Below, piece after piece: positions 1 to 64,000 of a DNA stretch of 64,000 nt. A program made the position numbers and the translations under genes. The first letter of the stretch is position 1, and each line of letters opens with the position of its first letter. The notes below the pieces were generated by a model that worked only from the letters and a program-made list of their open reading frames with translations, ran no database searches and was not told the origin of the DNA. Origin of the DNA: an uncultured bacterium (GTDB lineage Bacteria > Krumholzibacteriota > Krumholzibacteriia > WVZY01 > JAKEHA01); contig CAZLLI010000004.1 in assembly GCA_964560355.1 (NCBI GenBank), positions 799 through 64,798 of the forward strand, read 5' to 3'.

Positions 1-810
<810 letters not shown>

Positions 811-911
811 GAGAGCGCCAGGCGGGTTTGATTCCGTTAGTTGAAAGTGCTAGTTTGCGTAACCAGGAGTGTCGAGAGATCGACACCCGCAACCTCGAGG
901 AGGACTCGAAC

Positions 912-1298
912 ATGAAACGCATCTTGTTGGTAGCGATGGCCGTCGTGTTGGCCATGACCGCGATTGCCTTCGCGGGCGACGAAGCGAAGAAGGCCAAGGC
1001 GGAGCCCATGACGTTCACGGGCGAAGTGCTCGATCTGTACTGCTACATGCAGCATCCCGAGTCGGCCACGGGTATGGACCACGCGAAGTGCGCCCAGGGC
1101 TGCATCTCGAAGGGCCTCCCGATCGGCTTCATCACGACCGACGGCACCGTGTACGTGATCATCGGCAAGGATCACGAGTCGGCGAACTCCACGGTGGCGA
1201 GCTTCGTCGGCAAGAAGTCGACGATCACGGGCTTCGTGAAAGAACAGAAGGGTGTTAAGGCGATCGAGCTCGTGACGATCGCGGACGCGAAGAGCTAG
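912..1298 (+). CDS. Small secreted protein, family not recognised
   Basis: ATG at 912 is preceded by GAGGAGGA (896-903). The N-terminus 'MKRILLVAMAVVLAMTAIAFA' looks like a signal peptide. It lies directly downstream of the metal ATPase gene. Confidence 0.6.
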   Translation: MKRILLVAMAVVLAMTAIAFAGDEAKKAKAEPMTFTGEVLDLYCYMQHPESATGMDHAKCAQGCISKGLPIGFITTDGTVYVIIGKDHESANSTVASFVGKKSTITGFVKEQKGVKAIELVTIADAKS

Positions 1299-1562
1299 GC
1301 GCGCATCCGCGTCGCGACGCGTGTCGAGCGATCGACACCGCGATATCGTCGGCGCGATCGCGCAAGCGATTCCAGCAGAGTCGAATCGACGCGCGCGGCG
1401 GGTCTCGAGGACTCGTCGCGCGCGTTTTGCTTTTTGGCACGTTGCTTCGCTCGACGCTTTCGTTGCACCACTTGCACGATTCGGCGTCGTGGCCCGTTCC
1501 GTGCGTTCGTTCGCCGCGCCGACCAGCTGGGGTGTGTGGGGTGGTTGTTGGGAGGTGGAGTC

Positions 1563-2414
1563 ATGACGGATCTCATGGGTTGGGTTCGACGCGTCGAAAC
1601 GCGTCGCGCGACGGTGTGCATCGCGGTGGCTGCGTGGATGAGCGCCATCGCCGGGTGTGAGGATCGGACGAGCAACGCGGACACCAAGCGACCGCTAGCT
1701 GTCACCGAGTCCGGTATCGACATCATGGAGGTTACTCAGCATCACGATCAGCGGATCGTCGAGGCGGTCGTCGTCGCCGGGGGTGAGGAGAGACAGGTGA
1801 CGTTCGAGCCGTACCTCGACGGTCCGCTGCCATTCGCCGTCGTTTCCAATATCACGACAACCGACGGCGGCTCGGTTCAACTAACCATGGGTCGGGACGA
1901 CGCGTCGGGCGTGACGTATGTCCGGCAGGTCGCCGATGGCGAGTCACTCGAGTTGGTTCGCAGCGTGGTCGGTGAGCGTGTCTTCGAAGATTACACGTGC
2001 AACGGGCGCTTTCTGCACGTCGAGTACAACGTTCTCCCGCCCGTCGTGGTGGACAAGACGATCGCCAAGTATCGCCGCGGTGAGTCGTTCGCGTCGGCGT
2101 CCGCCGACGTCGCCGAGTACGCCGCGCAGCTACAGGCTTTCGAGCAATTCGCGGCGGAATTCCCGCAGACGTTCCTAGTACCAAACCAGGAAGGTGAGCT
2201 CCTGACTCAGCTCATGAGTGATCCCGTCTTCGTGGGCGCCGTGTCCGGGATTCCGAACCCGACCCGACCGGACGAACTGTGTCGCACCTTCACGTTTTGC
2301 ATGGCGCTCGCCTGCAAGATCTTGCCGCACCCGTCCCTCTGCACCGTCTGTACGGCGGGGGCAGCGGCTTGCATGTTCATGGATTGGTTCTGCTACATGT
2401 GGTGCGGCGGCTAA
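1563..2414 (+). CDS. Putative lipoprotein with cysteine-rich hydrophobic C-terminal tail
   Basis: ATG at 1563 follows GGAGGTGGAG. There is a lipobox-like 'AIAGC'. The last 44 residues contain 8 Cys. The upstream part of the 1434 ORF is Arg-rich and unlikely to be coding. Confidence 0.55.
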   Translation: MTDLMGWVRRVETRRATVCIAVAAWMSAIAGCEDRTSNADTKRPLAVTESGIDIMEVTQHHDQRIVEAVVVAGGEERQVTFEPYLDGPLPFAVVSNITTTDGGSVQLTMGRDDASGVTYVRQVADGESLELVRSVVGERVFEDYTCNGRFLHVEYNVLPPVVVDKTIAKYRRGESFASASADVAEYAAQLQAFEQFAAEFPQTFLVPNQEGELLTQLMSDPVFVGAVSGIPNPTRPDELCRTFTFCMALACKILPHPSLCTVCTAGAAACMFMDWFCYMWCGG

Positions 2415-2543
2415 CGAACGAGGGAACGGACGGGCCCATGTCGCGACGGCTCCGGCGGTCAGTTCGACGCCGGGGCCGTCGTCCCGCCGCGCCGCCGCGG
2501 ATTGTGAGTTCGCACGCCGCCCGCGCGCCGCTATACTCCCGGC

Positions 2544-3446
2544 GTGTCTTCGTCCGGCCGTGCCCACCTCTCCGTCATTACCCTCGCCGCACTCGTGCTG
2601 GGCGGCTTCGCCGCGTGGGGACTCCTCGATCATCTCCGCGCTCCCCAATTGACGCCGGAGCTGCGCGGTTACGCCCTCGCCGAAGAGCTCGGGTGCCACG
2701 GCTGCCACGGGCCGCGCGGCACCGGCGGCGTTCACAATCCGCGTGCGGGCGTCGCGCAAACGACCGGCGAAATTCCGGCGTGGGACGGCGGCACCGCGAT
2801 GATGTACGTGAAGAACGAAGACGAGATCCGCGAGTGGATTCTCGACGGACGCCCGTGGCGACTGGTGCTGCGCGACTCGCTCGAAGCGCGCGCGCGCGCC
2901 GACTCCGATTCGGCCTCGCCGTTCCCGGAGCCGGGACGCGTCGACGTGCGGCCGCGGCACCTCGCGGCCAGCGCGCCGCCCGTGCGCATGCCGGCGTATC
3001 GCGGCGTGGTCGACGAACGCCAGCTCGAAGACTTGGTCGCGTACTACAAGGTGGTGGCGGCGTTCGGCGCCGACGTGGACGCGATGCCCGACGACGCCCG
3101 TCGCGGCTACCAGGTCGCGCGCGACACCGGATGCTTCGGCTGTCACGGGCCCGGCGGTCGCCTCGGCGCGAAGAATCCGCGCAGCTTCAAGGGCTACGTC
3201 CCCCCCTGGCACGGCCCCGACTTCGAGGAGTTGGTTCGAAACGAAACCGAATTGCGCGCGTGGATCGAAGACGGCAGCATTGCGCGCATCACCGAGAATC
3301 GTGTCGGGCGCTGGTTCGTGACGCGACAAGTCGTCAAGATGCCCGCGTATCAGGGCGTGCTCCCGGATTCCAGCGTCGACGACGTGGTCGCATACATCAA
3401 CTGGTTGTCGCGCTCGTCCAAGGAAACCGCGCCGGCCCAACCATAG
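2544..3446 (+). CDS. Membrane-anchored di-haem c-type cytochrome
   Basis: It has two CxxCH haem-binding motifs ('CHGCH' and 'CFGCH'), each followed later by 'MPAY(R/Q)GV'. An N-terminal hydrophobic anchor 'VITLAALVLGGFAAWGLL' is present. Confidence 0.75.
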   Translation: MSSSGRAHLSVITLAALVLGGFAAWGLLDHLRAPQLTPELRGYALAEELGCHGCHGPRGTGGVHNPRAGVAQTTGEIPAWDGGTAMMYVKNEDEIREWILDGRPWRLVLRDSLEARARADSDSASPFPEPGRVDVRPRHLAASAPPVRMPAYRGVVDERQLEDLVAYYKVVAAFGADVDAMPDDARRGYQVARDTGCFGCHGPGGRLGAKNPRSFKGYVPPWHGPDFEELVRNETELRAWIEDGSIARITENRVGRWFVTRQVVKMPAYQGVLPDSSVDDVVAYINWLSRSSKETAPAQP

Positions 3447-3538
3447 GACGCCGCCATCGCGGCGGTCGCCGCTTGCGGCCTCCCCCCTGGGTCGCGTAGT
3501 CTTGTTCCGCTCCCAACATCGAACCCGAGGTATTCAAC

Positions 3539-5746
3539 ATGCTCTCTCTCAGAATTCTTCGCGTCCGTTCGTCCGCAGCGGTCGTGGCCGTCGTCGGTTT
3601 GATTGCGCTCGCGGGCGCCGCGCGCGCGGACCTCGACAGCGGCGAATGGCCGCAGGTGCTCAAGGTCAAGCAGGGCAAGATCGTGATCTATCAGCCGCAG
3701 CCCGAGTCGCTGCAGGGCACCATCCTCAAGTCGCGCGCCGCGGTTTCGATCACCCCCAAGGGTAAGGACGAGCCCGTGTTCGGCGCCGTGTGGCTCGACG
3801 CCAAGGTCGACATCCGCAAAGACGACCGCGAGGTGAAGATCGAGGGAATCTCGGTGACGAAGGCGCGCCTCGCCGACGCCAAGCCCGAGCAAGAGGAAGC
3901 GTTCATTCGCATTCTCCAAGAAGAGATCGGCGACTCGCGTTTCACCATCGACTACGACCGCTTGCTCGCGAGTTTGCAGGACGCGGAAGTTTCGAAGAGC
4001 ACCGCGGAAGGACTTCGCAACGCGCCGCCCAAGGTCCTGTTCGAGTTCGAGCCCGCGATCCTCGTCGTTGTCGACGGACAGCCGATTCTGCGCAACATCC
4101 CGGGCACCGAACTCCAGCGCGTCGTCAACACGCCGTCGTACGTCGTGAAGCACCAGGATGCGTTTTGGCTCAACGGCGGCAAGGACTGGTTCACGTCGAA
4201 GTCGATCACGGGCGAATGGAAGCGCGACGGCGCGCCGCGCTCGGTCGAGAAGGCGTTCGAAGACGAGATGGCCGCGACCGGCGCGCAAAGGCCCGAAGAG
4301 CCCAAGGACAAGCGCGTGCCGAAGATCATCGCCGCCACCACGCCCACCGAGCTCATCGTGATCGACGGCGAGACGCAATTCGCCCCGCTGGTGGGAACCG
4401 AGCTTTTGTGTGTGACCAACACCGACAGCGACGTGTTCATGGACGTGCCGTCGCAGAAGTACTACCTCGTGCTCTCGGGTCGCTGGTACCGCAGCAGCAT
4501 GACCGACGGACCGTGGCAGTACGTCCGTTCCGATTCGCTGCCGTCGTACTTCGCGCAAATACCGCCCGGGTCGGACAAGGCGGACGTGCTCCCGTATGTC
4601 GCGGGGACGGCGCAGGCCGAGGACGCCGTGCTCGACGCCCACGTCCCGCAGACCGCCGCCATCGTGCGCGCGCAGGCCACGCTCGACGTGACCTACGACG
4701 GCGAGCCCAAATTCGAATCGATCCCGGGGACGTCGATCGCGCTCGCGCAAAACACCAACAAGACGGTGCTCAAGATTCGCGACGGCTACTATTGCTGCGA
4801 CAACGCGATTTGGTTCGTGTCGAATTCGCCCATGGGACCATGGGTGGTGTGCGACCAGGTGCCGGAAGAAGTGCAAAACATTCCACCCGAAAGCGCCGCG
4901 TACAACACGAAGTACGTCTACGTTTACGAGTCGACGCCCGAAGTCGTGTACGTCGGCTACACGCCCGCTTACATCGGGTGCTATCCATACTATGGCTCGG
5001 TCGTGTACGGAACCGGCTGGTACTATCCTCCCTACGTGAGTCCTCACTACTACTACCCGCGTCCGTGCACGTGGGGATTCCACATGAGCTACAACTCGTA
5101 CTCCGGGTGGAGTTTCGGCATGAGCTGGAGCACGGGGTGGGGAAGCGTGTCGGTCGGCTTCGGTGGTTACGGCGGCTACCCCGGTTACGGCGGCGGTTGG
5201 TGGGGACCGCCGGGCTATCGCCCGATTCCGCCCGGCGGGCGCCCGGGCTACGGCGGGGGAGGCGGACGCGTCGACCATCATGGTCGCGACAACATGTACA
5301 ACCGTCCGTCGACGCAGCCCGCGGTCGCCGATCGCGCAACGCGCGATCGCAATTCACCGGGCGCGTCGCGCGAACGTCCGACCGCGTCGACGCGCGACGC
5401 GCAGCCCGCGCGCGGAACCGCGAACAACGTCTACACCGACAAGAACGGCAATGTGATGCGGCGCGAAAACGACGGCTCGTGGTCGCAGCGCCAGAACGGC
5501 AATTGGCAGCCGCAGAGCAAGGACGCCGCCACGCGCCCGTCGACGCAGCCCGGCGCCGGGGCGAATCGTCCCAGCACGCAACCCGCGACCGGACAGACGC
5601 GGCCGTCGCAGGGGAACACGCAGCAGCTCAATCGGGATTATCAGAACCGCCAGCGCGGGAACTACAACAGCAACCAGTACCGATCGCAATCGCGGCCGTC
5701 GTCGCGGCCGGCCGGGCGCAGCGGTGGCGGAGGGCGCCGGCGCTAG
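3539..5746 (+). CDS. Secreted protein with Gly/Tyr-rich and Gln/Asn/Arg-rich low-complexity C-terminus
   Basis: A signal-like N-terminus 'AAVVAVVGLIALAGAARA' precedes about 480 aa of globular-looking sequence. This is followed by a Y/G/W/P-rich segment and a polar tail with three 'RPSTQP' repeats. Confidence 0.65.
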   Translation: MLSLRILRVRSSAAVVAVVGLIALAGAARADLDSGEWPQVLKVKQGKIVIYQPQPESLQGTILKSRAAVSITPKGKDEPVFGAVWLDAKVDIRKDDREVKIEGISVTKARLADAKPEQEEAFIRILQEEIGDSRFTIDYDRLLASLQDAEVSKSTAEGLRNAPPKVLFEFEPAILVVVDGQPILRNIPGTELQRVVNTPSYVVKHQDAFWLNGGKDWFTSKSITGEWKRDGAPRSVEKAFEDEMAATGAQRPEEPKDKRVPKIIAATTPTELIVIDGETQFAPLVGTELLCVTNTDSDVFMDVPSQKYYLVLSGRWYRSSMTDGPWQYVRSDSLPSYFAQIPPGSDKADVLPYVAGTAQAEDAVLDAHVPQTAAIVRAQATLDVTYDGEPKFESIPGTSIALAQNTNKTVLKIRDGYYCCDNAIWFVSNSPMGPWVVCDQVPEEVQNIPPESAAYNTKYVYVYESTPEVVYVGYTPAYIGCYPYYGSVVYGTGWYYPPYVSPHYYYPRPCTWGFHMSYNSYSGWSFGMSWSTGWGSVSVGFGGYGGYPGYGGGWWGPPGYRPIPPGGRPGYGGGGGRVDHHGRDNMYNRPSTQPAVADRATRDRNSPGASRERPTASTRDAQPARGTANNVYTDKNGNVMRRENDGSWSQRQNGNWQPQSKDAATRPSTQPGAGANRPSTQPATGQTRPSQGNTQQLNRDYQNRQRGNYNSNQYRSQSRPSSRPAGRSGGGGRRR

Positions 5747-5753
5747 GGCGGCG

Positions 5754-6407
5754 CTACTTGTTCACGATGACGCCGCTCTTGCGCAGCTCGGGCAGCACGA
5801 GCTGCGTGACTTCGCGGCGAATCTGTTCCGAACTGGTGGGGTCGACGGTCTCCGTCGTCCCCGTCCACACCAGCGTGCCGCCGCGGTCGGTGCTCCATAC
5901 GTCGATGCGAATGCGCACGACTTCGTCGCGCTCGACGTAGCCCGGCTGGTAGATGGTCTGGTACGCGGGATAGTAGTAACTCCCCCAGTAACCGTACGGG
6001 CTGTACCCGTAGCCGTACCCGCCGTAGTACGGACCCGGCACCGCGGTCACGTAGCCCGGCACGTAGGTGTCGCGCGTCTCCGTGCCCAACGGAATGACTA
6101 CCAGCACGCCGTTGTAGCCGTCGCGCTTCACCACGTCGACCACCTGCTGCGTGTCGGGGAGTGCCGACGGAAATTCGCGGTACGACGCGGTCGCCGTCAA
6201 CTTGACCCGCGTCAGCTCACTGACCACCGAATCTTCGATGAAGCGACGACGCCCTTCGTCGGTTCGAAATCCCACCACGAACATCTTGTCGATCGGCTTC
6301 TGCGGGTACTGCGGATCCTTCCACATGTTGGCGATGCGCGAGCTCGAGCACGCGCCCAGCAACGTCGCCAGCGCGACGACAACAAGGCCGATTCTTCGCT
6401 GCTTCAT
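5754..6407 (-). CDS. Lipoprotein (paralogue of 9676-10305)
   Basis: The lipobox is 'LLGACSS'. It shares blocks with the 9676 gene, such as 'NMW.D', 'LPD(T/S)QQV', 'LVWTG.TT..VDPT' and 'LVLPELRK / VVPELQKRK'. Confidence 0.7.
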   Translation of the reverse strand: MKQRRIGLVVVALATLLGACSSSRIANMWKDPQYPQKPIDKMFVVGFRTDEGRRRFIEDSVVSELTRVKLTATASYREFPSALPDTQQVVDVVKRDGYNGVLVVIPLGTETRDTYVPGYVTAVPGPYYGGYGYGYSPYGYWGSYYYPAYQTIYQPGYVERDEVVRIRIDVWSTDRGGTLVWTGTTETVDPTSSEQIRREVTQLVLPELRKSGVIVNK

Positions 6408-6558
6408 GGCTTACTCCTTCGAGAGTCGGTGGCCGGCTCATTCTAGCAAGCCCGTCGTCGAGCCTCAAGCGCGCCACTCGAGTCGGCGCTTGCCGTCGCG
6501 GTTGCGCTCGCGTACTCTAGTGCGCGGTTGCGTTCACTGCCGGAGGATTCGAAGTCGC

Positions 6559-8688
6559 ATGAATACACACAGTCGAACTCTCGCGCCGTGGTCGTTGGTT
6601 CTTGCCGCGGTTTGTACCTTGTTCGCCACGACGGTTTCCGCCGCCGAAGATCCGCCCGGCTCGCACCGCGATTGGGGCGTCAGCTGGAAGATTCGCGCGG
6701 GCGGAGCGGGCGGCGGGTACGGTGATTTTCTGCACAAGGGCACCGCGTGGGACCTCGACATCTTCAAGCAGCGCGGCGACTGGCGCTATGGCGTCGGTTT
6801 GATGTTCGGGTCGCTGAGTTACAGCTCGCCGTACGACGCTTCCGGTCAGCCGGAGTGGGCGCACTTCGAGACGTTCGCGTACGCGCAGCGCATGTTTCGC
6901 GACAACGAGACACTGCGCCCCTACCTGCAGGGACGCGTCGGCATCGCGCGCGTGCACCCGCGCTCGACGCACGACCCGGAAGATTCTTGGTTCTTGAAGG
7001 AGCCGGCCGACGAGCTCGACCCCGGCGAGAGCGCGACCGACGCCGTCAACGGCATCGGCCTGAGTTTCATCCCCGGCGTGGAGTTCGACCTCACGAACTC
7101 CATCGCCCTCGATCTTTCGGCCTATGTCAATTTCTTCCTGACCGACAAGTACGCGCTGCAGGACTACCTGGGCAATCGTCCCGTCGACCACGAGGACACC
7201 GGCACCGGCGTCGAGTGGGGCACTCGCGTGGGGGTGACGTGGCGGCCGCTTTCGTTCGACCGGCCGGTGCCGATGCGCACCGCGTCACCCGACACGACGC
7301 CGCTCGATCCGCCCAGCAAATTCAAGGACGCGTGGGACGTCACCGTGAGCCCGGGCTGGGCCGCGGCGGAAGTGCTCGCGATCAACTTCGGCGCGTCGAT
7401 GTTCAACGAGTACGTGCGCCAGGCCAACTTCAACCAGATCAGCCCGCGCAGCTTCTGGGCCAATATCGAAGATGGCTTCGAGTACGACGACAACAAGTTC
7501 AAGACCAACCAGCTGATCCATCCGTTCAACGGCAGCACGTATTACAACGGCGCGCGCGCCAATGGACTTTCCTACTGGCCGTCGACGATCTTCGCGCTCA
7601 CGGGCGCCTTCATCTGGGAAGCGATGGGCGAGACGCACCCGATGTCGTACAACGACATGATCTCGACCGGTATCGGCGGCATCGCATTCGGCGAAGCGAC
7701 GTACCGCATTTCGTCGAGCATTCTGGACAACCGCGGCACCGGCAGCGGCCGCGTGTGGCGCGAGATCGGCGCCTTCTTGGTCGACCCGGTGCGCGGCTTC
7801 AACCGCTTCTTGTCGGGACAGGCGACGCGCGTCAGCGGCAATCCCGAGAGCCCCTACGACTGGCGTCCGCTCTATTACAACGACGGTTTCAGCGCCGGCG
7901 TGCGCACGATCGGCAAGGGGGAATCGATTCACGACAGCACGCAGACGCAAGCCTACGTTCAGATCAACCTGAACCACGGCAGCCCGTGGGACAACTCGCG
8001 CCGCAAGCCTTTCGACCATTTCGATTTCGCCGCGCAATTCAACGGCGACGACAAAGTGCCGCTGGGACGCTTGCAGATTCGCGGCGACTTGTTCTCGAAG
8101 TCACTCGGCGAGCGCAAGAACCATGCGATCGCGTTCGTGCAGTACTTCGACTACGTCAACAACAACGCGTACGAATTCGGCGGGCAGAGCTTCGGCGGCG
8201 CGTTCTACTCGCGCTTCCGCACCGAATCGAAGCTGCGCATTCAAACCCGCCTCGACTTGGCCCTGATGCTCCTCGGCGGCGTGAACTCGGACTACGCGTA
8301 CGTGGTGGTGACGCCGGAGCAGGAACGCCCGCGCGAGTACGACTACGGCGACGGCGGCGGCGCGTCGTTGGAAGTGCAGGCGAGCTACAACCAGCGCGTC
8401 TTCGTGAACATGTTCTACCGGGGACAAATGATTCACGTGACCAACGGGTCGATCTACAACGGCGACAGCGGCGTGAACTACAAGGCGGAACATTTCGTGG
8501 AGGCGACCGGAATCGGGGTGCAAGTTCCTCTGCGCAGCGTCATGAGCGTCGGCGTCGACGGCATCGTGTTCTTGCGCCAGAGCCACTTCGACAATCCGGA
8601 GTTCATCGACCGCGATCTTCGCGTGCCGCAGGTGCGCATGTACCTCGCGTGGTCGCCGAGCCGCGGGACGACGGGTCCTTCGCAGTAG
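6559..8688 (+). CDS. Secreted/outer-membrane-associated protein, DUF3943-like central region
   Basis: ATG at 6559 is in frame with the 6151 ORF. The signal peptide is 'LAPWSLVLAAVCTLFATTVSA'. The segment 'HPFNGSTYYNGARANG...WEAMGETHPMSYNDMISTGIGGIAFGE' matches my recollection of DUF3943, which I have not verified. Confidence 0.55.
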   Translation: MNTHSRTLAPWSLVLAAVCTLFATTVSAAEDPPGSHRDWGVSWKIRAGGAGGGYGDFLHKGTAWDLDIFKQRGDWRYGVGLMFGSLSYSSPYDASGQPEWAHFETFAYAQRMFRDNETLRPYLQGRVGIARVHPRSTHDPEDSWFLKEPADELDPGESATDAVNGIGLSFIPGVEFDLTNSIALDLSAYVNFFLTDKYALQDYLGNRPVDHEDTGTGVEWGTRVGVTWRPLSFDRPVPMRTASPDTTPLDPPSKFKDAWDVTVSPGWAAAEVLAINFGASMFNEYVRQANFNQISPRSFWANIEDGFEYDDNKFKTNQLIHPFNGSTYYNGARANGLSYWPSTIFALTGAFIWEAMGETHPMSYNDMISTGIGGIAFGEATYRISSSILDNRGTGSGRVWREIGAFLVDPVRGFNRFLSGQATRVSGNPESPYDWRPLYYNDGFSAGVRTIGKGESIHDSTQTQAYVQINLNHGSPWDNSRRKPFDHFDFAAQFNGDDKVPLGRLQIRGDLFSKSLGERKNHAIAFVQYFDYVNNNAYEFGGQSFGGAFYSRFRTESKLRIQTRLDLALMLLGGVNSDYAYVVVTPEQERPREYDYGDGGGASLEVQASYNQRVFVNMFYRGQMIHVTNGSIYNGDSGVNYKAEHFVEATGIGVQVPLRSVMSVGVDGIVFLRQSHFDNPEFIDRDLRVPQVRMYLAWSPSRGTTGPSQ

Positions 8689-8984
8689 CCTTGCGCTCCG
8701 GTGACCCCGCCGGCGCAAAATGATGCAATCGCATCATGGCGCGCGCGCGAAAATCGGTCCAAATTAGGACCGTGAGACGAGGAGATCGTCGGAAAAGCAG
8801 GTCGAGTACCTGAATGACGATCGGTTAATAACCTCACCTAGGCCCGCACCGTCGGGCCGATCTCGACCGATGGGGTCGATTTCCAGACCCCGGCCCGGGA
8901 TTCCTTGCACCAGACGTGGCGCCGGATTGCAATGATTCCACGCAGCCGGCGCCACGTGCTATTATCTTGCCGGCCGCACGTGCC

Positions 8985-9692
8985 ATGCGTGCTATCGACT
9001 CCCACATGGTCCCGGTCGGCGCTCCGATTCCGCTCTGGGTGGAATCGATCGGCGTCGCGGTCTGGATCACCGACTCGCGCGGTCGCATTCGCTACATCAA
9101 TCGCCGCGCCGAGGCGCTCTTCGGCCACTCCCTCGATGATTGGTTCGACCGGCCCTGCCACCTCGTGGTGGCGGGACACACGCGTACGGGTCCGTTCTGC
9201 GGGCCGCGCTGCCGCGTGCGCGCGCAAGCGCAGGCGCACTCCGAGATCGAGCCGGTGCGGATGGAGATCACCGCGCACGACGGCGAGCGCACGGAGGTGT
9301 GCGTGGTCGTGATCGCGGCCGACTCTCCGATGGGAACATTGCTCGTGCACATGGTGGTCGACGACGAGCGCGAGCGCCTCATTCGCGGCTACCTGGAGAA
9401 GGTGGTGGGACGGGGCGGGAGCGCGAGCGTCGAACCCAAGCCGTCGCGCAAGCCGGCGTCGAGGCCGGCGCTGTCACGACGCGAGCGCGAAGTGCTAGCA
9501 CTCCTCGCCGCGGACGCCAACCTGCACGAGATCGCGGACCGGTTGTCGATCAGCCACACCACCGTGCGCAACCACGTGCAGCACATCCTTTCCAAGCTCG
9601 GCGTGCACTCGATCTTGGAGGCGGTGGCGGTGTGGCTGGTGGACGCGCGTCCCCGGCCCGCGGCCCGCTCGCGCGCTAATCCTTCAGAATAA
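8985..9692 (+). CDS. LuxR-family transcriptional regulator with N-terminal PAS-like sensor
   Basis: The C-terminal HTH is 'LSRREREVLALLAADANLHEIADRLSISHTTVRNHVQHILSKLGV'. The N-terminal 'VWITDSRGRIRYINRRAEALFG' is PAS-like. The start is ambiguous between 8916 and 8985. Confidence 0.8.
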   Translation: MRAIDSHMVPVGAPIPLWVESIGVAVWITDSRGRIRYINRRAEALFGHSLDDWFDRPCHLVVAGHTRTGPFCGPRCRVRAQAQAHSEIEPVRMEITAHDGERTEVCVVVIAADSPMGTLLVHMVVDDERERLIRGYLEKVVGRGGSASVEPKPSRKPASRPALSRREREVLALLAADANLHEIADRLSISHTTVRNHVQHILSKLGVHSILEAVAVWLVDARPRPAARSRANPSE

Positions 9693-10305
9693 CCTTGCGC
9701 TTCTGCAGCTCGGGCACGACCTGACCGGCGACTTCGGTGCGCAGCTTGTCCGCGTTGGTCGGGTCGACGGGTGTGGTCTGTCCGGTCCACACCAAATGGC
9801 CGTCGGCGCGCGCGAGGTCGAGCTGGAAGCGCACTTCCTGGTCCTTCTTGTCTTCGGGCACCTTCTGCTGCGCACCGTTCCACGCGACCGTGTAACCGCG
9901 CTGCCAGTAGTTGGTCGACGCCGCCGGCGCGGTGTCGCGATAGCCGCCGTCGGGTCCCGCGTTGGTGACGACGTTGAGCCGGTGCGTCACCAGGGCGGCG
10001 TCGTGCTTGTCGCGCTGCATCACCACCGCGACTTGCTGCGAGTCGGGGAGATCGGCGGGGAAGAGCTGGTACGACTGGCGCGCGAGCAGCCCTTGGGCCT
10101 GGAATTCCGCGGCGAGCGCGTCCTCCCAGAATCGCCTCATGTCCGGATCGCGATCGAGCGCGATGACGAGCACGTTGTCGATGCTGGACGTCTTCGCCGT
10201 TTCGTCCACCCACATGTTGGTCATGTTGGTGCTGGAGCAGGCGGAGAACATCGCGGCCGCGACGAGCGCGAACGAGATCAATCGAGGAAAACGAGTAGCA
10301 CGCAT
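9676..10305 (-). CDS. Lipoprotein (paralogue of 5754-6407)
   Basis: ATG at 10305 is preceded on the minus strand by AGGAGG. The lipobox is 'MFSACSS'. See the paralogue for the shared motifs. Confidence 0.7.
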   Translation of the reverse strand: MRATRFPRLISFALVAAAMFSACSSTNMTNMWVDETAKTSSIDNVLVIALDRDPDMRRFWEDALAAEFQAQGLLARQSYQLFPADLPDSQQVAVVMQRDKHDAALVTHRLNVVTNAGPDGGYRDTAPAASTNYWQRGYTVAWNGAQQKVPEDKKDQEVRFQLDLARADGHLVWTGQTTPVDPTNADKLRTEVAGQVVPELQKRKVILKD

Positions 10306-10366
10306 GGGACCCCTCCTGGTTGCGACCAGGATAGCGGGCGCGGGCGCGCTTCTCAAGCCCCAACGA

Positions 10367-11725
10367 TTACTTGAGCCGGACCGTCTGCTTGTACTCCGGA
10401 ATCTCCGCGTCCCAGCGAAACGCGCGGTCGAAGTGGCGCCGCAGCGCGTCCGCCGACTTGGGCTCGCCGTGGGTAAGAAACACGCGCTTGGGCGCGGGCT
10501 TCACGTTGCTCAGCCATTCGATGAGCTCGGTGTAGTCGGCGTGCGCCGACATGGAATCGAGGCTCACGACTTCGGCGCGCACGGGGACGAACTGGCCGAA
10601 AATCTTGATCTCGTCGGCGCCGTTTTCGAGCGCTTCGCCGCGCGTGCCGGGGGCCTGAAATCCAGCCAGCAAGACGGTGTTGCGCGGGTCGGGCAAGAGG
10701 GTGCGCAAGTGGTGCACGACGCGTCCGCCCGTCGCCATGCCGCTGCCGGCAAGAATGACGGCGGGTCCGTCGTTGGAATTGAGCGCGCGCGAGGCTTCTT
10801 CGCTGCGGATGAATTCGGCCACGCGAAACATGTCGGCGCATTCGCCGGCGCTGAGCTTGTGCTCGCCCGCGTGGGCGCGAAAGATGTCGGTGGCGTCGAT
10901 GCCGAGCGGGCTGTTCAAGTACACGGGGACCTCGGGAATCATGCGCGACTTCTTCAAGTCGGCGATGAGGTACAAGAGCGCCTGCGTGCGCCCCACCGCG
11001 AAGGCGGGAATGATCACGGTGCCGCCGCGCTTCACGGTGCGCGAGATCACGGTGGCGATCTCGTCGCGCGGGTCTTCGTCGGGGTGGAGGCGGTCGCCGT
11101 AGGTCGATTCGCACACCAGCACGTCGGCGTGCTCGACCGGAACCGGCGCCTTCATGATGGGGTCGACCAGCCGGCCCACGTCGCCGGAAAACACGACGCG
11201 AAATCCGTTGTGCATGAACGTCACCCAGCCCGAGCCGAGGATGTGCCCGGCCGGCGTGTAGCGAAAGCGGACGCCGTCGCCCAAATCGATGTCGGTGTCG
11301 AACGCGACCGGGTTCAACAGGTGCACCGACTGCTCGGCTTCTTCGCGCGTGTAGAGCGGAAGCGCGGGGTCGTGGCGCGCGTACTTGTGCTTGGTGAGGA
11401 ATTGCGCTTCTTCTTCCTGCAAGTGTCCCGAGTCGGGCAGGAGAATCGCGCACAGATCGCGCGTGGCTTCGGTGCAGTAGACCGGTCCTTTGTAGCCGCG
11501 CTTCATGAGCACGGGCAGGTAGCCGCTGTGGTCGATGTGCGCGTGTGTCAGCACGACGGCGTCGATCTTGGCCACGTCGAAGGGCGGGTCTTCCCAGTTG
11601 CGCTGCCGCAGGTTTTTCAACCCTTGGAAGAGCCCGCAGTCGAGCAAGATGTTCTTGTTGGCGATCGAGAGCAGGTACTTGGAACCGGTGACGGTCTGTG
11701 CCGCCCCGTAGAACGAGAGGTACAC
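10367..11725 (-). CDS. MBL-fold / beta-CASP family hydrolase (RNA-metabolising type)
   Basis: The N-terminus is 'YGAAQTVTGSKYLL....LLDCGLFQG', followed by the metallo-beta-lactamase motif 'HAHIDHSGYLP'. A conserved C-terminal 'SAHAD' is also present. Confidence 0.85.
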   Translation of the reverse strand: MYLSFYGAAQTVTGSKYLLSIANKNILLDCGLFQGLKNLRQRNWEDPPFDVAKIDAVVLTHAHIDHSGYLPVLMKRGYKGPVYCTEATRDLCAILLPDSGHLQEEEAQFLTKHKYARHDPALPLYTREEAEQSVHLLNPVAFDTDIDLGDGVRFRYTPAGHILGSGWVTFMHNGFRVVFSGDVGRLVDPIMKAPVPVEHADVLVCESTYGDRLHPDEDPRDEIATVISRTVKRGGTVIIPAFAVGRTQALLYLIADLKKSRMIPEVPVYLNSPLGIDATDIFRAHAGEHKLSAGECADMFRVAEFIRSEEASRALNSNDGPAVILAGSGMATGGRVVHHLRTLLPDPRNTVLLAGFQAPGTRGEALENGADEIKIFGQFVPVRAEVVSLDSMSAHADYTELIEWLSNVKPAPKRVFLTHGEPKSADALRRHFDRAFRWDAEIPEYKQTVRLK

Positions 11726-11849
11726 CGAGACCCCCTTCGTGAGCTGTAACCGCTCCCGCGATTATCCGTATGGGTGGTTACATCCGTCAACGCTGTTGCG
11801 ACTCGCCCCGGCTCGCCCTAAGATAGCCGCCAAGGAGGATCCCCACGCC

Positions 11850-14438
11850 ATGTCGAACCGATTCCTTGCCCTGCTCGCGCCCGTCGTCGCCGTCGCGCTG
11901 ATCGCCCCCACGGCGCGCGCGCAGAGCTACGGCGCCATTCCGTCCTATTATCAGTCGCTCGATTACAACCTCACCAGCCCCTCCGCGTTCACGGAGGCGG
12001 TGGGCGGCTTCGCCAACCCGTCGATCTACTCGATGATGCCGGGCGGCGAGTTCGAATTCTACTGGTCGAGCTTCGACGACGCCGCGTTCAATCCCAAGCG
12101 CTGGGGCCTCTTCACCGGCTTCGAAAACGTCGGCTTCGGCGCCAACTACGGGAAGCTGCGCCTGCCCACCGGCGAAGTGAGCGTGACCGACTATCGCGTC
12201 GCCTTGAGCGGCGGGACGCGCGGGGCCACGCTCGGCGTCGGCTACGGATGGTCGGGCGGCGACGAGGACGCCTTCGGGCGCGAAAACCTGCTGCAAGCCG
12301 GGCTCACCGTGCGGCCGAGCCCGTACCTCTCGCTCGCGGGCGCGTTCAATTTCAGCACCGAGTCGGGTGCGAACCAACAGTTGGTCGACGCCGCCGTGCG
12401 CCCGCTCGGCAACGACCGCGTGACGCTGTTCGGCGACATGGAATTCTCGTCGGACGAATTGACCGACGCGACCCCGTGGAGCATCGGCGCCATGCTCGAA
12501 GTGCCGGCCGGGTTGAAGATCATCGGGCGCTGGTTCGACGGTGACGACGCCGGCGAAGACGGCTTCAGCGTCGGGCTCGCGTACACCATCGGACCGCACT
12601 TTCAGCAGGGCGTCGTGCGCGGCTCCGGCGTCTCGCGCTACGACGACGACAACGACCACATGCTGACCAACTGGGGCGTGCGCATGGGCTACCCCGAGCG
12701 CTCCGACCTCATGAAGCCGCTCGCGGAGAATCGCGGCTACTACCAGATGAGCCTCAAGGGCTCGGTGCCGTACACGACGTTCCGTTATTTCGACACGCGC
12801 ACGCCGCTCGCGAAAATCCTCCAGTCGATCGACGACGCGCGCGAGGACTACCGCGTGGCGGGCGTCGCCATCAATTTGTCGGGCGCGCAGCTCTCGCGCG
12901 GCGCCGCGTGGGAGATTCGCGAACGCCTGGGCGAGCTGAAGGCGACCGGCAAGCACGTGATCGTGTTCATGGACGAAGTAGGCATGTCGACGTACTACGT
13001 CGCCAGCGTCGCCGACCGCGTCGTGATGGATCCGGAAGGGTTGATCCTGCTGCCCGGTTACGCGATGGGCCGCACCTACATCGCCAACATGATCGAGAAA
13101 GTGGGACTCGGCGTCGAAGAATGGCGCTTCTTGAAATACAAGAGCGCGATGGAGTCGCTCGTGCGCCACGAGATGAGCGAAGGCGACCGCGAACAGCGCC
13201 AGGCGCTGGTCAACCAATTCTACGCCACCTTCCGCGACGACGTGGCCGCGGGGCGCCACGTCGACGCCGCAACCGTCGACCGTTGGATCAACGACGTCAC
13301 CATGTTCACCGCGCAGAAGGCGCTCGACGAAAAACTCGTCGACGAGCTGGGCCGCTGGGAAGAAGTGCAGGCGGCGGCGAAGAAGCTCGAGGGCAGAAAG
13401 CAGCCCTTCGTGAACCGCAAGGACCTCGCGAACAACTGGTACCCGTCGAAGCAGTGGGGCGCGGCGCCCGAGATCGCGGTGGTGTACGCGATCGGCGCGT
13501 GCGACATGGACGAAGGCATCCAGGCCCGCAAGCTCGAAAAGATCCTGCGCCAATTGCGCAACGACCGCGACACCAAGGCCATCGTGCTGCGCGTCGACTC
13601 GCCGGGCGGGAGCCCGATCGCGTCCGACGTGGTCGCGAACCAGCTGCGGCGCTGCATGGAGAAGAAGCCGGTCGTCGTCTCGCAGGGCGACGTGGCGGCG
13701 TCGGGCGGTTACTGGCTCTCGATGTGCTCGAACCAGATCGTCGCGCAGCCGACCACCATCACGGGGTCGATCGGCGTCATCTCGGGCTGGGTGTGGGACA
13801 AGGGGCTGGGCAAGAAGACGGGCATGGAGGGCGACTTCGTCGAAAAGGGCGAGCACGCCGATCTCTTCTTCTCGCTGCGCCCGCCGTTCCTGCCGGTGTC
13901 GATTCCACACCGCGCCGTCACCGACGAAGAGCGCGAGACCGCCGTGGCGGGAATGAAGGATATGTACGCGAACTTCGTCTCCGCGGTGGCGAAGAACCGC
14001 AAGATGTCGGCCGACCGCGTCGAACAGCTGGCGCAGGGGCGCGTGTGGACGGGCGTCGAGGCGAAGCAGAACGGGCTCATCGACCAAATCGGCGGGCTCC
14101 ACGACGCCATCCAGATCGCGCGCGAGTTGGCCGAGATCGGACCCAAGGAAGAAGCGAAGGTGGTCGAGTACGGCACGCGCGGGTTGTTCCGCTTCCCGTT
14201 CGACGCGCCGTCGTTATCGACGCCGTGGTCGGCGATCGCGGCCGTGGCCACCTTCGGCGAGTTCGAAGCGCTGGCGGCGCGCGAGCTCCTAGCCGACGAC
14301 GACGCCGACGTCGACGCGAAGCGCGCCAACGCGGCCGCGGACTACGACCTCACGTACTTGCAGCAGATGATTCGCAACAACGGGCGCGCGCTGTGCCTGC
14401 TGCCGCCTGATTTCTTGCCACGCGACACCGATCGATAG
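11850..14438 (+). CDS. sppA: Signal peptide peptidase SppA (S49, long form) with about 300-aa N-terminal extension
   Basis: ATG at 11850 follows AAGGAGGA (11832-11839). The signal peptide is 'LLAPVVAVALIAPTARA'. S49 motifs are 'VLRVDSPGGS' and 'GDVAASGGYWLSM...TGSIGV'. Confidence 0.8.
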   Translation: MSNRFLALLAPVVAVALIAPTARAQSYGAIPSYYQSLDYNLTSPSAFTEAVGGFANPSIYSMMPGGEFEFYWSSFDDAAFNPKRWGLFTGFENVGFGANYGKLRLPTGEVSVTDYRVALSGGTRGATLGVGYGWSGGDEDAFGRENLLQAGLTVRPSPYLSLAGAFNFSTESGANQQLVDAAVRPLGNDRVTLFGDMEFSSDELTDATPWSIGAMLEVPAGLKIIGRWFDGDDAGEDGFSVGLAYTIGPHFQQGVVRGSGVSRYDDDNDHMLTNWGVRMGYPERSDLMKPLAENRGYYQMSLKGSVPYTTFRYFDTRTPLAKILQSIDDAREDYRVAGVAINLSGAQLSRGAAWEIRERLGELKATGKHVIVFMDEVGMSTYYVASVADRVVMDPEGLILLPGYAMGRTYIANMIEKVGLGVEEWRFLKYKSAMESLVRHEMSEGDREQRQALVNQFYATFRDDVAAGRHVDAATVDRWINDVTMFTAQKALDEKLVDELGRWEEVQAAAKKLEGRKQPFVNRKDLANNWYPSKQWGAAPEIAVVYAIGACDMDEGIQARKLEKILRQLRNDRDTKAIVLRVDSPGGSPIASDVVANQLRRCMEKKPVVVSQGDVAASGGYWLSMCSNQIVAQPTTITGSIGVISGWVWDKGLGKKTGMEGDFVEKGEHADLFFSLRPPFLPVSIPHRAVTDEERETAVAGMKDMYANFVSAVAKNRKMSADRVEQLAQGRVWTGVEAKQNGLIDQIGGLHDAIQIARELAEIGPKEEAKVVEYGTRGLFRFPFDAPSLSTPWSAIAAVATFGEFEALAARELLADDDADVDAKRANAAADYDLTYLQQMIRNNGRALCLLPPDFLPRDTDR

Positions 14439-14456
14439 TCGTCGCGTTGCAGCCTC

Positions 14457-14485
14457 CGCCCTTCGTGACTATACTCTCGTCGACC
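14457..14485 (+). promoter_or_regulatory. Sigma70-like promoter candidate (TTGCAG-17-TATACT)
   Basis: The hexamers are at 14457-14462 and 14480-14485 with a 17-nt spacer. The predicted start lies at about 14492, at the foot of the first hairpin. Confidence 0.35.
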
Positions 14486-14490
14486 GCGCA

Positions 14491-14604
14491 AGCGGTCGGA
14501 GTCATGCAAGGGCGGGGGCCCGCATGGGTTTGTTCGAACCCTAGCGGTTTCCTCCGGGCAAGGGCGCGCATCACGGGCAACCGTGGTGCGCGTCAATTTT
14601 TTTT
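14491..14604 (+). ncRNA. Candidate small structured RNA (about 115 nt), family unassigned
   Basis: It contains no plausible ORF. It is framed by the promoter-like element and an intrinsic terminator. Hairpins include cgaccgc-GCAA-gcggtcg (14491-14508), catgc...gcatg, and gggtt-tgttcg-aaccc. It could alternatively be the 3' UTR of sppA. Confidence 0.4.
14565..14604 (+). terminator. Intrinsic terminator (12-bp GC stem, GCAA loop, T8)
   Basis: The sequence is cgcgcatcacgg-gcaa-ccgtggtgcgcg, followed by tcaa and tttttttt. Confidence 0.65.
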
Positions 14605-14636
14605 GTGGAAAGAGAAAGCGTGCGAGTGGAAAAGAA

Positions 14637-14670
14637 AGAAGGAGTCGCCGGAGGGCGGACGACTCCTTCT
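14637..14670 (-). terminator. Hairpin terminator candidate, better U-tract on minus strand
   Basis: The sequence is agaaggagtcg-(12 nt)-cgactccttct. On the minus strand it is followed by ttcttttcc. Confidence 0.45.
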
Positions 14671-15169
14671 TTTCCCGCTATGGCGATCCAGTTGCAGATC
14701 CATTGCGCGCCGGCCCATTCGACTTGGGGTGCCCGCACAGCCTCTGGACTTGTTGTGTCAAGATGAGCCGGCGCGCGCACTCGATTTCAGAAAGTTGATC
14801 CCTCCCCCAAGAGGAACCCACGGTTTCGATCCGCCCTACTGCGGGTCCGCGCGTGGTTGCCTCCACGACCCACCGGCTCCCACGAACGTCCCCGACGATT
14901 CGGGCGTCTCGAGATCACCTATGGCGGAGGTTGACCGCGCCTCCTTTCGTTGCTCTGTGTCCGCGCCCCGGCGCGAATCGTGACGTTTTTCCGGGTGTCG
15001 GGTTAGCGACGCGTCCGACTCGCTCGCGCCGAAGCGCGGACCTTGCCCCTCGCGTGATTCCGAATGGATCACTCGTTCGTTACGCTTCGACGATGTGTGT
15101 TATTGCACTGCGATGTTCGAAGCGAATGCGACGCTCGAGTTCAATTCCTAGTCCCAAGTCCCGCTGACT

Positions 15170-15197
15170 AAACTATCCAGTTAACGCGATCTGTCAA
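15170..15197 (-). promoter_or_regulatory. Promoter-like element on minus strand (TTGACA-16-TAGTTT)
   Basis: Reverse complement of 15192-15197 is TTGACA and of 15170-15175 is TAGTTT. It would drive a transcript of about 0.5 kb towards the 14637-14670 hairpin. Confidence 0.25.
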
Positions 15198-15272
15198 GGG
15201 GTGGGGACGAAGTTTCCCGGCGCCGGGGGTCGTGAATTCGCTCACGACACCCCGGCGCGCCGGCCCGCGCGC

Positions 15273-16652
15273 TTAGCGCCGCGGGCCGTACGTCACCTGG
15301 ATGATTTTGTCGCGGGCGAGGTACTTGCGGACGGTCGCACGCATCTCGTCGGGCGTGATGCGATTCACGTCGGCGGTGAAGTCTTCGACGCTGCGGCCTT
15401 CGCGCAGCTGGTGCTTCATCGCGACGTTGAGCGCTTCTTGTCCGATCACCTGATGGTGCGCGAGCGGATAGTCGGGCACGTCGGGCTTGAGCATCGAATT
15501 GGTGACGAAGCTCACGATGCTGCTCTTGACGTTCTCCACCAGGCCGTCGTTATCGAGCAGCTTGACGGCGGCGTCCAGGTGGTTGCGAAGAATCGTCGTC
15601 ACTTCCGCCACGCTGCGTCCTTCGTCGGGTTCCGCGAACACGAAGAACGGCATGTCGGCGACGCGGTAGACCTGGTTCGAGCAGTACAGCGCGCGGCAGG
15701 CGCCGTACACGTCCTGGGTCGTGTTCATCGACTGATTGAGGAACGCGCCGAACATGGTGAGAATGAGGCGATCGCGGTCGCTCGCGTACGGGCCCGGCGC
15801 GATCAGGTAGATCACCTCGGCGTCGATGTCCCAAGTCGCGGCCGTGTTCTTGGTGAGCACGGGCGTGCCCATCGGCACCTCGGGCCGGCGCGCGATGGGC
15901 TCGAAGTACTTGCGCGCGAGCGCCTCGACGTCGGCCGTCTTGATATTGCCGATGACCACGACGATCATGTCGTCGGGCCGGTAGAACGCGTCGTGGAAGC
16001 GATGGATGTCGTCGATCTTGTACTCCCCGACGCGCGCACGGATGGGGACGTCGCGCACGCCGAAGCGGTAGGTCTGGTTGAGCGCCATCATCGCGAACTT
16101 GGTCAGCACGCCCTTGGGGTCCCGCAACACGCCGTCGAGCTCATCTACGACGCGACCCGACTCGCGCTTGAGGACCGCGTCATCGCAACGAATCGCGCGC
16201 AGGCGTTCGGACTCGATGTTGAAGATCTCCTCCAGATGCTCGCCACCGATGATGTAGTCGATGTGCACGAAGTTCGCGACCGCCTCCGCGTTGAGCATCC
16301 CGCGCTCCTTCTCGATGGCGGCGAGCGCGGCGTCGGGGGCGAAGGAGCCCATCTCGCAGTAGATGGCCATGTGCTCGGTGAGGTGCGAGATCTGCGGCTC
16401 GCCCTTGGGCTCGGCCATGAATCCGGCGCGGTACAGGACCTCGACGGCGACGCGCGAGTCGGTGCGCTCTTCCTGGACGTAGAGCGACACGCCGTTGGAG
16501 AGGGTGACCGACGTCATGGCCGACATGTCGCGCTGGAAGTTCTCGCTGTCGGCACGGTCGAACTTCTGGTTCTCTTGCTCGTCGGCGTTGCACGCGCCCA
16601 GCAAGAGGACGGCGGCCGCCAGGGCGTAGGCCCGGGCACGGATCGAAAACAT
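15273..16652 (-). CDS. M16 (pitrilysin/insulinase) family zinc peptidase, lipoprotein-like
   Basis: The inverted zinc motif HxxEH is present in 'ISHLTEHMAIY'. ATG at 16652 gives the signal/lipobox 'ALAAAVLLLGAC'. Confidence 0.8.
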   Translation of the reverse strand: MFSIRARAYALAAAVLLLGACNADEQENQKFDRADSENFQRDMSAMTSVTLSNGVSLYVQEERTDSRVAVEVLYRAGFMAEPKGEPQISHLTEHMAIYCEMGSFAPDAALAAIEKERGMLNAEAVANFVHIDYIIGGEHLEEIFNIESERLRAIRCDDAVLKRESGRVVDELDGVLRDPKGVLTKFAMMALNQTYRFGVRDVPIRARVGEYKIDDIHRFHDAFYRPDDMIVVVIGNIKTADVEALARKYFEPIARRPEVPMGTPVLTKNTAATWDIDAEVIYLIAPGPYASDRDRLILTMFGAFLNQSMNTTQDVYGACRALYCSNQVYRVADMPFFVFAEPDEGRSVAEVTTILRNHLDAAVKLLDNDGLVENVKSSIVSFVTNSMLKPDVPDYPLAHHQVIGQEALNVAMKHQLREGRSVEDFTADVNRITPDEMRATVRKYLARDKIIQVTYGPRR

Positions 16653-16707
16653 CGAGGGTTCCTTTCTCTCTATCGGGATGCCTGCGCTTGGGAATCGGAG
16701 CCCGCGG

Positions 16708-16736
16708 ATTATACGCGAGTCTTGGCCGGCTTTGAA
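16708..16736 (-). promoter_or_regulatory. Promoter candidate for the M16 peptidase gene (TTCAAA-17-TATAAT)
   Basis: Reverse complement of 16731-16736 is TTCAAA and of 16708-16713 is TATAAT. It lies about 55 nt upstream of the ATG at 16652. Confidence 0.4.
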
Positions 16737-17154
16737 CCCCCTTGCGTCCGCCGCGTTCCCGGGCCCGGCGCGGCCGTCGTCGCAGCGCGTATGGACGGCA
16801 AGCAAACAGAGAGGTGTAAACGGACTTTATAGGATGTGAAATCCGGAATCACACGGGGGTATGGGGCTTCGCCACGAAGAAACTGCCGTGTAACAAGTTA
16901 GCAGCGGTCGGCGTACTGGCACATGGAATGCAATAGCACTCCGCGGAACAGGCGAGCAGGAACACTGATTCCGGTTCGTCGTTGAACAGGGGCACAGGAA
17001 ACGCATCCGAGTCGTTGTGGTGGTTTCTTTAGGATAGCGCGGCATGTATTCCCCCCGGAACCATGGGGCCACGATCCCGATGGATTCGATCCGGTTCCGT
17101 AAGTCGCGCGATCGTTGCTGAGAAGGAATCGACACAGGCGAAGTGGATGTTGCG

Positions 17155-17188
17155 AAAACCCCGCCGATCATGCAACGGCGGGGTTTTT
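17155..17188. terminator. Bidirectional intrinsic terminator
   Basis: The sequence is aaaa-ccccgccg-(9 nt)-cggcgggg-ttttt. It lies 16 nt beyond the stop of the minus-strand esterase gene. Confidence 0.6.
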
Positions 17189-17203
17189 CGCGTCTAGCGG
17201 TCG

Positions 17204-17860
17204 CTAGGCGCGCAGCGCGCGCAGGATCTCCCGCACGGCCGCGATCTCGTCGTCGTTGATGGTGTGCGCCATGCGCGCGTACAGGCGCATCGTCACCGCG
17301 CCCCCCATTCTCCCCAGCACGTCGGCACTTTCGCGCACGCGCTCCTTGGGCACGTGCGGGTCGACGTCGCTGCACCCGAGAAACACCGGCGTTTGCGCGA
17401 GCGAACCGGCGTAGTCGCGCGGCGTCCCCGGCGGCCCGATGAGCCCGCCGCTCAAACCCGCGACGCCGCCGAAGCGCCGCGCGTGGCGCGCGACGTATTC
17501 GAGCGTCAAGCACGCGCCCTGCGAGAAGCCGAGCAGCAGCACGCGCTCGCTCGCGATGCCCGCGTTCGCGAACAGCGCCACCAGCCCGTCGATCACGCGC
17601 AACCCCGACGAAATCCCCGGCTCGTTGTCCGCGATAGGGGCGAGAAAGCTGTACGGGTACCACGTGCTCCCGGCCGCGTCGGGCGCCGCGTACGCGACGT
17701 CGCCTTCGTCGATCTCGGGCACCAATCCGAGGATGTCGTGGGCGCCCGCGCCGCGACCGTGGACGAGGATCGCTCCGGCCTTCGCGCGCTCGATGGGCGC
17801 GCCGGCCCAGTACACCGGGCGGTCGTCGTGCGGTCCCTGGGAGGCGTGCCGGTCGGTCAC
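17204..17860 (-). CDS. Phospholipase/carboxylesterase-type alpha/beta hydrolase
   Basis: The nucleophile elbow is 'GFSQGA'. Other motifs are 'ILVHGRGA' and 'FLGCSDVDPHVP'. The GTG start at 17860 overlaps the upstream stop (GTGA). The rest of the 396-aa ORF is an Arg-rich artefact. Confidence 0.8.
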   Translation of the reverse strand: MTDRHASQGPHDDRPVYWAGAPIERAKAGAILVHGRGAGAHDILGLVPEIDEGDVAYAAPDAAGSTWYPYSFLAPIADNEPGISSGLRVIDGLVALFANAGIASERVLLLGFSQGACLTLEYVARHARRFGGVAGLSGGLIGPPGTPRDYAGSLAQTPVFLGCSDVDPHVPKERVRESADVLGRMGGAVTMRLYARMAHTINDDEIAAVREILRALRA

Positions 17861-18822
17861 GGATTGTTCGACGCCGGGACGGTGAGCGGCGCGAGGCTCG
17901 CTTCGATCTCGCCGCGGTGCGACTCGAGCCACGGCGGGAGCTTCAGGTGCGACCCGAACTCCGCGGGCGTTTCGTCCACCGCAAAGCCGGGCGGGTCGGT
18001 CGCGATCTCGAACAGCACGCCGCCCGGTTCGCGGAAATAGATCGAGTGGAAATAGTTGCGGTCGAGCACCGGGGTGGCGTCGAAGCCGGCCGCGACCACG
18101 CGCTCGCGCAACGCGCGCTGCGCGTCGTCGCTCGCCGCGCGGTACGCGATGTGGTGGACGACGCCGACGCCCATGGTGCCGCGCGCGCGCCCGGGCTCGC
18201 ACACGAGGTCGACGATTGCGCCGGCGCCGCCGTCGCCGGCGACGAAGCGAAAGCGCGCGCCCTCCGCTCCCGCGGCGCGAAACCCCAGCGTGTCGGTGAG
18301 GAGCGCGGCGGTGCGTTCGTAACCCGAGAGCGAGAGCGTCGCGTGGTGGAAGCCGCGGATCGCGTGCTCGATCGACACGTCGCCGTTCGACCAACCCGGC
18401 CGCGCGTCGGCGCGCGCACTCGCGACCAGCTCGAGGGCCACGCCGTCGCGGTCGCGAAACGCGATCGCGGTTTCATCAAAGCGGGTGGACGGCTCGCCCA
18501 CGGCGACGTCGAGCCGCCGCAAGCGGTCGCGCCAGTACGACACCGACGCGGACGGAATCGAGAACGACGTCACCGAGACCTGGCCGGTCCCGATGCGCCC
18601 GCGAATCGAGCGCGCGCCCCACGGAAAGAACGTGAGAATCGAACCCGGCGTGCCGGCGCCGTCGCCGAAATAGAGGTGGTACGTTTCGGGGTCGTCGAAG
18701 TTGATCGTGCGCTTCACCAGCCGCAGACCCAGCACGCGCGTGTAGAAGTCGAGGTTGCCCTGCGCGTCGCCCGCCATCGCGGTGACGTGATGGATGCCGA
18801 GCACCGACGGTGTCGCGCTCAT
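17857..18822 (-). CDS. VOC-superfamily ring-cleaving dioxygenase / glyoxalase-like protein
   Basis: The N-terminus 'GIHHVTAMAGDAQGNLDFYTRVLGLRLVKRTINFDDPETYHLYFGD' is typical of two-domain VOC dioxygenases. ATG at 18822 overlaps the upstream stop (ATGA). Confidence 0.8.
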   Translation of the reverse strand: MSATPSVLGIHHVTAMAGDAQGNLDFYTRVLGLRLVKRTINFDDPETYHLYFGDGAGTPGSILTFFPWGARSIRGRIGTGQVSVTSFSIPSASVSYWRDRLRRLDVAVGEPSTRFDETAIAFRDRDGVALELVASARADARPGWSNGDVSIEHAIRGFHHATLSLSGYERTAALLTDTLGFRAAGAEGARFRFVAGDGGAGAIVDLVCEPGRARGTMGVGVVHHIAYRAASDDAQRALRERVVAAGFDATPVLDRNYFHSIYFREPGGVLFEIATDPPGFAVDETPAEFGSHLKLPPWLESHRGEIEASLAPLTVPASNNP

Positions 18823-21023
18823 GGGACCGGCTTGGGCGCGGGCTCGTCGCCCTTCAAGTTGCGGTCGAAGAAGGCCGTCATCTTGCGATACAGGTGCTGG
18901 CGGTCCGCGGTGCCGGAGATGCCGTGCTCCTTCTGCGGGTAGACCATGAAGTCGAAGTCCTTGCCCGCGTCGATGAGCTTGCGCACCAGCGCGATCGAAT
19001 TCTGCACGTGGACGTTGTCGTCGGCGTCGCCGTGCATCACGAGCAGTGGATTCTTGAGCTCGCCGGCGTGCGTGAGCGTCGACGCTTCGGTGTAGCCCGC
19101 GTCGTTGTCCTGCGGCCGCTTCATGTAGCGCTCGGTGTAGATGGTGTCGTACAGGCGCCAGTCGGACACCGGCGCCACCGCGACGCCGGCCTTGAAAACG
19201 TCGGGCGCGCGGAACATCGCGTTCAGCGTCATGGTGCCGCCGTAGCTCCAGCCCCACACGCCGATGCGATCGGGGTCGACGTAGGGCTGCGAGCGCAAAT
19301 AGTCGACGCCGACCAATTGGTCTTCCAGCTCGATGGTGCCGAGCTGTTTCAGGATCGGTTCCTCCCACGCCTTGCCGCGCCCGTACGACCCGCGGTTGTC
19401 GAGGCTAAAGATCAAATATCCCTTCGACGCCATGTACGCGTGCCACAGATCTTGCCGCGACCAGCTCTTGCGCACCACTTGCGAGTGCGGGCCGCCGTAC
19501 ACGAACACGATCGCGGGGTGCTTCTTGGTGGCGTCGAAGTCGAGCGGCTTCCACAGCCGGCACTGGTAGGTGCGGCCGTCGTGCTCGATGGTGAAGAACT
19601 CCGGCGTCGAAAACTTCATCGCGGCCAGCTCGGGGCTCATTTGATCCGCGATGTCGAAGAGCTTCTTGCCTTCGACCGAGTAGACCGCGACGCGCGAGGG
19701 GCGCACGTGCGACGAATAGCGGTCGACGAAATACTTGCAGTCGGGCGAGAGCGACACGTCGTGCACGCCTTCTTCGCTGGTGATGCGCTTCAAGTTCTTG
19801 CCGCTCTCGTCGACGCGATAGAAGTGCTGCTCGACCACGCTGCCTTCGTTGGCGGAGAAGTACACGCGCCCCTTCTTCTCGTCGACGCCGTCGAGCTCGG
19901 TGACTTCCCAGTCGCCGTGCGTCACCTGGCGAATGGGCGAGCCGTCGATATTGAACAAGTACAAGTGGTGGTGCCCGTCGCGCTCGGAGCCGAGCAGGAA
20001 CTGGCGCTTGCGCTCGTAGTAGTGGCGCGCGTAGGTCACGTTGACCCAGGTCGGCGACGATTCCTCCCCGACCACGTCGGTGCGCCCGCTGGCGGCGTCG
20101 GCGAAGAGCAACGTCCAGTGGTCCTGCGCGCGATTGAGCTTCTCGATCGCGACCGCGCGGCTGTCGCCGGTCCAGTAGACGCGCGCGATGTACGAATCGT
20201 CCTCGGTGTCGACGTCGGCCCAGGTGATGGGCCCGCCCGTCGCGACCACGATGCCGACGCGCACGACCGGGTTGGGGTCGCCCGCCTTCGGGTAGTGCTG
20301 GAGCTCCGCGGTCGCGCGCACCGGAATCTGGTCGACGATGGGATACGTCGGCACCGGGGCTTCGCGAATCTCGAGGAACGCGAGGCGCGCGCCGTCGGGC
20401 GACCACCAGTGCGCGCGCACGTCGCCGCGCGTGAACAGCTCCTCCATGTAGACCCAGTCGAGAATGCCGTTGAGCACCGAGTCGGAACCGGTCGACGTGA
20501 GGCGCGTCTCCGGGTAGCCCTTCGACGAAAGATCGATGGTGTAGAGGTCGTGGTCGCGGGTGAAGGCGATGCGGCGTCCGTCGGGGGAGAAGCCGGGGTC
20601 GTTCTCGGTCCCTTCGGTGCGGGTGACGCGCGAGAGCTTCCCCTTGAGGTCGAGAAGGAACACCTCGCCGCCGAAGGCGAAGACCGCCCGCTTACCGGCT
20701 CGGTCCCATTGGTGGCTCCCGACCGCGAAGCCGGGGTGGTCGCCCTTCAAGTCGGCCGGCACCGAGACCGTGTCGGGGGAGAGGAGGACCCGCTCTCTGC
20801 CCGACGGGACCTCGCGCAGCACCAAGTCGTAGCGCGGCTTGTCGCCTTCGGTCCGGCGCAGGTAGCTCACGCCCTGGCTGTTGCCCAGCCACTCGACGGC
20901 GACCGGGATCGGCTTGAGCAGCGGCTTCTTGCCGAAGATCGATTCGATCGATAGCTCCTCGGCGCGGGCCGAGGTCGCGATGGCGGCAATGGCGAGGAGA
21001 ACGAGGGCGGCGTTTCGGCGCAT
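18819..21023 (-). CDS. S9B dipeptidyl-peptidase IV-like serine peptidase
   Basis: The signal peptide is 'ALVLLAIAAIATSARA'. An N-terminal propeller-like region is followed by the catalytic 'GVWGWSYGG'. 'HGDADDNV' and 'YPQKEHG' are also present. Confidence 0.85.
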   Translation of the reverse strand: MRRNAALVLLAIAAIATSARAEELSIESIFGKKPLLKPIPVAVEWLGNSQGVSYLRRTEGDKPRYDLVLREVPSGRERVLLSPDTVSVPADLKGDHPGFAVGSHQWDRAGKRAVFAFGGEVFLLDLKGKLSRVTRTEGTENDPGFSPDGRRIAFTRDHDLYTIDLSSKGYPETRLTSTGSDSVLNGILDWVYMEELFTRGDVRAHWWSPDGARLAFLEIREAPVPTYPIVDQIPVRATAELQHYPKAGDPNPVVRVGIVVATGGPITWADVDTEDDSYIARVYWTGDSRAVAIEKLNRAQDHWTLLFADAASGRTDVVGEESSPTWVNVTYARHYYERKRQFLLGSERDGHHHLYLFNIDGSPIRQVTHGDWEVTELDGVDEKKGRVYFSANEGSVVEQHFYRVDESGKNLKRITSEEGVHDVSLSPDCKYFVDRYSSHVRPSRVAVYSVEGKKLFDIADQMSPELAAMKFSTPEFFTIEHDGRTYQCRLWKPLDFDATKKHPAIVFVYGGPHSQVVRKSWSRQDLWHAYMASKGYLIFSLDNRGSYGRGKAWEEPILKQLGTIELEDQLVGVDYLRSQPYVDPDRIGVWGWSYGGTMTLNAMFRAPDVFKAGVAVAPVSDWRLYDTIYTERYMKRPQDNDAGYTEASTLTHAGELKNPLLVMHGDADDNVHVQNSIALVRKLIDAGKDFDFMVYPQKEHGISGTADRQHLYRKMTAFFDRNLKGDEPAPKPVP

Positions 21024-21334
21024 GGTTTCGACGACCCTTCGAAATAGGTACACGGATGGATGGGAAGCGGGACGGAAGCTTACCACGATACGGGTTGAAT
21101 CGCCCGGGGTTTCGCTCTATCATTCCCGCCCGGGTGGCTTAAACGCGGTTTCGCGGTGACTTTCCCCCTCGAGTCCTCTCTCAACTGAACGGGGCCCGTG
21201 CCCGGGAATCGAACCGTCCCCGACGGCGGGATGCGACGTAAAGAAACACGCCGGAGCTTGGAACGATTTTACTCCGACGCTCGTAATAGCCTGCAACCCA
21301 CCCAGCATTTTCCATAACAGGAGGTTAGAGGAGC

Positions 21335-24136
21335 ATGTTTCGGAAACTCGGGCTGCTCGCGGTTGCGTGCTTGATGGTCATCCCGACCACAGCCGCCTTG
21401 GCGAGCGACAACCAGGTGGTGCCCACCACCGCCGCATTGGACGTCGACGCTCCCGCGCCGGCGCCGGGGGTGACCCCCGCCAAGAAGCCGGAAGGCATGA
21501 AGCCGCGGCCGTACGCCATCGAGTTGCAGAAGAAACTCAAGAAGCCCGGCCCGCCGCCTCCCAAACCGAAGTTCAAGCCCTGGGACGAGATCGTGACCAA
21601 AGACCACAAGAAGGTCGAAGGTCTCATGACCCTCTACACCAAGGGCGAAGAAGTCCTGCTCCAGATCAGCAAGGACGACCTCGACAAGCCCATGCTCGCG
21701 ATCTTGAGCATCTCGCAGGGCATCGGGTCGAACTTCGTCTACGGTGGTCTTCCCATCGACGACGTCATGTTCGACTTCCACCGCGATGAGGACCACATCC
21801 AGATGCGTCGCCTGACGCAGAACTTCCGCGCCCCCGGCAACGAAGAGCTGCAGCGCGCGCTGAGCCTCACCTTCGCGTCTTCGATCCTGGAGAATTTCGC
21901 GATCAAGACCGAGCGCGACGGCAAGGTCATCATCGACGTGCGCGACTTCTTCCTGTCCGACATCGCCGGCATGAGCATGTATCTCGGCGCGGCGCTGAAC
22001 CAGCCCGTTCGTCTCGACAACAAGAAGGGCTACTTCGGCGGGATCAAGAACTACCCGAGCAACACCGAGATCGACACGCGCCTCACGTATTCGCCCGGCC
22101 GCCCCGAAACGACGTTCCTCCCCAACGTGCCGGACGCGCGCAGCATCCAGCTCGGCGTTGCGTGGAGCATTCGCAAGCTGCCGGAAGAGCCGATGATGCC
22201 GCGCATCGCGGATGACCGCGTCGGTTACTTCACGACCGACTTCAAGGATTTCACCAAGGAGAAGACCGAAAGCTTCTTCACGCACTATGCGAACCGCTGG
22301 CGCTTGGAGAAGAAGGACCCGACCGCGGCCGTCTCCGAGCCCAAGCAGCAGATCGTGTACTACATCGACAACACGGTGCCGAAGGAATACGCGCCGTACA
22401 TGATCGCGGGCGTCAATCTGTGGCAGAAGGCGTTCGAAGCCGCCGGCTTCAAGGACGCGATCGTCGGCAAGATGGCGCCGACCAAGGAAGAGGATCCCAA
22501 CTACGACCCCGTCGACGCGCGCTACAACACCATTCGTTGGAACGTGAACGACCAGGTGTCGTACGGCGCTATCGGACCCTCGCGCGTCGACCCGCGCACC
22601 GGCGAGATCATCGACGCCGACATTCTGTTCGAGCACAACATCGTGCACAACTTCGGCAAGAACTGGCGTCGTGTGGCGGCGCCGCGCACCGCTCTCATGG
22701 AAGTCGACCCCAACTTGAAGCAGTTGTGGATGACGCCGGAAGAGCGCGCGCAGGAACAGGCCGTGTTCAACCTGCCGTACTTCAAGAACCGGCCCTACAT
22801 GTTCTGCCAGATCGACAACTGCATGGGCCTGGGCGCCGAGATGATGCGCCTGTCGATGCTGATCGGCGGCATGATCGACGCCGGCCAGGAAGTTCCGATG
22901 GAGTACATCGGCGCCGCGCTGACGTTCGTCGCGGCGCACGAAGTCGGGCACACGCTCGGCCTTCGTCACAACTTCAAGAGCTCGAGCGCGGTTCCGTACG
23001 ACGAGCTCAACGACAAGTCGAAGATCGACCAGGTCGGCATGACGGGTTCCGTCATGGACTACCCGACGCCGAACATCGCGGCCGACGCGTCGAAGCAGGG
23101 CTACTACTATACGCCGACCGTCGGCACGGGCGACGTGTGGGCGATCACGTGGGGGTACAAGCCGGTCGACGGCGCCACCCCGCAGGAGCAGAGCAAGAAC
23201 CTCGCTTCCATCGCGGGTGAGTGCACCGAGAAGGCCCACCTCTACGGGACCGACGAGGACACCTACCCGATGGGCGCGCTGGATCCTCGCAGCAACACCA
23301 ACGACCTCTCCGACAACCCGATGAAGTGGGCGGACGAGCGCATGTCGATCTGCAACGACCTTCTCATGAGCGGCAAGCTCGAGAATCGCGTCGTGGCGGA
23401 AGGCGACGACTACGTTCCCCTGCGCACGGCCGTGCAGGCCATCTTCGCCCAGAAGTACACCTGCGCGAACATCGCGACCAAGAACATCGGCGGCGCCTAC
23501 ACCGAACGCGCCCACAAGGGCGACGGCAAGGAGCCGTTCACTCCCATCACCTCGGCCGAGCAACGCAAGGCGCTCCAGTTCGTGGTGGACAACGCGCTCA
23601 AGTCGAGCGCGTACGCCCTGTCGCCCGACATGCTGAATAAGATGCAGGACGACAAGATGTGGAGCTGGGAGAACAATCCGTTCGCGCCGGGTCGTCGTTT
23701 CGACTTCCCGCTGTCGGATTGGGTCGAAGCCATGCAGACCGGCATCTTGTTCAACGTCATGAATCCGTACTTGCAGGCGCGCGTCGTCGACAACGCCTAC
23801 AAGACCACCGACGCGTTCAAGCTGTCGGAGCTGTACGGGACGCTGACCAAGACCATCTGGACCGAAAATCTGGCGCCCAACGGCAAGACCGCGGCGTGGG
23901 ATCGCAACCTTCAGCGCGTCTACACCGACATGCTCATCCAGCAGGTCGTGACGCCGTACCCCGTCACCCCGCAAGACGCGGTGGCGCTGTCGCGGCTCAA
24001 CCTGACGCGAATCAAGAGCGCGGCCCAGTCGGGTCTCCAGCGCAAGGGCCTCGACGACGAGACCAACGCGCACTTCATGGAAACGATCGCCCGCGTGGAT
24101 CGTGCCTTGAACGCGAGCCGCGACACGAACTTCTAG
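21335..24136 (+). CDS. Large secreted zinc-dependent metalloprotease (HExxH)
   Basis: The RBS is AGGAGG. A signal peptide is present. The motif 'AAHEVGHTLGLRHNF' places HEVGH at 22937-22951. The overall look matches the DUF5117/DUF4953-type metalloproteases as I recall them. Confidence 0.8.
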   Translation: MFRKLGLLAVACLMVIPTTAALASDNQVVPTTAALDVDAPAPAPGVTPAKKPEGMKPRPYAIELQKKLKKPGPPPPKPKFKPWDEIVTKDHKKVEGLMTLYTKGEEVLLQISKDDLDKPMLAILSISQGIGSNFVYGGLPIDDVMFDFHRDEDHIQMRRLTQNFRAPGNEELQRALSLTFASSILENFAIKTERDGKVIIDVRDFFLSDIAGMSMYLGAALNQPVRLDNKKGYFGGIKNYPSNTEIDTRLTYSPGRPETTFLPNVPDARSIQLGVAWSIRKLPEEPMMPRIADDRVGYFTTDFKDFTKEKTESFFTHYANRWRLEKKDPTAAVSEPKQQIVYYIDNTVPKEYAPYMIAGVNLWQKAFEAAGFKDAIVGKMAPTKEEDPNYDPVDARYNTIRWNVNDQVSYGAIGPSRVDPRTGEIIDADILFEHNIVHNFGKNWRRVAAPRTALMEVDPNLKQLWMTPEERAQEQAVFNLPYFKNRPYMFCQIDNCMGLGAEMMRLSMLIGGMIDAGQEVPMEYIGAALTFVAAHEVGHTLGLRHNFKSSSAVPYDELNDKSKIDQVGMTGSVMDYPTPNIAADASKQGYYYTPTVGTGDVWAITWGYKPVDGATPQEQSKNLASIAGECTEKAHLYGTDEDTYPMGALDPRSNTNDLSDNPMKWADERMSICNDLLMSGKLENRVVAEGDDYVPLRTAVQAIFAQKYTCANIATKNIGGAYTERAHKGDGKEPFTPITSAEQRKALQFVVDNALKSSAYALSPDMLNKMQDDKMWSWENNPFAPGRRFDFPLSDWVEAMQTGILFNVMNPYLQARVVDNAYKTTDAFKLSELYGTLTKTIWTENLAPNGKTAAWDRNLQRVYTDMLIQQVVTPYPVTPQDAVALSRLNLTRIKSAAQSGLQRKGLDDETNAHFMETIARVDRALNASRDTNF

Positions 24137-24155
24137 TTCGCGCGCGACTCGTCGC

Positions 24156-24216
24156 GAAACAAAAAAACTCCCCCGGTCGATTCACTCGGCCGGGGGAGTT
24201 TCGTTTTGGCGCGCAA
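24156..24216. repeat. Direct repeat, left copy (hairpin / bidirectional terminator-like)
   Basis: The sequence is gaaacaaaaaaactcccccggtcgattcactcggccgggggagtttcgttttggcgcgcaa. It has 59/61 identity to 27837-27897. Confidence 0.9.
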
Positions 24217-24221
24217 AATCG

Positions 24222-24250
24222 TGGACACGCTCACGTTGCATCGGTACCAT
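24222..24250 (+). promoter_or_regulatory. Weak promoter candidate (TGGACA-17-TACCAT) implying a leaderless or very short-leader mRNA
   Basis: The hexamers are at 24222-24227 and 24245-24250. The ATG at 24258 is only 7 nt after the -10 element, and there is no clear RBS. Confidence 0.25.
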
Positions 24251-24257
24251 TCCGAAC

Positions 24258-25025
24258 ATGGAATCGCGCGCGCAAGAAGTCGATTGGACGGCGTTGATTG
24301 CCGCAGCTAGGCTGCCGCTCGGTCAACCACTGGCGGCGGTGACCTTTCACCGTGTGTTTGGAACTGCGTCGCGACCGGTGCTCATGACCTGCGACAATGG
24401 CGCTGAATTCGTGATCAAGGGCATGACCCACGATAGGACTTTGGTGACGGAACAGATAGTGGGGCGGCTTGGGCGCGTGATAGGCGCTCCCGTCGCAACG
24501 GTTGAACTGGTCTTTGTGTCTCCGGAGTTGGTGAAGGCTGAGCCCCAGCTGGCACATGTAACGCCTGGTCTGGTTCACGGCTCCAAGTGGATTGCGGATT
24601 GCACCGATAGAAGTGGCGTCGAAGTGAAGTACGCGAACATGTCGGAGAATCGCAATCGATTTGCGCTTCTGAGCGTACTCTACTCATGGGTTAGTGCGCA
24701 GGATCAGCAGTTCATTTACGAAAAGGCAGCTCCTCATCTTGTGTGGTCAGTTGATCACGGGCATTTTTTTCCAGGCGGCCCACGGTGGTCGGTTCAGTCG
24801 CTCACGGGGGTTCCTCCAGCCGTTGTTGACGGGACCTTCGCGGCGTGTGCGCTGACGCCTATTGAAATTGCCGAGGCAGTGGAAGCGCTACGCAGCGTCG
24901 CAGACCACGACATTGCCGCAGCGGTCGCCGCCATTCCTGCAGATTGGGTTTTTACCGCGGCGGAGCGCGAGGCTGTAGCGCGCTACTTGGCACGCCGCCG
25001 ATCAGAACTACTGGCATTCTTGTGA
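24258..25025 (+). CDS. HipA-like / PI3K-PI4K-fold kinase-like protein
   Basis: 'AEFVIKG' (Lys codon 24417-24419) is a candidate ATP-anchoring strand. 'VDHGHFF' (Asp codon 24753-24755) sits where the metal-binding D(F/H)G is expected. 'TEQIVGRLGRVIGAPVATVELV' resembles the HipA-like N-lobe. No profile search was run. Confidence 0.55.
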   Translation: MESRAQEVDWTALIAAARLPLGQPLAAVTFHRVFGTASRPVLMTCDNGAEFVIKGMTHDRTLVTEQIVGRLGRVIGAPVATVELVFVSPELVKAEPQLAHVTPGLVHGSKWIADCTDRSGVEVKYANMSENRNRFALLSVLYSWVSAQDQQFIYEKAAPHLVWSVDHGHFFPGGPRWSVQSLTGVPPAVVDGTFAACALTPIEIAEAVEALRSVADHDIAAAVAAIPADWVFTAAEREAVARYLARRRSELLAFL

Positions 25026-25050
25026 ACCCTCAATCGAAAGGAGGTTGTTG

Positions 25051-25854
25051 ATGCCGACCTTCTACTCCATCGCACAGTACGTCCCAAGCCCTCTGGCCGA
25101 TGAACGCATGAACTTTGCGATCATTGTAGTTGAAGGCGCCGAAGTTCGAATCAGAACAACAACTAACTGGGAGAGGTTGAAGCGCTTCGGCGATGAAGAC
25201 ATTGGATTTCTTCAGGACTTTACTGAGCATCTCCATGCCCAAGCGGACACAGAAAAGTTCCCGCTCTTTCAGCGGGAAGCAGCGCTCGCTTGGCGCGAGG
25301 AAACCATCCGAACGATCTCAAGTGAGTGGAAGAACAGCATCCAAATCACCGAGCCACGAGCATCGCTCAAGTCGGCCGATCAGCTTGTCGAAGAGTTGGT
25401 TACGCAATACTTGAGAGAACGCAAGCGCAAGTCACGTGCGCGGGACAGGAGAGCAGTGGTAAGTAAGGCGTGGTCAATACTGGAAACGAAAGCGGTAAGC
25501 ATGCGGTTGCCCTATACCAAGCTCGTGCGACGGGAGATCGTGGTCGGAGGAGTCGACAAACATCGGTTTGACATTCTTGGGCAAAATGGGTCGCTGCGTT
25601 TTGCGGCTCAAGGCCTGTCGTTTGAAGTTCCAGCTGCTCTAGAAATGGAGTCTGTGGCATGGGCGGTGGACGATGTGAGGAAGTCAGCGCCCAATTTGCC
25701 GATTTCAATTCTCTACATGCCGCCGAAAGAAACAGATGGGACGAGTGACGTTTTCGAGCGCGCTGCAAGAATATTCCCGGCGCTCGGAGCCGAATTTGTC
25801 CCTGAACTTCAAATCGAGGATTGGGCCACTCGCACGCTACAAAGCCTCAGGTAA
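25051..25854 (+). CDS. DUF3037-like protein
   Basis: ATG at 25051 is 6 nt after AAAGGAGG (25037-25044). The N-terminus 'FYSIAQYVPSPLADERMNFAIIVVEG' matches the DUF3037 signature as I remember it (Y..lryvPd..rgE..N.G.vl). Confidence 0.6.
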   Translation: MPTFYSIAQYVPSPLADERMNFAIIVVEGAEVRIRTTTNWERLKRFGDEDIGFLQDFTEHLHAQADTEKFPLFQREAALAWREETIRTISSEWKNSIQITEPRASLKSADQLVEELVTQYLRERKRKSRARDRRAVVSKAWSILETKAVSMRLPYTKLVRREIVVGGVDKHRFDILGQNGSLRFAAQGLSFEVPAALEMESVAWAVDDVRKSAPNLPISILYMPPKETDGTSDVFERAARIFPALGAEFVPELQIEDWATRTLQSLR

Positions 25855-25887
25855 GAACCGCTGCTTGTAGGTCAAATCAAGCAAGCG

Positions 25888-25926
25888 AAAACTCCCCCGG
25901 TAGGTTCGTTCGACCGGGGGAGTTTG
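25888..25926. repeat. Internal third copy of the hairpin stem (terminator-like)
   Basis: In aaaactcccccggt-aggttcgttc-gaccgggggagttt, the arms ACTCCCCCGG / CCGGGGGAGT are identical to both flanking repeats. The loop and flanks differ. Confidence 0.8.
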
Positions 25927-26012
25927 TTCTAATCTGGACACTCGCGGTGATCGTCGCTAGCATCAGCGGCGACACAAGTAAACGACCTGTTGGTGGGGAG
26001 GCGACAAACTGG

Positions 26013-27830
26013 ATGAAACCACCGCGACTAGGCAAATGGAAAAACCTTGAGGCGACTAGCGGCTTGCTTATCTTTGCCCAGGTTCTAGAGGAAATGCTCT
26101 TTAGCCACACCATTGATTCATATAAGGCATCCGCGCTCAACGTACACACAAACACCATCGAACTTGCCTTCCTCGTCTCACAGGCCAGGCTTGGACGTGT
26201 GCGCGCGGGTGCGGTCGTGCCAGTAGCACGAGAACTCGAACGTCGAATGCGCGGGCCGTCGGTAGGTCGCGTTATTGGCCGGGCGGTGGCGCATGCGTAC
26301 GCATCGGACTTGGCGCACGCCGCGTCACGCGCGGAGAACGCGGTTCGCTCGGGAGAATTCAAGCAAGTTACGGAAGCGATAGCATTGGAGCTCGCCGGCC
26401 ACTACTGGCAGTCGCTTCAAGATCTTCTCACTGAACTTGTAAACGATCCAAAGCAAAAGCAAGCCATCGTGCAACTGGCGAACGAATTTGTCGCCGAAGC
26501 GGAGATACAGGGGTATCACCGAAGCTATGTGTACTACGCAACGAGGAGGTTCTTTTTTTCAGACGATGGGGGCCCCGTTGAAATTGTCTCAGCGTCCCAA
26601 ATTGGCGATTTTTTCAGCGAGTACTTCTCCGGCGCGAAGAGAAAGTACAAAGTGATCCTTAGAGGTTCGGAGAAATTCGACGCTCTGGGCAAGTTGGGAT
26701 CACAGCTGGGGCTAGACATTTCCGAAAAGACAGACCAACCGGCTTCCGGTGGGAAAGGGAAGCTCTTTCTTGGCAAGAGTGTGCAGTACCCTCGATTTCT
26801 TACGCAGCGCGGGATCGAAGCTCGCGATCCGATGTCCGCGCTCGCGCATGCGAATAGTCTCGTCGAGATGATCGTTAGCACTCGGTGCTTCACGGAACAC
26901 TCCGTCGACCTGAAGTGGCTTCGATCGGGCTTTGTGCAAGATGAGGACACCTCTGAGGACACAATTCTGAAGGAGCTTCCCTCCGCAATGAGCCGAGGAA
27001 TAGTTCGGCTCGGCGGCCCCGGCGAGACAGACGTCAAGGACGCAATAGAGGTATTCGCTATCGAACACTTGACTGATGAAGCGTCTCATTTCCTGGCGAA
27101 GGCACTGGAGTATCACCGTGCCGCGCTGGAGATGGAGACGGCAGAAAACCAACTCCTCGATCTGTGGGCTGCATTGGAGGGTTTCCTGCCGGCCCCCGAC
27201 GACGACGGCGCGCGAATAACGCAGTATGTCTCCTACATTACGCCCCCGCTTAACCTAACATACACTCACAAGATCATGCGTTACGCATTGAAATGCCTCC
27301 TCGCCGAAGGGACGCGCGTGCGGGAGACAATCGCGAGTGTACCTATCAGTGGCGACATGGTTGCCAAAACGTGCTGTCTTCTCGTGTCTTCGGATGAGGC
27401 CACGCGTCGTGGGACCCTTTACGAGCAATTGGATCGAAATCCATTGCTACGGTTTCGCTGCTGGACGATTCACGAGCGCTTCAGTTCGTCCCATCGAGTC
27501 AAGACCTCGATCCTTGAGCACAAGGAGCGCATAGAATGGCACCTGCAGAGGATATATTCCACTCGCAATCAGATCGCGCACAGTGCCGAGGCCTTGCCGT
27601 ACCTGGATACTCTTGTTGAGAATCTGCATTCGTATTTGGACGTGCTAATACTTAGCGTTGTTCGCATCGCGACACAGGCGCGTGTTCGATGCTCCGTGGC
27701 GAGCGTTCTGAAGCTGCTCGCGATACGCGAGTCCGTAATGCTCGATGAGCTTGGCCGAAAGGATGTAGCATGTTCGAATGCAACGTTTCGCTCGATTGTG
27801 TATGGAGACAAGAACCCCTTAGTCTACTAG
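26013..27830 (+). CDS. Large protein with C-terminal HEPN-like domain (Rx4H), N-terminal ~450 aa unassigned
   Basis: The motif 'YSTRNQIAHS' (R-N-Q-I-A-H encoded at 27564-27581) lies within a predicted helical C-terminal region. The start is chosen at ATG 26013, after the hairpin and following GGGGAGG (25995-26001). The 25821 ORF start would run through the hairpin and overlap the previous gene. Confidence 0.55.
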   Translation: MKPPRLGKWKNLEATSGLLIFAQVLEEMLFSHTIDSYKASALNVHTNTIELAFLVSQARLGRVRAGAVVPVARELERRMRGPSVGRVIGRAVAHAYASDLAHAASRAENAVRSGEFKQVTEAIALELAGHYWQSLQDLLTELVNDPKQKQAIVQLANEFVAEAEIQGYHRSYVYYATRRFFFSDDGGPVEIVSASQIGDFFSEYFSGAKRKYKVILRGSEKFDALGKLGSQLGLDISEKTDQPASGGKGKLFLGKSVQYPRFLTQRGIEARDPMSALAHANSLVEMIVSTRCFTEHSVDLKWLRSGFVQDEDTSEDTILKELPSAMSRGIVRLGGPGETDVKDAIEVFAIEHLTDEASHFLAKALEYHRAALEMETAENQLLDLWAALEGFLPAPDDDGARITQYVSYITPPLNLTYTHKIMRYALKCLLAEGTRVRETIASVPISGDMVAKTCCLLVSSDEATRRGTLYEQLDRNPLLRFRCWTIHERFSSSHRVKTSILEHKERIEWHLQRIYSTRNQIAHSAEALPYLDTLVENLHSYLDVLILSVVRIATQARVRCSVASVLKLLAIRESVMLDELGRKDVACSNATFRSIVYGDKNPLVY

Positions 27831-27836
27831 TCTATT

Positions 27837-27897
27837 GAAACAAAAAAACTCCCCCGGCCGATTCACTCGGCCGGGGGAGTTTCGTTTTGGCGCACAA
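27837..27897. repeat. Direct repeat, right copy (hairpin / bidirectional terminator-like)
   Basis: The sequence is gaaacaaaaaaactcccccggccgattcactcggccgggggagtttcgttttggcgcacaa. The T-to-C difference turns a G:U pair in the extended stem into G:C. Confidence 0.9.
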
Positions 27898-27905
27898 GTA
27901 CGGCG

Positions 27906-28283
27906 TTACGCCTTGTACTTGCGAAGCCCCGGGGGCAGGTCGTCGCGGCGCGCGACGGACTTCCAGGGTCCGTCGATGCACACGCTCCATTCCCATGCCC
28001 CTTGAACCTTGCGATAGAACTGACCCGCGGTGTAGTAGCAGTCGTCGTAGCCGCTCACCGCGTAGACGTCCATGCGGTCGTCGTAGACCAGCACGACCTT
28101 CGAGTTGCCGTGCTTATCGCGGTAGCCGTACGCGGGCGCGTGGTCGGGCGGACCCGGCTCGTTCTTTTCGACGCCGACGTCGTGCGGCGAACTCTTGCCC
28201 GCGACTTTGGTCGTCGAACAACCGGCCAGCGCGACCGTTCCCGACGCGAGGGCGATGATCATGAGGGTGCGTACTGCGAACAT
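27906..28283 (-). CDS. Small lipoprotein, family not recognised
   Basis: The lipobox is 'VALAGCS'. It is convergent with the island and the metalloprotease gene. Confidence 0.65.
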   Translation of the reverse strand: MFAVRTLMIIALASGTVALAGCSTTKVAGKSSPHDVGVEKNEPGPPDHAPAYGYRDKHGNSKVVLVYDDRMDVYAVSGYDDCYYTAGQFYRKVQGAWEWSVCIDGPWKSVARRDDLPPGLRKYKA

Positions 28284-28397
28284 GCTCGTCCTCCATTATA
28301 AGGGGACCGAGAGCGTGTAGTGCAAAGTGCGGGCCAGGGAACGATGGGGAACGAGAAGGCAGCGCCGCGCGCGATGGGAACGAAGTCGTCGCGCCGA

Positions 28398-30197
28398 CTA
28401 CTTCGTACCGCGATAGATCACGGTGCTGTTGCCGGTGACGTAGGCGGTCGAGCCGGACGGTGCCCACACGTCGGTGTAGGTGCCGAAGGTGTTGGCGGTG
28501 GAGCGCACCCACGACTCGCCGTCGAAGTTGAAGAAGGCGTCGTTGGTGGTGTTGTTGTTTCGGCCGCCCAAACCGACGACGAAGATGTCGCTGGCGGAGA
28601 CTCCGAACACGGACTCGAGCCCGGATGAGGTGCCGATGCTCTCCGATTTCCAGGTCGAACCGTCGAAGCGAAACGCGTTGGGTTGGCCGGGCGCGCCAGT
28701 GCCGACGGCGTAGATGTTCGACGCCGACGAACCCCACACGCCGCGCAGCGCGATGGTGTTGAGCGTGGTGCTTTCGCTCCAATTGATGCCGTCGTAGTGC
28801 AAGACGAGACCGTCGTTGCCGACGGCGTACACGTTGGTGGGCGACGCGCCCCACACGGCGTGCAGCACTTTGGTGGTGCCGCTCGCTTGCGGGCTCCACA
28901 CGCCGCCGGTCGCGTGCACGATGACGCCGTTGTTGCCGACGGCCCACGCTTCGCCGCCGGTCGCCCATACGCCGTTCAGTCCTTCGGTGGTACCGCTCGT
29001 TGCAGGCGCCCACGTGCCGCCGTCGAAGTATGTGATAACGCCGCCGTCGCCGACCGCGATCACGTTCGACGCCGATGTGCCCCACACGTCGTTCAGTTGC
29101 TCGGGCAATCCGCCGGCCATGAAGTGCCACGCGCCGTTGGTGCGCCGCAGCACCTGCGCGAACGGCCCGACCACGAACACGTCGCTCGCCGACGCGCCCC
29201 AAATTCCGCGGTACACCGCGGTGCCGCCGACGTCGCTCAGTTCCTTCTTCCACTCGGCGCCGTCGTAGCGAATCACGGTGCCGCCGCTCCCCACCGCGAT
29301 CACGTCGTCCGCCGCGGTGCCGGAGATGGCGTCGAAATTTTGCGCGGTGAAGATGTTGGTCTTGAAGCGGTCCCACACCACGCCGTCGAAGTGGAGCATG
29401 ACGCCGACTTCGCCGCACACGAACACGTCGAGGGGCGACGATCCCCACACGCCCGTGAGCGCACGCGTCGCGATTCCGCCGGGCACGGTCATGGTGTTCC
29501 ACGTGTCGACGCCATCGAAGCGAAGTATGGTAGCGCTGCTTCCGGCCGCGAACGCGACGGTGGGAGTGAAGCCGTACACGGCGCGCAGGTTTTCGGTGGT
29601 GGTGGTGTTCTGCGCCGACCACCCGGCTCCGTCGAACGTGAGCACGGTGCCGGAATTTCCGACCGCGAAGGCGCGCGTCGACGACGCGACCCACACGCCG
29701 CGCAAATGCACGCCGGTGTTCGACGTCTCCGCGTTCCACGACACGCCGTCGAAACGCAGAATGGTTCCGCTGTTGCCGACCGCGACGACGTCGTCGGACG
29801 CGGAGCCGAAGACGGCGTTGAGATTCTGCGTGGTGCCCGACGCCATGGCGGAGAAGCCGGTGCCGGTGTCGCGCAGGATGAGTCCGTTCGGACCCACCGC
29901 GAACAGGGTCCCGTCCGATGCGGCCCAGATCGCGTAGATCTCCGACGTGGTGCCGGTCGGGAAGTCGCGCCACAGGGTTCCGTCCCAGTCGATCGAAAGT
30001 CCGCTACCGCCGACCGCGCGTGCGGCGCCGGAAGAAATCGCGACGACGCCGTGCAGCGCGCCGATCTCGGCGCTTTCGGGCACGAACGTGAAGGTCGCGG
30101 GCGGCGGCGGATAGACGGTGCTGTCGTCGCACGCGGTGACCGCGGCGGCGAGCAACAACGCGGCCACGCAACTATGGAGCGATCGTTTCGGCGTCAT
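28398..30197 (-). CDS. Repeat beta-propeller-like lipoprotein (about 14 units of about 40 aa)
   Basis: ATG at 30197 gives the lipobox 'AAAVTACDD'. The recurring unit is 'L..VWG.S..DV.AVG..GTIL.FDG..W'. Confidence 0.7.
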   Translation of the reverse strand: MTPKRSLHSCVAALLLAAAVTACDDSTVYPPPPATFTFVPESAEIGALHGVVAISSGAARAVGGSGLSIDWDGTLWRDFPTGTTSEIYAIWAASDGTLFAVGPNGLILRDTGTGFSAMASGTTQNLNAVFGSASDDVVAVGNSGTILRFDGVSWNAETSNTGVHLRGVWVASSTRAFAVGNSGTVLTFDGAGWSAQNTTTTENLRAVYGFTPTVAFAAGSSATILRFDGVDTWNTMTVPGGIATRALTGVWGSSPLDVFVCGEVGVMLHFDGVVWDRFKTNIFTAQNFDAISGTAADDVIAVGSGGTVIRYDGAEWKKELSDVGGTAVYRGIWGASASDVFVVGPFAQVLRRTNGAWHFMAGGLPEQLNDVWGTSASNVIAVGDGGVITYFDGGTWAPATSGTTEGLNGVWATGGEAWAVGNNGVIVHATGGVWSPQASGTTKVLHAVWGASPTNVYAVGNDGLVLHYDGINWSESTTLNTIALRGVWGSSASNIYAVGTGAPGQPNAFRFDGSTWKSESIGTSSGLESVFGVSASDIFVVGLGGRNNNTTNDAFFNFDGESWVRSTANTFGTYTDVWAPSGSTAYVTGNSTVIYRGTK

Positions 30198-30253
30198 GGG
30201 TTCGAGCGCGTCGGGAGAGACGAAACGAGCATACGCGCGCGGCGCGTCCGCGG

Positions 30254-32005
30254 TCAAGGCGGCCCGAAGCGTGCCACGAGTCCGCCCGCGACGCCGCCGC
30301 CCACTACGAAGATTTCGTCGGCGTCGGCGAACGCGTCGTAGATCGGCTCCAGCACCGGCGACGATTCCGCGTTCCACTTCTCTTCATGGAAGCGAAGCAT
30401 GGCGCCGCCGCCGCCGAAGGCGAGAATGTCGCCGCCGGGCGCGCGCACCATCGTGTACAGGTTCGCGGAGGTGGGGGACTCGTACGGAGTGATGCCGTGC
30501 GAGTTGAGCACGAAGAGCGCGCCGCTCGCGCCCACGGCGAGCGCACGGTTGTTGACATCGTTCCCGGGATACGCGACGACGTCGTGGATGTCGACCGGCG
30601 CTCGCACCGCAAAGATGGTCCAGCCCGAACCGTCGTAGTACAGCGCGACGCCGTCGTCGCCGACCGCGTAGCCTTCGTTGTTCGAGCGAAGCACGATCGC
30701 GTTGAGGCTCTCGGTGAAACGCGGCGCGTTGTCCTGGACCCACGCGCCGCCGACGCGCCGTCGCAGCCGACCATTCGAACCCACCGCGTAGAGGCGCGAC
30801 GGGCTCTCGCCGAATCCGTACCACGTCACCACCTCGTCGTCTTCTACCACCCACGCGCCGCCGTCGAAGCGCAGGAGCCGTTGCGCGCCGCCCGCGAAGA
30901 GGTCGCCGCTTTGCGCGCGAAACACGCAGAAAAGGTCGCGCGCGTCGACGCCTTCGTCGACCGACCACGCGCTGCCGCGTCCGTGCACGATGTAGCCGTC
31001 GTCGCCCACCGCGATCACGGAGCCGTCGACGTCGGTGCACACGCCGCGCAGAACCGGCACCGCGCCCGGCGTCTGCGACGACCACGCCGCGCCGTCGTGC
31101 GTGCGCAGCACGCGCGAGCCGCCGACCCAGGTGTCGTCGCCGACGCGGCACGCGCCGAAGAGCCAGTGCGTGGTGCCGAGGTCGACGGGCTCCCACGCGC
31201 CGCCCGCGAGCTCGAGCGCGGTCCCGTTCGCGCCCACGACGAGCGGCGCGCCCGGACTCGCCACCACGCACTGCAGCACGTCGCGCGTCGGGCTCGTCAT
31301 CGGCGACCAATCGGCGCCGTCGTAGTGCAGGATCGTCCCCGACGTTCCCACCGCGTACACGTCGTCACTCGCCGCGCCGCTCACCGACGAGAGCGTCTCG
31401 GTGACGCCGCTCGCTTGCTCGCTCCACTGCGCGCCGTCGAAGTGCACGATGGTGCCGGAGACGCCAACCGCGAATACGTCGCGCATCGACGTGCCCCAGA
31501 CCGAGTGCAATGAGCGCGGCGTCGGCGGCGGTTGCACGGCCCACGTGGTGCCGTCGCCCATGAGGAGCGCGCCGTTCTCGCCGACCACGAGCAGCGTGTC
31601 GGGCGTCGCCGCCCACACCGCGCGCAAGTCTTCCGGCGTCACGCGCGTCGTCAGTTGGAAGGCGACCCCGTCGAATCGAAGCGTGAGACCGAGGTCGCCC
31701 ACCGCAACCACAGGACCGCCGTCGATACCGGTCACGCCCCATACGTCGCGCACGTAACCGATCGTCACCGGCGACCAGCGCGTTCCGTTCCAGCGCGCGG
31801 CGGTGCCGGCCGGCCCGACTGCGAACACGTTGCTGGAACTCCCCGCCCACAGGGCGTAGGTGGTGAACGACGGCGGGAAGTCGCGCCACGTCGACCATTG
31901 CGACGGGTTCGGAGGCGGGGGCTCGATGGAGGTCGACGAGTCGTCGCAAGCGACGGCGAGGCACGCGAGCGCGAACAAGCGAAGCGCTAATGAGCGAACG
32001 GGCAT
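30254..32005 (-). CDS. Repeat beta-propeller-like lipoprotein, tandem paralogue
   Basis: ATG at 32005 gives the lipobox 'CLAVACDD'. It uses the same repeat unit, for example 'VFAVGVSGTIVHFDGAQW' and 'VYAVGTSGTILHYDGADW'. Confidence 0.7.
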   Translation of the reverse strand: MPVRSLALRLFALACLAVACDDSSTSIEPPPPNPSQWSTWRDFPPSFTTYALWAGSSSNVFAVGPAGTAARWNGTRWSPVTIGYVRDVWGVTGIDGGPVVAVGDLGLTLRFDGVAFQLTTRVTPEDLRAVWAATPDTLLVVGENGALLMGDGTTWAVQPPPTPRSLHSVWGTSMRDVFAVGVSGTIVHFDGAQWSEQASGVTETLSSVSGAASDDVYAVGTSGTILHYDGADWSPMTSPTRDVLQCVVASPGAPLVVGANGTALELAGGAWEPVDLGTTHWLFGACRVGDDTWVGGSRVLRTHDGAAWSSQTPGAVPVLRGVCTDVDGSVIAVGDDGYIVHGRGSAWSVDEGVDARDLFCVFRAQSGDLFAGGAQRLLRFDGGAWVVEDDEVVTWYGFGESPSRLYAVGSNGRLRRRVGGAWVQDNAPRFTESLNAIVLRSNNEGYAVGDDGVALYYDGSGWTIFAVRAPVDIHDVVAYPGNDVNNRALAVGASGALFVLNSHGITPYESPTSANLYTMVRAPGGDILAFGGGGAMLRFHEEKWNAESSPVLEPIYDAFADADEIFVVGGGVAGGLVARFGPP

Positions 32006-32076
32006 CGGCGGTAACCAGAACGGGGCGAACGGTGGGATGCCCCAATTGTATGCCGGCGCGGCGCGCGTCGCAAGCA

Positions 32077-32934
32077 CTACATCGGATAGGTGAAGCCGGA
32101 GAGGCGCTCGCTTTCCTTCCACAGGCGGCGCTGGACTTCCTTGTCGTACGACACCCGCGACGTGCCCAGCTCTTCACAGCGTCGAAAATACTTGCCGGTG
32201 ACGCCTTCCACCTTGGGCGACGACGCCAGGAACACGGGGGTTTCGGCGCCGTCTTCGGGCGGTTTGAAGAAGCGGCTGGTCGCGTTCCACGCCACCTGCA
32301 CGACCGACGAAAAGCTGCGCATGAGGTTGGTGTGAATGACGCCCGGGTGCAGGCAATTCGCGGTCACGCGCGTGCCCTCGAGGCGCCGCGCGAGTTCGTA
32401 CGTGAACACGATGTTCATGAGCTTGGTGTTCGCGTACGCCTGCCAGCCGCGGTACGCCTCCGCGAGCTGCAAGTCGTCGAAGTCGATCACGCCGCGGGAG
32501 TGCGCGGTCGACGCGACGTTGACAACGCGCGCCGGCGCGCTCGCGCGCAGCACGTCGAGCAACAACCCCGTGAGCAGGAAGTACGCGAGGTGGTTGACGA
32601 AGAACTGCATCTCGACGCCTTCGTCCGTGAGCTTGCGCCGCGCCGTGATCAACGCCGCATTGTTAATAAGCACGTCGAGGCGCGTGTGCTTCTTCTGGAA
32701 CGCGTCGGCCAGCTTGCGGATGGCGGCGGTGGTCGAGAGGTCCGCGACCAGCATCTCGATCGACGCGCCCGGGTTCGCGCGCAGGAGCTCGTCGCGCGCC
32801 TTGGCGCCGCGCGGCTGCGTGCGGCTGACCATGACGACGCGCGCCCCCAGCGCGGCGAGCTGTCCCGCCGTCGCCATCCCGATGCCCGAGCTCGCGCCGG
32901 TGACGAGCACCGTCTTTCCGTCCATCCGCGTCAT
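32077..32934 (-). CDS. Short-chain dehydrogenase/reductase (SDR)
   Basis: The cofactor-binding motif is 'VLVTGASSGIG' and the catalytic YxxxK lies in 'YANTKL'. ATG is at 32934 (alternative 32925). Confidence 0.85.
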   Translation of the reverse strand: MTRMDGKTVLVTGASSGIGMATAGQLAALGARVVMVSRTQPRGAKARDELLRANPGASIEMLVADLSTTAAIRKLADAFQKKHTRLDVLINNAALITARRKLTDEGVEMQFFVNHLAYFLLTGLLLDVLRASAPARVVNVASTAHSRGVIDFDDLQLAEAYRGWQAYANTKLMNIVFTYELARRLEGTRVTANCLHPGVIHTNLMRSFSSVVQVAWNATSRFFKPPEDGAETPVFLASSPKVEGVTGKYFRRCEELGTSRVSYDKEVQRRLWKESERLSGFTYPM

Positions 32935-32956
32935 GCGCGCATGATACGCTACCCGC

Positions 32957-34153
32957 GTGACCGACGGAACCGGCAAAGCGCGCGCGATCATCCACGTCGA
33001 CATGGACGCGTTCTACGCGTCGGTCGAGGTGATGGACGACCCGTCGCTCGCGGGCAAGCCCGTCATCGTGGGCGGGACGCGCGAGTCGCGCGGCGTGGTG
33101 TCGGCGGCGTCGTACGAAGCGCGCGTGTTCGGCGTGCACAGCGCCATGAGCACCGCGCGCGCGGAGAAGCTGTGCCCGCACGGCGTCTTCATCGCGCCGC
33201 GCATGGAGCGCTACATGGATGTCTCGCGCGATATCCGCCACATCATGGATGCGTTCACTCCGCTCGTCGAACCCATCTCGATCGACGAAGCCTTCCTCGA
33301 CGTCACCGGCAGCCAGTCGCTCTTCGGCGCGGCACCCGACATCGGGCGCGCCATCAAGCGGCGCATTCGCGGCGAAGTGGGGCTGGTGGCGTCGGTGGGG
33401 GTGGCGCCGAACAAGTTCCTCGCCAAGCTCGCGAGCGATCTCGAGAAGCCGGACGGCTTCGTCGTCATTACGGAGGAAGACGCGGAGGCGCGCATCGCGC
33501 CGCTGCCGGTGTCGCGGCTGTGGGGGGTCGGGAAGAAGACCGAGCCGAATTTCATCGCCGCGGGGCTGCGCACTTTCGGCGACGTCGCGCGCGCGAGCGA
33601 CGCGTTGCTCGAGCGCCTCGCGGGCTCGTACGGCCCGCGCCTCAAGCAGCTCGCGCGCGGCCTGGACGACCGCGACGTCGTCCCAGACGCGGACGCGAAG
33701 TCGATCGGGGCGGAGAACACCTTCGCTCGCGACATCGCCGACGCGGCCGCGCTGCGCGCGGAGCTGGATCAATTGTCGGAGCGCGTCGCCCGCCGCGCGC
33801 GCGCCGACGGCGTGGTCGGCTTCACCGTGAACCTCAAGGCGCGCTACGCCGACTTCACAACCGTGACGCGCGCGAAGACGCTCGCGAGCGCCACCGCGGA
33901 CTCGGTCGCGATTCGCGACGCCGCGCGCGAGCTCTTGGAGAAGCGACTCGACCGTGACGGGCGCGCGCTCCGTCTCCTCGGCGTGTCGCTCTCGAACCTC
34001 GCGCACCACGACGACGTCACGCGCGACCTCTTCGACGGCGCCGCGCGCACCAACACGTCGCGCAACCGCGCGCTCGATTCAGTGATGGATGCACTGCGCG
34101 CGCGCTTCGGTTCGAACGCGGTGACACGCGGAACGAAACGGGGCCCGCGCTAG
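32957..34153 (+). CDS. dinB: DNA polymerase IV (Y-family)
   Basis: Motifs are 'IIHVDMDAFYASVE', 'KPVIVGG' and 'SIDEAFLDVT'. The start is GTG at 32957. Confidence 0.9.
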   Translation: MTDGTGKARAIIHVDMDAFYASVEVMDDPSLAGKPVIVGGTRESRGVVSAASYEARVFGVHSAMSTARAEKLCPHGVFIAPRMERYMDVSRDIRHIMDAFTPLVEPISIDEAFLDVTGSQSLFGAAPDIGRAIKRRIRGEVGLVASVGVAPNKFLAKLASDLEKPDGFVVITEEDAEARIAPLPVSRLWGVGKKTEPNFIAAGLRTFGDVARASDALLERLAGSYGPRLKQLARGLDDRDVVPDADAKSIGAENTFARDIADAAALRAELDQLSERVARRARADGVVGFTVNLKARYADFTTVTRAKTLASATADSVAIRDAARELLEKRLDRDGRALRLLGVSLSNLAHHDDVTRDLFDGAARTNTSRNRALDSVMDALRARFGSNAVTRGTKRGPR

Positions 34154-34191
34154 CGCGCGAGCCCCGTCTTGCGAACAATTCTTCGCCGCGA

Positions 34192-36492
34192 CTAGAAGAT
34201 GTTCCCGGAAGGTCCGAACGGTCCGTCGGACGCGGTGCCGCCGCCGTTGCCGCCCGTACCGCCGCCGCCGATGTTGAACGTTCCGCCGACGAAGAGCGGC
34301 GCCGAACCCAGGGCCCGGTAAACACCATAGCTCGGTCCGCCCGGTCCGCCCGCGCCGCCGCCGCCGGCACCACCGTTGCCGCCGTCGCCCCCATCGCCAC
34401 CGCGGCCGACTTCGGCAAGGCACGCTGCGGCACCGAATCCACCGCCACCGCCCGCGCCGCCGCTGCCACCCGCGGCGCCGTTGCCGCCACGTCCACCCAT
34501 GCCGCTCGTGAACGTGCAGCTGTCGAAACGCGGTGACGAGTTCACGAGCATGACGGCGAAAGACGCGCGCCCGCCGACGCCACCGCTGCCGCCTTGGCCA
34601 CCGGCTCCGCCACCACCGCCGCCACCCGCGCCGTTTCCACCACCGTCGTCGCATCCGGTGCCGCCCTGACCGCCGCCACCGCCACCGCCGCCACCGCCGC
34701 GCCCATTGCCGCCGCTGGCGCCGGTGTTCGATGTATTGGGAACCCACTCGTTCGCGATGACGGAACCGCTTCCGCTCGCCGCCGACCCGTTGGCTCCGGG
34801 GACGCCTGCGGCCCCGTTGACACCGTTACCGCCGTCGCCACCGGCTCCGGCGCTGCAGAAGATCCCGCCATCGAATCCCGAGCCGCCGATTCCACCGGCA
34901 CCGCCGGTGCACCCTCCCGTCCCACCGTTCTGGCCCGCATTGATACCCTCGTTGCCGCCAGCGCCGCCCACGCCCCCGGTGCACCCGACCGGTGACGCGC
35001 CCCCGCTGCCACCAAGGCCACGAGCGCCGTCGCAACTTCCCGCCGCCCCGTTGTTCCCCGCGAAGGCGCTCGCTCCGTTCGACCCCGGGACGCCGGTCGC
35101 TCCGCCCAGTCCGTTCGCGGTCGTGAACTGGCACAACTCGAACTGCAAGCTGTTGTTCGAACCGAGCGAGTAGAGCGCGATCGAGTTCGTCCCTCCCGCA
35201 GGAAGCGTCATGTTGAAGTTCACGCGACGAATCGTGGTGAGCGTCGTGATGTTGTTGGCCGTGGCGCGCGTCGCATTGTAGGTGAAAGTCGACGGCGTCG
35301 TCGTTTCATCCCACGTGACGTAGTCTCTCCCGCCGAGAATGTTGATGCCCGCGAGAAACGCCGGGGCACCGGTGTAGCTGCCGGATTCGATCAGGATCTC
35401 GTTCTTGCCGTCGGCTTGCGCGACCTGATACGCCCGCGCGAGAGTCGCGACCGGCGTCAACGGGCCGCCGTCGTTGAGGTTGTTGCCGCCGTGCGTCGCG
35501 GTCGCCATATACACGCGGTTGGTGGGCAGGTCGATAACGGTGAACGAGATGATCGCCATCGCGATGGCGCCGTCGTTGTCGGTCACGCGCACTTTCGCGG
35601 TATGCGGCCCCGCCGCGTACACGTGAGTCGTGCTACCGACCACGCTCGTGAAGTCCCAGGTGTCGTCCGTGTACTCGAAGTCCCAGTCCCAGCGCACGAC
35701 GCTGCCATCGGGGTCGTTGGCACTCGCGCTGAGCGGAATCGGCACCGTGCTCCACAACTGGGCTCCGACGGAAAGCGCCACCGTCGGCGTCATGTTCGAG
35801 TCGAGCTTGAGCAGCATGCTCGCGAGCGCGACTTCTTCGCCCGCGGTGGTCAGCGTCCCGTTCTCCGTGTCTTCGAGATAGTGCGCGTGCTCGGCGCGAA
35901 TCGTGTACGAGCCCACCGGCACATCGGTGATCGCGTATGCGCCCGTGGGATCGGTCACGGCGACGTACGACGTGCCCTGCACATACACGACGGTGCCCTG
36001 GTGCGCGGTCGCGTTCTCGAGCGTGGCGACGCCGGAGAAGGTCCCGGTCGGCGTGAGGTCGACGTCGGCGTATACCGTGTCGACGAAGGTGGTGCGGTCG
36101 GGCACGTGGATCGAGTGCATCGCGCCCAAGTGATCGTCGGCGATCACCTGCACGAAGTAGTCGCCGGTGGCGACGTCGTCGAAGTAGAAGCGCCCGCGCG
36201 CGTTGGTGGTCGTCACGCGACGACCCGGCGTGCTCACGCTCTGCGCGCCCGGATTCTTCGCAAGCCACTGCGCCGACGCGGCGACGCCGTTCGACGCCGG
36301 CTCCATCACCACCACGGCGTCGGACACGACGCCTTGGTTGGCTTCGCGTACCAAGCCGGCGACGACGGTCGCGCGCGGCGTCGCGTCGCTGCCGAGCGGT
36401 TGGTAGGTCGCGTCGTCCTTGCCGCACGCGAGAAAGAAGAGAGTGGCGGCCAGCACGCCGCGGCGGATGGTTCGGGATAGTGGAGAGCGCAT
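34192..36492 (-). CDS. Lipoprotein with CarboxypepD_reg-like and PKD-like domains, a putative beta-helix region and a long Gly-rich tail
   Basis: The lipobox is 'FFLACG'. 'GDYFVQV', 'GSYTIRA' and similar are carboxypeptidase-regulatory-like. 'DPDGSVVRWDWDF...HVYAAGPHTAKVRVTDNDGA' is PKD-like. The last ~280 aa are mostly GGxGG. Confidence 0.7.
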   Translation of the reverse strand: MRSPLSRTIRRGVLAATLFFLACGKDDATYQPLGSDATPRATVVAGLVREANQGVVSDAVVVMEPASNGVAASAQWLAKNPGAQSVSTPGRRVTTTNARGRFYFDDVATGDYFVQVIADDHLGAMHSIHVPDRTTFVDTVYADVDLTPTGTFSGVATLENATAHQGTVVYVQGTSYVAVTDPTGAYAITDVPVGSYTIRAEHAHYLEDTENGTLTTAGEEVALASMLLKLDSNMTPTVALSVGAQLWSTVPIPLSASANDPDGSVVRWDWDFEYTDDTWDFTSVVGSTTHVYAAGPHTAKVRVTDNDGAIAMAIISFTVIDLPTNRVYMATATHGGNNLNDGGPLTPVATLARAYQVAQADGKNEILIESGSYTGAPAFLAGINILGGRDYVTWDETTTPSTFTYNATRATANNITTLTTIRRVNFNMTLPAGGTNSIALYSLGSNNSLQFELCQFTTANGLGGATGVPGSNGASAFAGNNGAAGSCDGARGLGGSGGASPVGCTGGVGGAGGNEGINAGQNGGTGGCTGGAGGIGGSGFDGGIFCSAGAGGDGGNGVNGAAGVPGANGSAASGSGSVIANEWVPNTSNTGASGGNGRGGGGGGGGGGQGGTGCDDGGGNGAGGGGGGGAGGQGGSGGVGGRASFAVMLVNSSPRFDSCTFTSGMGGRGGNGAAGGSGGAGGGGGFGAAACLAEVGRGGDGGDGGNGGAGGGGAGGPGGPSYGVYRALGSAPLFVGGTFNIGGGGTGGNGGGTASDGPFGPSGNIF

Positions 36493-36521
36493 CGGAGACC
36501 TCGAGCGGGATCGTGTCCCGG

Positions 36522-37112
36522 TTATCGAATGCGAACGAAGCGCCGGACGATTTCACTCCCGCCCGCGCGCAGACGAATTAAGTAGATGCCGGATGCAATC
36601 GGATCGCCCTGCGTGTCGCGCAGGTCCCAGCGAATGGTGCGGCCGCCGGCGGGACTCTCGCCGCGCCAGCCCATCACGAGGCGCCCGCGCACGTCGTAGA
36701 CCTCGAGGCGCGTGTCGGTGCCTGCGGGCGCGCCGAGACGGAAGGTGACTTCGTTGGTGGCCGGGTTCGGCCACGGTTGGTCGAGAAACATCGGCGCGCG
36801 CGTGGTGACGTCGACGTCGGTGGCGTCGTCGACCACGATGCCGCGCACGACCGCGGAGAGGTAGTCGTTCACGCGCACCTGGATCGTGTAGGTGCCCGAA
36901 GGAACGTTATCGATGCAGTAATGACCGCCGACGTCGGTGCCCGCGTAGAGGCCCGTGTACTGGTCGAGCTGGTCGAAGAGGAAGACCGCGGCGTTGGGAA
37001 CCGGCTGCGCGGTGACACCGTCGCGGACCGTGCCGCAGATCGAGCCCGCGCGTGCCGCGCCAGCGAGGAGAAGTAAGGCAATAATCGTCGCGCGGGGGAC
37101 GCGTCGATCCAT
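36522..37112 (-). CDS. CarboxypepD_reg-like protein with T9SS-type/FlgD-Ig-like C-terminal domain
   Basis: 'ICGTVRDGVTAQPVPNAAV...GTYTIQV' is followed by the C-terminal 'QPWPNPATNEVTFRL......LEVYDVRGRLV....GIYLIRL'. Confidence 0.7.
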   Translation of the reverse strand: MDRRVPRATIIALLLLAGAARAGSICGTVRDGVTAQPVPNAAVFLFDQLDQYTGLYAGTDVGGHYCIDNVPSGTYTIQVRVNDYLSAVVRGIVVDDATDVDVTTRAPMFLDQPWPNPATNEVTFRLGAPAGTDTRLEVYDVRGRLVMGWRGESPAGGRTIRWDLRDTQGDPIASGIYLIRLRAGGSEIVRRFVRIR

Positions 37113-37194
37113 GGTGTCTCAGTACGGTTCGGGTGAACTGCGACGTGAACAGTCTAGCAGAGGCGCGTCTCGAGCGCCAGCCCCGATTTGGTGG

Positions 37195-39075
37195 TCAGGC
37201 GTTTTCGCGTTCGTCGAGGGACTTGGTTTCGCGCTCGAGGTCGCGCGTGGCGGTTTCGAGCTCGTTGTAGGCGGCGTCGATCGCGGGGCCGACCTCCCGG
37301 CTCCGCTTTGACAACTCGGCGATCGCGGACGCGTTACCGGCCGCGGACGCGTCGCTCAACTTGCGAAACGTCTCGTCGCGCTCGCGCTCGAGCCGCTCGA
37401 TGCGCGCCTCCAGCGCGGCGACGCGCTTCTCGAGGGGCCCCAGCACGCGCGCGCGTTCCTGCACGCGCTTCGCGCGCGCCTGACGGTCGGCCTTGCGGTC
37501 GACGGGCGGCGCGGGTTTGGGTGGGGCGGGCTTGGGGATGGTCGGAGTCGGCGCAATCTTCGCCGCCGGCACATCCTTCACGAACTGTTCGTCCGACTCC
37601 CACCCGACGCTCTCCAAGAAATCTTGGTAGCTGCCGTCGAACACGCGCACGCGTCCGCGGTCGAACACGACGAAGTGCGTCGCCAGCGAGTGCAGGAACA
37701 TCTCGTTGTGGGTGACGATCACGGCCGCGCCCTCGAACGCGTCGATGGCGGCGAGGAGCGAGTCGCACGAATCCATGTCGAGGTGGTTGGTGGGTTCGTC
37801 GAGCAACAGCAGGTTGCACGGCGTGACGATGAGCTTGCCGAGCGTCACGCGGCTGCGCTCGCCACCCGAGAGCACCGCGATCTTCTTGAGCGCGTTGTCG
37901 CCCTCGAACATCATCGCGCCCGCGATGTCGCGCGCGACTTGCACGGTCGTCTTGGGCGCGGCGGACTGGATTTCCTCCGCCACGGTCATGCGCTCGTCCA
38001 GCGTGGCGACGTTGGTCTGCGCGAAGTAGCCGGAGACGGTGCGCGGGTGGCGCGAAATTTCGCCCGCGCGCGGTTTGAGCTGTCCCGCCAGCAAGCGCAA
38101 CAGGGTCGACTTGCCGCGCCCGTTGGGCCCGATGATGCAGATGCGGTCGCGGTCATGGATCTCGAAGCGCACGTCGGAGATGAGCGGCGGCGCGTCGCCG
38201 TACCCGAACGTGATGTGGTCGACCTTCATCACCACCTTGCCAGGGAAGGGCTCGGCGCGAAACGAGAAGTCGAGGGTCTGCAGGTGCTCGAGCTTTTCCA
38301 GGCGTTCGTGCTTGGCGAGCATCTTGATGCGCGACTGGACGCGCGTCGCCATGGTGTTCTTGGCGCGAAAGCGCTCGATGAAGCGCTCGACGTCCTTGCG
38401 CTTGCGGTCCTCGTTGATGCGCGTCTTCTCGTGGATCTCTTCCTCTTGCAGGATCTGCGCGTACATCTTGGCGGTGTCGCCCGCGATCTTCTTCGCCTTG
38501 CGGCGGTGGATCGCGACCGTGTGGGTGACCACGCTGTCCATGAACGAGCGGTCGTGCGTGATCAGCACGAGCTCGGTCTTCCATTCGTTCAGGAAGCGTT
38601 CGAGCCAGCGAATCGACACCACGTCGAGGTAGTTGGTGGGCTCGTCGAGGAGCAGAAGGTCGGGCTCGGAGACGAGCACCTTGGCGAGATTGAGGCGCAC
38701 TTGGAAGCCGCCCGAGAACAATTCGGGCGCCCGCGCCATGTCTTCCTCGCCGAATCCCAAGCCGAACAAGATCTGCTCCGCGCGCCACACGTCGTCGCGC
38801 TGGTCGGGCGGGAGTCCCAGCGCGGCTTCCTCGAGCAGCGTGGGCTGCGTGAAGCGAATGTGCTGGTCGAGGTGGCCGATGCGATAGCGCTTCGGAATCA
38901 CGATCTCGCCGGAGTCGGGGGACATTTCGCCCAGCACCATGCGGAACAGCGTGGTCTTGCCGTGGCCGTTGCGCCCCACCAGGCCGACGCGCTCGCGGCG
39001 GTTGATGGAGAACGACATGTCGTCGAAGAGAACTTGGGCCCCGAACGACTTGCTGACGCGATTGAATTGGATCAC
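37195..39075 (-). CDS. ABC-F family ATPase (two ABC cassettes, C-terminal coiled coil)
   Basis: Two Walker A motifs are present ('GRNGHGKTT' and 'GPNGRGKST'), along with signatures 'FSGGFQVR' and 'LSGGERSR'. The GTG start at 39075 overlaps the upstream stop (GTGA). Confidence 0.85.
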   Translation of the reverse strand: MIQFNRVSKSFGAQVLFDDMSFSINRRERVGLVGRNGHGKTTLFRMVLGEMSPDSGEIVIPKRYRIGHLDQHIRFTQPTLLEEAALGLPPDQRDDVWRAEQILFGLGFGEEDMARAPELFSGGFQVRLNLAKVLVSEPDLLLLDEPTNYLDVVSIRWLERFLNEWKTELVLITHDRSFMDSVVTHTVAIHRRKAKKIAGDTAKMYAQILQEEEIHEKTRINEDRKRKDVERFIERFRAKNTMATRVQSRIKMLAKHERLEKLEHLQTLDFSFRAEPFPGKVVMKVDHITFGYGDAPPLISDVRFEIHDRDRICIIGPNGRGKSTLLRLLAGQLKPRAGEISRHPRTVSGYFAQTNVATLDERMTVAEEIQSAAPKTTVQVARDIAGAMMFEGDNALKKIAVLSGGERSRVTLGKLIVTPCNLLLLDEPTNHLDMDSCDSLLAAIDAFEGAAVIVTHNEMFLHSLATHFVVFDRGRVRVFDGSYQDFLESVGWESDEQFVKDVPAAKIAPTPTIPKPAPPKPAPPVDRKADRQARAKRVQERARVLGPLEKRVAALEARIERLERERDETFRKLSDASAAGNASAIAELSKRSREVGPAIDAAYNELETATRDLERETKSLDERENA

Positions 39076-40664
39076 GGCGCTCCGCTCTCGAGTCGCATCA
39101 GCACCGCGCCCGCGGCGCGGCGCTCGATCCAGTCCGCCATCACGTAGCCGTTCTGCTTCAAGCGCTGGATGATCTCCGCGCTCTCCGCGCCCTGCACGTG
39201 CGAGAACACGAGCCAGAATTCGTCGGGGCGCTCGGCGATGGTGTCGGCGAGCGACTGCACCTTCGCTTCGGGTGTCGCGAGCGAGCGCAGCCAGCGGCCG
39301 TAGTAGACGTTGTCGTCGCGGCAGAACGCGGGCGGGTCGGCGTCGTGCCAGCACGAGAGGCTCCACGTGGGAGGAAGCTCGCGGCGCGTGTCGGGGTAGC
39401 GCTGCAAGTAGTACGCGAACGCGGGCGCGGCGCCGTAGAACACATAGGTCGGCTGCGCGTGCGACCACTTCTGGTGCCAGAACTCGGCGACCGGGCGCAC
39501 GTCCTCGGTTTCGGGCCACTGCACGACGCGGGCCGGGTCGAGGGCGTCGCGCACGGTGCGATTGGGAAGCGACACCAGGCTGCACACCACGAGCCCCGTG
39601 AACGCGAGCGACGCGACCACCTTGAGCGTGCGATCGCGCGCTCCGGTGAAGCCGATCGCCGCCATGAGCAGCGTCGCGGGCAGAAGGATCAGGCCCCAGC
39701 GAAATCCGAACGGGAACATTTCGAGCAGACCCGCGACGCCGTACACGGTCCACGCCGCGGCGAACCACAGCGCCCAGCGCGGGCGCACGCGCAGCGCGAG
39801 CGCGAAGAGCGCGAACCAGCACGCGACCGGAGTCCACGCCGGCACTTTGGTGTACGGCCAGCCCGAGTAGTGGAAGGCGAACAAGTTGGAGAGCCAGCGC
39901 CACACCAACGCGATTCCGTGCGGTCGCTGCTGCGGATACTCGGCGAGCGCGGCGCGCGTGTCGAGCACGCGCCCGAGCTGGTCGGGGAGCACCGACCACA
40001 ATACCGGTACCGTGACGACGAGGAAGATGGCGAGCGCGAGCGCGAAACGCTTCGCGCGCCCGGCGTCGCGGCGCACGAGTGCTTCGACCAATGCGCACCC
40101 GAACGGCACCAGCACGGTGATGGCGGCGGCGTAGTACGACGTCGCGGCTACGCATGCGACCAGCGCCCACGCGAGCACCCATTTGCGGCCGCCTTCGTTC
40201 CACAATCCGTGCAGCGCGACCAGGCTCCACGACACGGCGCCGATCATGAGCGCGTACTGCCCGACCTCTTGCGCGTAGCGAATGTCGGGCGGGTTGACCG
40301 CGGCCAGCACGCCGGCCGCGATCGCGGTGGCGAAGCCGCCCAGCCGCCGCCCCAGCACCATCACGCCCGCGACACCAGCCACGCTCGCGATCACCGACAA
40401 CATGCGCAGCCACGCTTCGCCGTTCGCGACCTTCATCCAGAAATGGAGCAGGAACGAAAACAGGGGCGGGTCGCCGGAGCCAACGCTAACAAAGTGCGCG
40501 AGCTGCGAGAGCGGCGCGGTTGCGACCCAATACTCGCCGGCTTCGTCGAACCAGAGCGAGCGCGCGCCGAGGTCCCACAAGCGCAGCGCGAGCGCTAGCG
40601 CTAGCACTCCCAGGAACCACGCGCGTTCGCGCGGCGTCGCCGACAACCGTGGAATGGAACGCAT
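39072..40664 (-). CDS. GT39/ArnT-like polytopic membrane glycosyltransferase
   Basis: The N-terminus 'LALALRLWDLGARSLWFDEAGEY' is typical of PMT_2/ArnT-like proteins. About 10 hydrophobic helices precede a soluble C-terminal domain. Confidence 0.7.
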   Translation of the reverse strand: MRSIPRLSATPRERAWFLGVLALALALRLWDLGARSLWFDEAGEYWVATAPLSQLAHFVSVGSGDPPLFSFLLHFWMKVANGEAWLRMLSVIASVAGVAGVMVLGRRLGGFATAIAAGVLAAVNPPDIRYAQEVGQYALMIGAVSWSLVALHGLWNEGGRKWVLAWALVACVAATSYYAAAITVLVPFGCALVEALVRRDAGRAKRFALALAIFLVVTVPVLWSVLPDQLGRVLDTRAALAEYPQQRPHGIALVWRWLSNLFAFHYSGWPYTKVPAWTPVACWFALFALALRVRPRWALWFAAAWTVYGVAGLLEMFPFGFRWGLILLPATLLMAAIGFTGARDRTLKVVASLAFTGLVVCSLVSLPNRTVRDALDPARVVQWPETEDVRPVAEFWHQKWSHAQPTYVFYGAAPAFAYYLQRYPDTRRELPPTWSLSCWHDADPPAFCRDDNVYYGRWLRSLATPEAKVQSLADTIAERPDEFWLVFSHVQGAESAEIIQRLKQNGYVMADWIERRAAGAVLMRLESGAP

Positions 40665-40672
40665 GCGGGGGA

Positions 40673-41464
40673 TCAGTCGCTCGCGGTCTGCACGCGACGC
40701 ACCGCCGCGGTCACCACGCGCCGCGGGAACAGTCGCAGTAGGAAGATGACGGTATTATTGAGCGCGCCCGGAACCACGACCGGCTTGCCCTTGCGCATTC
40801 CGTCGAAGCCCGCGCGCACGACCACGTCGGGGTTGACGCGCATCATGAGGCGCAGCCCGCGCACCTTGCCGACGTTGGCGCGCTTCTGGAACTCGGTCGG
40901 CGTGGGGCCCGGGCACAGCGCGGTGGCGGTGACGCCGGTGCCGCGCAATTCGTTTCCGATCGCTTCCGTGAACGACAGCACGAAAGCCTTGCTCGCGTAG
41001 TACACCGACTGCAGCGGCCCCGGCTGGAAGGCCGCGGTCGACGCCACGTTGAGAATACGCCCGCGCTTCTTCGCCACCATGTCGCGCGCGAACAACTTCG
41101 TGAGGTGGACGAGCGACGTCATGTTGACCTGGATCATGTCGAGCTCGGTCTGCAAATCGGACTGATAGAACAAACCGTACATGCCGAAGCCGGCGTTGTT
41201 GACCAGCACGTCGACCTCGAGCCCGGCCGCGCGCACCTGGTCGTACAGCGCAACGGGCGCGCGCGGGTCGGCGAGATCGTGCACGAAAACGTGCGCGCGC
41301 ACGCCGTGCAGTCCCTCCACTTCCTTCTTGAGGGCGTCGAGCTTGTCGGCGCTGCGCGCGGTGAGCACGAGGTCGTAGCCTTCGGACGCGAACAGGCGCG
41401 CAAACTCCGCGCCGAGTCCCATCGACGCCCCCGTGACGAGCGCGAGCGGCCGCCGCTCTGCCAT
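40673..41464 (-). CDS. Short-chain dehydrogenase/reductase (SDR)
   Basis: Motifs are 'ALVTGASMGLG', 'NNAG' and 'YYASKAF'. Confidence 0.85.
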   Translation of the reverse strand: MAERRPLALVTGASMGLGAEFARLFASEGYDLVLTARSADKLDALKKEVEGLHGVRAHVFVHDLADPRAPVALYDQVRAAGLEVDVLVNNAGFGMYGLFYQSDLQTELDMIQVNMTSLVHLTKLFARDMVAKKRGRILNVASTAAFQPGPLQSVYYASKAFVLSFTEAIGNELRGTGVTATALCPGPTPTEFQKRANVGKVRGLRLMMRVNPDVVVRAGFDGMRKGKPVVVPGALNNTVIFLLRLFPRRVVTAAVRRVQTASD

Positions 41465-42628
41465 CTACGACTCCAGCGCCTGCTTCAAGTCGTCGATCAG
41501 GTCGTCGGTGGCTTCGATGCCGACCGACATGCGCACGAGCCCGTCGCCGATGCCGACGCGCGCGCGTTCGTCGGGCGTCATCAGGCGGTGCGACGTCTTC
41601 GCGGGCTGCGTCATGAGGGTGTCGACGCCGCCCAGGCTGGGCGCGATCACCGGCAGCTCGACGCGGCCGAGGAAGCGATCCGCCGCGCGCGCGCCGCCTT
41701 CCAAGTTGAAGCTGAGCATGCCGCCGAAGCCGTCGAAGAATTCCGCCGCGCGCTCGTGGTGAGGATTATTGATGAGCCCCGGGTAGTTGACGGATTCCAC
41801 CGACGGGTGTTCATCCAGGAAGCGCGCAATCGCGAGCGCGCTCACGTTCTGGTGGCGCACACGCAGCGCGAGCGTCTTCAGGCCGCGGTGCAGGAGATAG
41901 CACGCGTGCGGGTCGAGCGAGCCGCCGAGGTGATTCAGGCTCAAGCGGATGTTCTCGACCAAGTCGGCGCGCCCGATGGCCGCGCCCGCGACGATGTCGT
42001 TGTGGCCGTTCATGTATTTCGTCGCCGAGTGCAGCGACAGGTCGAAGCCCCACTCGGAAGGACGGAAGTTCATCGGGCTCGTAAACGTGTTGTCGATCAT
42101 CGAGACCAGGCCGTGCTCCTTCGCGAAGTCGGCGGCGGCGGCGAGGTCGCTCACGCTCATCACCGGGTTGGCGATGGCTTCGACGTAGATGGCGCGCGTG
42201 TTGGGGCGCAGCTTGGCTTTCCAGGTGTCGGGGTCGGTGCCGTCGATGATGTCGTACGACAATCCGAAGTGCTTGAACTCGTGGGTCACGAACGAATGGG
42301 TGCCGCCGTACGTGCAATCCTGAACCAGCAGGTGGCCGCCGTCCGCGAGCACGGTGAGGAGCGCCGTCGAGATGGCGGCCATGCCGCTCCCGGTCACGAG
42401 CGCCGCCTCCGCGTTCTCGAGCGCGGCCAGCTTCGCGTTGAGCGCGGTGTGGTTGGGCGTGTTGTTCAGGCGAATGTAGCGCAGGTCGTGGTACTCGGCG
42501 TCGCCGTCGCTGCGCGTCTCGAACATCGCGGTCTGGAAGATCGGCATGGCGACGGACCCGTGCAAGCGCGGGTGCGGTTCGCCGGCGTGGATGAGCTTGG
42601 TTTCGATGTGGCGGAAGGTGCGTTCCAT
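41465..42628 (-). CDS. Cys/Met-metabolism PLP-dependent enzyme (cystathionine gamma-synthase/lyase family)
   Basis: Motifs are 'TKLIHAG' and the PLP-lysine motif 'HSATKYMNGH'. ATG at 42628 follows AAGGAG. Confidence 0.85.
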   Translation of the reverse strand: MERTFRHIETKLIHAGEPHPRLHGSVAMPIFQTAMFETRSDGDAEYHDLRYIRLNNTPNHTALNAKLAALENAEAALVTGSGMAAISTALLTVLADGGHLLVQDCTYGGTHSFVTHEFKHFGLSYDIIDGTDPDTWKAKLRPNTRAIYVEAIANPVMSVSDLAAAADFAKEHGLVSMIDNTFTSPMNFRPSEWGFDLSLHSATKYMNGHNDIVAGAAIGRADLVENIRLSLNHLGGSLDPHACYLLHRGLKTLALRVRHQNVSALAIARFLDEHPSVESVNYPGLINNPHHERAAEFFDGFGGMLSFNLEGGARAADRFLGRVELPVIAPSLGGVDTLMTQPAKTSHRLMTPDERARVGIGDGLVRMSVGIEATDDLIDDLKQALES

Positions 42629-42747
42629 CGTGACTCCTTGGTCAGGCGAAAAAAGTCCTCCGCGGGCGCGGGCGGACTTCGCTCTGGTTCGCGGAAAGCT
42701 ATACAATACGGGCCCCGCGCGGGATTGACAAGGTCGCGCGGAAGCCC

Positions 42748-44043
42748 ATGAACCTGTCCCTGCGGCCGTATCGTTTCGAATCCGCCGACGCCGAGCGCGG
42801 CACTCTGACCGTGCCGATGAACCGCGCGGCGCCGGGGCGCGGCGTGGTCGAGCTCGTCTTCGTGCGGCTGCCCGCCACGACGCCGTCGGCGGGCCCGCCC
42901 ATCGTCTTCTTGAACGGCGGACCGGGTATGTCGGGGATTCGGATGGGGCGCGGGCGCTTGTTCGGTTTCTTCGACGCGCTGCGCGCGCACGGAGATGTGA
43001 TCCTCCTCGACCAGCGCGGTTCCGGCGAGTCGACGCCGTCGCTCGCGTGTGCCGAACCGCTCGTGCTCCCGCCCTCTCCCGCGCCTCCGCGCGACGAAAT
43101 GCTGCGCGCCGTGATCGACTCGACGCGACGGTGCGCGGAAAGTCTGCGGCAGGCCGGCGTCGACGTGGCCGCGTTCAACACGCGCGAAAGCGCGGCCGAC
43201 GTCGCCGAACTCGCGCGCACGCTGGGCGCGGAGCGGGTGTCGCTCGTCGGGTGGAGCTACGGGTCGCACCTCGCGTTCGCGGTGATGCGCTATTTCCCGG
43301 AGTTGGTGGCGCGCGCGGCGCTCCTCGGTCCCGAAGGTCCCGACCACACGTTCAAGCTGCCGTCGCGTATCGAGCGCCAGCTCGTCACGATCGCGGAGCG
43401 CGCGCGCGATGCGGGCGTCGCGACCGATCTCTTCGCGATGCTGCGCGAAGCGATCCGCGGCCGCTTCGACCTCGAGTACGTGGTCGCGCAAGGGATCGCG
43501 GACACGCGGATGCTCGCGCGGCTTCCGCGCTGGCTCGCGCGCATGACGCGCGGCGACTTCAGCGACACCGCGAACGACGCGCTCTTGCGAGCGTATCTAG
43601 AGGAGATGCGCGTCGGGCAGGTTCGATCGCTGGTGCGCTTCTGCATGGATTGCGCGTCGGGGGCGTCGGCGGAGCGACGCCGGCGCATCGACGACGAAGC
43701 GCGCACGGCGCTCCTCGGTCGCACCATCGACTTCCCGTTCCCGGAAATCTGTGCGGCGATCGGGTGCCCCGACCTAGGCGACGCGTTCCGCGCGCCGCTG
43801 CGAAGCGACGTCGCGACGTTGTTCGTCACCGGGACGCTCGACGCGCGCACGCCGAGCGACAACGTCGACGACTTGGCACCGGGGTTTCGCAACCACCGCC
43901 GTCTCGTCGTCGAAGACGCCGGCCACGCCGACCTCTTGCCCGACCCGGGCGCGCAGCGCGAGATCGCGAACTTCCTCGCGCGTGGCGAGATCGAGCGCGA
44001 GCGCGTGTCGCGCGAGAACGCGTTTCGCTTCGACCCTCTGTAG
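42748..44043 (+). CDS. Alpha/beta hydrolase (prolyl aminopeptidase-like, S33-type)
   Basis: Motifs are 'IVFLNGGPGMSG' and the nucleophile elbow 'GWSYGS'. A C-terminal 'GH' is present. Confidence 0.75.
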   Translation: MNLSLRPYRFESADAERGTLTVPMNRAAPGRGVVELVFVRLPATTPSAGPPIVFLNGGPGMSGIRMGRGRLFGFFDALRAHGDVILLDQRGSGESTPSLACAEPLVLPPSPAPPRDEMLRAVIDSTRRCAESLRQAGVDVAAFNTRESAADVAELARTLGAERVSLVGWSYGSHLAFAVMRYFPELVARAALLGPEGPDHTFKLPSRIERQLVTIAERARDAGVATDLFAMLREAIRGRFDLEYVVAQGIADTRMLARLPRWLARMTRGDFSDTANDALLRAYLEEMRVGQVRSLVRFCMDCASGASAERRRRIDDEARTALLGRTIDFPFPEICAAIGCPDLGDAFRAPLRSDVATLFVTGTLDARTPSDNVDDLAPGFRNHRRLVVEDAGHADLLPDPGAQREIANFLARGEIERERVSRENAFRFDPL

Positions 44044-44052
44044 GAAAAAAAA

Positions 44053-44090
44053 GAATCGCCGCCCGCGCGTCGTTGCGCGAGCGGCGATCC
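44053..44090 (-). terminator. Intrinsic terminator for the 44130-44543 gene
   Basis: The stem is atcgccgc...gcggcgat. On the minus strand it is followed by a T9 tract (the A-run at 44044-44052 on the plus strand). Confidence 0.55.
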
Positions 44091-44129
44091 AACTCGGGCG
44101 CTCGATGCGCCCACCCAGATCGAAGAGAA

Positions 44130-44543
44130 TTACATCGAGCCGTTGCGACGCTGCTGTTGTTGCGCGTCCCACTCGCGCTTGTCGAGCGCGCCCGCGATCA
44201 ACAGACCGATGCCGATGAACATCGGGATCAATCCCCACATGCCGCCGTCGGTGAACCCCTCCTGGGCGGTCATTGCGATCGTCAGCGCCAAGCCGATGCC
44301 GGTGAGCACGAGTCCGTTGGCGCGACGGCCGGAGTACTTGGGACGTTCCGTCTCGACCGCGGGAGTCGGGATGGGCATGCCCTTCTCCATGGCGAGAATG
44401 CGCTCGCGGTGTTCGAGCTCCTTGCGCCGGCCGTTCATGACCACGGCGGTTACGGCGATAAAGACACCCCCGAGCACGCCGATAATGGGGATGAAAACGG
44501 CGACTACTTCCGCGTCGACCCAACCGAGGATGGGGTGATGCAT
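44130..44543 (-). CDS. Small membrane protein (DUF6249-like), divergent from ECF sigma gene
   Basis: It has three hydrophobic helices. 'NGRRKELEHRERILAMEKGMPIP' resembles DUF6249 as I recall it, which I have not verified. Confidence 0.55.
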   Translation of the reverse strand: MHHPILGWVDAEVVAVFIPIIGVLGGVFIAVTAVVMNGRRKELEHRERILAMEKGMPIPTPAVETERPKYSGRRANGLVLTGIGLALTIAMTAQEGFTDGGMWGLIPMFIGIGLLIAGALDKREWDAQQQQRRNGSM

Positions 44544-44743
44544 AACGAGCTTCCTTTCTTAAGTATCTATTTCTTCGCGAGTTGGCCTCCGATGGGGAGC
44601 CGTCTCGTCGCAATCACCCCCTGTGACCGCGCCCGTCCCGTCCGCGTTTCAAGAACTTTTGGGCGGGTCGCGGGCCGCCGCTCCGCTAAGATAGATGAAA
44701 CCGGCGGGCCCCCCGCCCGGTCCCATTTTCCGGAGACGATGAA

Positions 44744-45319
44744 TTGTCGAACGACCAGGATCGCGAGCTCGTCGCACGGGCGCTGCGCGGAGACGCTCGG
44801 GCGTTTCGCGACCTCGTCGGCAAGCACCACGCAACCGCGTACGCGGTGGTGCGGGCGGTACTGGGACCGCAGCGCTTCGACGACGTCGACGACGTAATGC
44901 AGCTCGTATACTTGAAGACGTACCAGGGACTCGGGAGCTTTCGCGGCGAATCGAAGTTCTCCACGTGGCTCTATCAGATCGCGCGCCGCGAAGCGCTCGA
45001 CGTGGTGTCGAAGCGCCGCGTCGACTCCACCTCTATCGACGACGTCGAAATCGCCGCGCGCGCGGACGACGCCCCCGACGTCGCCACCTTCAACCGCGAC
45101 ACGCGCGAGCGCGTGGAACGCGCCATGGGCGAGCTGGACGAGTCCTACCGCACCGCCATCGAGCTGCGCTACATGGCGGAGAAATCCTATGAGGAGATCG
45201 CGGATTTGATGCACTTGCCGGTCGGCACCGTGAAGACGTATGTTCATCGCGGCAAGCTGGACTTGAAGCGCATCCTGTCGCGCCCGACGTGGCGCGAGCG
45301 CAAGGACGCCGTGAGCTGA
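44744..45319 (+). CDS. ECF-type RNA polymerase sigma factor
   Basis: The region-2 motif is 'FSTWLYQIARREALD' and the region-4 HTH is 'SYEEIADLMHLPVGTVKTYVHRGK'. The start is TTG at 44744. Confidence 0.85.
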   Translation: MSNDQDRELVARALRGDARAFRDLVGKHHATAYAVVRAVLGPQRFDDVDDVMQLVYLKTYQGLGSFRGESKFSTWLYQIARREALDVVSKRRVDSTSIDDVEIAARADDAPDVATFNRDTRERVERAMGELDESYRTAIELRYMAEKSYEEIADLMHLPVGTVKTYVHRGKLDLKRILSRPTWRERKDAVS

Positions 45320-45858
45320 TGAATCGATTCCACAGCATGGAGTGCGAACGCGTCGAAGCGATGCTGCCGCTGTTCGTCGCGCGCGAGCTGCCCGCCGATG
45401 AAAGCGCGGCGGTGTCGTCGCACGTGAACGGCTGCGAGCGCTGTCGCGAAGCGCTGGCCGCGTACACCGCGCTCGAAACCGTGCTGGTGGCGCGGCGCGC
45501 CGAAGTGCCGCCCGTCGATGGCTTCCTCCCCGACCTGCGCGCCGCGCGCGCGAGCATGCGCGCACGCACGAGCTGGGCGCTGCGCGGTTTCCGCGCCGTC
45601 ATGAGCGTGCCCGGCGTGGCGTCGATGCTGGTGGTGTGGGGAGCGCTCTTGGTTGCGCGCTACAACACGCAGATCACCAACGACGTCGCCCAGAAGTCGA
45701 CGCTCGAGCGCATTCCGGCGCTCGTGAAGCACGGCATCGACGCGATGGTGTCGGCGGCGGGCGGCGACGCGTGGACGCTTACCGCGGTATACGGCGCGCT
45801 CGCGATCGGCGTGATCGTTTCGGCGGGCGCTCTGACGATGCGCTTGGTGCGCGAGTAG
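45319..45858 (+). CDS. Anti-sigma factor (zf-HC2 type), membrane-anchored
   Basis: The HxxxCxxC motif lies in 'SHVNGCERC'. ATG at 45319 overlaps the sigma gene stop (TGATG). Predicted TM helices are present. Confidence 0.7.
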   Translation: MNRFHSMECERVEAMLPLFVARELPADESAAVSSHVNGCERCREALAAYTALETVLVARRAEVPPVDGFLPDLRAARASMRARTSWALRGFRAVMSVPGVASMLVVWGALLVARYNTQITNDVAQKSTLERIPALVKHGIDAMVSAAGGDAWTLTAVYGALAIGVIVSAGALTMRLVRE

Positions 45859-46504
45859 GGCGCGCGTAGCGCGTGAGGTAGGACGGCGCGGCCACACCGC
45901 GCTTGAGCTTCGAGTCTCGGATCGGCTTCCCAAATCCCTTCACGATCGGCAGCACTCCCGCCCAGATATCCAGCGCGTAGTCCTCGTCGTCGTCGATGGG
46001 ACCGCCGGTGCGAATCTTCGCCGACGCCTCGTCGATCGGCAACTCCAGGATCCAGGTCGCTTTCATTTCCTTCGCATTCGGTTGCCGGCAATCGTCCCAG
46101 CGTCCGGGAATGAGATGCTCGACCAGCGCGCGCAGCGCGTTCATCTTCGCGCGCGGCTCTTCGATCAGGCGCGCTCTTCCGAGCAGCATCACCGAGCGAT
46201 AGTTCATCGAGCTGTGGAACGCCGAGCGCGCGACCACCAACTGGTCGGCGAGCGTCACGGTGAGACACAGCTGCACGCCGTCGTCGAGCGCGCGCAGCAT
46301 GCGACTCGCCGCCGAGCCGTGGACCAGCACGCGGTCGCCGTCGCGCGCGTGGAGCGTCGGAATCACGAACGGCTGCCCGTCGACCACGAACCCGACGTGG
46401 CACACCAGCCCTTCGTCCAGGATGGCGTCGATAGTGGTGCGGTCGTAGTGCCCGCGCTTCGGCAGGCGTCGCACGCGCGTGCGGGGCGTCGGGTGCTTCT
46501 TCAT
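45779..46504 (-). CDS. Pyridoxamine 5'-phosphate oxidase-family FMN-binding protein
   Basis: The motif is 'RRLPKRGHYDRTTIDAILDEGLVCHVGFVVDGQPFVIPTLHARDGDRVLVHGSAASR'. ATG at 46504 overlaps the nth stop (ATGA). Confidence 0.75.
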   Translation of the reverse strand: MKKHPTPRTRVRRLPKRGHYDRTTIDAILDEGLVCHVGFVVDGQPFVIPTLHARDGDRVLVHGSAASRMLRALDDGVQLCLTVTLADQLVVARSAFHSSMNYRSVMLLGRARLIEEPRAKMNALRALVEHLIPGRWDDCRQPNAKEMKATWILELPIDEASAKIRTGGPIDDDEDYALDIWAGVLPIVKGFGKPIRDSKLKRGVAAPSYLTRYARPTRAPSASSERPPKRSRRSRARRIPR

Positions 46505-47301
46505 TCGATCAGCTTCGGGCAGTGTTCCGCGGCCGGGCACTCGTCGCACTTCGGGTTGCGCGCGGTGCAGCAGCGACGGCCGTGCCACGGAATCAAATGA
46601 GACAGCGATATCCACGTGCTCTCCGGGAAGATCACCATCATGTCGCGCTCGACCTTGTCGGCGTCGTGCTGGATCGAAAAGCCCATGCGGTTCGAGAGGC
46701 GCAGCATGTGGGTGTCGACCACGACGCCGGGCACGCCGTAGATGTTGGCGAGGATCACGTTCGCGGTCTTGCGCCCGACGCCGGGGAGCTTGAGCAAGTC
46801 CTCCATCGTGCGCGGCATCTCGCCGTTGAACTGCTCGACCAGTAGTTTGGCAGCGGCCTTGATGGCCTTGGTCTTGTTGTTGAAGAAGCCCGTGCTCTTG
46901 ATTTCTTCCTTGAGCACATCATCCTTCGCGTTCAAGTAGTCGCGCACGGTACGGTACTTTTTGAACAGAGCCGGCGTCACCATGTTGACGCGCGCGTCCG
47001 TGCACTGCGCGGCGAGGATGGTCGAGACCAGTGCTTCGAGCGCGTTGGTGAAATCGAGCTCGCAGCGCGCGTCGGGGTAGGCTTCCTTCAAATCGTCGAG
47101 GAGCGCGAGCGCGCGCCGGCGCAACTCGGGTGTCACCACGATGGGGGCCGATTTCGGGGCCGTGGCCCGGCGCGAGGCAGGCTTGGGCGCAGCGGGCTTT
47201 GCCTTCCTTGGAACGTGCTTGCTCGCGACGACCGGCCGCGGATTGCGGGGCGCTTTGCGTCGCTGCGATCGTGCAGTGGTGCGCTTCATGACGCGCAGCA
47301 T
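46501..47301 (-). CDS. nth: Endonuclease III with basic N-terminal extension
   Basis: The HhH motif is 'LPGVGRKTANVIL'. The Fe-S cluster motif Cx6Cx2Cx5C lies in 'CTARNPKCDECPAAEHC'. Confidence 0.85.
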   Translation of the reverse strand: MLRVMKRTTARSQRRKAPRNPRPVVASKHVPRKAKPAAPKPASRRATAPKSAPIVVTPELRRRALALLDDLKEAYPDARCELDFTNALEALVSTILAAQCTDARVNMVTPALFKKYRTVRDYLNAKDDVLKEEIKSTGFFNNKTKAIKAAAKLLVEQFNGEMPRTMEDLLKLPGVGRKTANVILANIYGVPGVVVDTHMLRLSNRMGFSIQHDADKVERDMMVIFPESTWISLSHLIPWHGRRCCTARNPKCDECPAAEHCPKLIE

Positions 47302-47322
47302 AACGCGTTTTCGAAGCGCGCG

Positions 47323-48117
47323 CTAGCGGACCGGAAAGCGCGTGCTCGCGCCCACGAACACACGCCAGTCTTCGGTGTCTTCGGCCAGGCCTCGATAGAC
47401 ACCGGCGTCAAACTGCCAATTGTCTCGCACGATGTAGGTGACGCCGGCGTCGAGTGTGGTGTCGTCGATGGCGTCGTTGTCGAAGCTGTCGCGCGACACG
47501 TACAGCTCCAAGAAGCCGGACAGGTTTCCGACGATGGCGGTGCCGAAGGAACCCGACACCGAGCCCCAGTAGTCGTCGTTGTCGACGCGCGTGAATCCCG
47601 CCATGGTGCTGAACGCCGCATTCTCGCCGATCGGAAACGAGAGCGGCGCGAACATTCCCCACGTCACGAAGTCAAAGGTCGAATTGCCGCGCGTCGGCAC
47701 GCTCGCGAAGGGGAGCAGCGCGAACGCGATGCCGCCGTCGTCGTTGCCCGCTAGGTTGAACTTCAGGCGCACGCCCGCGTGACCGGTGCCGCTGTCGTCG
47801 TCGTCGGGCTGTCCGGCGACTTCGACGTTCACGTCTTCCCACGGAATGAACGTGAATTGGAAGTCGATGCTGCGCGTGAGACCATACTTCGCGTTGAGCG
47901 TGAAGACGTCGGCCGTCGTGACGCGCTCGTGGTTGCCGTTGATGCGTCCCACCGAATAGAGATCGGATTCGATCTGCACGTACCCGCGCGGTACCGTGTA
48001 TGGACTTTCAGTGCGGTCGGGGCGGTCGGTGGCGAGTGGGCGCACGTCGGACTGCGCGAACGCCGGGATAGCGCTCGCGACAGCGAGCGCGATAAACACT
48101 CCACGCACGGGATTCAT
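47323..48117 (-). CDS. Outer-membrane beta-barrel transporter-like protein (MetA-pathway/phenol-degradation-like family)
   Basis: A signal peptide is present. 'DRPDRTESPYTVPRGYVQIE' is typical of that family as I recall it. The C-terminus ends in an aromatic-rich strand. Confidence 0.6.
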   Translation of the reverse strand: MNPVRGVFIALAVASAIPAFAQSDVRPLATDRPDRTESPYTVPRGYVQIESDLYSVGRINGNHERVTTADVFTLNAKYGLTRSIDFQFTFIPWEDVNVEVAGQPDDDDSGTGHAGVRLKFNLAGNDDGGIAFALLPFASVPTRGNSTFDFVTWGMFAPLSFPIGENAAFSTMAGFTRVDNDDYWGSVSGSFGTAIVGNLSGFLELYVSRDSFDNDAIDDTTLDAGVTYIVRDNWQFDAGVYRGLAEDTEDWRVFVGASTRFPVR

Positions 48118-48214
48118 GCTTCGCAGTATACGAGGCGTTCGCGCGAAAGGGAATCGCGACGGCGCGCGAGCCGTCGATTAGGAGGAGGCTAAATTGTAGA
48201 AGAAGACTAAATCG

Positions 48215-49972
48215 TCAGCGCGCGCGCGCGGCGAACGCCTTGCGCACCGCGGCCGGGGTGTGCGTGTTGAAGACGTCGTCCTTGGTGAGCCAGCCCTTGC
48301 GCGCGACGCCGACGCCGTAGCGGTAATACGCGATCTCGTGGATGTGGTGGGCGTCGGGATTGATGACGAATTGCACGCCGATGTCCTTGGCGGTGCGAAT
48401 GTGGCGCCAGTCCAAGTCGAGCCGGTACGGGTGGGCGTTGATCTCGATGAGCACCTTGTGCTTCGCGCACGCTTCGAATATCGCGACCAAATTCACCGGA
48501 TAACCGTCGCGCGAGAGCAGCAGCCTCCCGGTAGGGTGTCCCAGCATGGTGGTGAAGGGGTTCGACGCCGCGGTGACGATGCGCTTGGTCATTTCGGCTT
48601 CGGTGCCCGTGAATTGTCCGTGCACCGACGCCACCACGTAGTCGAAGGTGGCCAGCGTCTCGTCGTCGTAATCGAGGCGGCCGTCTTGCAGAATGTCGCT
48701 CTCGATCCCCGCGAAGAGCACGAACGGTTTCAGCTCCGCGTTGAGGGCGGCGATCTCCTTCAGCTGCTTCGCCACTTTCTCTTGGGTGAGACCGCCCGCG
48801 TACACCGCGGTCTGGCTGTGATCCGCGATGCCGAGGTAGTCGAGCCCCAGCTCCTTCGCTGCCTCCGCCATCTCGCGCAGCGTCGAACGCCCGTCGCTCG
48901 CGGTGGTGTGGCAGTGGAAGGTGCCGCGAATGTCGCCGACTTCGATCAGCTTGGGGAGCGCGCGCTCTTCGGCCGCCTCGATCTCGCCCGCGTTCTCGCG
49001 CATCTCGGGCGGAATCCAGTCCATCCCCAGCTTCGCGAACAACGCCGGCTCGTCCTTGATCTTCACCGCGTCTTCGCCCTTGAACAACCCGTACTCGTTG
49101 AGCTTGTAGCCCAGCTTCTTGGCGCGCGCGCGCACTTCCGTGTTGTGCTCCTTGCTGCCCGTGAAGTAGTGGAGCGCGGCGGGGAATTCGTCGTCTTTCA
49201 CCACGCGCAGGTCGACGTGGATGCCCGACTTCATGATGACGCTCGACTTCGTCGGTCCCTTGGCGATCACCGTGGCGACGTTGGGGAGCGTCGTGAACAC
49301 GTCCATCACCGGGTCCGCGTGCTCCGCGGTGGCGAGAATGTCGATGTCGCCGATCGTCTCCTTGAAGCGGCGCAAGCTCCCGCCGATCACCGCGTGCTCC
49401 ACCCCCTTCACCGCGCGCACCGCGCCCAGAATCGCGCTCGCCTCGTCGAACGCCACGCTATAAAGGAAGCGCTGCGAGTATTTTCGGTAGCGCGCGACCG
49501 CGTTCAGAATGTTGAGCTGCGTCTTCTCGCCGAACCCCGGCAGCACCGCCAGCTTGCCGTCGCGCCCCGCCTGCTCCAACTCGTCGACCGACTTCACGCC
49601 CAGCTTGTCGTACACCGCTTTGACTTTCTTCGGCCCCATCCCCGTGACCCGCAGCATCTCCAGCACGCCCGCCGGGACCTTCTTGCGCAGCTTCTCGTAC
49701 TCATCGAAGGTGCCCGTCTCCAGCATCGACTTCACGTCGGCGAAGATCGACTTGCCGATGCCGCGCACTTCCAACAACTCGCCGCTCTCGACCAGCTTCT
49801 GCAAATCGTCGGAAAGGTCCTCGATCGCCGCGGACCCATTCTCGAACGCACGAATACGAAACGGATTGTCGCCCGTGATCTCGAGCATGGCCGCGACGTC
49901 GCGCAGAGCACGCGCAACATCCGCCTTGCTGACGGCGACGCGAGGAGGTGTGGGCTTGCGCGAACTCGTCAT
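48215..49972 (-). CDS. PolX-family DNA polymerase with C-terminal PHP domain
   Basis: N-terminal HhH repeats are followed by the nucleotidyltransferase motif 'GGSLRRFKETIGDIDIL'. The PHP motif is 'HCHTTASDG...ADHS'. Confidence 0.85.
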   Translation of the reverse strand: MTSSRKPTPPRVAVSKADVARALRDVAAMLEITGDNPFRIRAFENGSAAIEDLSDDLQKLVESGELLEVRGIGKSIFADVKSMLETGTFDEYEKLRKKVPAGVLEMLRVTGMGPKKVKAVYDKLGVKSVDELEQAGRDGKLAVLPGFGEKTQLNILNAVARYRKYSQRFLYSVAFDEASAILGAVRAVKGVEHAVIGGSLRRFKETIGDIDILATAEHADPVMDVFTTLPNVATVIAKGPTKSSVIMKSGIHVDLRVVKDDEFPAALHYFTGSKEHNTEVRARAKKLGYKLNEYGLFKGEDAVKIKDEPALFAKLGMDWIPPEMRENAGEIEAAEERALPKLIEVGDIRGTFHCHTTASDGRSTLREMAEAAKELGLDYLGIADHSQTAVYAGGLTQEKVAKQLKEIAALNAELKPFVLFAGIESDILQDGRLDYDDETLATFDYVVASVHGQFTGTEAEMTKRIVTAASNPFTTMLGHPTGRLLLSRDGYPVNLVAIFEACAKHKVLIEINAHPYRLDLDWRHIRTAKDIGVQFVINPDAHHIHEIAYYRYGVGVARKGWLTKDDVFNTHTPAAVRKAFAARAR

Positions 49973-49996
49973 TCTGAAGCGTCCAGAAAGAAGGGG

Positions 49997-52900
49997 CTAC
50001 TTCAGAATCGTCATTTTCTTCGTGTCGGTAAACGAACCCGCCTTCAATTTGTAGAAATATGTCCCACTGGAGACGATTGCTCCATTGTCGTTGCGGCCGC
50101 CCCAAATCACTTTGTACGCCCCGCGCTCACGACGCTCATTGACCAATTCGCGAACCCGACGCCCCGCCACGTCGTAGATCGTGAGCGTGACATGCCTCGC
50201 ATCCTTGATCGAGAACGCCAGGGTCGTCGTGGGATTGAACGGGTTCGGGAAGTTCTGTTCGAGGCGGTCGTGGTACACGCGTGCGACCGCTGGATCGAAC
50301 GACACGCTCAATCCGCCGGACATAGAGGCAACAATCTGGCTGCCCGCGGCTGACTCGAGAAGCACGTCGCCAGTCACGAGTACAAATTCCTCGTCGACAA
50401 CGTCGAATGGTTCGGTGCCCGTGACAGAGAACACGATTTCTCCTAGGTTCGCATCCGAATCCGAGAACGTGTCCGAAACAAGAGCTCCAAAGTACAATTG
50501 CTTTTCGCCATCGCGATCCACCGGCGCGAATGCAACTGTCCCAATGGGACTTTGAGCGGGGCGCCACTCGGCAAATGCAAGGCGGTCGTTGCGTGCTGCC
50601 AACGCGAATAGGGAGGTCGTAACGTCGGAGAAGTTGGCAACGCTAACCCCCACGATGAGCTGATGACTGGTAGCAGTCGGATACTCCTCCGTGAACTGGA
50701 GGCTTACCGACGCATCTGACTGCGTCACCGCCGCCGGAGCGTTCGATGGCCCGTACTGGCTGCCGTGATTATTGTGTGTTCCAAAAACTGAGAAATCCTC
50801 GATGCGGATCTTTCCATCACCATTAAAGTCCCGGCAATCGTTCGGTGGCGCCGGATCCTGTGGATAACCGCCTTGCCCGAAAAGGGCGAAGTCCTGAAGA
50901 TTGACGTTCCCGCTCCCGTTCAGATCGGGCGATCGGAGTGTAACGACGGCCTGAGTTGACAGGGGGTACCCGTTCAGGAGGACGTCGGCTGCATCGCCGT
51001 TCGAACAAATGCAATTCGGCGGAGGCGACGGATTCGCCCGGCCGCCAAACCCTCGGTGCCCAATCTTCGTCGTGTAGTTGGGGGCGGTCGCGGCGCCATC
51101 GGCCATGAGAAGACCGTCCGCGTCGAAGACCGTAGCAACGAGATCCTGTATGTCCAGTCGAAGCTCGTCAGCGGCGATTGTGCGACTCACGACGCCTTCA
51201 TCAAGATCGACACTTATTTCGGTCCGCGAAAGAGTATTCACTGCCGGACACGCGTCGCCCGCCGGGCACGTCGGAACAACACCCGATGGGGAAACCGATA
51301 CTGTTGCATTCGGAACGCACCCAACGTCAAACGCCCCCACTCGCTCGCCGAAATAGCCCTGACTTGGTGTCACGGGCGCAACAGCGGGTGAAGAGGCGTA
51401 GAGTTGATAGTCGCCCGAGCCAGCGCTGCAGAACTGCGGATTCAGATTGTAGACGACTTGACCGTTGGCCTGCCATTCCGCGTCAGTGGGCGATCCGCTC
51501 GCGGAGGCATTCTGGAACACGACGGAGTGCTGCATCGTGGGCGTCCCCGAGACCACCCGAACCGCCGGTCCACCGTTGAACGCAATTACGCACTTGTCGA
51601 CTGCAATCGAGCTGCCTCCCTGCACGATTGTCGCCGACTCGGTGTTGTTCGCGACCGTGCACTTTGTGAGTGAAGCACTGCCCGTTCGCATATCGATGCC
51701 GGTCGCATTGTCGGAAAACAGAGTGCCGTTCGCGGTTACACTTGCATACCCCTCGACGGCGGTCGCGCATCCCGCGAAAACACAATTGGCCAGGGTAACA
51801 GGGGCATAGTTCGACATCGCCAAGGCATCGCCCGTAAACATACAAGCGTCGAACGAACTAGCGCCGGCGAGAATCGAAACTGTCGAGGCGCCACAGTCGA
51901 TGAAACTCGTGGCACTCGCTGTCACTCCCGCCCGTGCGAGAACTGCCGTCGCGCAATCACGGATCTCACACCCGGTCAGCGTCAGCGGGACATAGCTCTC
52001 GATCCCCGTAGACGCATTTTCAAGGACGGTGTGGGAAACGCTCACCGCGCTCCCAGACTCGCACGTGATTCCAACCCAATCACTGTTCGTCCTGGGGCCC
52101 CACGATTCAAAAACGATGGGGTCTTCTTCGGCACCGAAGGCCGTCAATTCGCCAGCCACATTGATCTCGATGCGATTCACGTCAGCGCCCAAAGCGGAAA
52201 GGTCCTCATTGAAAATCTTGACGTGAGTGTCCGCGGCAATCTCAAGCGCTCCTCCTTCCGGCACCGTTACGTCACCCATTACAAAAACATCTCCTTCCCA
52301 TGTACGCAACGCGCCACCGGGTGTGAGAACACCAAACTCGTACTCGTATACAAACGCGTTCAGCGGGTTCGTAAAGAACTCAGGAAATGCGGCGGCGCAT
52401 CCTACTGCAATGACCACAGATCCTATCGAACGCCCGAACTCAGTCACCGTGACCGATGCGCTTACCAGATCACCAACCGTGACTGACGGAGTGAAGGTAA
52501 TTGGTTCGATGAAGACAATATCCTCAGGGTGCAGCTGTAGAGTACCCTCCTTCCTAGAATAACCCAGAACCCACCCGGTCGGGACGATGGCCACCAACGG
52601 AGAATTGTTTGGAACCTGTGCCCGCGCATTTCCACGAATACGAATCTGCAACTCATGCTCAGAATCATCATCAAAGTACTCACCTGCGCGAAATACCATG
52701 TAATCCGTGCCATAGGCGTAGACATCGACGTAGTCCCTTGACAGGTCAGCCGCCACATATATGTCTGTGATGAGCGTCGCGTTGCTCTCGTCAGATGCAC
52801 CTAGTACGAAATCCGGCGGCAGAATCCGGACGTTCCAACAGCCACGACTTCCAACGGGCTGAGGCGGACAGTCAACCGGCGTCATGGGCGTCGCCTCATG

Positions 52901-54079
52901 GGACGTGCAGTTGTCCTGGAAGAAACCGAAGTCTTGAACCGTGTTTACCGGACCAAGCCCGAACTCGGAATCGGCAGTGAACTCTGGCGCATTCGCGAAC
53001 TTTGCCGCGAGGTAGTTCCCAAATACGCGATTCAGTCGATCCTTGTCATTCGTACCACCTACCCAATCGTAGTCGCCGTCCCAGAGAACTTGCGCGAGAT
53101 TCTCCAGCCGCAATCGCTTGTACGATGGCTCCGTGTCGTTCCGGATCCAACGATAGAGGACATCGTCCGTTTCGTCCGATGGATTGCCTTTAAAGACCTC
53201 ATAGAGATAAATCATCCAGGGCTTGTAGACTTGGTACTTTGGTGAAGGAGAACCGAATCGCGGAATGTCACATGGCTCGTTGTCCATGATCGACGCGTCA
53301 TAGGGCAAATCGAAAACCAGAGGACGCCAGCCATCCAGCAGATACTCGGCCAATGTCGATAAGGACTCATTGATTCCGTCGTAACCACCAGAGCCGTTTG
53401 CAGCGAAACATAGATGCTGCAACTCGTGGCCGACAGCCATCGATAGAAAGTCGGCATCGGTTATTGGCGCGCAAGGTACTTCTGGATCGCAAAGATCAGG
53501 ACAAGGGTAGTCAGATGCGTTCAGGATCAGAATGTTGTCGGCTTGACTCGAGGCACCTTGGCAGGCCACGCCGAATGACGGCGGGCATGGGCATGGCAGG
53601 TCCGATGTATCGTAGGCCAGCAGCACTATCTTCGCGTACGTGGTGTAGCCGATTGTGAACTTGACGCCAGCGTACGAATCGTTTTGATCGGCTTCCTCGC
53701 GCATGAAGTAGTTCCATACAATTCCAAAAACATCGTCGTCAGTAATCGTTGTATCATTGTTTGAGATAGATCCGATGACGTCCTCCCACTCACTCTGTGA
53801 CCAACGATTGGAGACGCTATCGCTCACATATAGTTCAAACACCTGATCAAATGCTGGGAACAAGGAGGACACATTGAACTCATTGGGATATGTGCTGATG
53901 TCGCTTCCGAATAGGTGTAAGATATCGCCAAGCGCCGCTGCATAAGCGGCTGTCGAATCGGAAAGCACGCAGAGCGGCATCGGGACTTCTTGGGCCTGCC
54001 CGTTCCTCGCGGCAGGAAGACTTAAGAGAACGAATAGTGGAGTCGCAAAGGAGCGCAAACAAGGAAGACGCCGTTTCAT
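49997..54079 (-). CDS. 1360-aa secreted multidomain protein: HExxH domain, beta-helix repeats, dockerin-like pair, T9SS-type C-terminal domain
   Basis: A signal peptide is present. 'HELQH' is encoded at 53414-53428. A Cys/Ala/Thr-rich repeat region resembles a parallel beta-helix. 'DLNGSGNVNLQDF' and 'DFNGDGKIRIEDF' lie at about 50780-50935. The C-terminus is 'FPNPFNPTTTLAF....LTIYDVAGRRV....GTYFYKL'. GC is much lower than in the flanks. Confidence 0.75.
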   Translation of the reverse strand: MKRRLPCLRSFATPLFVLLSLPAARNGQAQEVPMPLCVLSDSTAAYAAALGDILHLFGSDISTYPNEFNVSSLFPAFDQVFELYVSDSVSNRWSQSEWEDVIGSISNNDTTITDDDVFGIVWNYFMREEADQNDSYAGVKFTIGYTTYAKIVLLAYDTSDLPCPCPPSFGVACQGASSQADNILILNASDYPCPDLCDPEVPCAPITDADFLSMAVGHELQHLCFAANGSGGYDGINESLSTLAEYLLDGWRPLVFDLPYDASIMDNEPCDIPRFGSPSPKYQVYKPWMIYLYEVFKGNPSDETDDVLYRWIRNDTEPSYKRLRLENLAQVLWDGDYDWVGGTNDKDRLNRVFGNYLAAKFANAPEFTADSEFGLGPVNTVQDFGFFQDNCTSHEATPMTPVDCPPQPVGSRGCWNVRILPPDFVLGASDESNATLITDIYVAADLSRDYVDVYAYGTDYMVFRAGEYFDDDSEHELQIRIRGNARAQVPNNSPLVAIVPTGWVLGYSRKEGTLQLHPEDIVFIEPITFTPSVTVGDLVSASVTVTEFGRSIGSVVIAVGCAAAFPEFFTNPLNAFVYEYEFGVLTPGGALRTWEGDVFVMGDVTVPEGGALEIAADTHVKIFNEDLSALGADVNRIEINVAGELTAFGAEEDPIVFESWGPRTNSDWVGITCESGSAVSVSHTVLENASTGIESYVPLTLTGCEIRDCATAVLARAGVTASATSFIDCGASTVSILAGASSFDACMFTGDALAMSNYAPVTLANCVFAGCATAVEGYASVTANGTLFSDNATGIDMRTGSASLTKCTVANNTESATIVQGGSSIAVDKCVIAFNGGPAVRVVSGTPTMQHSVVFQNASASGSPTDAEWQANGQVVYNLNPQFCSAGSGDYQLYASSPAVAPVTPSQGYFGERVGAFDVGCVPNATVSVSPSGVVPTCPAGDACPAVNTLSRTEISVDLDEGVVSRTIAADELRLDIQDLVATVFDADGLLMADGAATAPNYTTKIGHRGFGGRANPSPPPNCICSNGDAADVLLNGYPLSTQAVVTLRSPDLNGSGNVNLQDFALFGQGGYPQDPAPPNDCRDFNGDGKIRIEDFSVFGTHNNHGSQYGPSNAPAAVTQSDASVSLQFTEEYPTATSHQLIVGVSVANFSDVTTSLFALAARNDRLAFAEWRPAQSPIGTVAFAPVDRDGEKQLYFGALVSDTFSDSDANLGEIVFSVTGTEPFDVVDEEFVLVTGDVLLESAAGSQIVASMSGGLSVSFDPAVARVYHDRLEQNFPNPFNPTTTLAFSIKDARHVTLTIYDVAGRRVRELVNERRERGAYKVIWGGRNDNGAIVSSGTYFYKLKAGSFTDTKKMTILK

Positions 54080-54147
54080 TTCTAAACCTCCCCGGGGCTA
54101 AAAATGGCACCTAGCGGAAGAAATCGCAGCAGGCCGCGATGGCCTGA

Positions 54148-54867
54148 TCAGTTTCGGTAGAGCGCTTTGATCGCACCCCACGTTCTGCCTGCTGTGGGCA
54201 CCGGACTACAATCGAATTGTCTGGCGACGCCCTGGAACCCGTGTCCGACCGGACACCCACAGGGGACGCCGCCGGGGGCGCGTATGTGGAGATCGCGTAC
54301 GAAGGCCGCTGCGGGTTGCTCTGCACAGTCAAGCACCTCAACAGTTTCAGCAAGGGGATGAGGAACGACAAGCAGTTTGCTGCAGTTCTCGTCTGTCCCG
54401 CTCGAGAAATACGCGATGGAAGCGACAAGCACGTCACCAGGGATACACGCCCCGTAACAAACAGACAGTCCAGATTGGGAATTTCCTTCGGTGGACAGGA
54501 AAGGATGCGTTTCTGAGAGATACGTCATTGTGGCACCCGGACCGGCCATTACCTTGAAGCGAGACGCAATGGATCCCGGGTTGAACGTGTGCCGGACATA
54601 GATAGTTCGAAGGCCCGGCCCGGACGTATTGGATAGCTGGCATTCATACTGAAACTCACTCGCCGACACCTCGATCGTGTGTGCATGAAGAATCGCCGGT
54701 ACAGTAACGACGATCCAAACCAACACAATGATCCTCACGACACTGACCTTCCCCCGGTTACAAGCAAGCAGCGCCAGAGGAAGGACGAACAGAATGCGTC
54801 TACATCCAACAAGTCTCCCGGATGTTGTCATATGGCTTCTCCCGCGATCAAGCAACCGACGCGGCAA
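54148..54867 (-). CDS. Hypothetical membrane-anchored/secreted protein, no family recognised
   Basis: The ORF is in the low-GC block. It has a hydrophobic N-terminal region and ends 'TWGAIKALYRN'. The start is uncertain between 54867 and 54831. Confidence 0.45.
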   Translation of the reverse strand: MPRRLLDRGRSHMTTSGRLVGCRRILFVLPLALLACNRGKVSVVRIIVLVWIVVTVPAILHAHTIEVSASEFQYECQLSNTSGPGLRTIYVRHTFNPGSIASRFKVMAGPGATMTYLSETHPFLSTEGNSQSGLSVCYGACIPGDVLVASIAYFSSGTDENCSKLLVVPHPLAETVEVLDCAEQPAAAFVRDLHIRAPGGVPCGCPVGHGFQGVARQFDCSPVPTAGRTWGAIKALYRN

Positions 54868-55024
54868 GCACTGACTCAGCGCAAGGAGGCACCCGCTGTG
54901 CCATGCGAATTGGCAGCAACATAAATTCTAGCAGATGCGTGCATCCTCGTCTACCAGGAGATTGTGATAGGAGCGGCGTCGATGCTAGAGCCCGGTCGAT
55001 CGTAACGAGTTGTCTGAACAACTC

Positions 55025-55873
55025 CTACAATGTCGGCTGCGGCGGAGTGGGTCGGCGCGGCGGTATGGGATCGTCGTCGTCGCTCGATTCCTTGCCGAGT
55101 GCGCGCTCGCGCGAGAGGAGCTTCTCGAAGTCGACGGACTCGGCGTCCAATTCGGGGGCGCGCGCAAAGGCGAACGCTTCCTGCGCGCCGTCGCCGTGGT
55201 CGAAGATGGTGGGTGCGCCGATGGGGAAGCGGATGGCGTCGAAGCTCACGGTGGCGTCGATGCCGAAATCGCTCGCGATCTTGGCGCCGCGCTTCATGTG
55301 CTTCAAGTTGGCAATGAGAACGATGCGATCAATATCCTTGTGGGTTTCGCACAGGGCTTGCAGCACGCCGGTCACGCGGCCGCTCACACCGAACGAGCCG
55401 TCCTCGGTGGCGACGTAGAGCTCGTCGGCGACGGCGGCGAATTCGTCCTTCCAGAACACGCGTTCTTTGGACGCGAAGCCGAGCACGACGATGACGTGCG
55501 CGCCGTGCTCCTTGAATGCGCGCGCGCGCCACAGGAGCGACGCCGCGCCCAAGTCGTCGGCGACGAGCACGACCTTGCCGTCGGAGTCGATGCGGCACGG
55601 ACCGCCGAGCGGCCCGCGAATCTGGAATACGTCCTCGCCTTCGACGAGCATCATGAGCTTTTCGGTGGGGAGGTCGCGCGCCTGTTCGATCACGGCGAAA
55701 GTGCCGGCCTCGCGGTCGACGGTCGCGATGGGCAGCGTAAACGTGGGCCCGTCGACGTTCATATGAATGTCGACGTACTGCCCGGGCATCGCGCGCTCGG
55801 CGATGGCGGGCAGGCGAAACTCGAGGAGAAAGGTGTCCTCGTTGAACGATTGCTTGCGCGTGACGGCGAACAT
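55025..55873 (-). CDS. FAD/NAD(P)-binding oxidoreductase (PyrK/ferredoxin-reductase-like) with acidic/Pro-rich tail
   Basis: 'GQYVDI' marks a beta-barrel FAD domain and 'VVLVADDLGAAS' a Rossmann-like segment. ATG is at 55873. The remainder of the 673-aa ORF is antisense to ilvE. Confidence 0.6.
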   Translation of the reverse strand: MFAVTRKQSFNEDTFLLEFRLPAIAERAMPGQYVDIHMNVDGPTFTLPIATVDREAGTFAVIEQARDLPTEKLMMLVEGEDVFQIRGPLGGPCRIDSDGKVVLVADDLGAASLLWRARAFKEHGAHVIVVLGFASKERVFWKDEFAAVADELYVATEDGSFGVSGRVTGVLQALCETHKDIDRIVLIANLKHMKRGAKIASDFGIDATVSFDAIRFPIGAPTIFDHGDGAQEAFAFARAPELDAESVDFEKLLSRERALGKESSDDDDPIPPRRPTPPQPTL

Positions 55874-56035
55874 TTCGAGGGCGACGGTACCGCAAGCGGG
55901 CGCGCCAGGCAAGCACGGAGTGGCCCGCGGACGCGGGGCAAACTTCGGTTGACACTCGGGTCCCGCGGCGGGTATTTTCAAGGGGTCCATCCGGCGTTGC
56001 CGCGCCAATTTTCTCTCCTCAGAGGACGTGCCGCG

Positions 56036-57076
56036 ATGAAGGAAACCATGCAAAAAGCGGATCTCAACTGGAGCGAGCTTCCGTTCGACTACGTCCGCAC
56101 GGACTGCCACCTCCAATACGTCTATCGCGACGGCAAGTGGGACCAAGGAACGGTGATGGAGGACGACAAGGTCACCATCTCGGTGGCGTCGACGTGTCTC
56201 CACTACGGTCAAGAGTGTTTCGAAGGCCTCAAGGTCTACGAGACCAAGGACGGCCACGCGCTCGCGTTTCGTCCCGACGAGAACGCGCGTCGCATGCAGT
56301 ACACGGCCAAGAAATCGTTGATGGTGGCGCCGCCGGTGGAGTTGTTCGTGGAGGCGGTCGATCGCGTCACCAAGCTCAATCGTCGTTTCATCCCGCCCTA
56401 CGGGAGCGGCGCGTCGCTGTACGTGCGCCCGCTCTTGATCGGCATCACGGGCACGATCGGCATCAAGCCGTCGAAGGAGTACATGCTCGCGGTGCTGGTG
56501 ACGCCGGTGGGTCCGTATTTCCGCACCGGATTGAAGCCGGTGCGCTTGTGGGTGGAAGAAGAAGTGGATCGCGCGGCGCCGCTCGGCGTCGGCGACGCCA
56601 AGCTGGGCGGCAACTACACCGCGGGACTGCGCGCCACCTACGGCGCGCGCGACCGCGGCTTCGCGGAAGTGCTGTTCCTCGATTCCAAGCAGCACAAGTA
56701 CATCGACGAATCGGGCAGCTCGAACTTCTTCGCGATTACCAAGGACGGGCGCTACGTGACGCCGCAGTCGACGTCGATCTTGCCCAGCATCACGAACAAG
56801 AGTCTGATGGACGTCGCGCGCGACTTGAAGATTCCCGTCGAGAACCGGCCGGTCGAAGTGGCGGAGCTTCCCAACTTTGCGGAAGCAGGGCTGGTCGGTA
56901 CGGCCACCATCATCTCGCCGGTGTACCAGATTCAGCACGGTAAGAAGATGATCCAGTACGGCGGGCCGAACGAGGTGGGTCCGGTGAGCCAGAAGCTGCG
57001 CGACGCGCTGCTCGGTATTCAGACCGGCGACGCGCCCGACACGCACGGCTGGACGCGCGAGATTCGTTTGGATTGA
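56036..57076 (+). CDS. ilvE: Branched-chain amino acid aminotransferase
   Basis: Motifs are 'LHYGQECFEGLK', 'ASLYVRPL', 'GDAKLGGNY' and 'SSNFF'. ATG is at 56036. Confidence 0.85.
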   Translation: MKETMQKADLNWSELPFDYVRTDCHLQYVYRDGKWDQGTVMEDDKVTISVASTCLHYGQECFEGLKVYETKDGHALAFRPDENARRMQYTAKKSLMVAPPVELFVEAVDRVTKLNRRFIPPYGSGASLYVRPLLIGITGTIGIKPSKEYMLAVLVTPVGPYFRTGLKPVRLWVEEEVDRAAPLGVGDAKLGGNYTAGLRATYGARDRGFAEVLFLDSKQHKYIDESGSSNFFAITKDGRYVTPQSTSILPSITNKSLMDVARDLKIPVENRPVEVAELPNFAEAGLVGTATIISPVYQIQHGKKMIQYGGPNEVGPVSQKLRDALLGIQTGDAPDTHGWTREIRLD

Positions 57077-57143
57077 CGCGCGATCGCGCGCGCGAGTTTC
57101 GAAGGCTCCTTCGCGTGCGAAGGGGCCTTCGTCGTTTCACGCC

Positions 57144-58130
57144 ATGAGCACCATCGAAAAGCAGAGACTCACGCTCAGCTGTCGCGTCGACTCGTACCGC
57201 TCGGGCTGGTCGATCGTGGACTTCCTCGCGCACCGCTTTCCGTACCACACGCGCGACGGCTGGACCAAGCGCGTGCGCGACGAATGGGTGCGCGTCAACG
57301 ACGCGACCGTGGCCACCGACCACGTAGTGCAAAAAAACGACGCGGTCGCGTACACCATTCTGCACGCGGAGCCTCCCGTCGACGACCGCTACGACGTTCT
57401 GTTCGAGGACGACCACTATCTCGCGGTGGCGAAGTCGGGCAACATTCCGGTCCACGCGTGCGGGGTTTACATCGTCAACACGCTGGTCGCACGCCTGCGC
57501 GCGGACTTCGGCGAGAACGTGAATCTCGTGCACCGCTTGGACCGCGAGACGAGCGGGGTGGTGGTGCTGGCGAAGCACCGCGATGCCAACCGGCTCCTCG
57601 CGCGCGCCTTCGAGCGCGGCGACGTCGAGAAGCAATACGTCGCGGTCGTGCACGGACGCGTGACCGAGGACGAATTCACCATCGATGCTCCGATCGGCAA
57701 GATCGACGCGCGCTACCAGTATCCGGTCGAGTACGAGTACGGCAAGGCCAACGACCTCGCGACCTTCCTGCCCAAGCGCCGCGTCGACCCGGCCGGAAAG
57801 CCGGCGCGCACGCGCGCCGAAGTGGTCGCGCGCCACGGCGCCTTCACGACGCTGCGCGCACTGCCCGAGCAGGGACGAACCAACCAGATTCGCGTCCACC
57901 TCGCGCACGCCGGCCACCCCATCGTGGGCGACAAGATCTATTCGTTGGCGGGGGAGATTCGCGACGAGCAATTGCGCGAAGGAATGACGGAGCGCGTGCG
58001 GGCGGCGTTGGTGCTGCCGCGCCACGCGCTGCACGGCGAGTCGCTCGCGTTCGCGCATCCGCTGGAAGGAGCGCGCGTCGTGTTGCGCGCGCCCCTGCCC
58101 GCGGACATGGCGTCAATCGCGTCGCGCTAA
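57144..58130 (+). CDS. RluA-family pseudouridine synthase
   Basis: The catalytic motif is 'HRLDRETSGVVVLAK'. 'GRTNQIRVHLA' is also present. Confidence 0.85.
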   Translation: MSTIEKQRLTLSCRVDSYRSGWSIVDFLAHRFPYHTRDGWTKRVRDEWVRVNDATVATDHVVQKNDAVAYTILHAEPPVDDRYDVLFEDDHYLAVAKSGNIPVHACGVYIVNTLVARLRADFGENVNLVHRLDRETSGVVVLAKHRDANRLLARAFERGDVEKQYVAVVHGRVTEDEFTIDAPIGKIDARYQYPVEYEYGKANDLATFLPKRRVDPAGKPARTRAEVVARHGAFTTLRALPEQGRTNQIRVHLAHAGHPIVGDKIYSLAGEIRDEQLREGMTERVRAALVLPRHALHGESLAFAHPLEGARVVLRAPLPADMASIASR

Positions 58131-58690
58131 GCGGCCTTGGCCGCCTTGTGCACGCGGTTGCGCAGCCCCTTCAAGCGGAACCCGAGCGCGATCAAGAGAA
58201 TGCCGAACCCGATCGCGTAGCCGCCGATCATCCAGGTGAGCGCGAGCGCGCCCGCGCCCGGGCGCGCGATCATCAAGAATCCGAACAGAATCGACAAGAT
58301 GCCGCTCAAGATGAGGAACATCTCGCCTTCGATCTCCTTGCGCAGGCGCAGCGCCACCGCGATTTCCATCAGGCCGATGAAGATGGCCCAGATCGCGATC
58401 AGGTAGAGCAGCGTGAGCGCGGTGAGTCCCGGCATGAGGAAGGCGACGCCGGCGACGATCACGCTCACGATCGCTTTCAGCACCAGCGCCCACCACGGCG
58501 TTCCGCTCCCGCCCGCGAACGCGGCCGCGAGCGCGAAGATGCCGTCGGCGAGCGCGAACACGCCGAACAGGAGCACGAACATGCCCAGCGTGACGCCGGG
58601 CCACGCGATGGCCAGCACGCCGAAGATCACGGCGAACACGCCGCGCAGCACGATGGCCCACCAATTTTTCGTCAGCCTGTCGAGTAACAT
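58127..58690 (-). CDS. HdeD/DUF308-family membrane protein
   Basis: ATG at 58690 follows GGAGGGAG. The N-terminus is 'NWWAIVLRGVFAVIFGVLAIAWP'. It has six hydrophobic helices. Confidence 0.7.
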   Translation of the reverse strand: MLLDRLTKNWWAIVLRGVFAVIFGVLAIAWPGVTLGMFVLLFGVFALADGIFALAAAFAGGSGTPWWALVLKAIVSVIVAGVAFLMPGLTALTLLYLIAIWAIFIGLMEIAVALRLRKEIEGEMFLILSGILSILFGFLMIARPGAGALALTWMIGGYAIGFGILLIALGFRLKGLRNRVHKAAKAA

Positions 58691-58799
58691 GGGACTCCCT
58701 CCTTGTGTGGGATGATCAGTGACCAGTCTACGCCCGCGCCGCGCACGCGGACAAGCCCCCGGATTTGTGATGGCGACGCCGTCGTGGTACCATGCGCCG

Positions 58800-60032
58800 A
58801 TGCACGCGCTCCGAGTCGTAGTTTTGGTCGCGCTGCTCGCGTCGAGCGCGCGGGCGCAGCAGAAATTGCCCGACCCCAACATCGCGGCGCACCAGGACAC
58901 CACGTCGACCACCGGCGTGCCGCAGCGCGACTTCTTCGACCTGCTCGACAAGTACGTGCTCAAGCGGCGCGTGGAGCCGCAGCTCGACCTCAAGCCGAAG
59001 ACGGGATTGCAGTGGTCGCTGCTCCCGACCTTCAGCTACAACCCCGTGTACGGCGCCGCCATCGGCGCGATGATTTCCGGCGCCGGCCGGCGCGGCGATG
59101 TGAATGGGCGCTACTCGTCGATGTCCGTTTCCGCCAACTACTCGACCGAGGGACAATTCCAGCTGCAAGCGCGCGGCGACGTGTTCAGCGCGGGCGAAGA
59201 CTATCTGTTCAAGATCGACTTTCGCTACCTCGACACCGAGCGCGATACGTGGGGACTGGGTCCGGTGTACTCCAACCAGCAGGAGTACCCGATGGAGTTC
59301 CTCTTGAACCGCGTGTACACGACCGTGCTGCGTCGCGTGAGCGGCCCCGTGTACCTCGGCATCGGTTATCACTACGACGAATTCTCCGACATCGTCGACC
59401 AGCGCGCGGCACTCGGCGATTCGACCCCGTTCAGCGAGTACAGCGGCGGCGTGCCCACGATGACGCGCGCGTCGGGCTTCTCGCTCAATCTGCTCGCGGA
59501 CACCCGCGACAACTTGGTGAACCCGATGCGCGGCTACCTCTTGAGCTGGAGTTTTCGCGACTACCTGACCGCGTTCGGTTCCGACCAGAGCTGGCAGGAA
59601 TTGTGGATCGAGGCGCGCGTGTACCCGCACGTTCCCAAGCGCAGCAACAGCGTGCTCGCGTTCTGGATGTACGGGTGGTTCAGTTTCGGCCCCGCGCCGT
59701 ACTTGAACCTGCCGTCGAACGGGTGGGACACCTACGGCCGCGGCGCGCGCGGCTATCTCGCGGGACGCATTCGCGGCGCCGACCAGCTCTACGTCGAAGC
59801 CGAGTACCGCCGCGCGCTCACCGCCGACGGACTATTCGGATGGGTCGTGTTCGCCAACATGACCTCGACCGCGCAGCCCGAGACCGGCACCTTCGCGCAC
59901 CCCGACCCCGGTGTGGGCACCGGGCTCCGCCTCAAATTCAACAAGCACACCAACACCAACCTCACCCTCGACTACGGGTGGGGCCACGACGACTCGCACG
60001 GATTCTTCTTGGGGATGACGGAAGTGTTCTAG
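58800..60032 (+). CDS. Outer-membrane beta-barrel protein (BamA/surface-antigen-like)
   Basis: The signal peptide is 'VVVLVALLASSARA'. Amphipathic strands alternate along the sequence. The C-terminus '...GFFLGMTEVF' ends in Phe. Confidence 0.55.
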   Translation: MHALRVVVLVALLASSARAQQKLPDPNIAAHQDTTSTTGVPQRDFFDLLDKYVLKRRVEPQLDLKPKTGLQWSLLPTFSYNPVYGAAIGAMISGAGRRGDVNGRYSSMSVSANYSTEGQFQLQARGDVFSAGEDYLFKIDFRYLDTERDTWGLGPVYSNQQEYPMEFLLNRVYTTVLRRVSGPVYLGIGYHYDEFSDIVDQRAALGDSTPFSEYSGGVPTMTRASGFSLNLLADTRDNLVNPMRGYLLSWSFRDYLTAFGSDQSWQELWIEARVYPHVPKRSNSVLAFWMYGWFSFGPAPYLNLPSNGWDTYGRGARGYLAGRIRGADQLYVEAEYRRALTADGLFGWVVFANMTSTAQPETGTFAHPDPGVGTGLRLKFNKHTNTNLTLDYGWGHDDSHGFFLGMTEVF

Positions 60033-60562
60033 CGCGCCAGGTCGAAGTCGCAGAACTCGGCGTGGTGGTAGATGATCGCTTCCGGGCTGCGGCGCACGAA
60101 GTCGCCTTCCTTGGAGTGCACCGCGATGATGTGCATCACTTCGTAGGGAAGGTTATGCTTGAAGGCCATGCCGACGCCGCTGAACGGGTGGCGCAGCATG
60201 TCGCCCTTGTGGCCCTTGCGCAGCGTCCCGTCGGGGCGCTTCTCGAATTCGATCATTTTGCCGATGTCGGCGAGCAGGGCGCCCGCCACCAGCACGTCGC
60301 GGTTGATGGGCACGCGCTTCCCGTACGACTTGATCACGACGTCGGCCATGCCGACGCACATCTGGCACACCGCGCGCACGTGCTCGAGGAATGTCACGCT
60401 CACGTTGTCGGCGAGGAGCGTGAACGGCATGTTCTTCAGGTCCCACAACGAAAAGCCGCCGGTCTTGAGCGCCTCCTCCCACACGTCGACCACTTTGTCG
60501 CGCAGCGCGACGTCTTGAATCATGGAGAGCTCGGGAAGAGCGGCGACGATTTCGTTACGCAT
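60029..60562 (-). CDS. HD-domain phosphohydrolase-like protein
   Basis: 'GALLADIGK' carries the D of the HD motif, and 'HV' lies upstream. A second His cluster is 'IIAVHSKEGD'. Confidence 0.65.
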   Translation of the reverse strand: MRNEIVAALPELSMIQDVALRDKVVDVWEEALKTGGFSLWDLKNMPFTLLADNVSVTFLEHVRAVCQMCVGMADVVIKSYGKRVPINRDVLVAGALLADIGKMIEFEKRPDGTLRKGHKGDMLRHPFSGVGMAFKHNLPYEVMHIIAVHSKEGDFVRRSPEAIIYHHAEFCDFDLAR

Positions 60563-61781
60563 GCTTGTCTCCCTTGATCGGACCGGGTAGCGGAAGCGCG
60601 ACCACGGCCAGCGTCACGTCGACGCCGCCGATGCGCGCGCGGAACTTGGTTCCGGCCTCCGCCATGGCGGCACGAACGTACCCCAGAAAGAGCGGGCGTT
60701 GCAACCGCGGGGATTGTACGCCCGACGTCAAGCGCCCGCACGCCTTGCGCGCGGAGCCGTCGGTGTTGAGCGGACCGCCTTCGCTGATCTCGTCCGCGAT
60801 GGCGGCGACGTCGTCGGCGTCGGGCGCGAACAATTCGACGCCCGCGGCGTGGTCGAGCGATAGCGACGACGCGTCGGCGCGCACCGCGTCGGCGTCGCGC
60901 ACAAGAGTCGGCAATTCAGCGATCTTCTCCACGCGCGCGGGATACGCGAGCGACTCGGGCGCGTCGGCCGCGGTGAGGCCGACCAGCTGCCAGTTGGGAT
61001 GGCCGCGGTAGTGCATGCGCGCGATCGGCTCCTGTCCCATATAGCAGCCCTTCTCGTAGCTCACGTGATCGTCGAGGCGCGCTTCCTTGGGGAAGTTGTC
61101 CTCGGAAACATCGTGCCCGTACCACGGCAGTCCCGCTTCGACGCGGCGCACGTTCCACGCCACGCGCCCGACCACCTGCATGTCCATGCCGACGCCCGCT
61201 TGCACCAGAAAGTCGCGCATGTGATCGGCGTGGCCGCGCGACACCAGCACGTGCATGCCCTTTTCGCCCGCCACCGAGTGACGCACCACGATGGCGCGCA
61301 TGCCTTGGTACTCGTTCTCGGTGAACGTGAGCGGTTCCAGCGGGAGCGGTTCGCGCGGGAAGATGCGCCACACGATCTCGCGCGACTTCGGTCCTTCCAG
61401 CGAAAACATCGCCATCTCCGCGCTCATGTCGGTGAGCTGGACGTCGTCGGCGATGATATGCGAGTCGAGCGCTTCGAACACGCGCGCGGTCGAGCCTTGC
61501 ATGACCAGGACCAGCAGCTCATCCTCGCGCGCAAGAATCAACAGCTCGGCAACGATACGACCCTTGGTCGTGGTAAGCAACGCGCTGCACGCGCTGCCGC
61601 GCGCGAGTCCTGCGACGTCGTTCGTCACCATCGCGTTCAGGAAGCGAACCCGGTCGCCGCCGCGCAGGCGCAGAATGCCGACGTGCGGCAGGTCGATCAA
61701 ACCGACCGTGTGCGTGAGCGCTTCGTACTCGAGGCGCGGGTGCGTGAAGACGTCGGGCGGGGTCGCGGTCATGTTAGACAT
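60555..61781 (-). CDS. Folate-binding YgfZ/GcvT-family protein
   Basis: 'LRLRGGDRVRFLNAMVTNDV' is typical of the aminomethyltransferase/YgfZ fold. Confidence 0.75.
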   Translation of the reverse strand: MSNMTATPPDVFTHPRLEYEALTHTVGLIDLPHVGILRLRGGDRVRFLNAMVTNDVAGLARGSACSALLTTTKGRIVAELLILAREDELLVLVMQGSTARVFEALDSHIIADDVQLTDMSAEMAMFSLEGPKSREIVWRIFPREPLPLEPLTFTENEYQGMRAIVVRHSVAGEKGMHVLVSRGHADHMRDFLVQAGVGMDMQVVGRVAWNVRRVEAGLPWYGHDVSEDNFPKEARLDDHVSYEKGCYMGQEPIARMHYRGHPNWQLVGLTAADAPESLAYPARVEKIAELPTLVRDADAVRADASSLSLDHAAGVELFAPDADDVAAIADEISEGGPLNTDGSARKACGRLTSGVQSPRLQRPLFLGYVRAAMAEAGTKFRARIGGVDVTLAVVALPLPGPIKGDKHA

Positions 61782-62169
61782 CCGCGAGTGTCACCGTGTC
61801 GAAGAACTGGTAGAAGCGCTGCTCCAGGTTGGTGAGCCCGTTCTTCACCGTGCAGCGGTCTTCGATCGAGCAGCAGCCGTCGTTGCTGGTGCACATCACC
61901 ATGTGCACCGGCCCTTCGATGGACTCGAAGATCTGCGCGAGCGTGACGTCGCCCGGCTTCTTCGCCATGCGATAGCCACCGCCGCTGCCCTTGGTCGCTT
62001 CGATGATTCCGCTCTGCGAGAGGCTCTGCAGAATCTTCGCCAGCAGGTTGGGCGGCAAGTTGAAATGCGCGGCGATCTCGCGCGCGTTGGCGAGCTGGCC
62101 TTCGGGCAGGGCCGCGATGTGCTTGAGCGCGATCAGCCCGTAGTCGGTTCTCATGGAGATGCGAATCAT
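61774..62169 (-). CDS. Rrf2-family transcriptional regulator (Cys-containing, IscR-like)
   Basis: 'MRTDYGLIALKHIA' and the wHTH 'AREIAAHFNLPPNLLAKILQSL' are present. A Cys cluster 'CTSNDGCCSIEDRC' follows. Confidence 0.8.
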   Translation of the reverse strand: MIRISMRTDYGLIALKHIAALPEGQLANAREIAAHFNLPPNLLAKILQSLSQSGIIEATKGSGGGYRMAKKPGDVTLAQIFESIEGPVHMVMCTSNDGCCSIEDRCTVKNGLTNLEQRFYQFFDTVTLADV

Positions 62170-62241
62170 TGCCTCTATAATAATGAGAGCGACGGGCGGA
62201 TTCAACGCCGGGTATTCATGTCGGTGTGGTAGGATAAGTCC

Positions 62242-62672
62242 ATGGTTCCACGCGTATCCCACGATCGTACCGACGAGAGCATCGAAGCCAAGGCGCGATG
62301 GTTCCAGTCGCTGTCCGTCGAAGAGCGAATGAACCTCCTATGCGAGTTCACGGACATGGTTCTCGAGAACAATCCGAAGGTTGTCGAGGTGGGGCGTGCT
62401 CAATCGACTCCAGGGCGTATTCTCGTCCTTAAACTCCCATAACGTTCGATATGTCGTGATCGGTGGCATCGCGGCCGTTCTCCACGGCGTGCCGCGTGCA
62501 ACGGCTGTCGTTTGCCGACGCGTGGAAGAATAGGGAAACGATGTCGTTCGGGGGGCAAAGCTTCTTCGTGGTTTCACGGAAGGATCTGATTGCGGCCAAG
62601 CGCGCCGCCGGCCGACCTCGCGACCTGGAGGATGTACGAATCCTCGAACTCCCGCCTGAAGCAACCGACTAG
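62242..62672 (+). pseudogene. Degraded nucleotidyltransferase-like gene split over three reading frames
   Basis: Piece 1 (62242-62442) ends '...GRILVLKLP*'. Piece 2 (from 62444, +1 frame) reads 'VRYVVIGGIAAVLHGVPRAT' and then stops. Piece 3 (62463 frame) ends 'DLIAAKRAAGRPRDLEDVRILE'. GC is lower than in the flanks. Confidence 0.4.
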
Positions 62673-63793
62673 GCCGATCGAAAGTCCGCCGCGAGCAGCT
62701 TGTGGAAGTGGTACTCACCGTGCTCGCGCTTGACTGAATAACGCCCCGCCTCGTACGACGACGATCCCAGCCCGCGCTGCACCGACTCGCAAATCTCGAC
62801 GTCTTCCACCTGCACCACGTCGCTCGCGGCCAGGCTCTTCGACACGAAGTCATCGTCGCTCGCGGTCGCGCCCGTGAAGTAGTAGTCGAAGATCACGTCG
62901 GTGTGGTCGTGGCCCTTCGGGATCACCCAGTTCGTGTCCATCATGGGGCCGTAGCGGTTGATCATCAGATTCGGATAGATCCACGCATAGAGCACCTTGT
63001 CGCCGATGCGTTCGGAAAAGTCGGAGCCGCCCTTCGGGCCCCCGTCGCCCGCGCCCGCGCCGGATTGAATCGAGTAGCGCTCGAAGATTTCCGTTTGGTA
63101 CGAATCCAAGTCCAGCTGCCCCGCGAGACCTTTGTGCAAGTACGACACGTGGTAGCCGCCGTCGAGATAGTTATCGACGTAGACCTTCCAGTTGCACGCC
63201 AGCGTGTACTTGCGCCGCGCGACGAACTGCAACGCGCCCACTTGCATCTCTTGCAAGCGCCGCGCGACCTCGCCCATGTCGGCGCCGAGCGGGCGCGGCT
63301 CCTTCGCCATCGAGATGAACACCAAGCCGCACCACTCGCCCACGTGCATCGGCACCAATCCAAATTTCGCGCGGTCGAAATCCTTCACCGCGCCCAACTC
63401 CGGCGCGCGCAGAAGACGGCCGTCGAGGCCGTACGTCCACCCGTGGTACGGACATACCAGCGATTCCGAACACCCTGCGCCCACGGCCACCACCGCCGCG
63501 TGATGCCGGCATACGTTGAAAAACGCGCGCAACGCGCCGTCTTCGCCGCGTACCACCACGTACGGCTCGCCCGCCACCGACCCCGCCACGAAATCTCCCG
63601 CCTTCTTGAACTGGTCGCTCCGCGCCGCGATCAACCAGTTGTTCTTGAACACCGTCTCGCACTCCAAATCGTAGAAGCGCGAGTCCGTGTACCACGACTT
63701 GGGCGGCAGCCACGCCGCTTCCAACGGAACGCTGGGGTCGAAACGACGGACTTCGTCGAGGAGCCAGGGGGATTGCTTGATATTGGTCGCCAT
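62669..63793 (-). CDS. Rieske [2Fe-2S] aromatic-ring-hydroxylating oxygenase, alpha-subunit-like
   Basis: The Rieske motif lies in 'CRHH...(17)...CPYHGW'. ATG at 63793 gives 'MATNIKQSPW'. Confidence 0.8.
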   Translation of the reverse strand: MATNIKQSPWLLDEVRRFDPSVPLEAAWLPPKSWYTDSRFYDLECETVFKNNWLIAARSDQFKKAGDFVAGSVAGEPYVVVRGEDGALRAFFNVCRHHAAVVAVGAGCSESLVCPYHGWTYGLDGRLLRAPELGAVKDFDRAKFGLVPMHVGEWCGLVFISMAKEPRPLGADMGEVARRLQEMQVGALQFVARRKYTLACNWKVYVDNYLDGGYHVSYLHKGLAGQLDLDSYQTEIFERYSIQSGAGAGDGGPKGGSDFSERIGDKVLYAWIYPNLMINRYGPMMDTNWVIPKGHDHTDVIFDYYFTGATASDDDFVSKSLAASDVVQVEDVEICESVQRGLGSSSYEAGRYSVKREHGEYHFHKLLAADFRSA

Positions 63794-64000
63794 GATTCGT
63801 CGTGAGCCACGTTGCCGGAGGCGGGAGTATACCAGCTTCCCAGTCCTCCGGTCGGCCCGCCTCCTCGCGGGGTTGCCCCGGCATGCTATCACGAATACAA
63901 TGCCCGGGATGAAGTCGGAGTTCGAGCTGATCGAAGCCCTGGCGCGCGCGTCGCGTCGTGCGCGGCGTTCGACGTCGGGCGTCGTGGTAGGCATCGGTGA

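What the first reader, a model, noticed from the sequence alone, without database searches (positions are those of the whole stretch)
24156..27897. Low-GC insertion flanked by 61-nt direct repeats carrying a kinase / DUF3037 / HEPN trio: candidate uncharacterised defence or toxin system
Seen: a 3.7-kb block of clearly different composition lies between the stop of the metalloprotease gene (24136, +) and the stop of the convergent lipoprotein gene (27906, -). Hand counts give about 52 % G+C in lines 25081 and 26521, against about 68 % in backbone line 48241. The block is bounded by 61-nt direct repeats (24156-24216 and 27837-27897, 59/61 identical). If the block and one repeat were removed, a single hairpin would remain as a shared bidirectional terminator for the two convergent genes. 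That is what an insertion with an att-like duplication would leave behind. The cargo is three plus-strand genes: a HipA-like kinase-fold protein, a DUF3037-like protein that follows 25 nt after its stop with a strong RBS, and a 605-aa protein with a C-terminal HEPN Rx4H motif. I see no integrase, transposase, phage structural genes or tRNA. Established knowledge: HEPN RNases and HipA kinases are recurrent effectors of toxin-antitoxin and abortive-infection systems, and DUF3037 has no assigned function. I recall from memory, unverified, that DUF3037 genes often sit next to HipA-like kinase genes. Inference: the trio is a mobile conflict module that I cannot match to any named defence system.
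Basis: partly seen in the sequence, partly recalled or inferred. Interest (0 to 1): 0.85.

Follow-up and report, generated by a model that had tools for sequence, protein, structure and literature searches.

The report
Two known anti-phage systems in terminator
A 3.7-kb piece of foreign DNA, sitting in the shared terminator between two core genes of an uncultured soil bacterium, carries two separate and already described anti-phage systems (a HipA-like kinase with its DUF3037 partner, and the HEPN RNase ApeA), not one new three-gene system.

Summary
The 61-nt direct repeats (59/61 identical), the low-GC block (55% vs 65% G+C; GC3 58-62% vs 85-91%) and the three plus-strand genes are all present. 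Ten related Krumholzibacteriia/Latescibacterota loci show the predicted empty site, with one hairpin between the same two convergent genes.

It splits the block into two transcription units, each with its own promoter-like site and terminator.

- **Unit 1** is a HipA_2 kinase plus a DUF3037 protein. This is the PADLOC candidate PDC-M66, validated as DS-6/"HipAD" and in the Retron-Sda1 operon, where the kinase is the toxin and DUF3037 the neutraliser.
- **Unit 2** is a full-length ApeA homologue (E = 8.6e-41 to the solved Ec2ApeA structure) with the HEPN R-N-x3-H motif intact.

In other genomes the kinase and DUF3037 genes always travel together. ApeA-like genes always occur without them.

The outer hairpins are copies of the native terminator. 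The inner one matches a different lineage's version of the same terminator best. This suggests the unit was assembled and exchanged at this locus without a recombinase of its own. That insertion mechanism is the only open and mildly novel point.

Verdict: new members of known kinds, moderate-to-low interest.

The parts
21335..24136 (+). Left flanking core gene: secreted Met-zincin metalloprotease (context, not cargo)
   Evidence: Pfam DUF4953 E = 1.7e-79, plus DUF5117 and DUF5118. Full-length orthologues at 56-87% identity occur in 18 Krumholzibacteriia/Latescibacterota loci.
24156..24216 (.). Hairpin L: the native bidirectional terminator, left copy of the 61-nt direct repeat
   Evidence: Repeat family D1. 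54/54 identical to the single hairpin at the empty site of L001. Folds at -38.9 kcal/mol, z = -6.6.
24222..24250 (+). Promoter-like site P1 (TGGACA-17-TACCAT). The -10 hexamer ends 7 nt before the g1 ATG, so the mRNA may be leaderless.
   Evidence: Consensus scan. Only two such sites occur in 5 kb, and both sit just after a hairpin. Function is inferred, not shown.
24258..25025 (+). g1: HipA_2-family minimal Ser/Thr kinase (255 aa), the predicted toxin/effector of unit 1
   Evidence: PF20613 E = 1e-13. phrog_3162 E = 2.9e-20. hhalign to the validated DS-6A gives 97.6% probability, E = 3.6e-12, with D149 aligned to DS-6A D139. K54, D149, Q151 and D166-H167-G168 are invariant in 5 homologues.
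25051..25854 (+). g2: DUF3037 protein (267 aa). The DUF3037 domain is N-terminal and a conserved alpha/beta domain is C-terminal. It is the predicted neutralising partner of g1.
   Evidence: PF11236 E = 1.1e-7. GGAGG RBS, 25 nt after the g1 stop. 6 of 6 of its homologues hit PADLOC PDC-M66B over the full length. A g1 homologue lies immediately upstream in 5 of 5 contexts.
25880..25940 (.). Hairpin M: a diverged third copy of the same terminator. It ends unit 1 and precedes unit 2.
   Evidence: Repeat family D1, pattern match. -29 kcal/mol, z = -4.0. Its only blastn hit outside the window is the L003 empty-site hairpin, 42/45, against 34/45 ungapped to native hairpin L (my count by eye on the sequences printed).
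25935..25963 (+). Promoter-like site P2 (TGGACA-17-TAGCAT) for g3. A GGGGAGG RBS lies upstream of the ATG at 26013.
   Evidence: The post-hairpin leaders of the two units share AATC(G)TGGACAC. Local alignment score is 19 against 12.7 +/- 2.1 in shuffles, with 33 of 2000 shuffles as good. This is only suggestive.
26013..27830 (+). g3: ApeA-family HEPN anticodon nuclease homologue (605 aa), a stand-alone defence gene
   Evidence: phmmer to Ec2ApeA 9HXB gives E = 8.6e-41, residues 1-597 against 1-581. PADLOC ApeA E = 1.9e-8. R518/N519/H523 correspond to Ec2ApeA R502/N503/H507. 1450 representative clusters match, mostly about 600 aa and collinear.
27837..27897 (.). Hairpin R: right copy of the 61-nt repeat. 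It terminates g3 and the convergent lipoprotein gene.
   Evidence: 59/61 identical to hairpin L. Together with its right flank it matches L001 at 95% over 63 nt. Terminator-like on the minus strand.
27906..28283 (-). Right flanking core gene: small lipoprotein-like protein (context)
   Evidence: Orthologue adjacent to the metalloprotease gene in 13 loci.

Best explanation
The block is a 3.68-kb horizontally acquired defence islet. It was inserted at the conserved bidirectional terminator between two convergent core genes of a Krumholzibacteriia/Latescibacterota genome. It holds two independent, already described anti-phage systems, each a separate transcription unit bracketed by copies of the terminator hairpin.

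**Unit 1 (g1-g2)** is a PDC-M66/DS-6 ('HipAD')-type pair.
- The roughly 250-aa HipA_2 kinase is the toxic effector.
- The DUF3037 protein binds and neutralises it.
- Phage infection is presumed to release the kinase, which phosphorylates a host target and aborts the infection.
- This mechanism is inferred from homologues and was not tested here.

**Unit 2 (g3)** is an ApeA homologue.
- By analogy with Ec2ApeA it would form an oligomeric HEPN ring and cleave tRNA anticodon loops.
- A small infection-derived ligand bound in a pocket distal to the active site would activate it. For Ec2ApeA that ligand is a 5'-phosphorylated deoxydinucleotide.
- The pocket is only partly conserved here, so the ligand may differ.

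**Insertion.** The segment g1g2-hairpin M-g3 arrived as one pre-assembled unit and left the native hairpin duplicated. The most likely route is short-homology (Campbell-type) recombination between a hairpin carried by the incoming DNA and the resident terminator. The inner hairpin best matches another lineage's version of the same terminator, which suggests the unit was built at this locus in a relative. This last step is inference.
For: **Insertion**
- Empty sites with one hairpin occur in 10 relatives. The closest, L001, has a hairpin 54/54 identical to hairpin L.
- Cargo GC3 is 58-62%, against 85-91% for host genes.
- An independent assembly (L238) is 100% identical over 24605-27888.

**Two units**
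- A third hairpin and two promoter-like sites divide the block.
- All five g2-family contexts have a g1 homologue upstream and no ApeA. All five g3-family contexts lack a kinase or DUF3037 gene.

**Unit 1 identity**
- PF20613 and PF11236 match.
- hhalign to DS-6A gives 97.6% probability, and g1 D149 aligns with DS-6A D139; D139A is the only DS-6 mutant in the paper's strain list, and the text reports that the catalytic mutant loses defence (PMC13092281).
- DS-6A and DS-6B hit PDC-M66A and PDC-M66B. Six of six g2 homologues hit PDC-M66B over the full length.
- Deleting the kinase abolishes defence and deleting DUF3037 is toxic in the Retron-Sda1 operon (PMC12548924).

**Unit 2 identity**
- Full-length match to Ec2ApeA and Ec3ApeA structures, E about 1e-40.
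- The catalytic R-N-x3-H motif is conserved, as are pocket residues E74, S40, Y417, H503, R506 and Y541.
- The ApeA mechanism comes from bioRxiv 10.64898/2026.01.26.701840.

**Unit insertion**
- The near-identical hairpin pair is the outer pair and the diverged copy is inside. Stepwise duplication in place cannot produce this.
Against: **Gene identity**
- g2 itself does not hit PDC-M66B, and g1 hits PDC-M66A only weakly (E = 3.7e-4).
- The g2 family aligns to DS-6B only weakly (48% probability). Unit 1 is therefore a distant branch whose activity is untested.
- g3 is only 24% identical to Ec2ApeA. It lacks Pfam ApeA_NTD1/HEPN_Apea hits.
- Three residues that contact the ligand's 5'-cytosine and backbone (R148, R152, Y469), and most oligomer-interface residues, are not conserved.

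**Insertion route**
- No recombinase, circular junction or donor was found, so the route is conjecture.
- The inner hairpin's preference for the L003 version rests on about 8 positions.

**Assembly**
- The junctions between cargo and host genes are seen only in the one source contig.
Confidence: 0.75

Rival explanations
1. One reading: the kinase, DUF3037 protein and HEPN protein form one three-component system, for example with the kinase or DUF3037 protein regulating the HEPN RNase.
For: The three genes are co-oriented, adjacent and share one pair of near-identical flanking repeats. The same arrangement appears in a second assembly.
Against: - A strong terminator hairpin and a separate promoter-like site lie between g2 and g3.
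- There is no co-occurrence in any of 10 independent homologue contexts.
- ApeA homologues tested alone confer defence (10.64898/2026.01.26.701840).
- The HipA-like kinase/DUF3037 pair works alone (PMC12548924, PMC13092281).
Confidence: 0.04
2. The hairpins are recombination sites of a cassette system that works like integron attC sites or Xer/pdif modules. A recombinase encoded elsewhere would recognise the folded or palindromic terminator and insert or excise promoter-gene-hairpin cassettes one at a time. The locus would then be a two-cassette array.
For: - The layout is hairpin-cassette-hairpin-cassette-hairpin with very tight boundaries and no recombinase in the block.
- Both cassettes begin with AATC(G)TGGACAC directly after a hairpin.
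- The inner hairpin best matches a different lineage's version of the terminator.
- The same intergenic site holds other cargo (a GH15 gene) in L006 and L008.
Against: - The hairpin is the ordinary terminator present once in every relative.
- It has no attC R''/R' consensus (RYYYAAC...GTTRRRY), read directly.
- The cassettes carry their own promoters, unlike integron cassettes.
- No second filled example with defence cargo was found in 13 orthologous loci.
- The leader similarity is only marginal (33 of 2000 shuffles as good).
- Homologues elsewhere are not hairpin-flanked.
- The 9-bp stem core is common in unrelated metagenomic and viral contigs.
Confidence: 0.12
3. The genes are selfish toxin-antitoxin or addiction modules that merely stabilise the islet and give no anti-phage benefit in this host.
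For: HipA-type kinases are classical toxin-antitoxin toxins. Deleting DUF3037 is toxic (PMC12548924). Thr1ApeA showed no defence in E. coli.
Against: Homologous pairs and several ApeA homologues protect against phages experimentally (PMC13092281, PMC12548924, 10.64898/2026.01.26.701840). Homologues sit beside other defence genes or on mobile elements.
Confidence: 0.08
4. Assembly artefact: a low-GC fragment from another organism was stitched into the contig through the shared hairpin k-mers.
For: The block is flanked by 61-nt repeats of the kind that confuse de Bruijn assemblers. The independent contig L238 breaks inside hairpin R.
Against: - L238 carries the R-specific base (GGCCGA) and the inner Krumholzibacteriia-type hairpin joined to the cargo.
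- Hairpins L and R differ at 2 positions.
- The extended hairpin sequence was found only at this locus of this lineage among 240 fetched loci. The cargo must therefore lie next to this terminator in a real genome.
Confidence: 0.03

Closest known systems
ApeA (Gao et al. 2020 single-gene HEPN defence; Ec2ApeA/Ec3ApeA structures 9HXB-9HXJ; bioRxiv 10.64898/2026.01.26.701840)
   Same: - A single protein of about 600 aa, collinear over its full length (1-597 against 1-581).
- The HEPN R-N-x3-H motif sits at the equivalent position.
- The guanine-contacting E74 and several pocket residues are conserved.
- The gene stands alone in all contexts examined.
   Different: - Only 24% identical.
- No Pfam ApeA_NTD1 or HEPN_Apea hit.
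- The equivalents of ligand-contact residues R148, R152 and Y469, and of the decamer-interface residues, differ. Ligand and oligomeric state may therefore differ.
- The host is an uncultured high-GC phylum.
PDC-M66 / DS-6 ('HipAD') / the HipA-like kinase + DUF3037 pair of the Retron-Sda1 operon (PMC13092281, PMC12548924)
   Same: - The same two-gene order, with a kinase of about 250 aa followed by a DUF3037 protein of about 270 aa.
- The same Pfam families.
- The catalytic Asp aligns (D149 with D139).
- The DUF3037 proteins share a two-domain layout, and the g2 family matches PDC-M66B over the full length.
   Different: - Very divergent. g2 itself falls below the PADLOC model, and g1 scores E = 3.7e-4.
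- No retron reverse transcriptase or ncRNA lies nearby.
- The C-terminal domain is not recognisably DUF1829 by sequence.
Canonical HipBA type II toxin-antitoxin system
   Same: A HipA-superfamily kinase acts as a growth-arresting toxin and is neutralised by a protein encoded in the same operon.
   Different: - There is no HipB helix-turn-helix antitoxin.
- The partner is encoded downstream, not upstream.
- The kinase is a minimal core of about 250 aa, without the HipA N-terminal domains.
Integrase-less defence islands at core-gene hotspots (e.g. E. coli pan-genome defence islands, PMC10121019)
   Same: Small defence cargo with no mobility genes sits between conserved core genes, and the site is variably occupied among relatives.
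   Different: The islet sits exactly at a shared terminator and is bracketed and subdivided by copies of that terminator. I did not find this feature described in the papers searched.

Membership tests
ApeA | Single polypeptide of about 600 aa, collinear with characterised ApeA proteins (N-terminal, Mid and split HEPN_ApeA domains) | tested here: met
   phmmer against the PDB: Ec2ApeA 9HXB E = 8.6e-41, residues 1-597 against 1-581; Ec3ApeA E = 4.4e-40. PADLOC ApeA E = 1.9e-8, in register.
ApeA | HEPN catalytic R-x4-H motif (Ec2ApeA R502; the matching His is H507 in the alignment) | tested here: met
   R518, N519 and H523 align to R502, N503 and H507.
ApeA | Pfam ApeA_NTD1 / HEPN_Apea domain models | tested here: not met
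   No Pfam hit at E <= 10. I did not check whether Ec2ApeA or Ec3ApeA hit these models either.
ApeA | Stand-alone gene with no conserved partner | tested here: met
   Five independent contexts show unrelated neighbours.
ApeA | Conserved ligand pocket distal to the active site | tested here: inconclusive
   E74, S40, Y417, H503, R506 and Y541 are conserved. The equivalents of R148, R152 and Y469 are V, N and T. The alignment is uncertain over residues 100-200.
ApeA | Doughnut-shaped decamer or dodecamer; tRNA anticodon cleavage; abortive infection | not testable with these tools
   Interface residues are mostly not conserved. Settling this needs biochemistry or cryo-EM.
PDC-M66 / DS-6 (HipAD) | HipA_2-type minimal kinase with the catalytic Asp | tested here: met
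   PF20613 E = 1e-13. hhalign to DS-6A gives 97.6% probability, with D149 aligned to D139. K54, D149 and the D166-H167-G168 motif are invariant. PADLOC PDC-M66A matches only at E = 3.7e-4.
PDC-M66 / DS-6 (HipAD) | DUF3037 protein encoded immediately downstream on the same strand | tested here: met
   PF11236 E = 1.1e-7. 25-nt spacer with an RBS.
PDC-M66 / DS-6 (HipAD) | Partner protein matches the PDC-M66B model or DS-6B over its full length | tested here: inconclusive
   g2 itself has no hit. Six of six of its homologues (33-40% identical to g2) hit PDC-M66B at about 4-270 of 281 positions, E = 1e-11 to 1e-12 where listed individually. hhalign to DS-6B gives 48% probability and is collinear.
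PDC-M66 / DS-6 (HipAD) | Conserved pairing of the two genes across genomes | tested here: met
   Five of five contexts, including a Calothrix plasmid.
PDC-M66 / DS-6 (HipAD) | Kinase toxicity neutralised by DUF3037; kinase-dependent phage defence | not testable with these tools
   Shown only for homologues (PMC12548924, PMC13092281).
Canonical HipBA | HipB helix-turn-helix antitoxin upstream; full-length HipA of about 440 aa | tested here: not met
   Only 41 nt separate hairpin L from g1, so there is no upstream gene. g1 is 255 aa and matches HipA_2 only.
Integron gene cassette / attC array | attC sites with the R''/R' core consensus, promoterless cassettes, and an IntI integrase or attI nearby | tested here: not met
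   No RYYYAAC...GTTRRRY cores occur in the hairpins (sequence). Both cassettes have promoter-like sites. The flanks are syntenic core genes without an integrase.
Integrase-mediated genomic island | Flanking att direct repeats plus an integrase encoded in the island, often at a tRNA gene | tested here: not met
   The direct repeats are present. No integrase is present, the block holds only three genes, and no tRNA is nearby.

The most novel reading that the evidence does not exclude
The conserved intrinsic terminator may double as an attachment site for defence cassettes that carry no recombinase. Promoter-gene-hairpin units would be inserted, stacked and swapped between Krumholzibacteriia lineages at terminator hairpins. 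A recombinase encoded elsewhere, or hairpin-stimulated template switching, would do this. It would be a cassette platform like integron or pdif modules but built on ordinary terminators.
Probability: 0.12. Interest if true: 0.7.

Novelty: new member of a known kind. Interest (0 to 1): 0.3.

Why it matters
The result extends two recently validated defence families, ApeA and the HipA_2-DUF3037 'HipAD'/PDC-M66 pair, to an uncultured high-GC phylum. The copies are very divergent, which makes them useful for mapping which residues are truly essential. Examples are the partly altered ApeA ligand pocket and the invariant K54, D149 and D166-H167-G168 kinase residues.

It also gives a clean filled-versus-empty-site example of a defence islet that has no mobility genes and sits exactly in a shared terminator. 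If the terminator-copy bracketing recurs elsewhere, it would point to an unrecognised route for moving defence genes. On present evidence it is a single case.

Tried and rejected
1. **Exact-protein look-up of the 269-aa g2 reading.** It found nothing because the database gene call starts 2 codons later.
2. **Collection scans for CTCCCCCGG-N8-20-CCGGGGGAG.** The 9-bp stem core is a common terminator stem in unrelated organisms. Only two metagenome loci (L090, L129) were orthologous, and both were empty sites.
3. **Single-sequence AlphaFold model of g1.** It was unusable (pLDDT 45).
4. **g2 model (pLDDT 72).** Foldseek against the PDB gave nothing significant. The best hit was 1y88 at E = 0.02, which I recall (not checked here) as a restriction-endonuclease-like protein, so the C-terminal fold stays unassigned.
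5. **Hairpin direct repeats around homologues elsewhere.** None were found.
6. **Integron attC reading.** Rejected on consensus and on the presence of promoters.
7. **Stepwise duplication in place.** Rejected because the near-identical hairpin pair is the outer pair.
8. **Last contig look-up, with the lipoprotein.** It returned a 1.1-kb contig that ends at the stop codon and says nothing about the site.
9. **Literature search for 'HipAD' and for terminator-duplication hotspots.** It returned nothing relevant.

Full report
**Observation**

The sequence features are as described.
- The metalloprotease ORF ends at 24136 (+). A convergent 125-aa ORF ends at 27906 (-).
- Between them lie three plus-strand ORFs. 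Two 61-nt direct repeats, 24156-24216 and 27837-27897, are 59/61 identical.
- Each repeat folds into a 16-21-bp G+C-rich hairpin with an A-tract on one side and a T-tract on the other (-37 to -39 kcal/mol, z about -7). This is the form of a bidirectional intrinsic terminator.
- The block 24217-27836 is 55.2% G+C against 65.1% for the rest of the window. GC3 is 58-62% in the three cargo genes and 85-91% in the neighbouring genes.
- There is no tRNA within 10 kb and no Rfam family above threshold.

**Host and empty site**

A genome scan with the metalloprotease returned 18 loci, 14 titled Candidatus Krumholzibacteriia or Latescibacterota/Latescibacteria MAGs and 4 'uncultured bacterium'.
- The gene order S9 peptidase - metalloprotease - lipoprotein - two BNR-like genes is conserved.
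- In L001 (87% amino-acid identity) the two convergent genes are 95 nt apart. They are separated by one hairpin that is 54/54 identical to the left copy in the window.
- The right copy plus its flank matches L001 at 95% over 63 nt.
- L002-L005, L007, L015, L016 and two metagenome contigs (L090, L129) also have one hairpin and no cargo.
- None of the loci encodes a homologue of the three cargo genes.

An independent assembly from a public sequencing run (L238) is 100% identical over 24605-27888. It includes the inner hairpin and the right-copy-specific base, which argues against a chimera.

**The cargo is two systems, not a trio**

The inner hairpin is followed by a second promoter-like site (TGGACA-17-TAGCAT). 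This mirrors the site after the left hairpin (TGGACA-17-TACCAT). These are the only two such sites in 5 kb. The layout is therefore terminator-P-g1-g2-terminator-P-g3-terminator.

Gene neighbourhoods agree.
- All five independent contexts of g2 homologues have a g1 homologue immediately upstream and no ApeA-like gene. These are two pairs of metagenome loci, L027, a Calothrix plasmid, and L237.
- All five independent contexts of g3 homologues lack a kinase or DUF3037 gene.

**Unit 1 (g1-g2)**

- g1 (255 aa) matches Pfam HipA_2 (E = 1e-13) and a phage protein family, phrog_3162 (E = 2.9e-20).
- g2 matches DUF3037 (E = 1.1e-7) in its N-terminal half. It has a conserved C-terminal alpha/beta domain.

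This pairing is now known.
- PADLOC lists it as candidate system PDC-M66.
- DefensePredictor validated it as DS-6 (renamed HipAD), and mutating a predicted catalytic residue of the kinase (D139A is the only DS-6 mutant in the strain list) abolished defence (PMC13092281).
- In the Retron-Sda1 operon, deleting the kinase abolished defence and deleting DUF3037 was toxic (PMC12548924).

I took the DS-6 sequences from the paper's supplement.
- The g1 family aligns to DS-6A with 97.6% probability, and g1 D149 aligns with DS-6A D139.
- K54, D149, Q151 and D166-H167-G168 are invariant in the g1 family.
- DS-6A and DS-6B hit PDC-M66A and PDC-M66B. Six of six g2 homologues hit PDC-M66B over the full length.
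- g2 itself falls below the filter, and g1 scores only E = 3.7e-4.

Unit 1 is thus a distant member of this class. Its mechanism, a kinase toxin held by DUF3037 and released on infection, is inferred from homologues.

**Unit 2 (g3)**

- g3 (605 aa) has no Pfam hit. It matches PADLOC ApeA (E = 1.9e-8).
- Over its whole length it matches the solved Ec2ApeA and Ec3ApeA proteins (E about 1e-40, 24% identity).
- R518/N519/H523 correspond to R502/N503/H507 of Ec2ApeA; R502 is the published catalytic-site residue (R502A abolishes defence).
- The guanine-contacting E74 and pocket residues S40, Y401, H487, R490 and Y525 are conserved. R148, R152 and Y469, and most ring-interface residues, are not.
- Published work shows that ApeA is a single-gene abortive-infection system. 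It forms doughnut-shaped oligomers and cleaves tRNA anticodon loops. In Ec2ApeA it is switched on by 5'-phosphorylated deoxydinucleotides (10.64898/2026.01.26.701840).
- The family is large, with 1450 representative clusters, mostly about 600 aa and collinear.

**How it got there**

- The outer hairpins are near-identical copies of the native version of the terminator.
- Counted without gaps, the inner hairpin is 42/45 identical to the L003 lineage's terminator and 34/45 identical to the native one (my count by eye on the sequences printed). L003 was its only match among 240 fetched loci.
- Because the similar pair is the outer pair, stepwise duplication in place is excluded. The segment g1g2-inner hairpin-g3 most likely arrived as one unit. 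It may have been built at this same locus in a relative. It could have integrated by recombination across the roughly 60-nt hairpin homology.
- No recombinase, donor or circular form was found. The attC consensus is absent.
- The similarity of the two post-hairpin leaders (AATC(G)TGGACAC) is only marginal, with 33 of 2000 shuffles as good.
- Homologues elsewhere are not hairpin-flanked.
- The short stem core is common in unrelated DNA.

A dedicated cassette mechanism therefore remains a low-probability possibility.

**Verdict**

This is a real insertion with a demonstrated empty site. It carries divergent members of two already described anti-phage systems. The 'uncharacterised trio' reading is not supported. 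The only mildly novel element is the bracketing and subdivision of the islet by copies of the terminator.

Noticed in passing
window 49997-54867: A second low-GC stretch (52-57% G+C). It encodes a 1360-aa minus-strand protein with a right-handed beta-helix and a C-terminal type IX secretion sorting domain, plus a 239-aa ORF with no Pfam hit. No flanking repeats were found, and it does not look like defence.
   Followed up: partly
L006 3506-5528 and L008 3150-5191: In two more distant relatives the same intergenic site, just after the hairpin, holds a gene of about 625 aa. From the translation alone it looks like a GH15 glucoamylase/trehalase-type hydrolase; I did not run it against Pfam. The site is therefore variably occupied, and not only by defence genes.
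   Followed up: partly
L010 2360-2742: The intergenic region is 382 nt long and has two different terminator-like hairpins about 200 nt apart. I did not run an ORF listing on this spacer. It could be a scar of lost cargo.
   Followed up: no
L019 1365-11061: An ApeA-like homologue sits in a run of small same-strand genes that includes HEPN_RiboL-PSP, AbiTii, TumE and a MarR-like gene. Repeated intergenic elements of 46 nt and 146 nt are present. This looks like a defence island or a cassette array.
   Followed up: no
L023 4005-7840; L025 1849-7822: HipA_2-DUF3037 pairs lie next to primase/helicase-type modules (Toprim_3 + AAA_25; NrS1-1 pol-like + AAA_25 + HTH_17). The pair may be cargo of small integrative or satellite-like elements.
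   Followed up: no
window 24245-24260: The -10-like hexamer TACCAT ends 7 nt before the g1 ATG, and no Shine-Dalgarno sequence is present. The g1-g2 mRNA may therefore be leaderless.
   Followed up: no
window 28700-28943: Direct repeats with a 117-nt period lie inside the downstream genes that I labelled BNR-like from their translations (no Pfam run). They reflect internal protein repeats and are unrelated to the finding.
   Followed up: no
L028 (Calothrix brevissima plasmid5, AP018212.1 28216-29905): An annotated 'hypothetical' gene pair is a HipA_2-DUF3037 system. It lies next to an integrase, a TIR protein and a type III restriction subunit on a mobilizable plasmid.
   Followed up: partly
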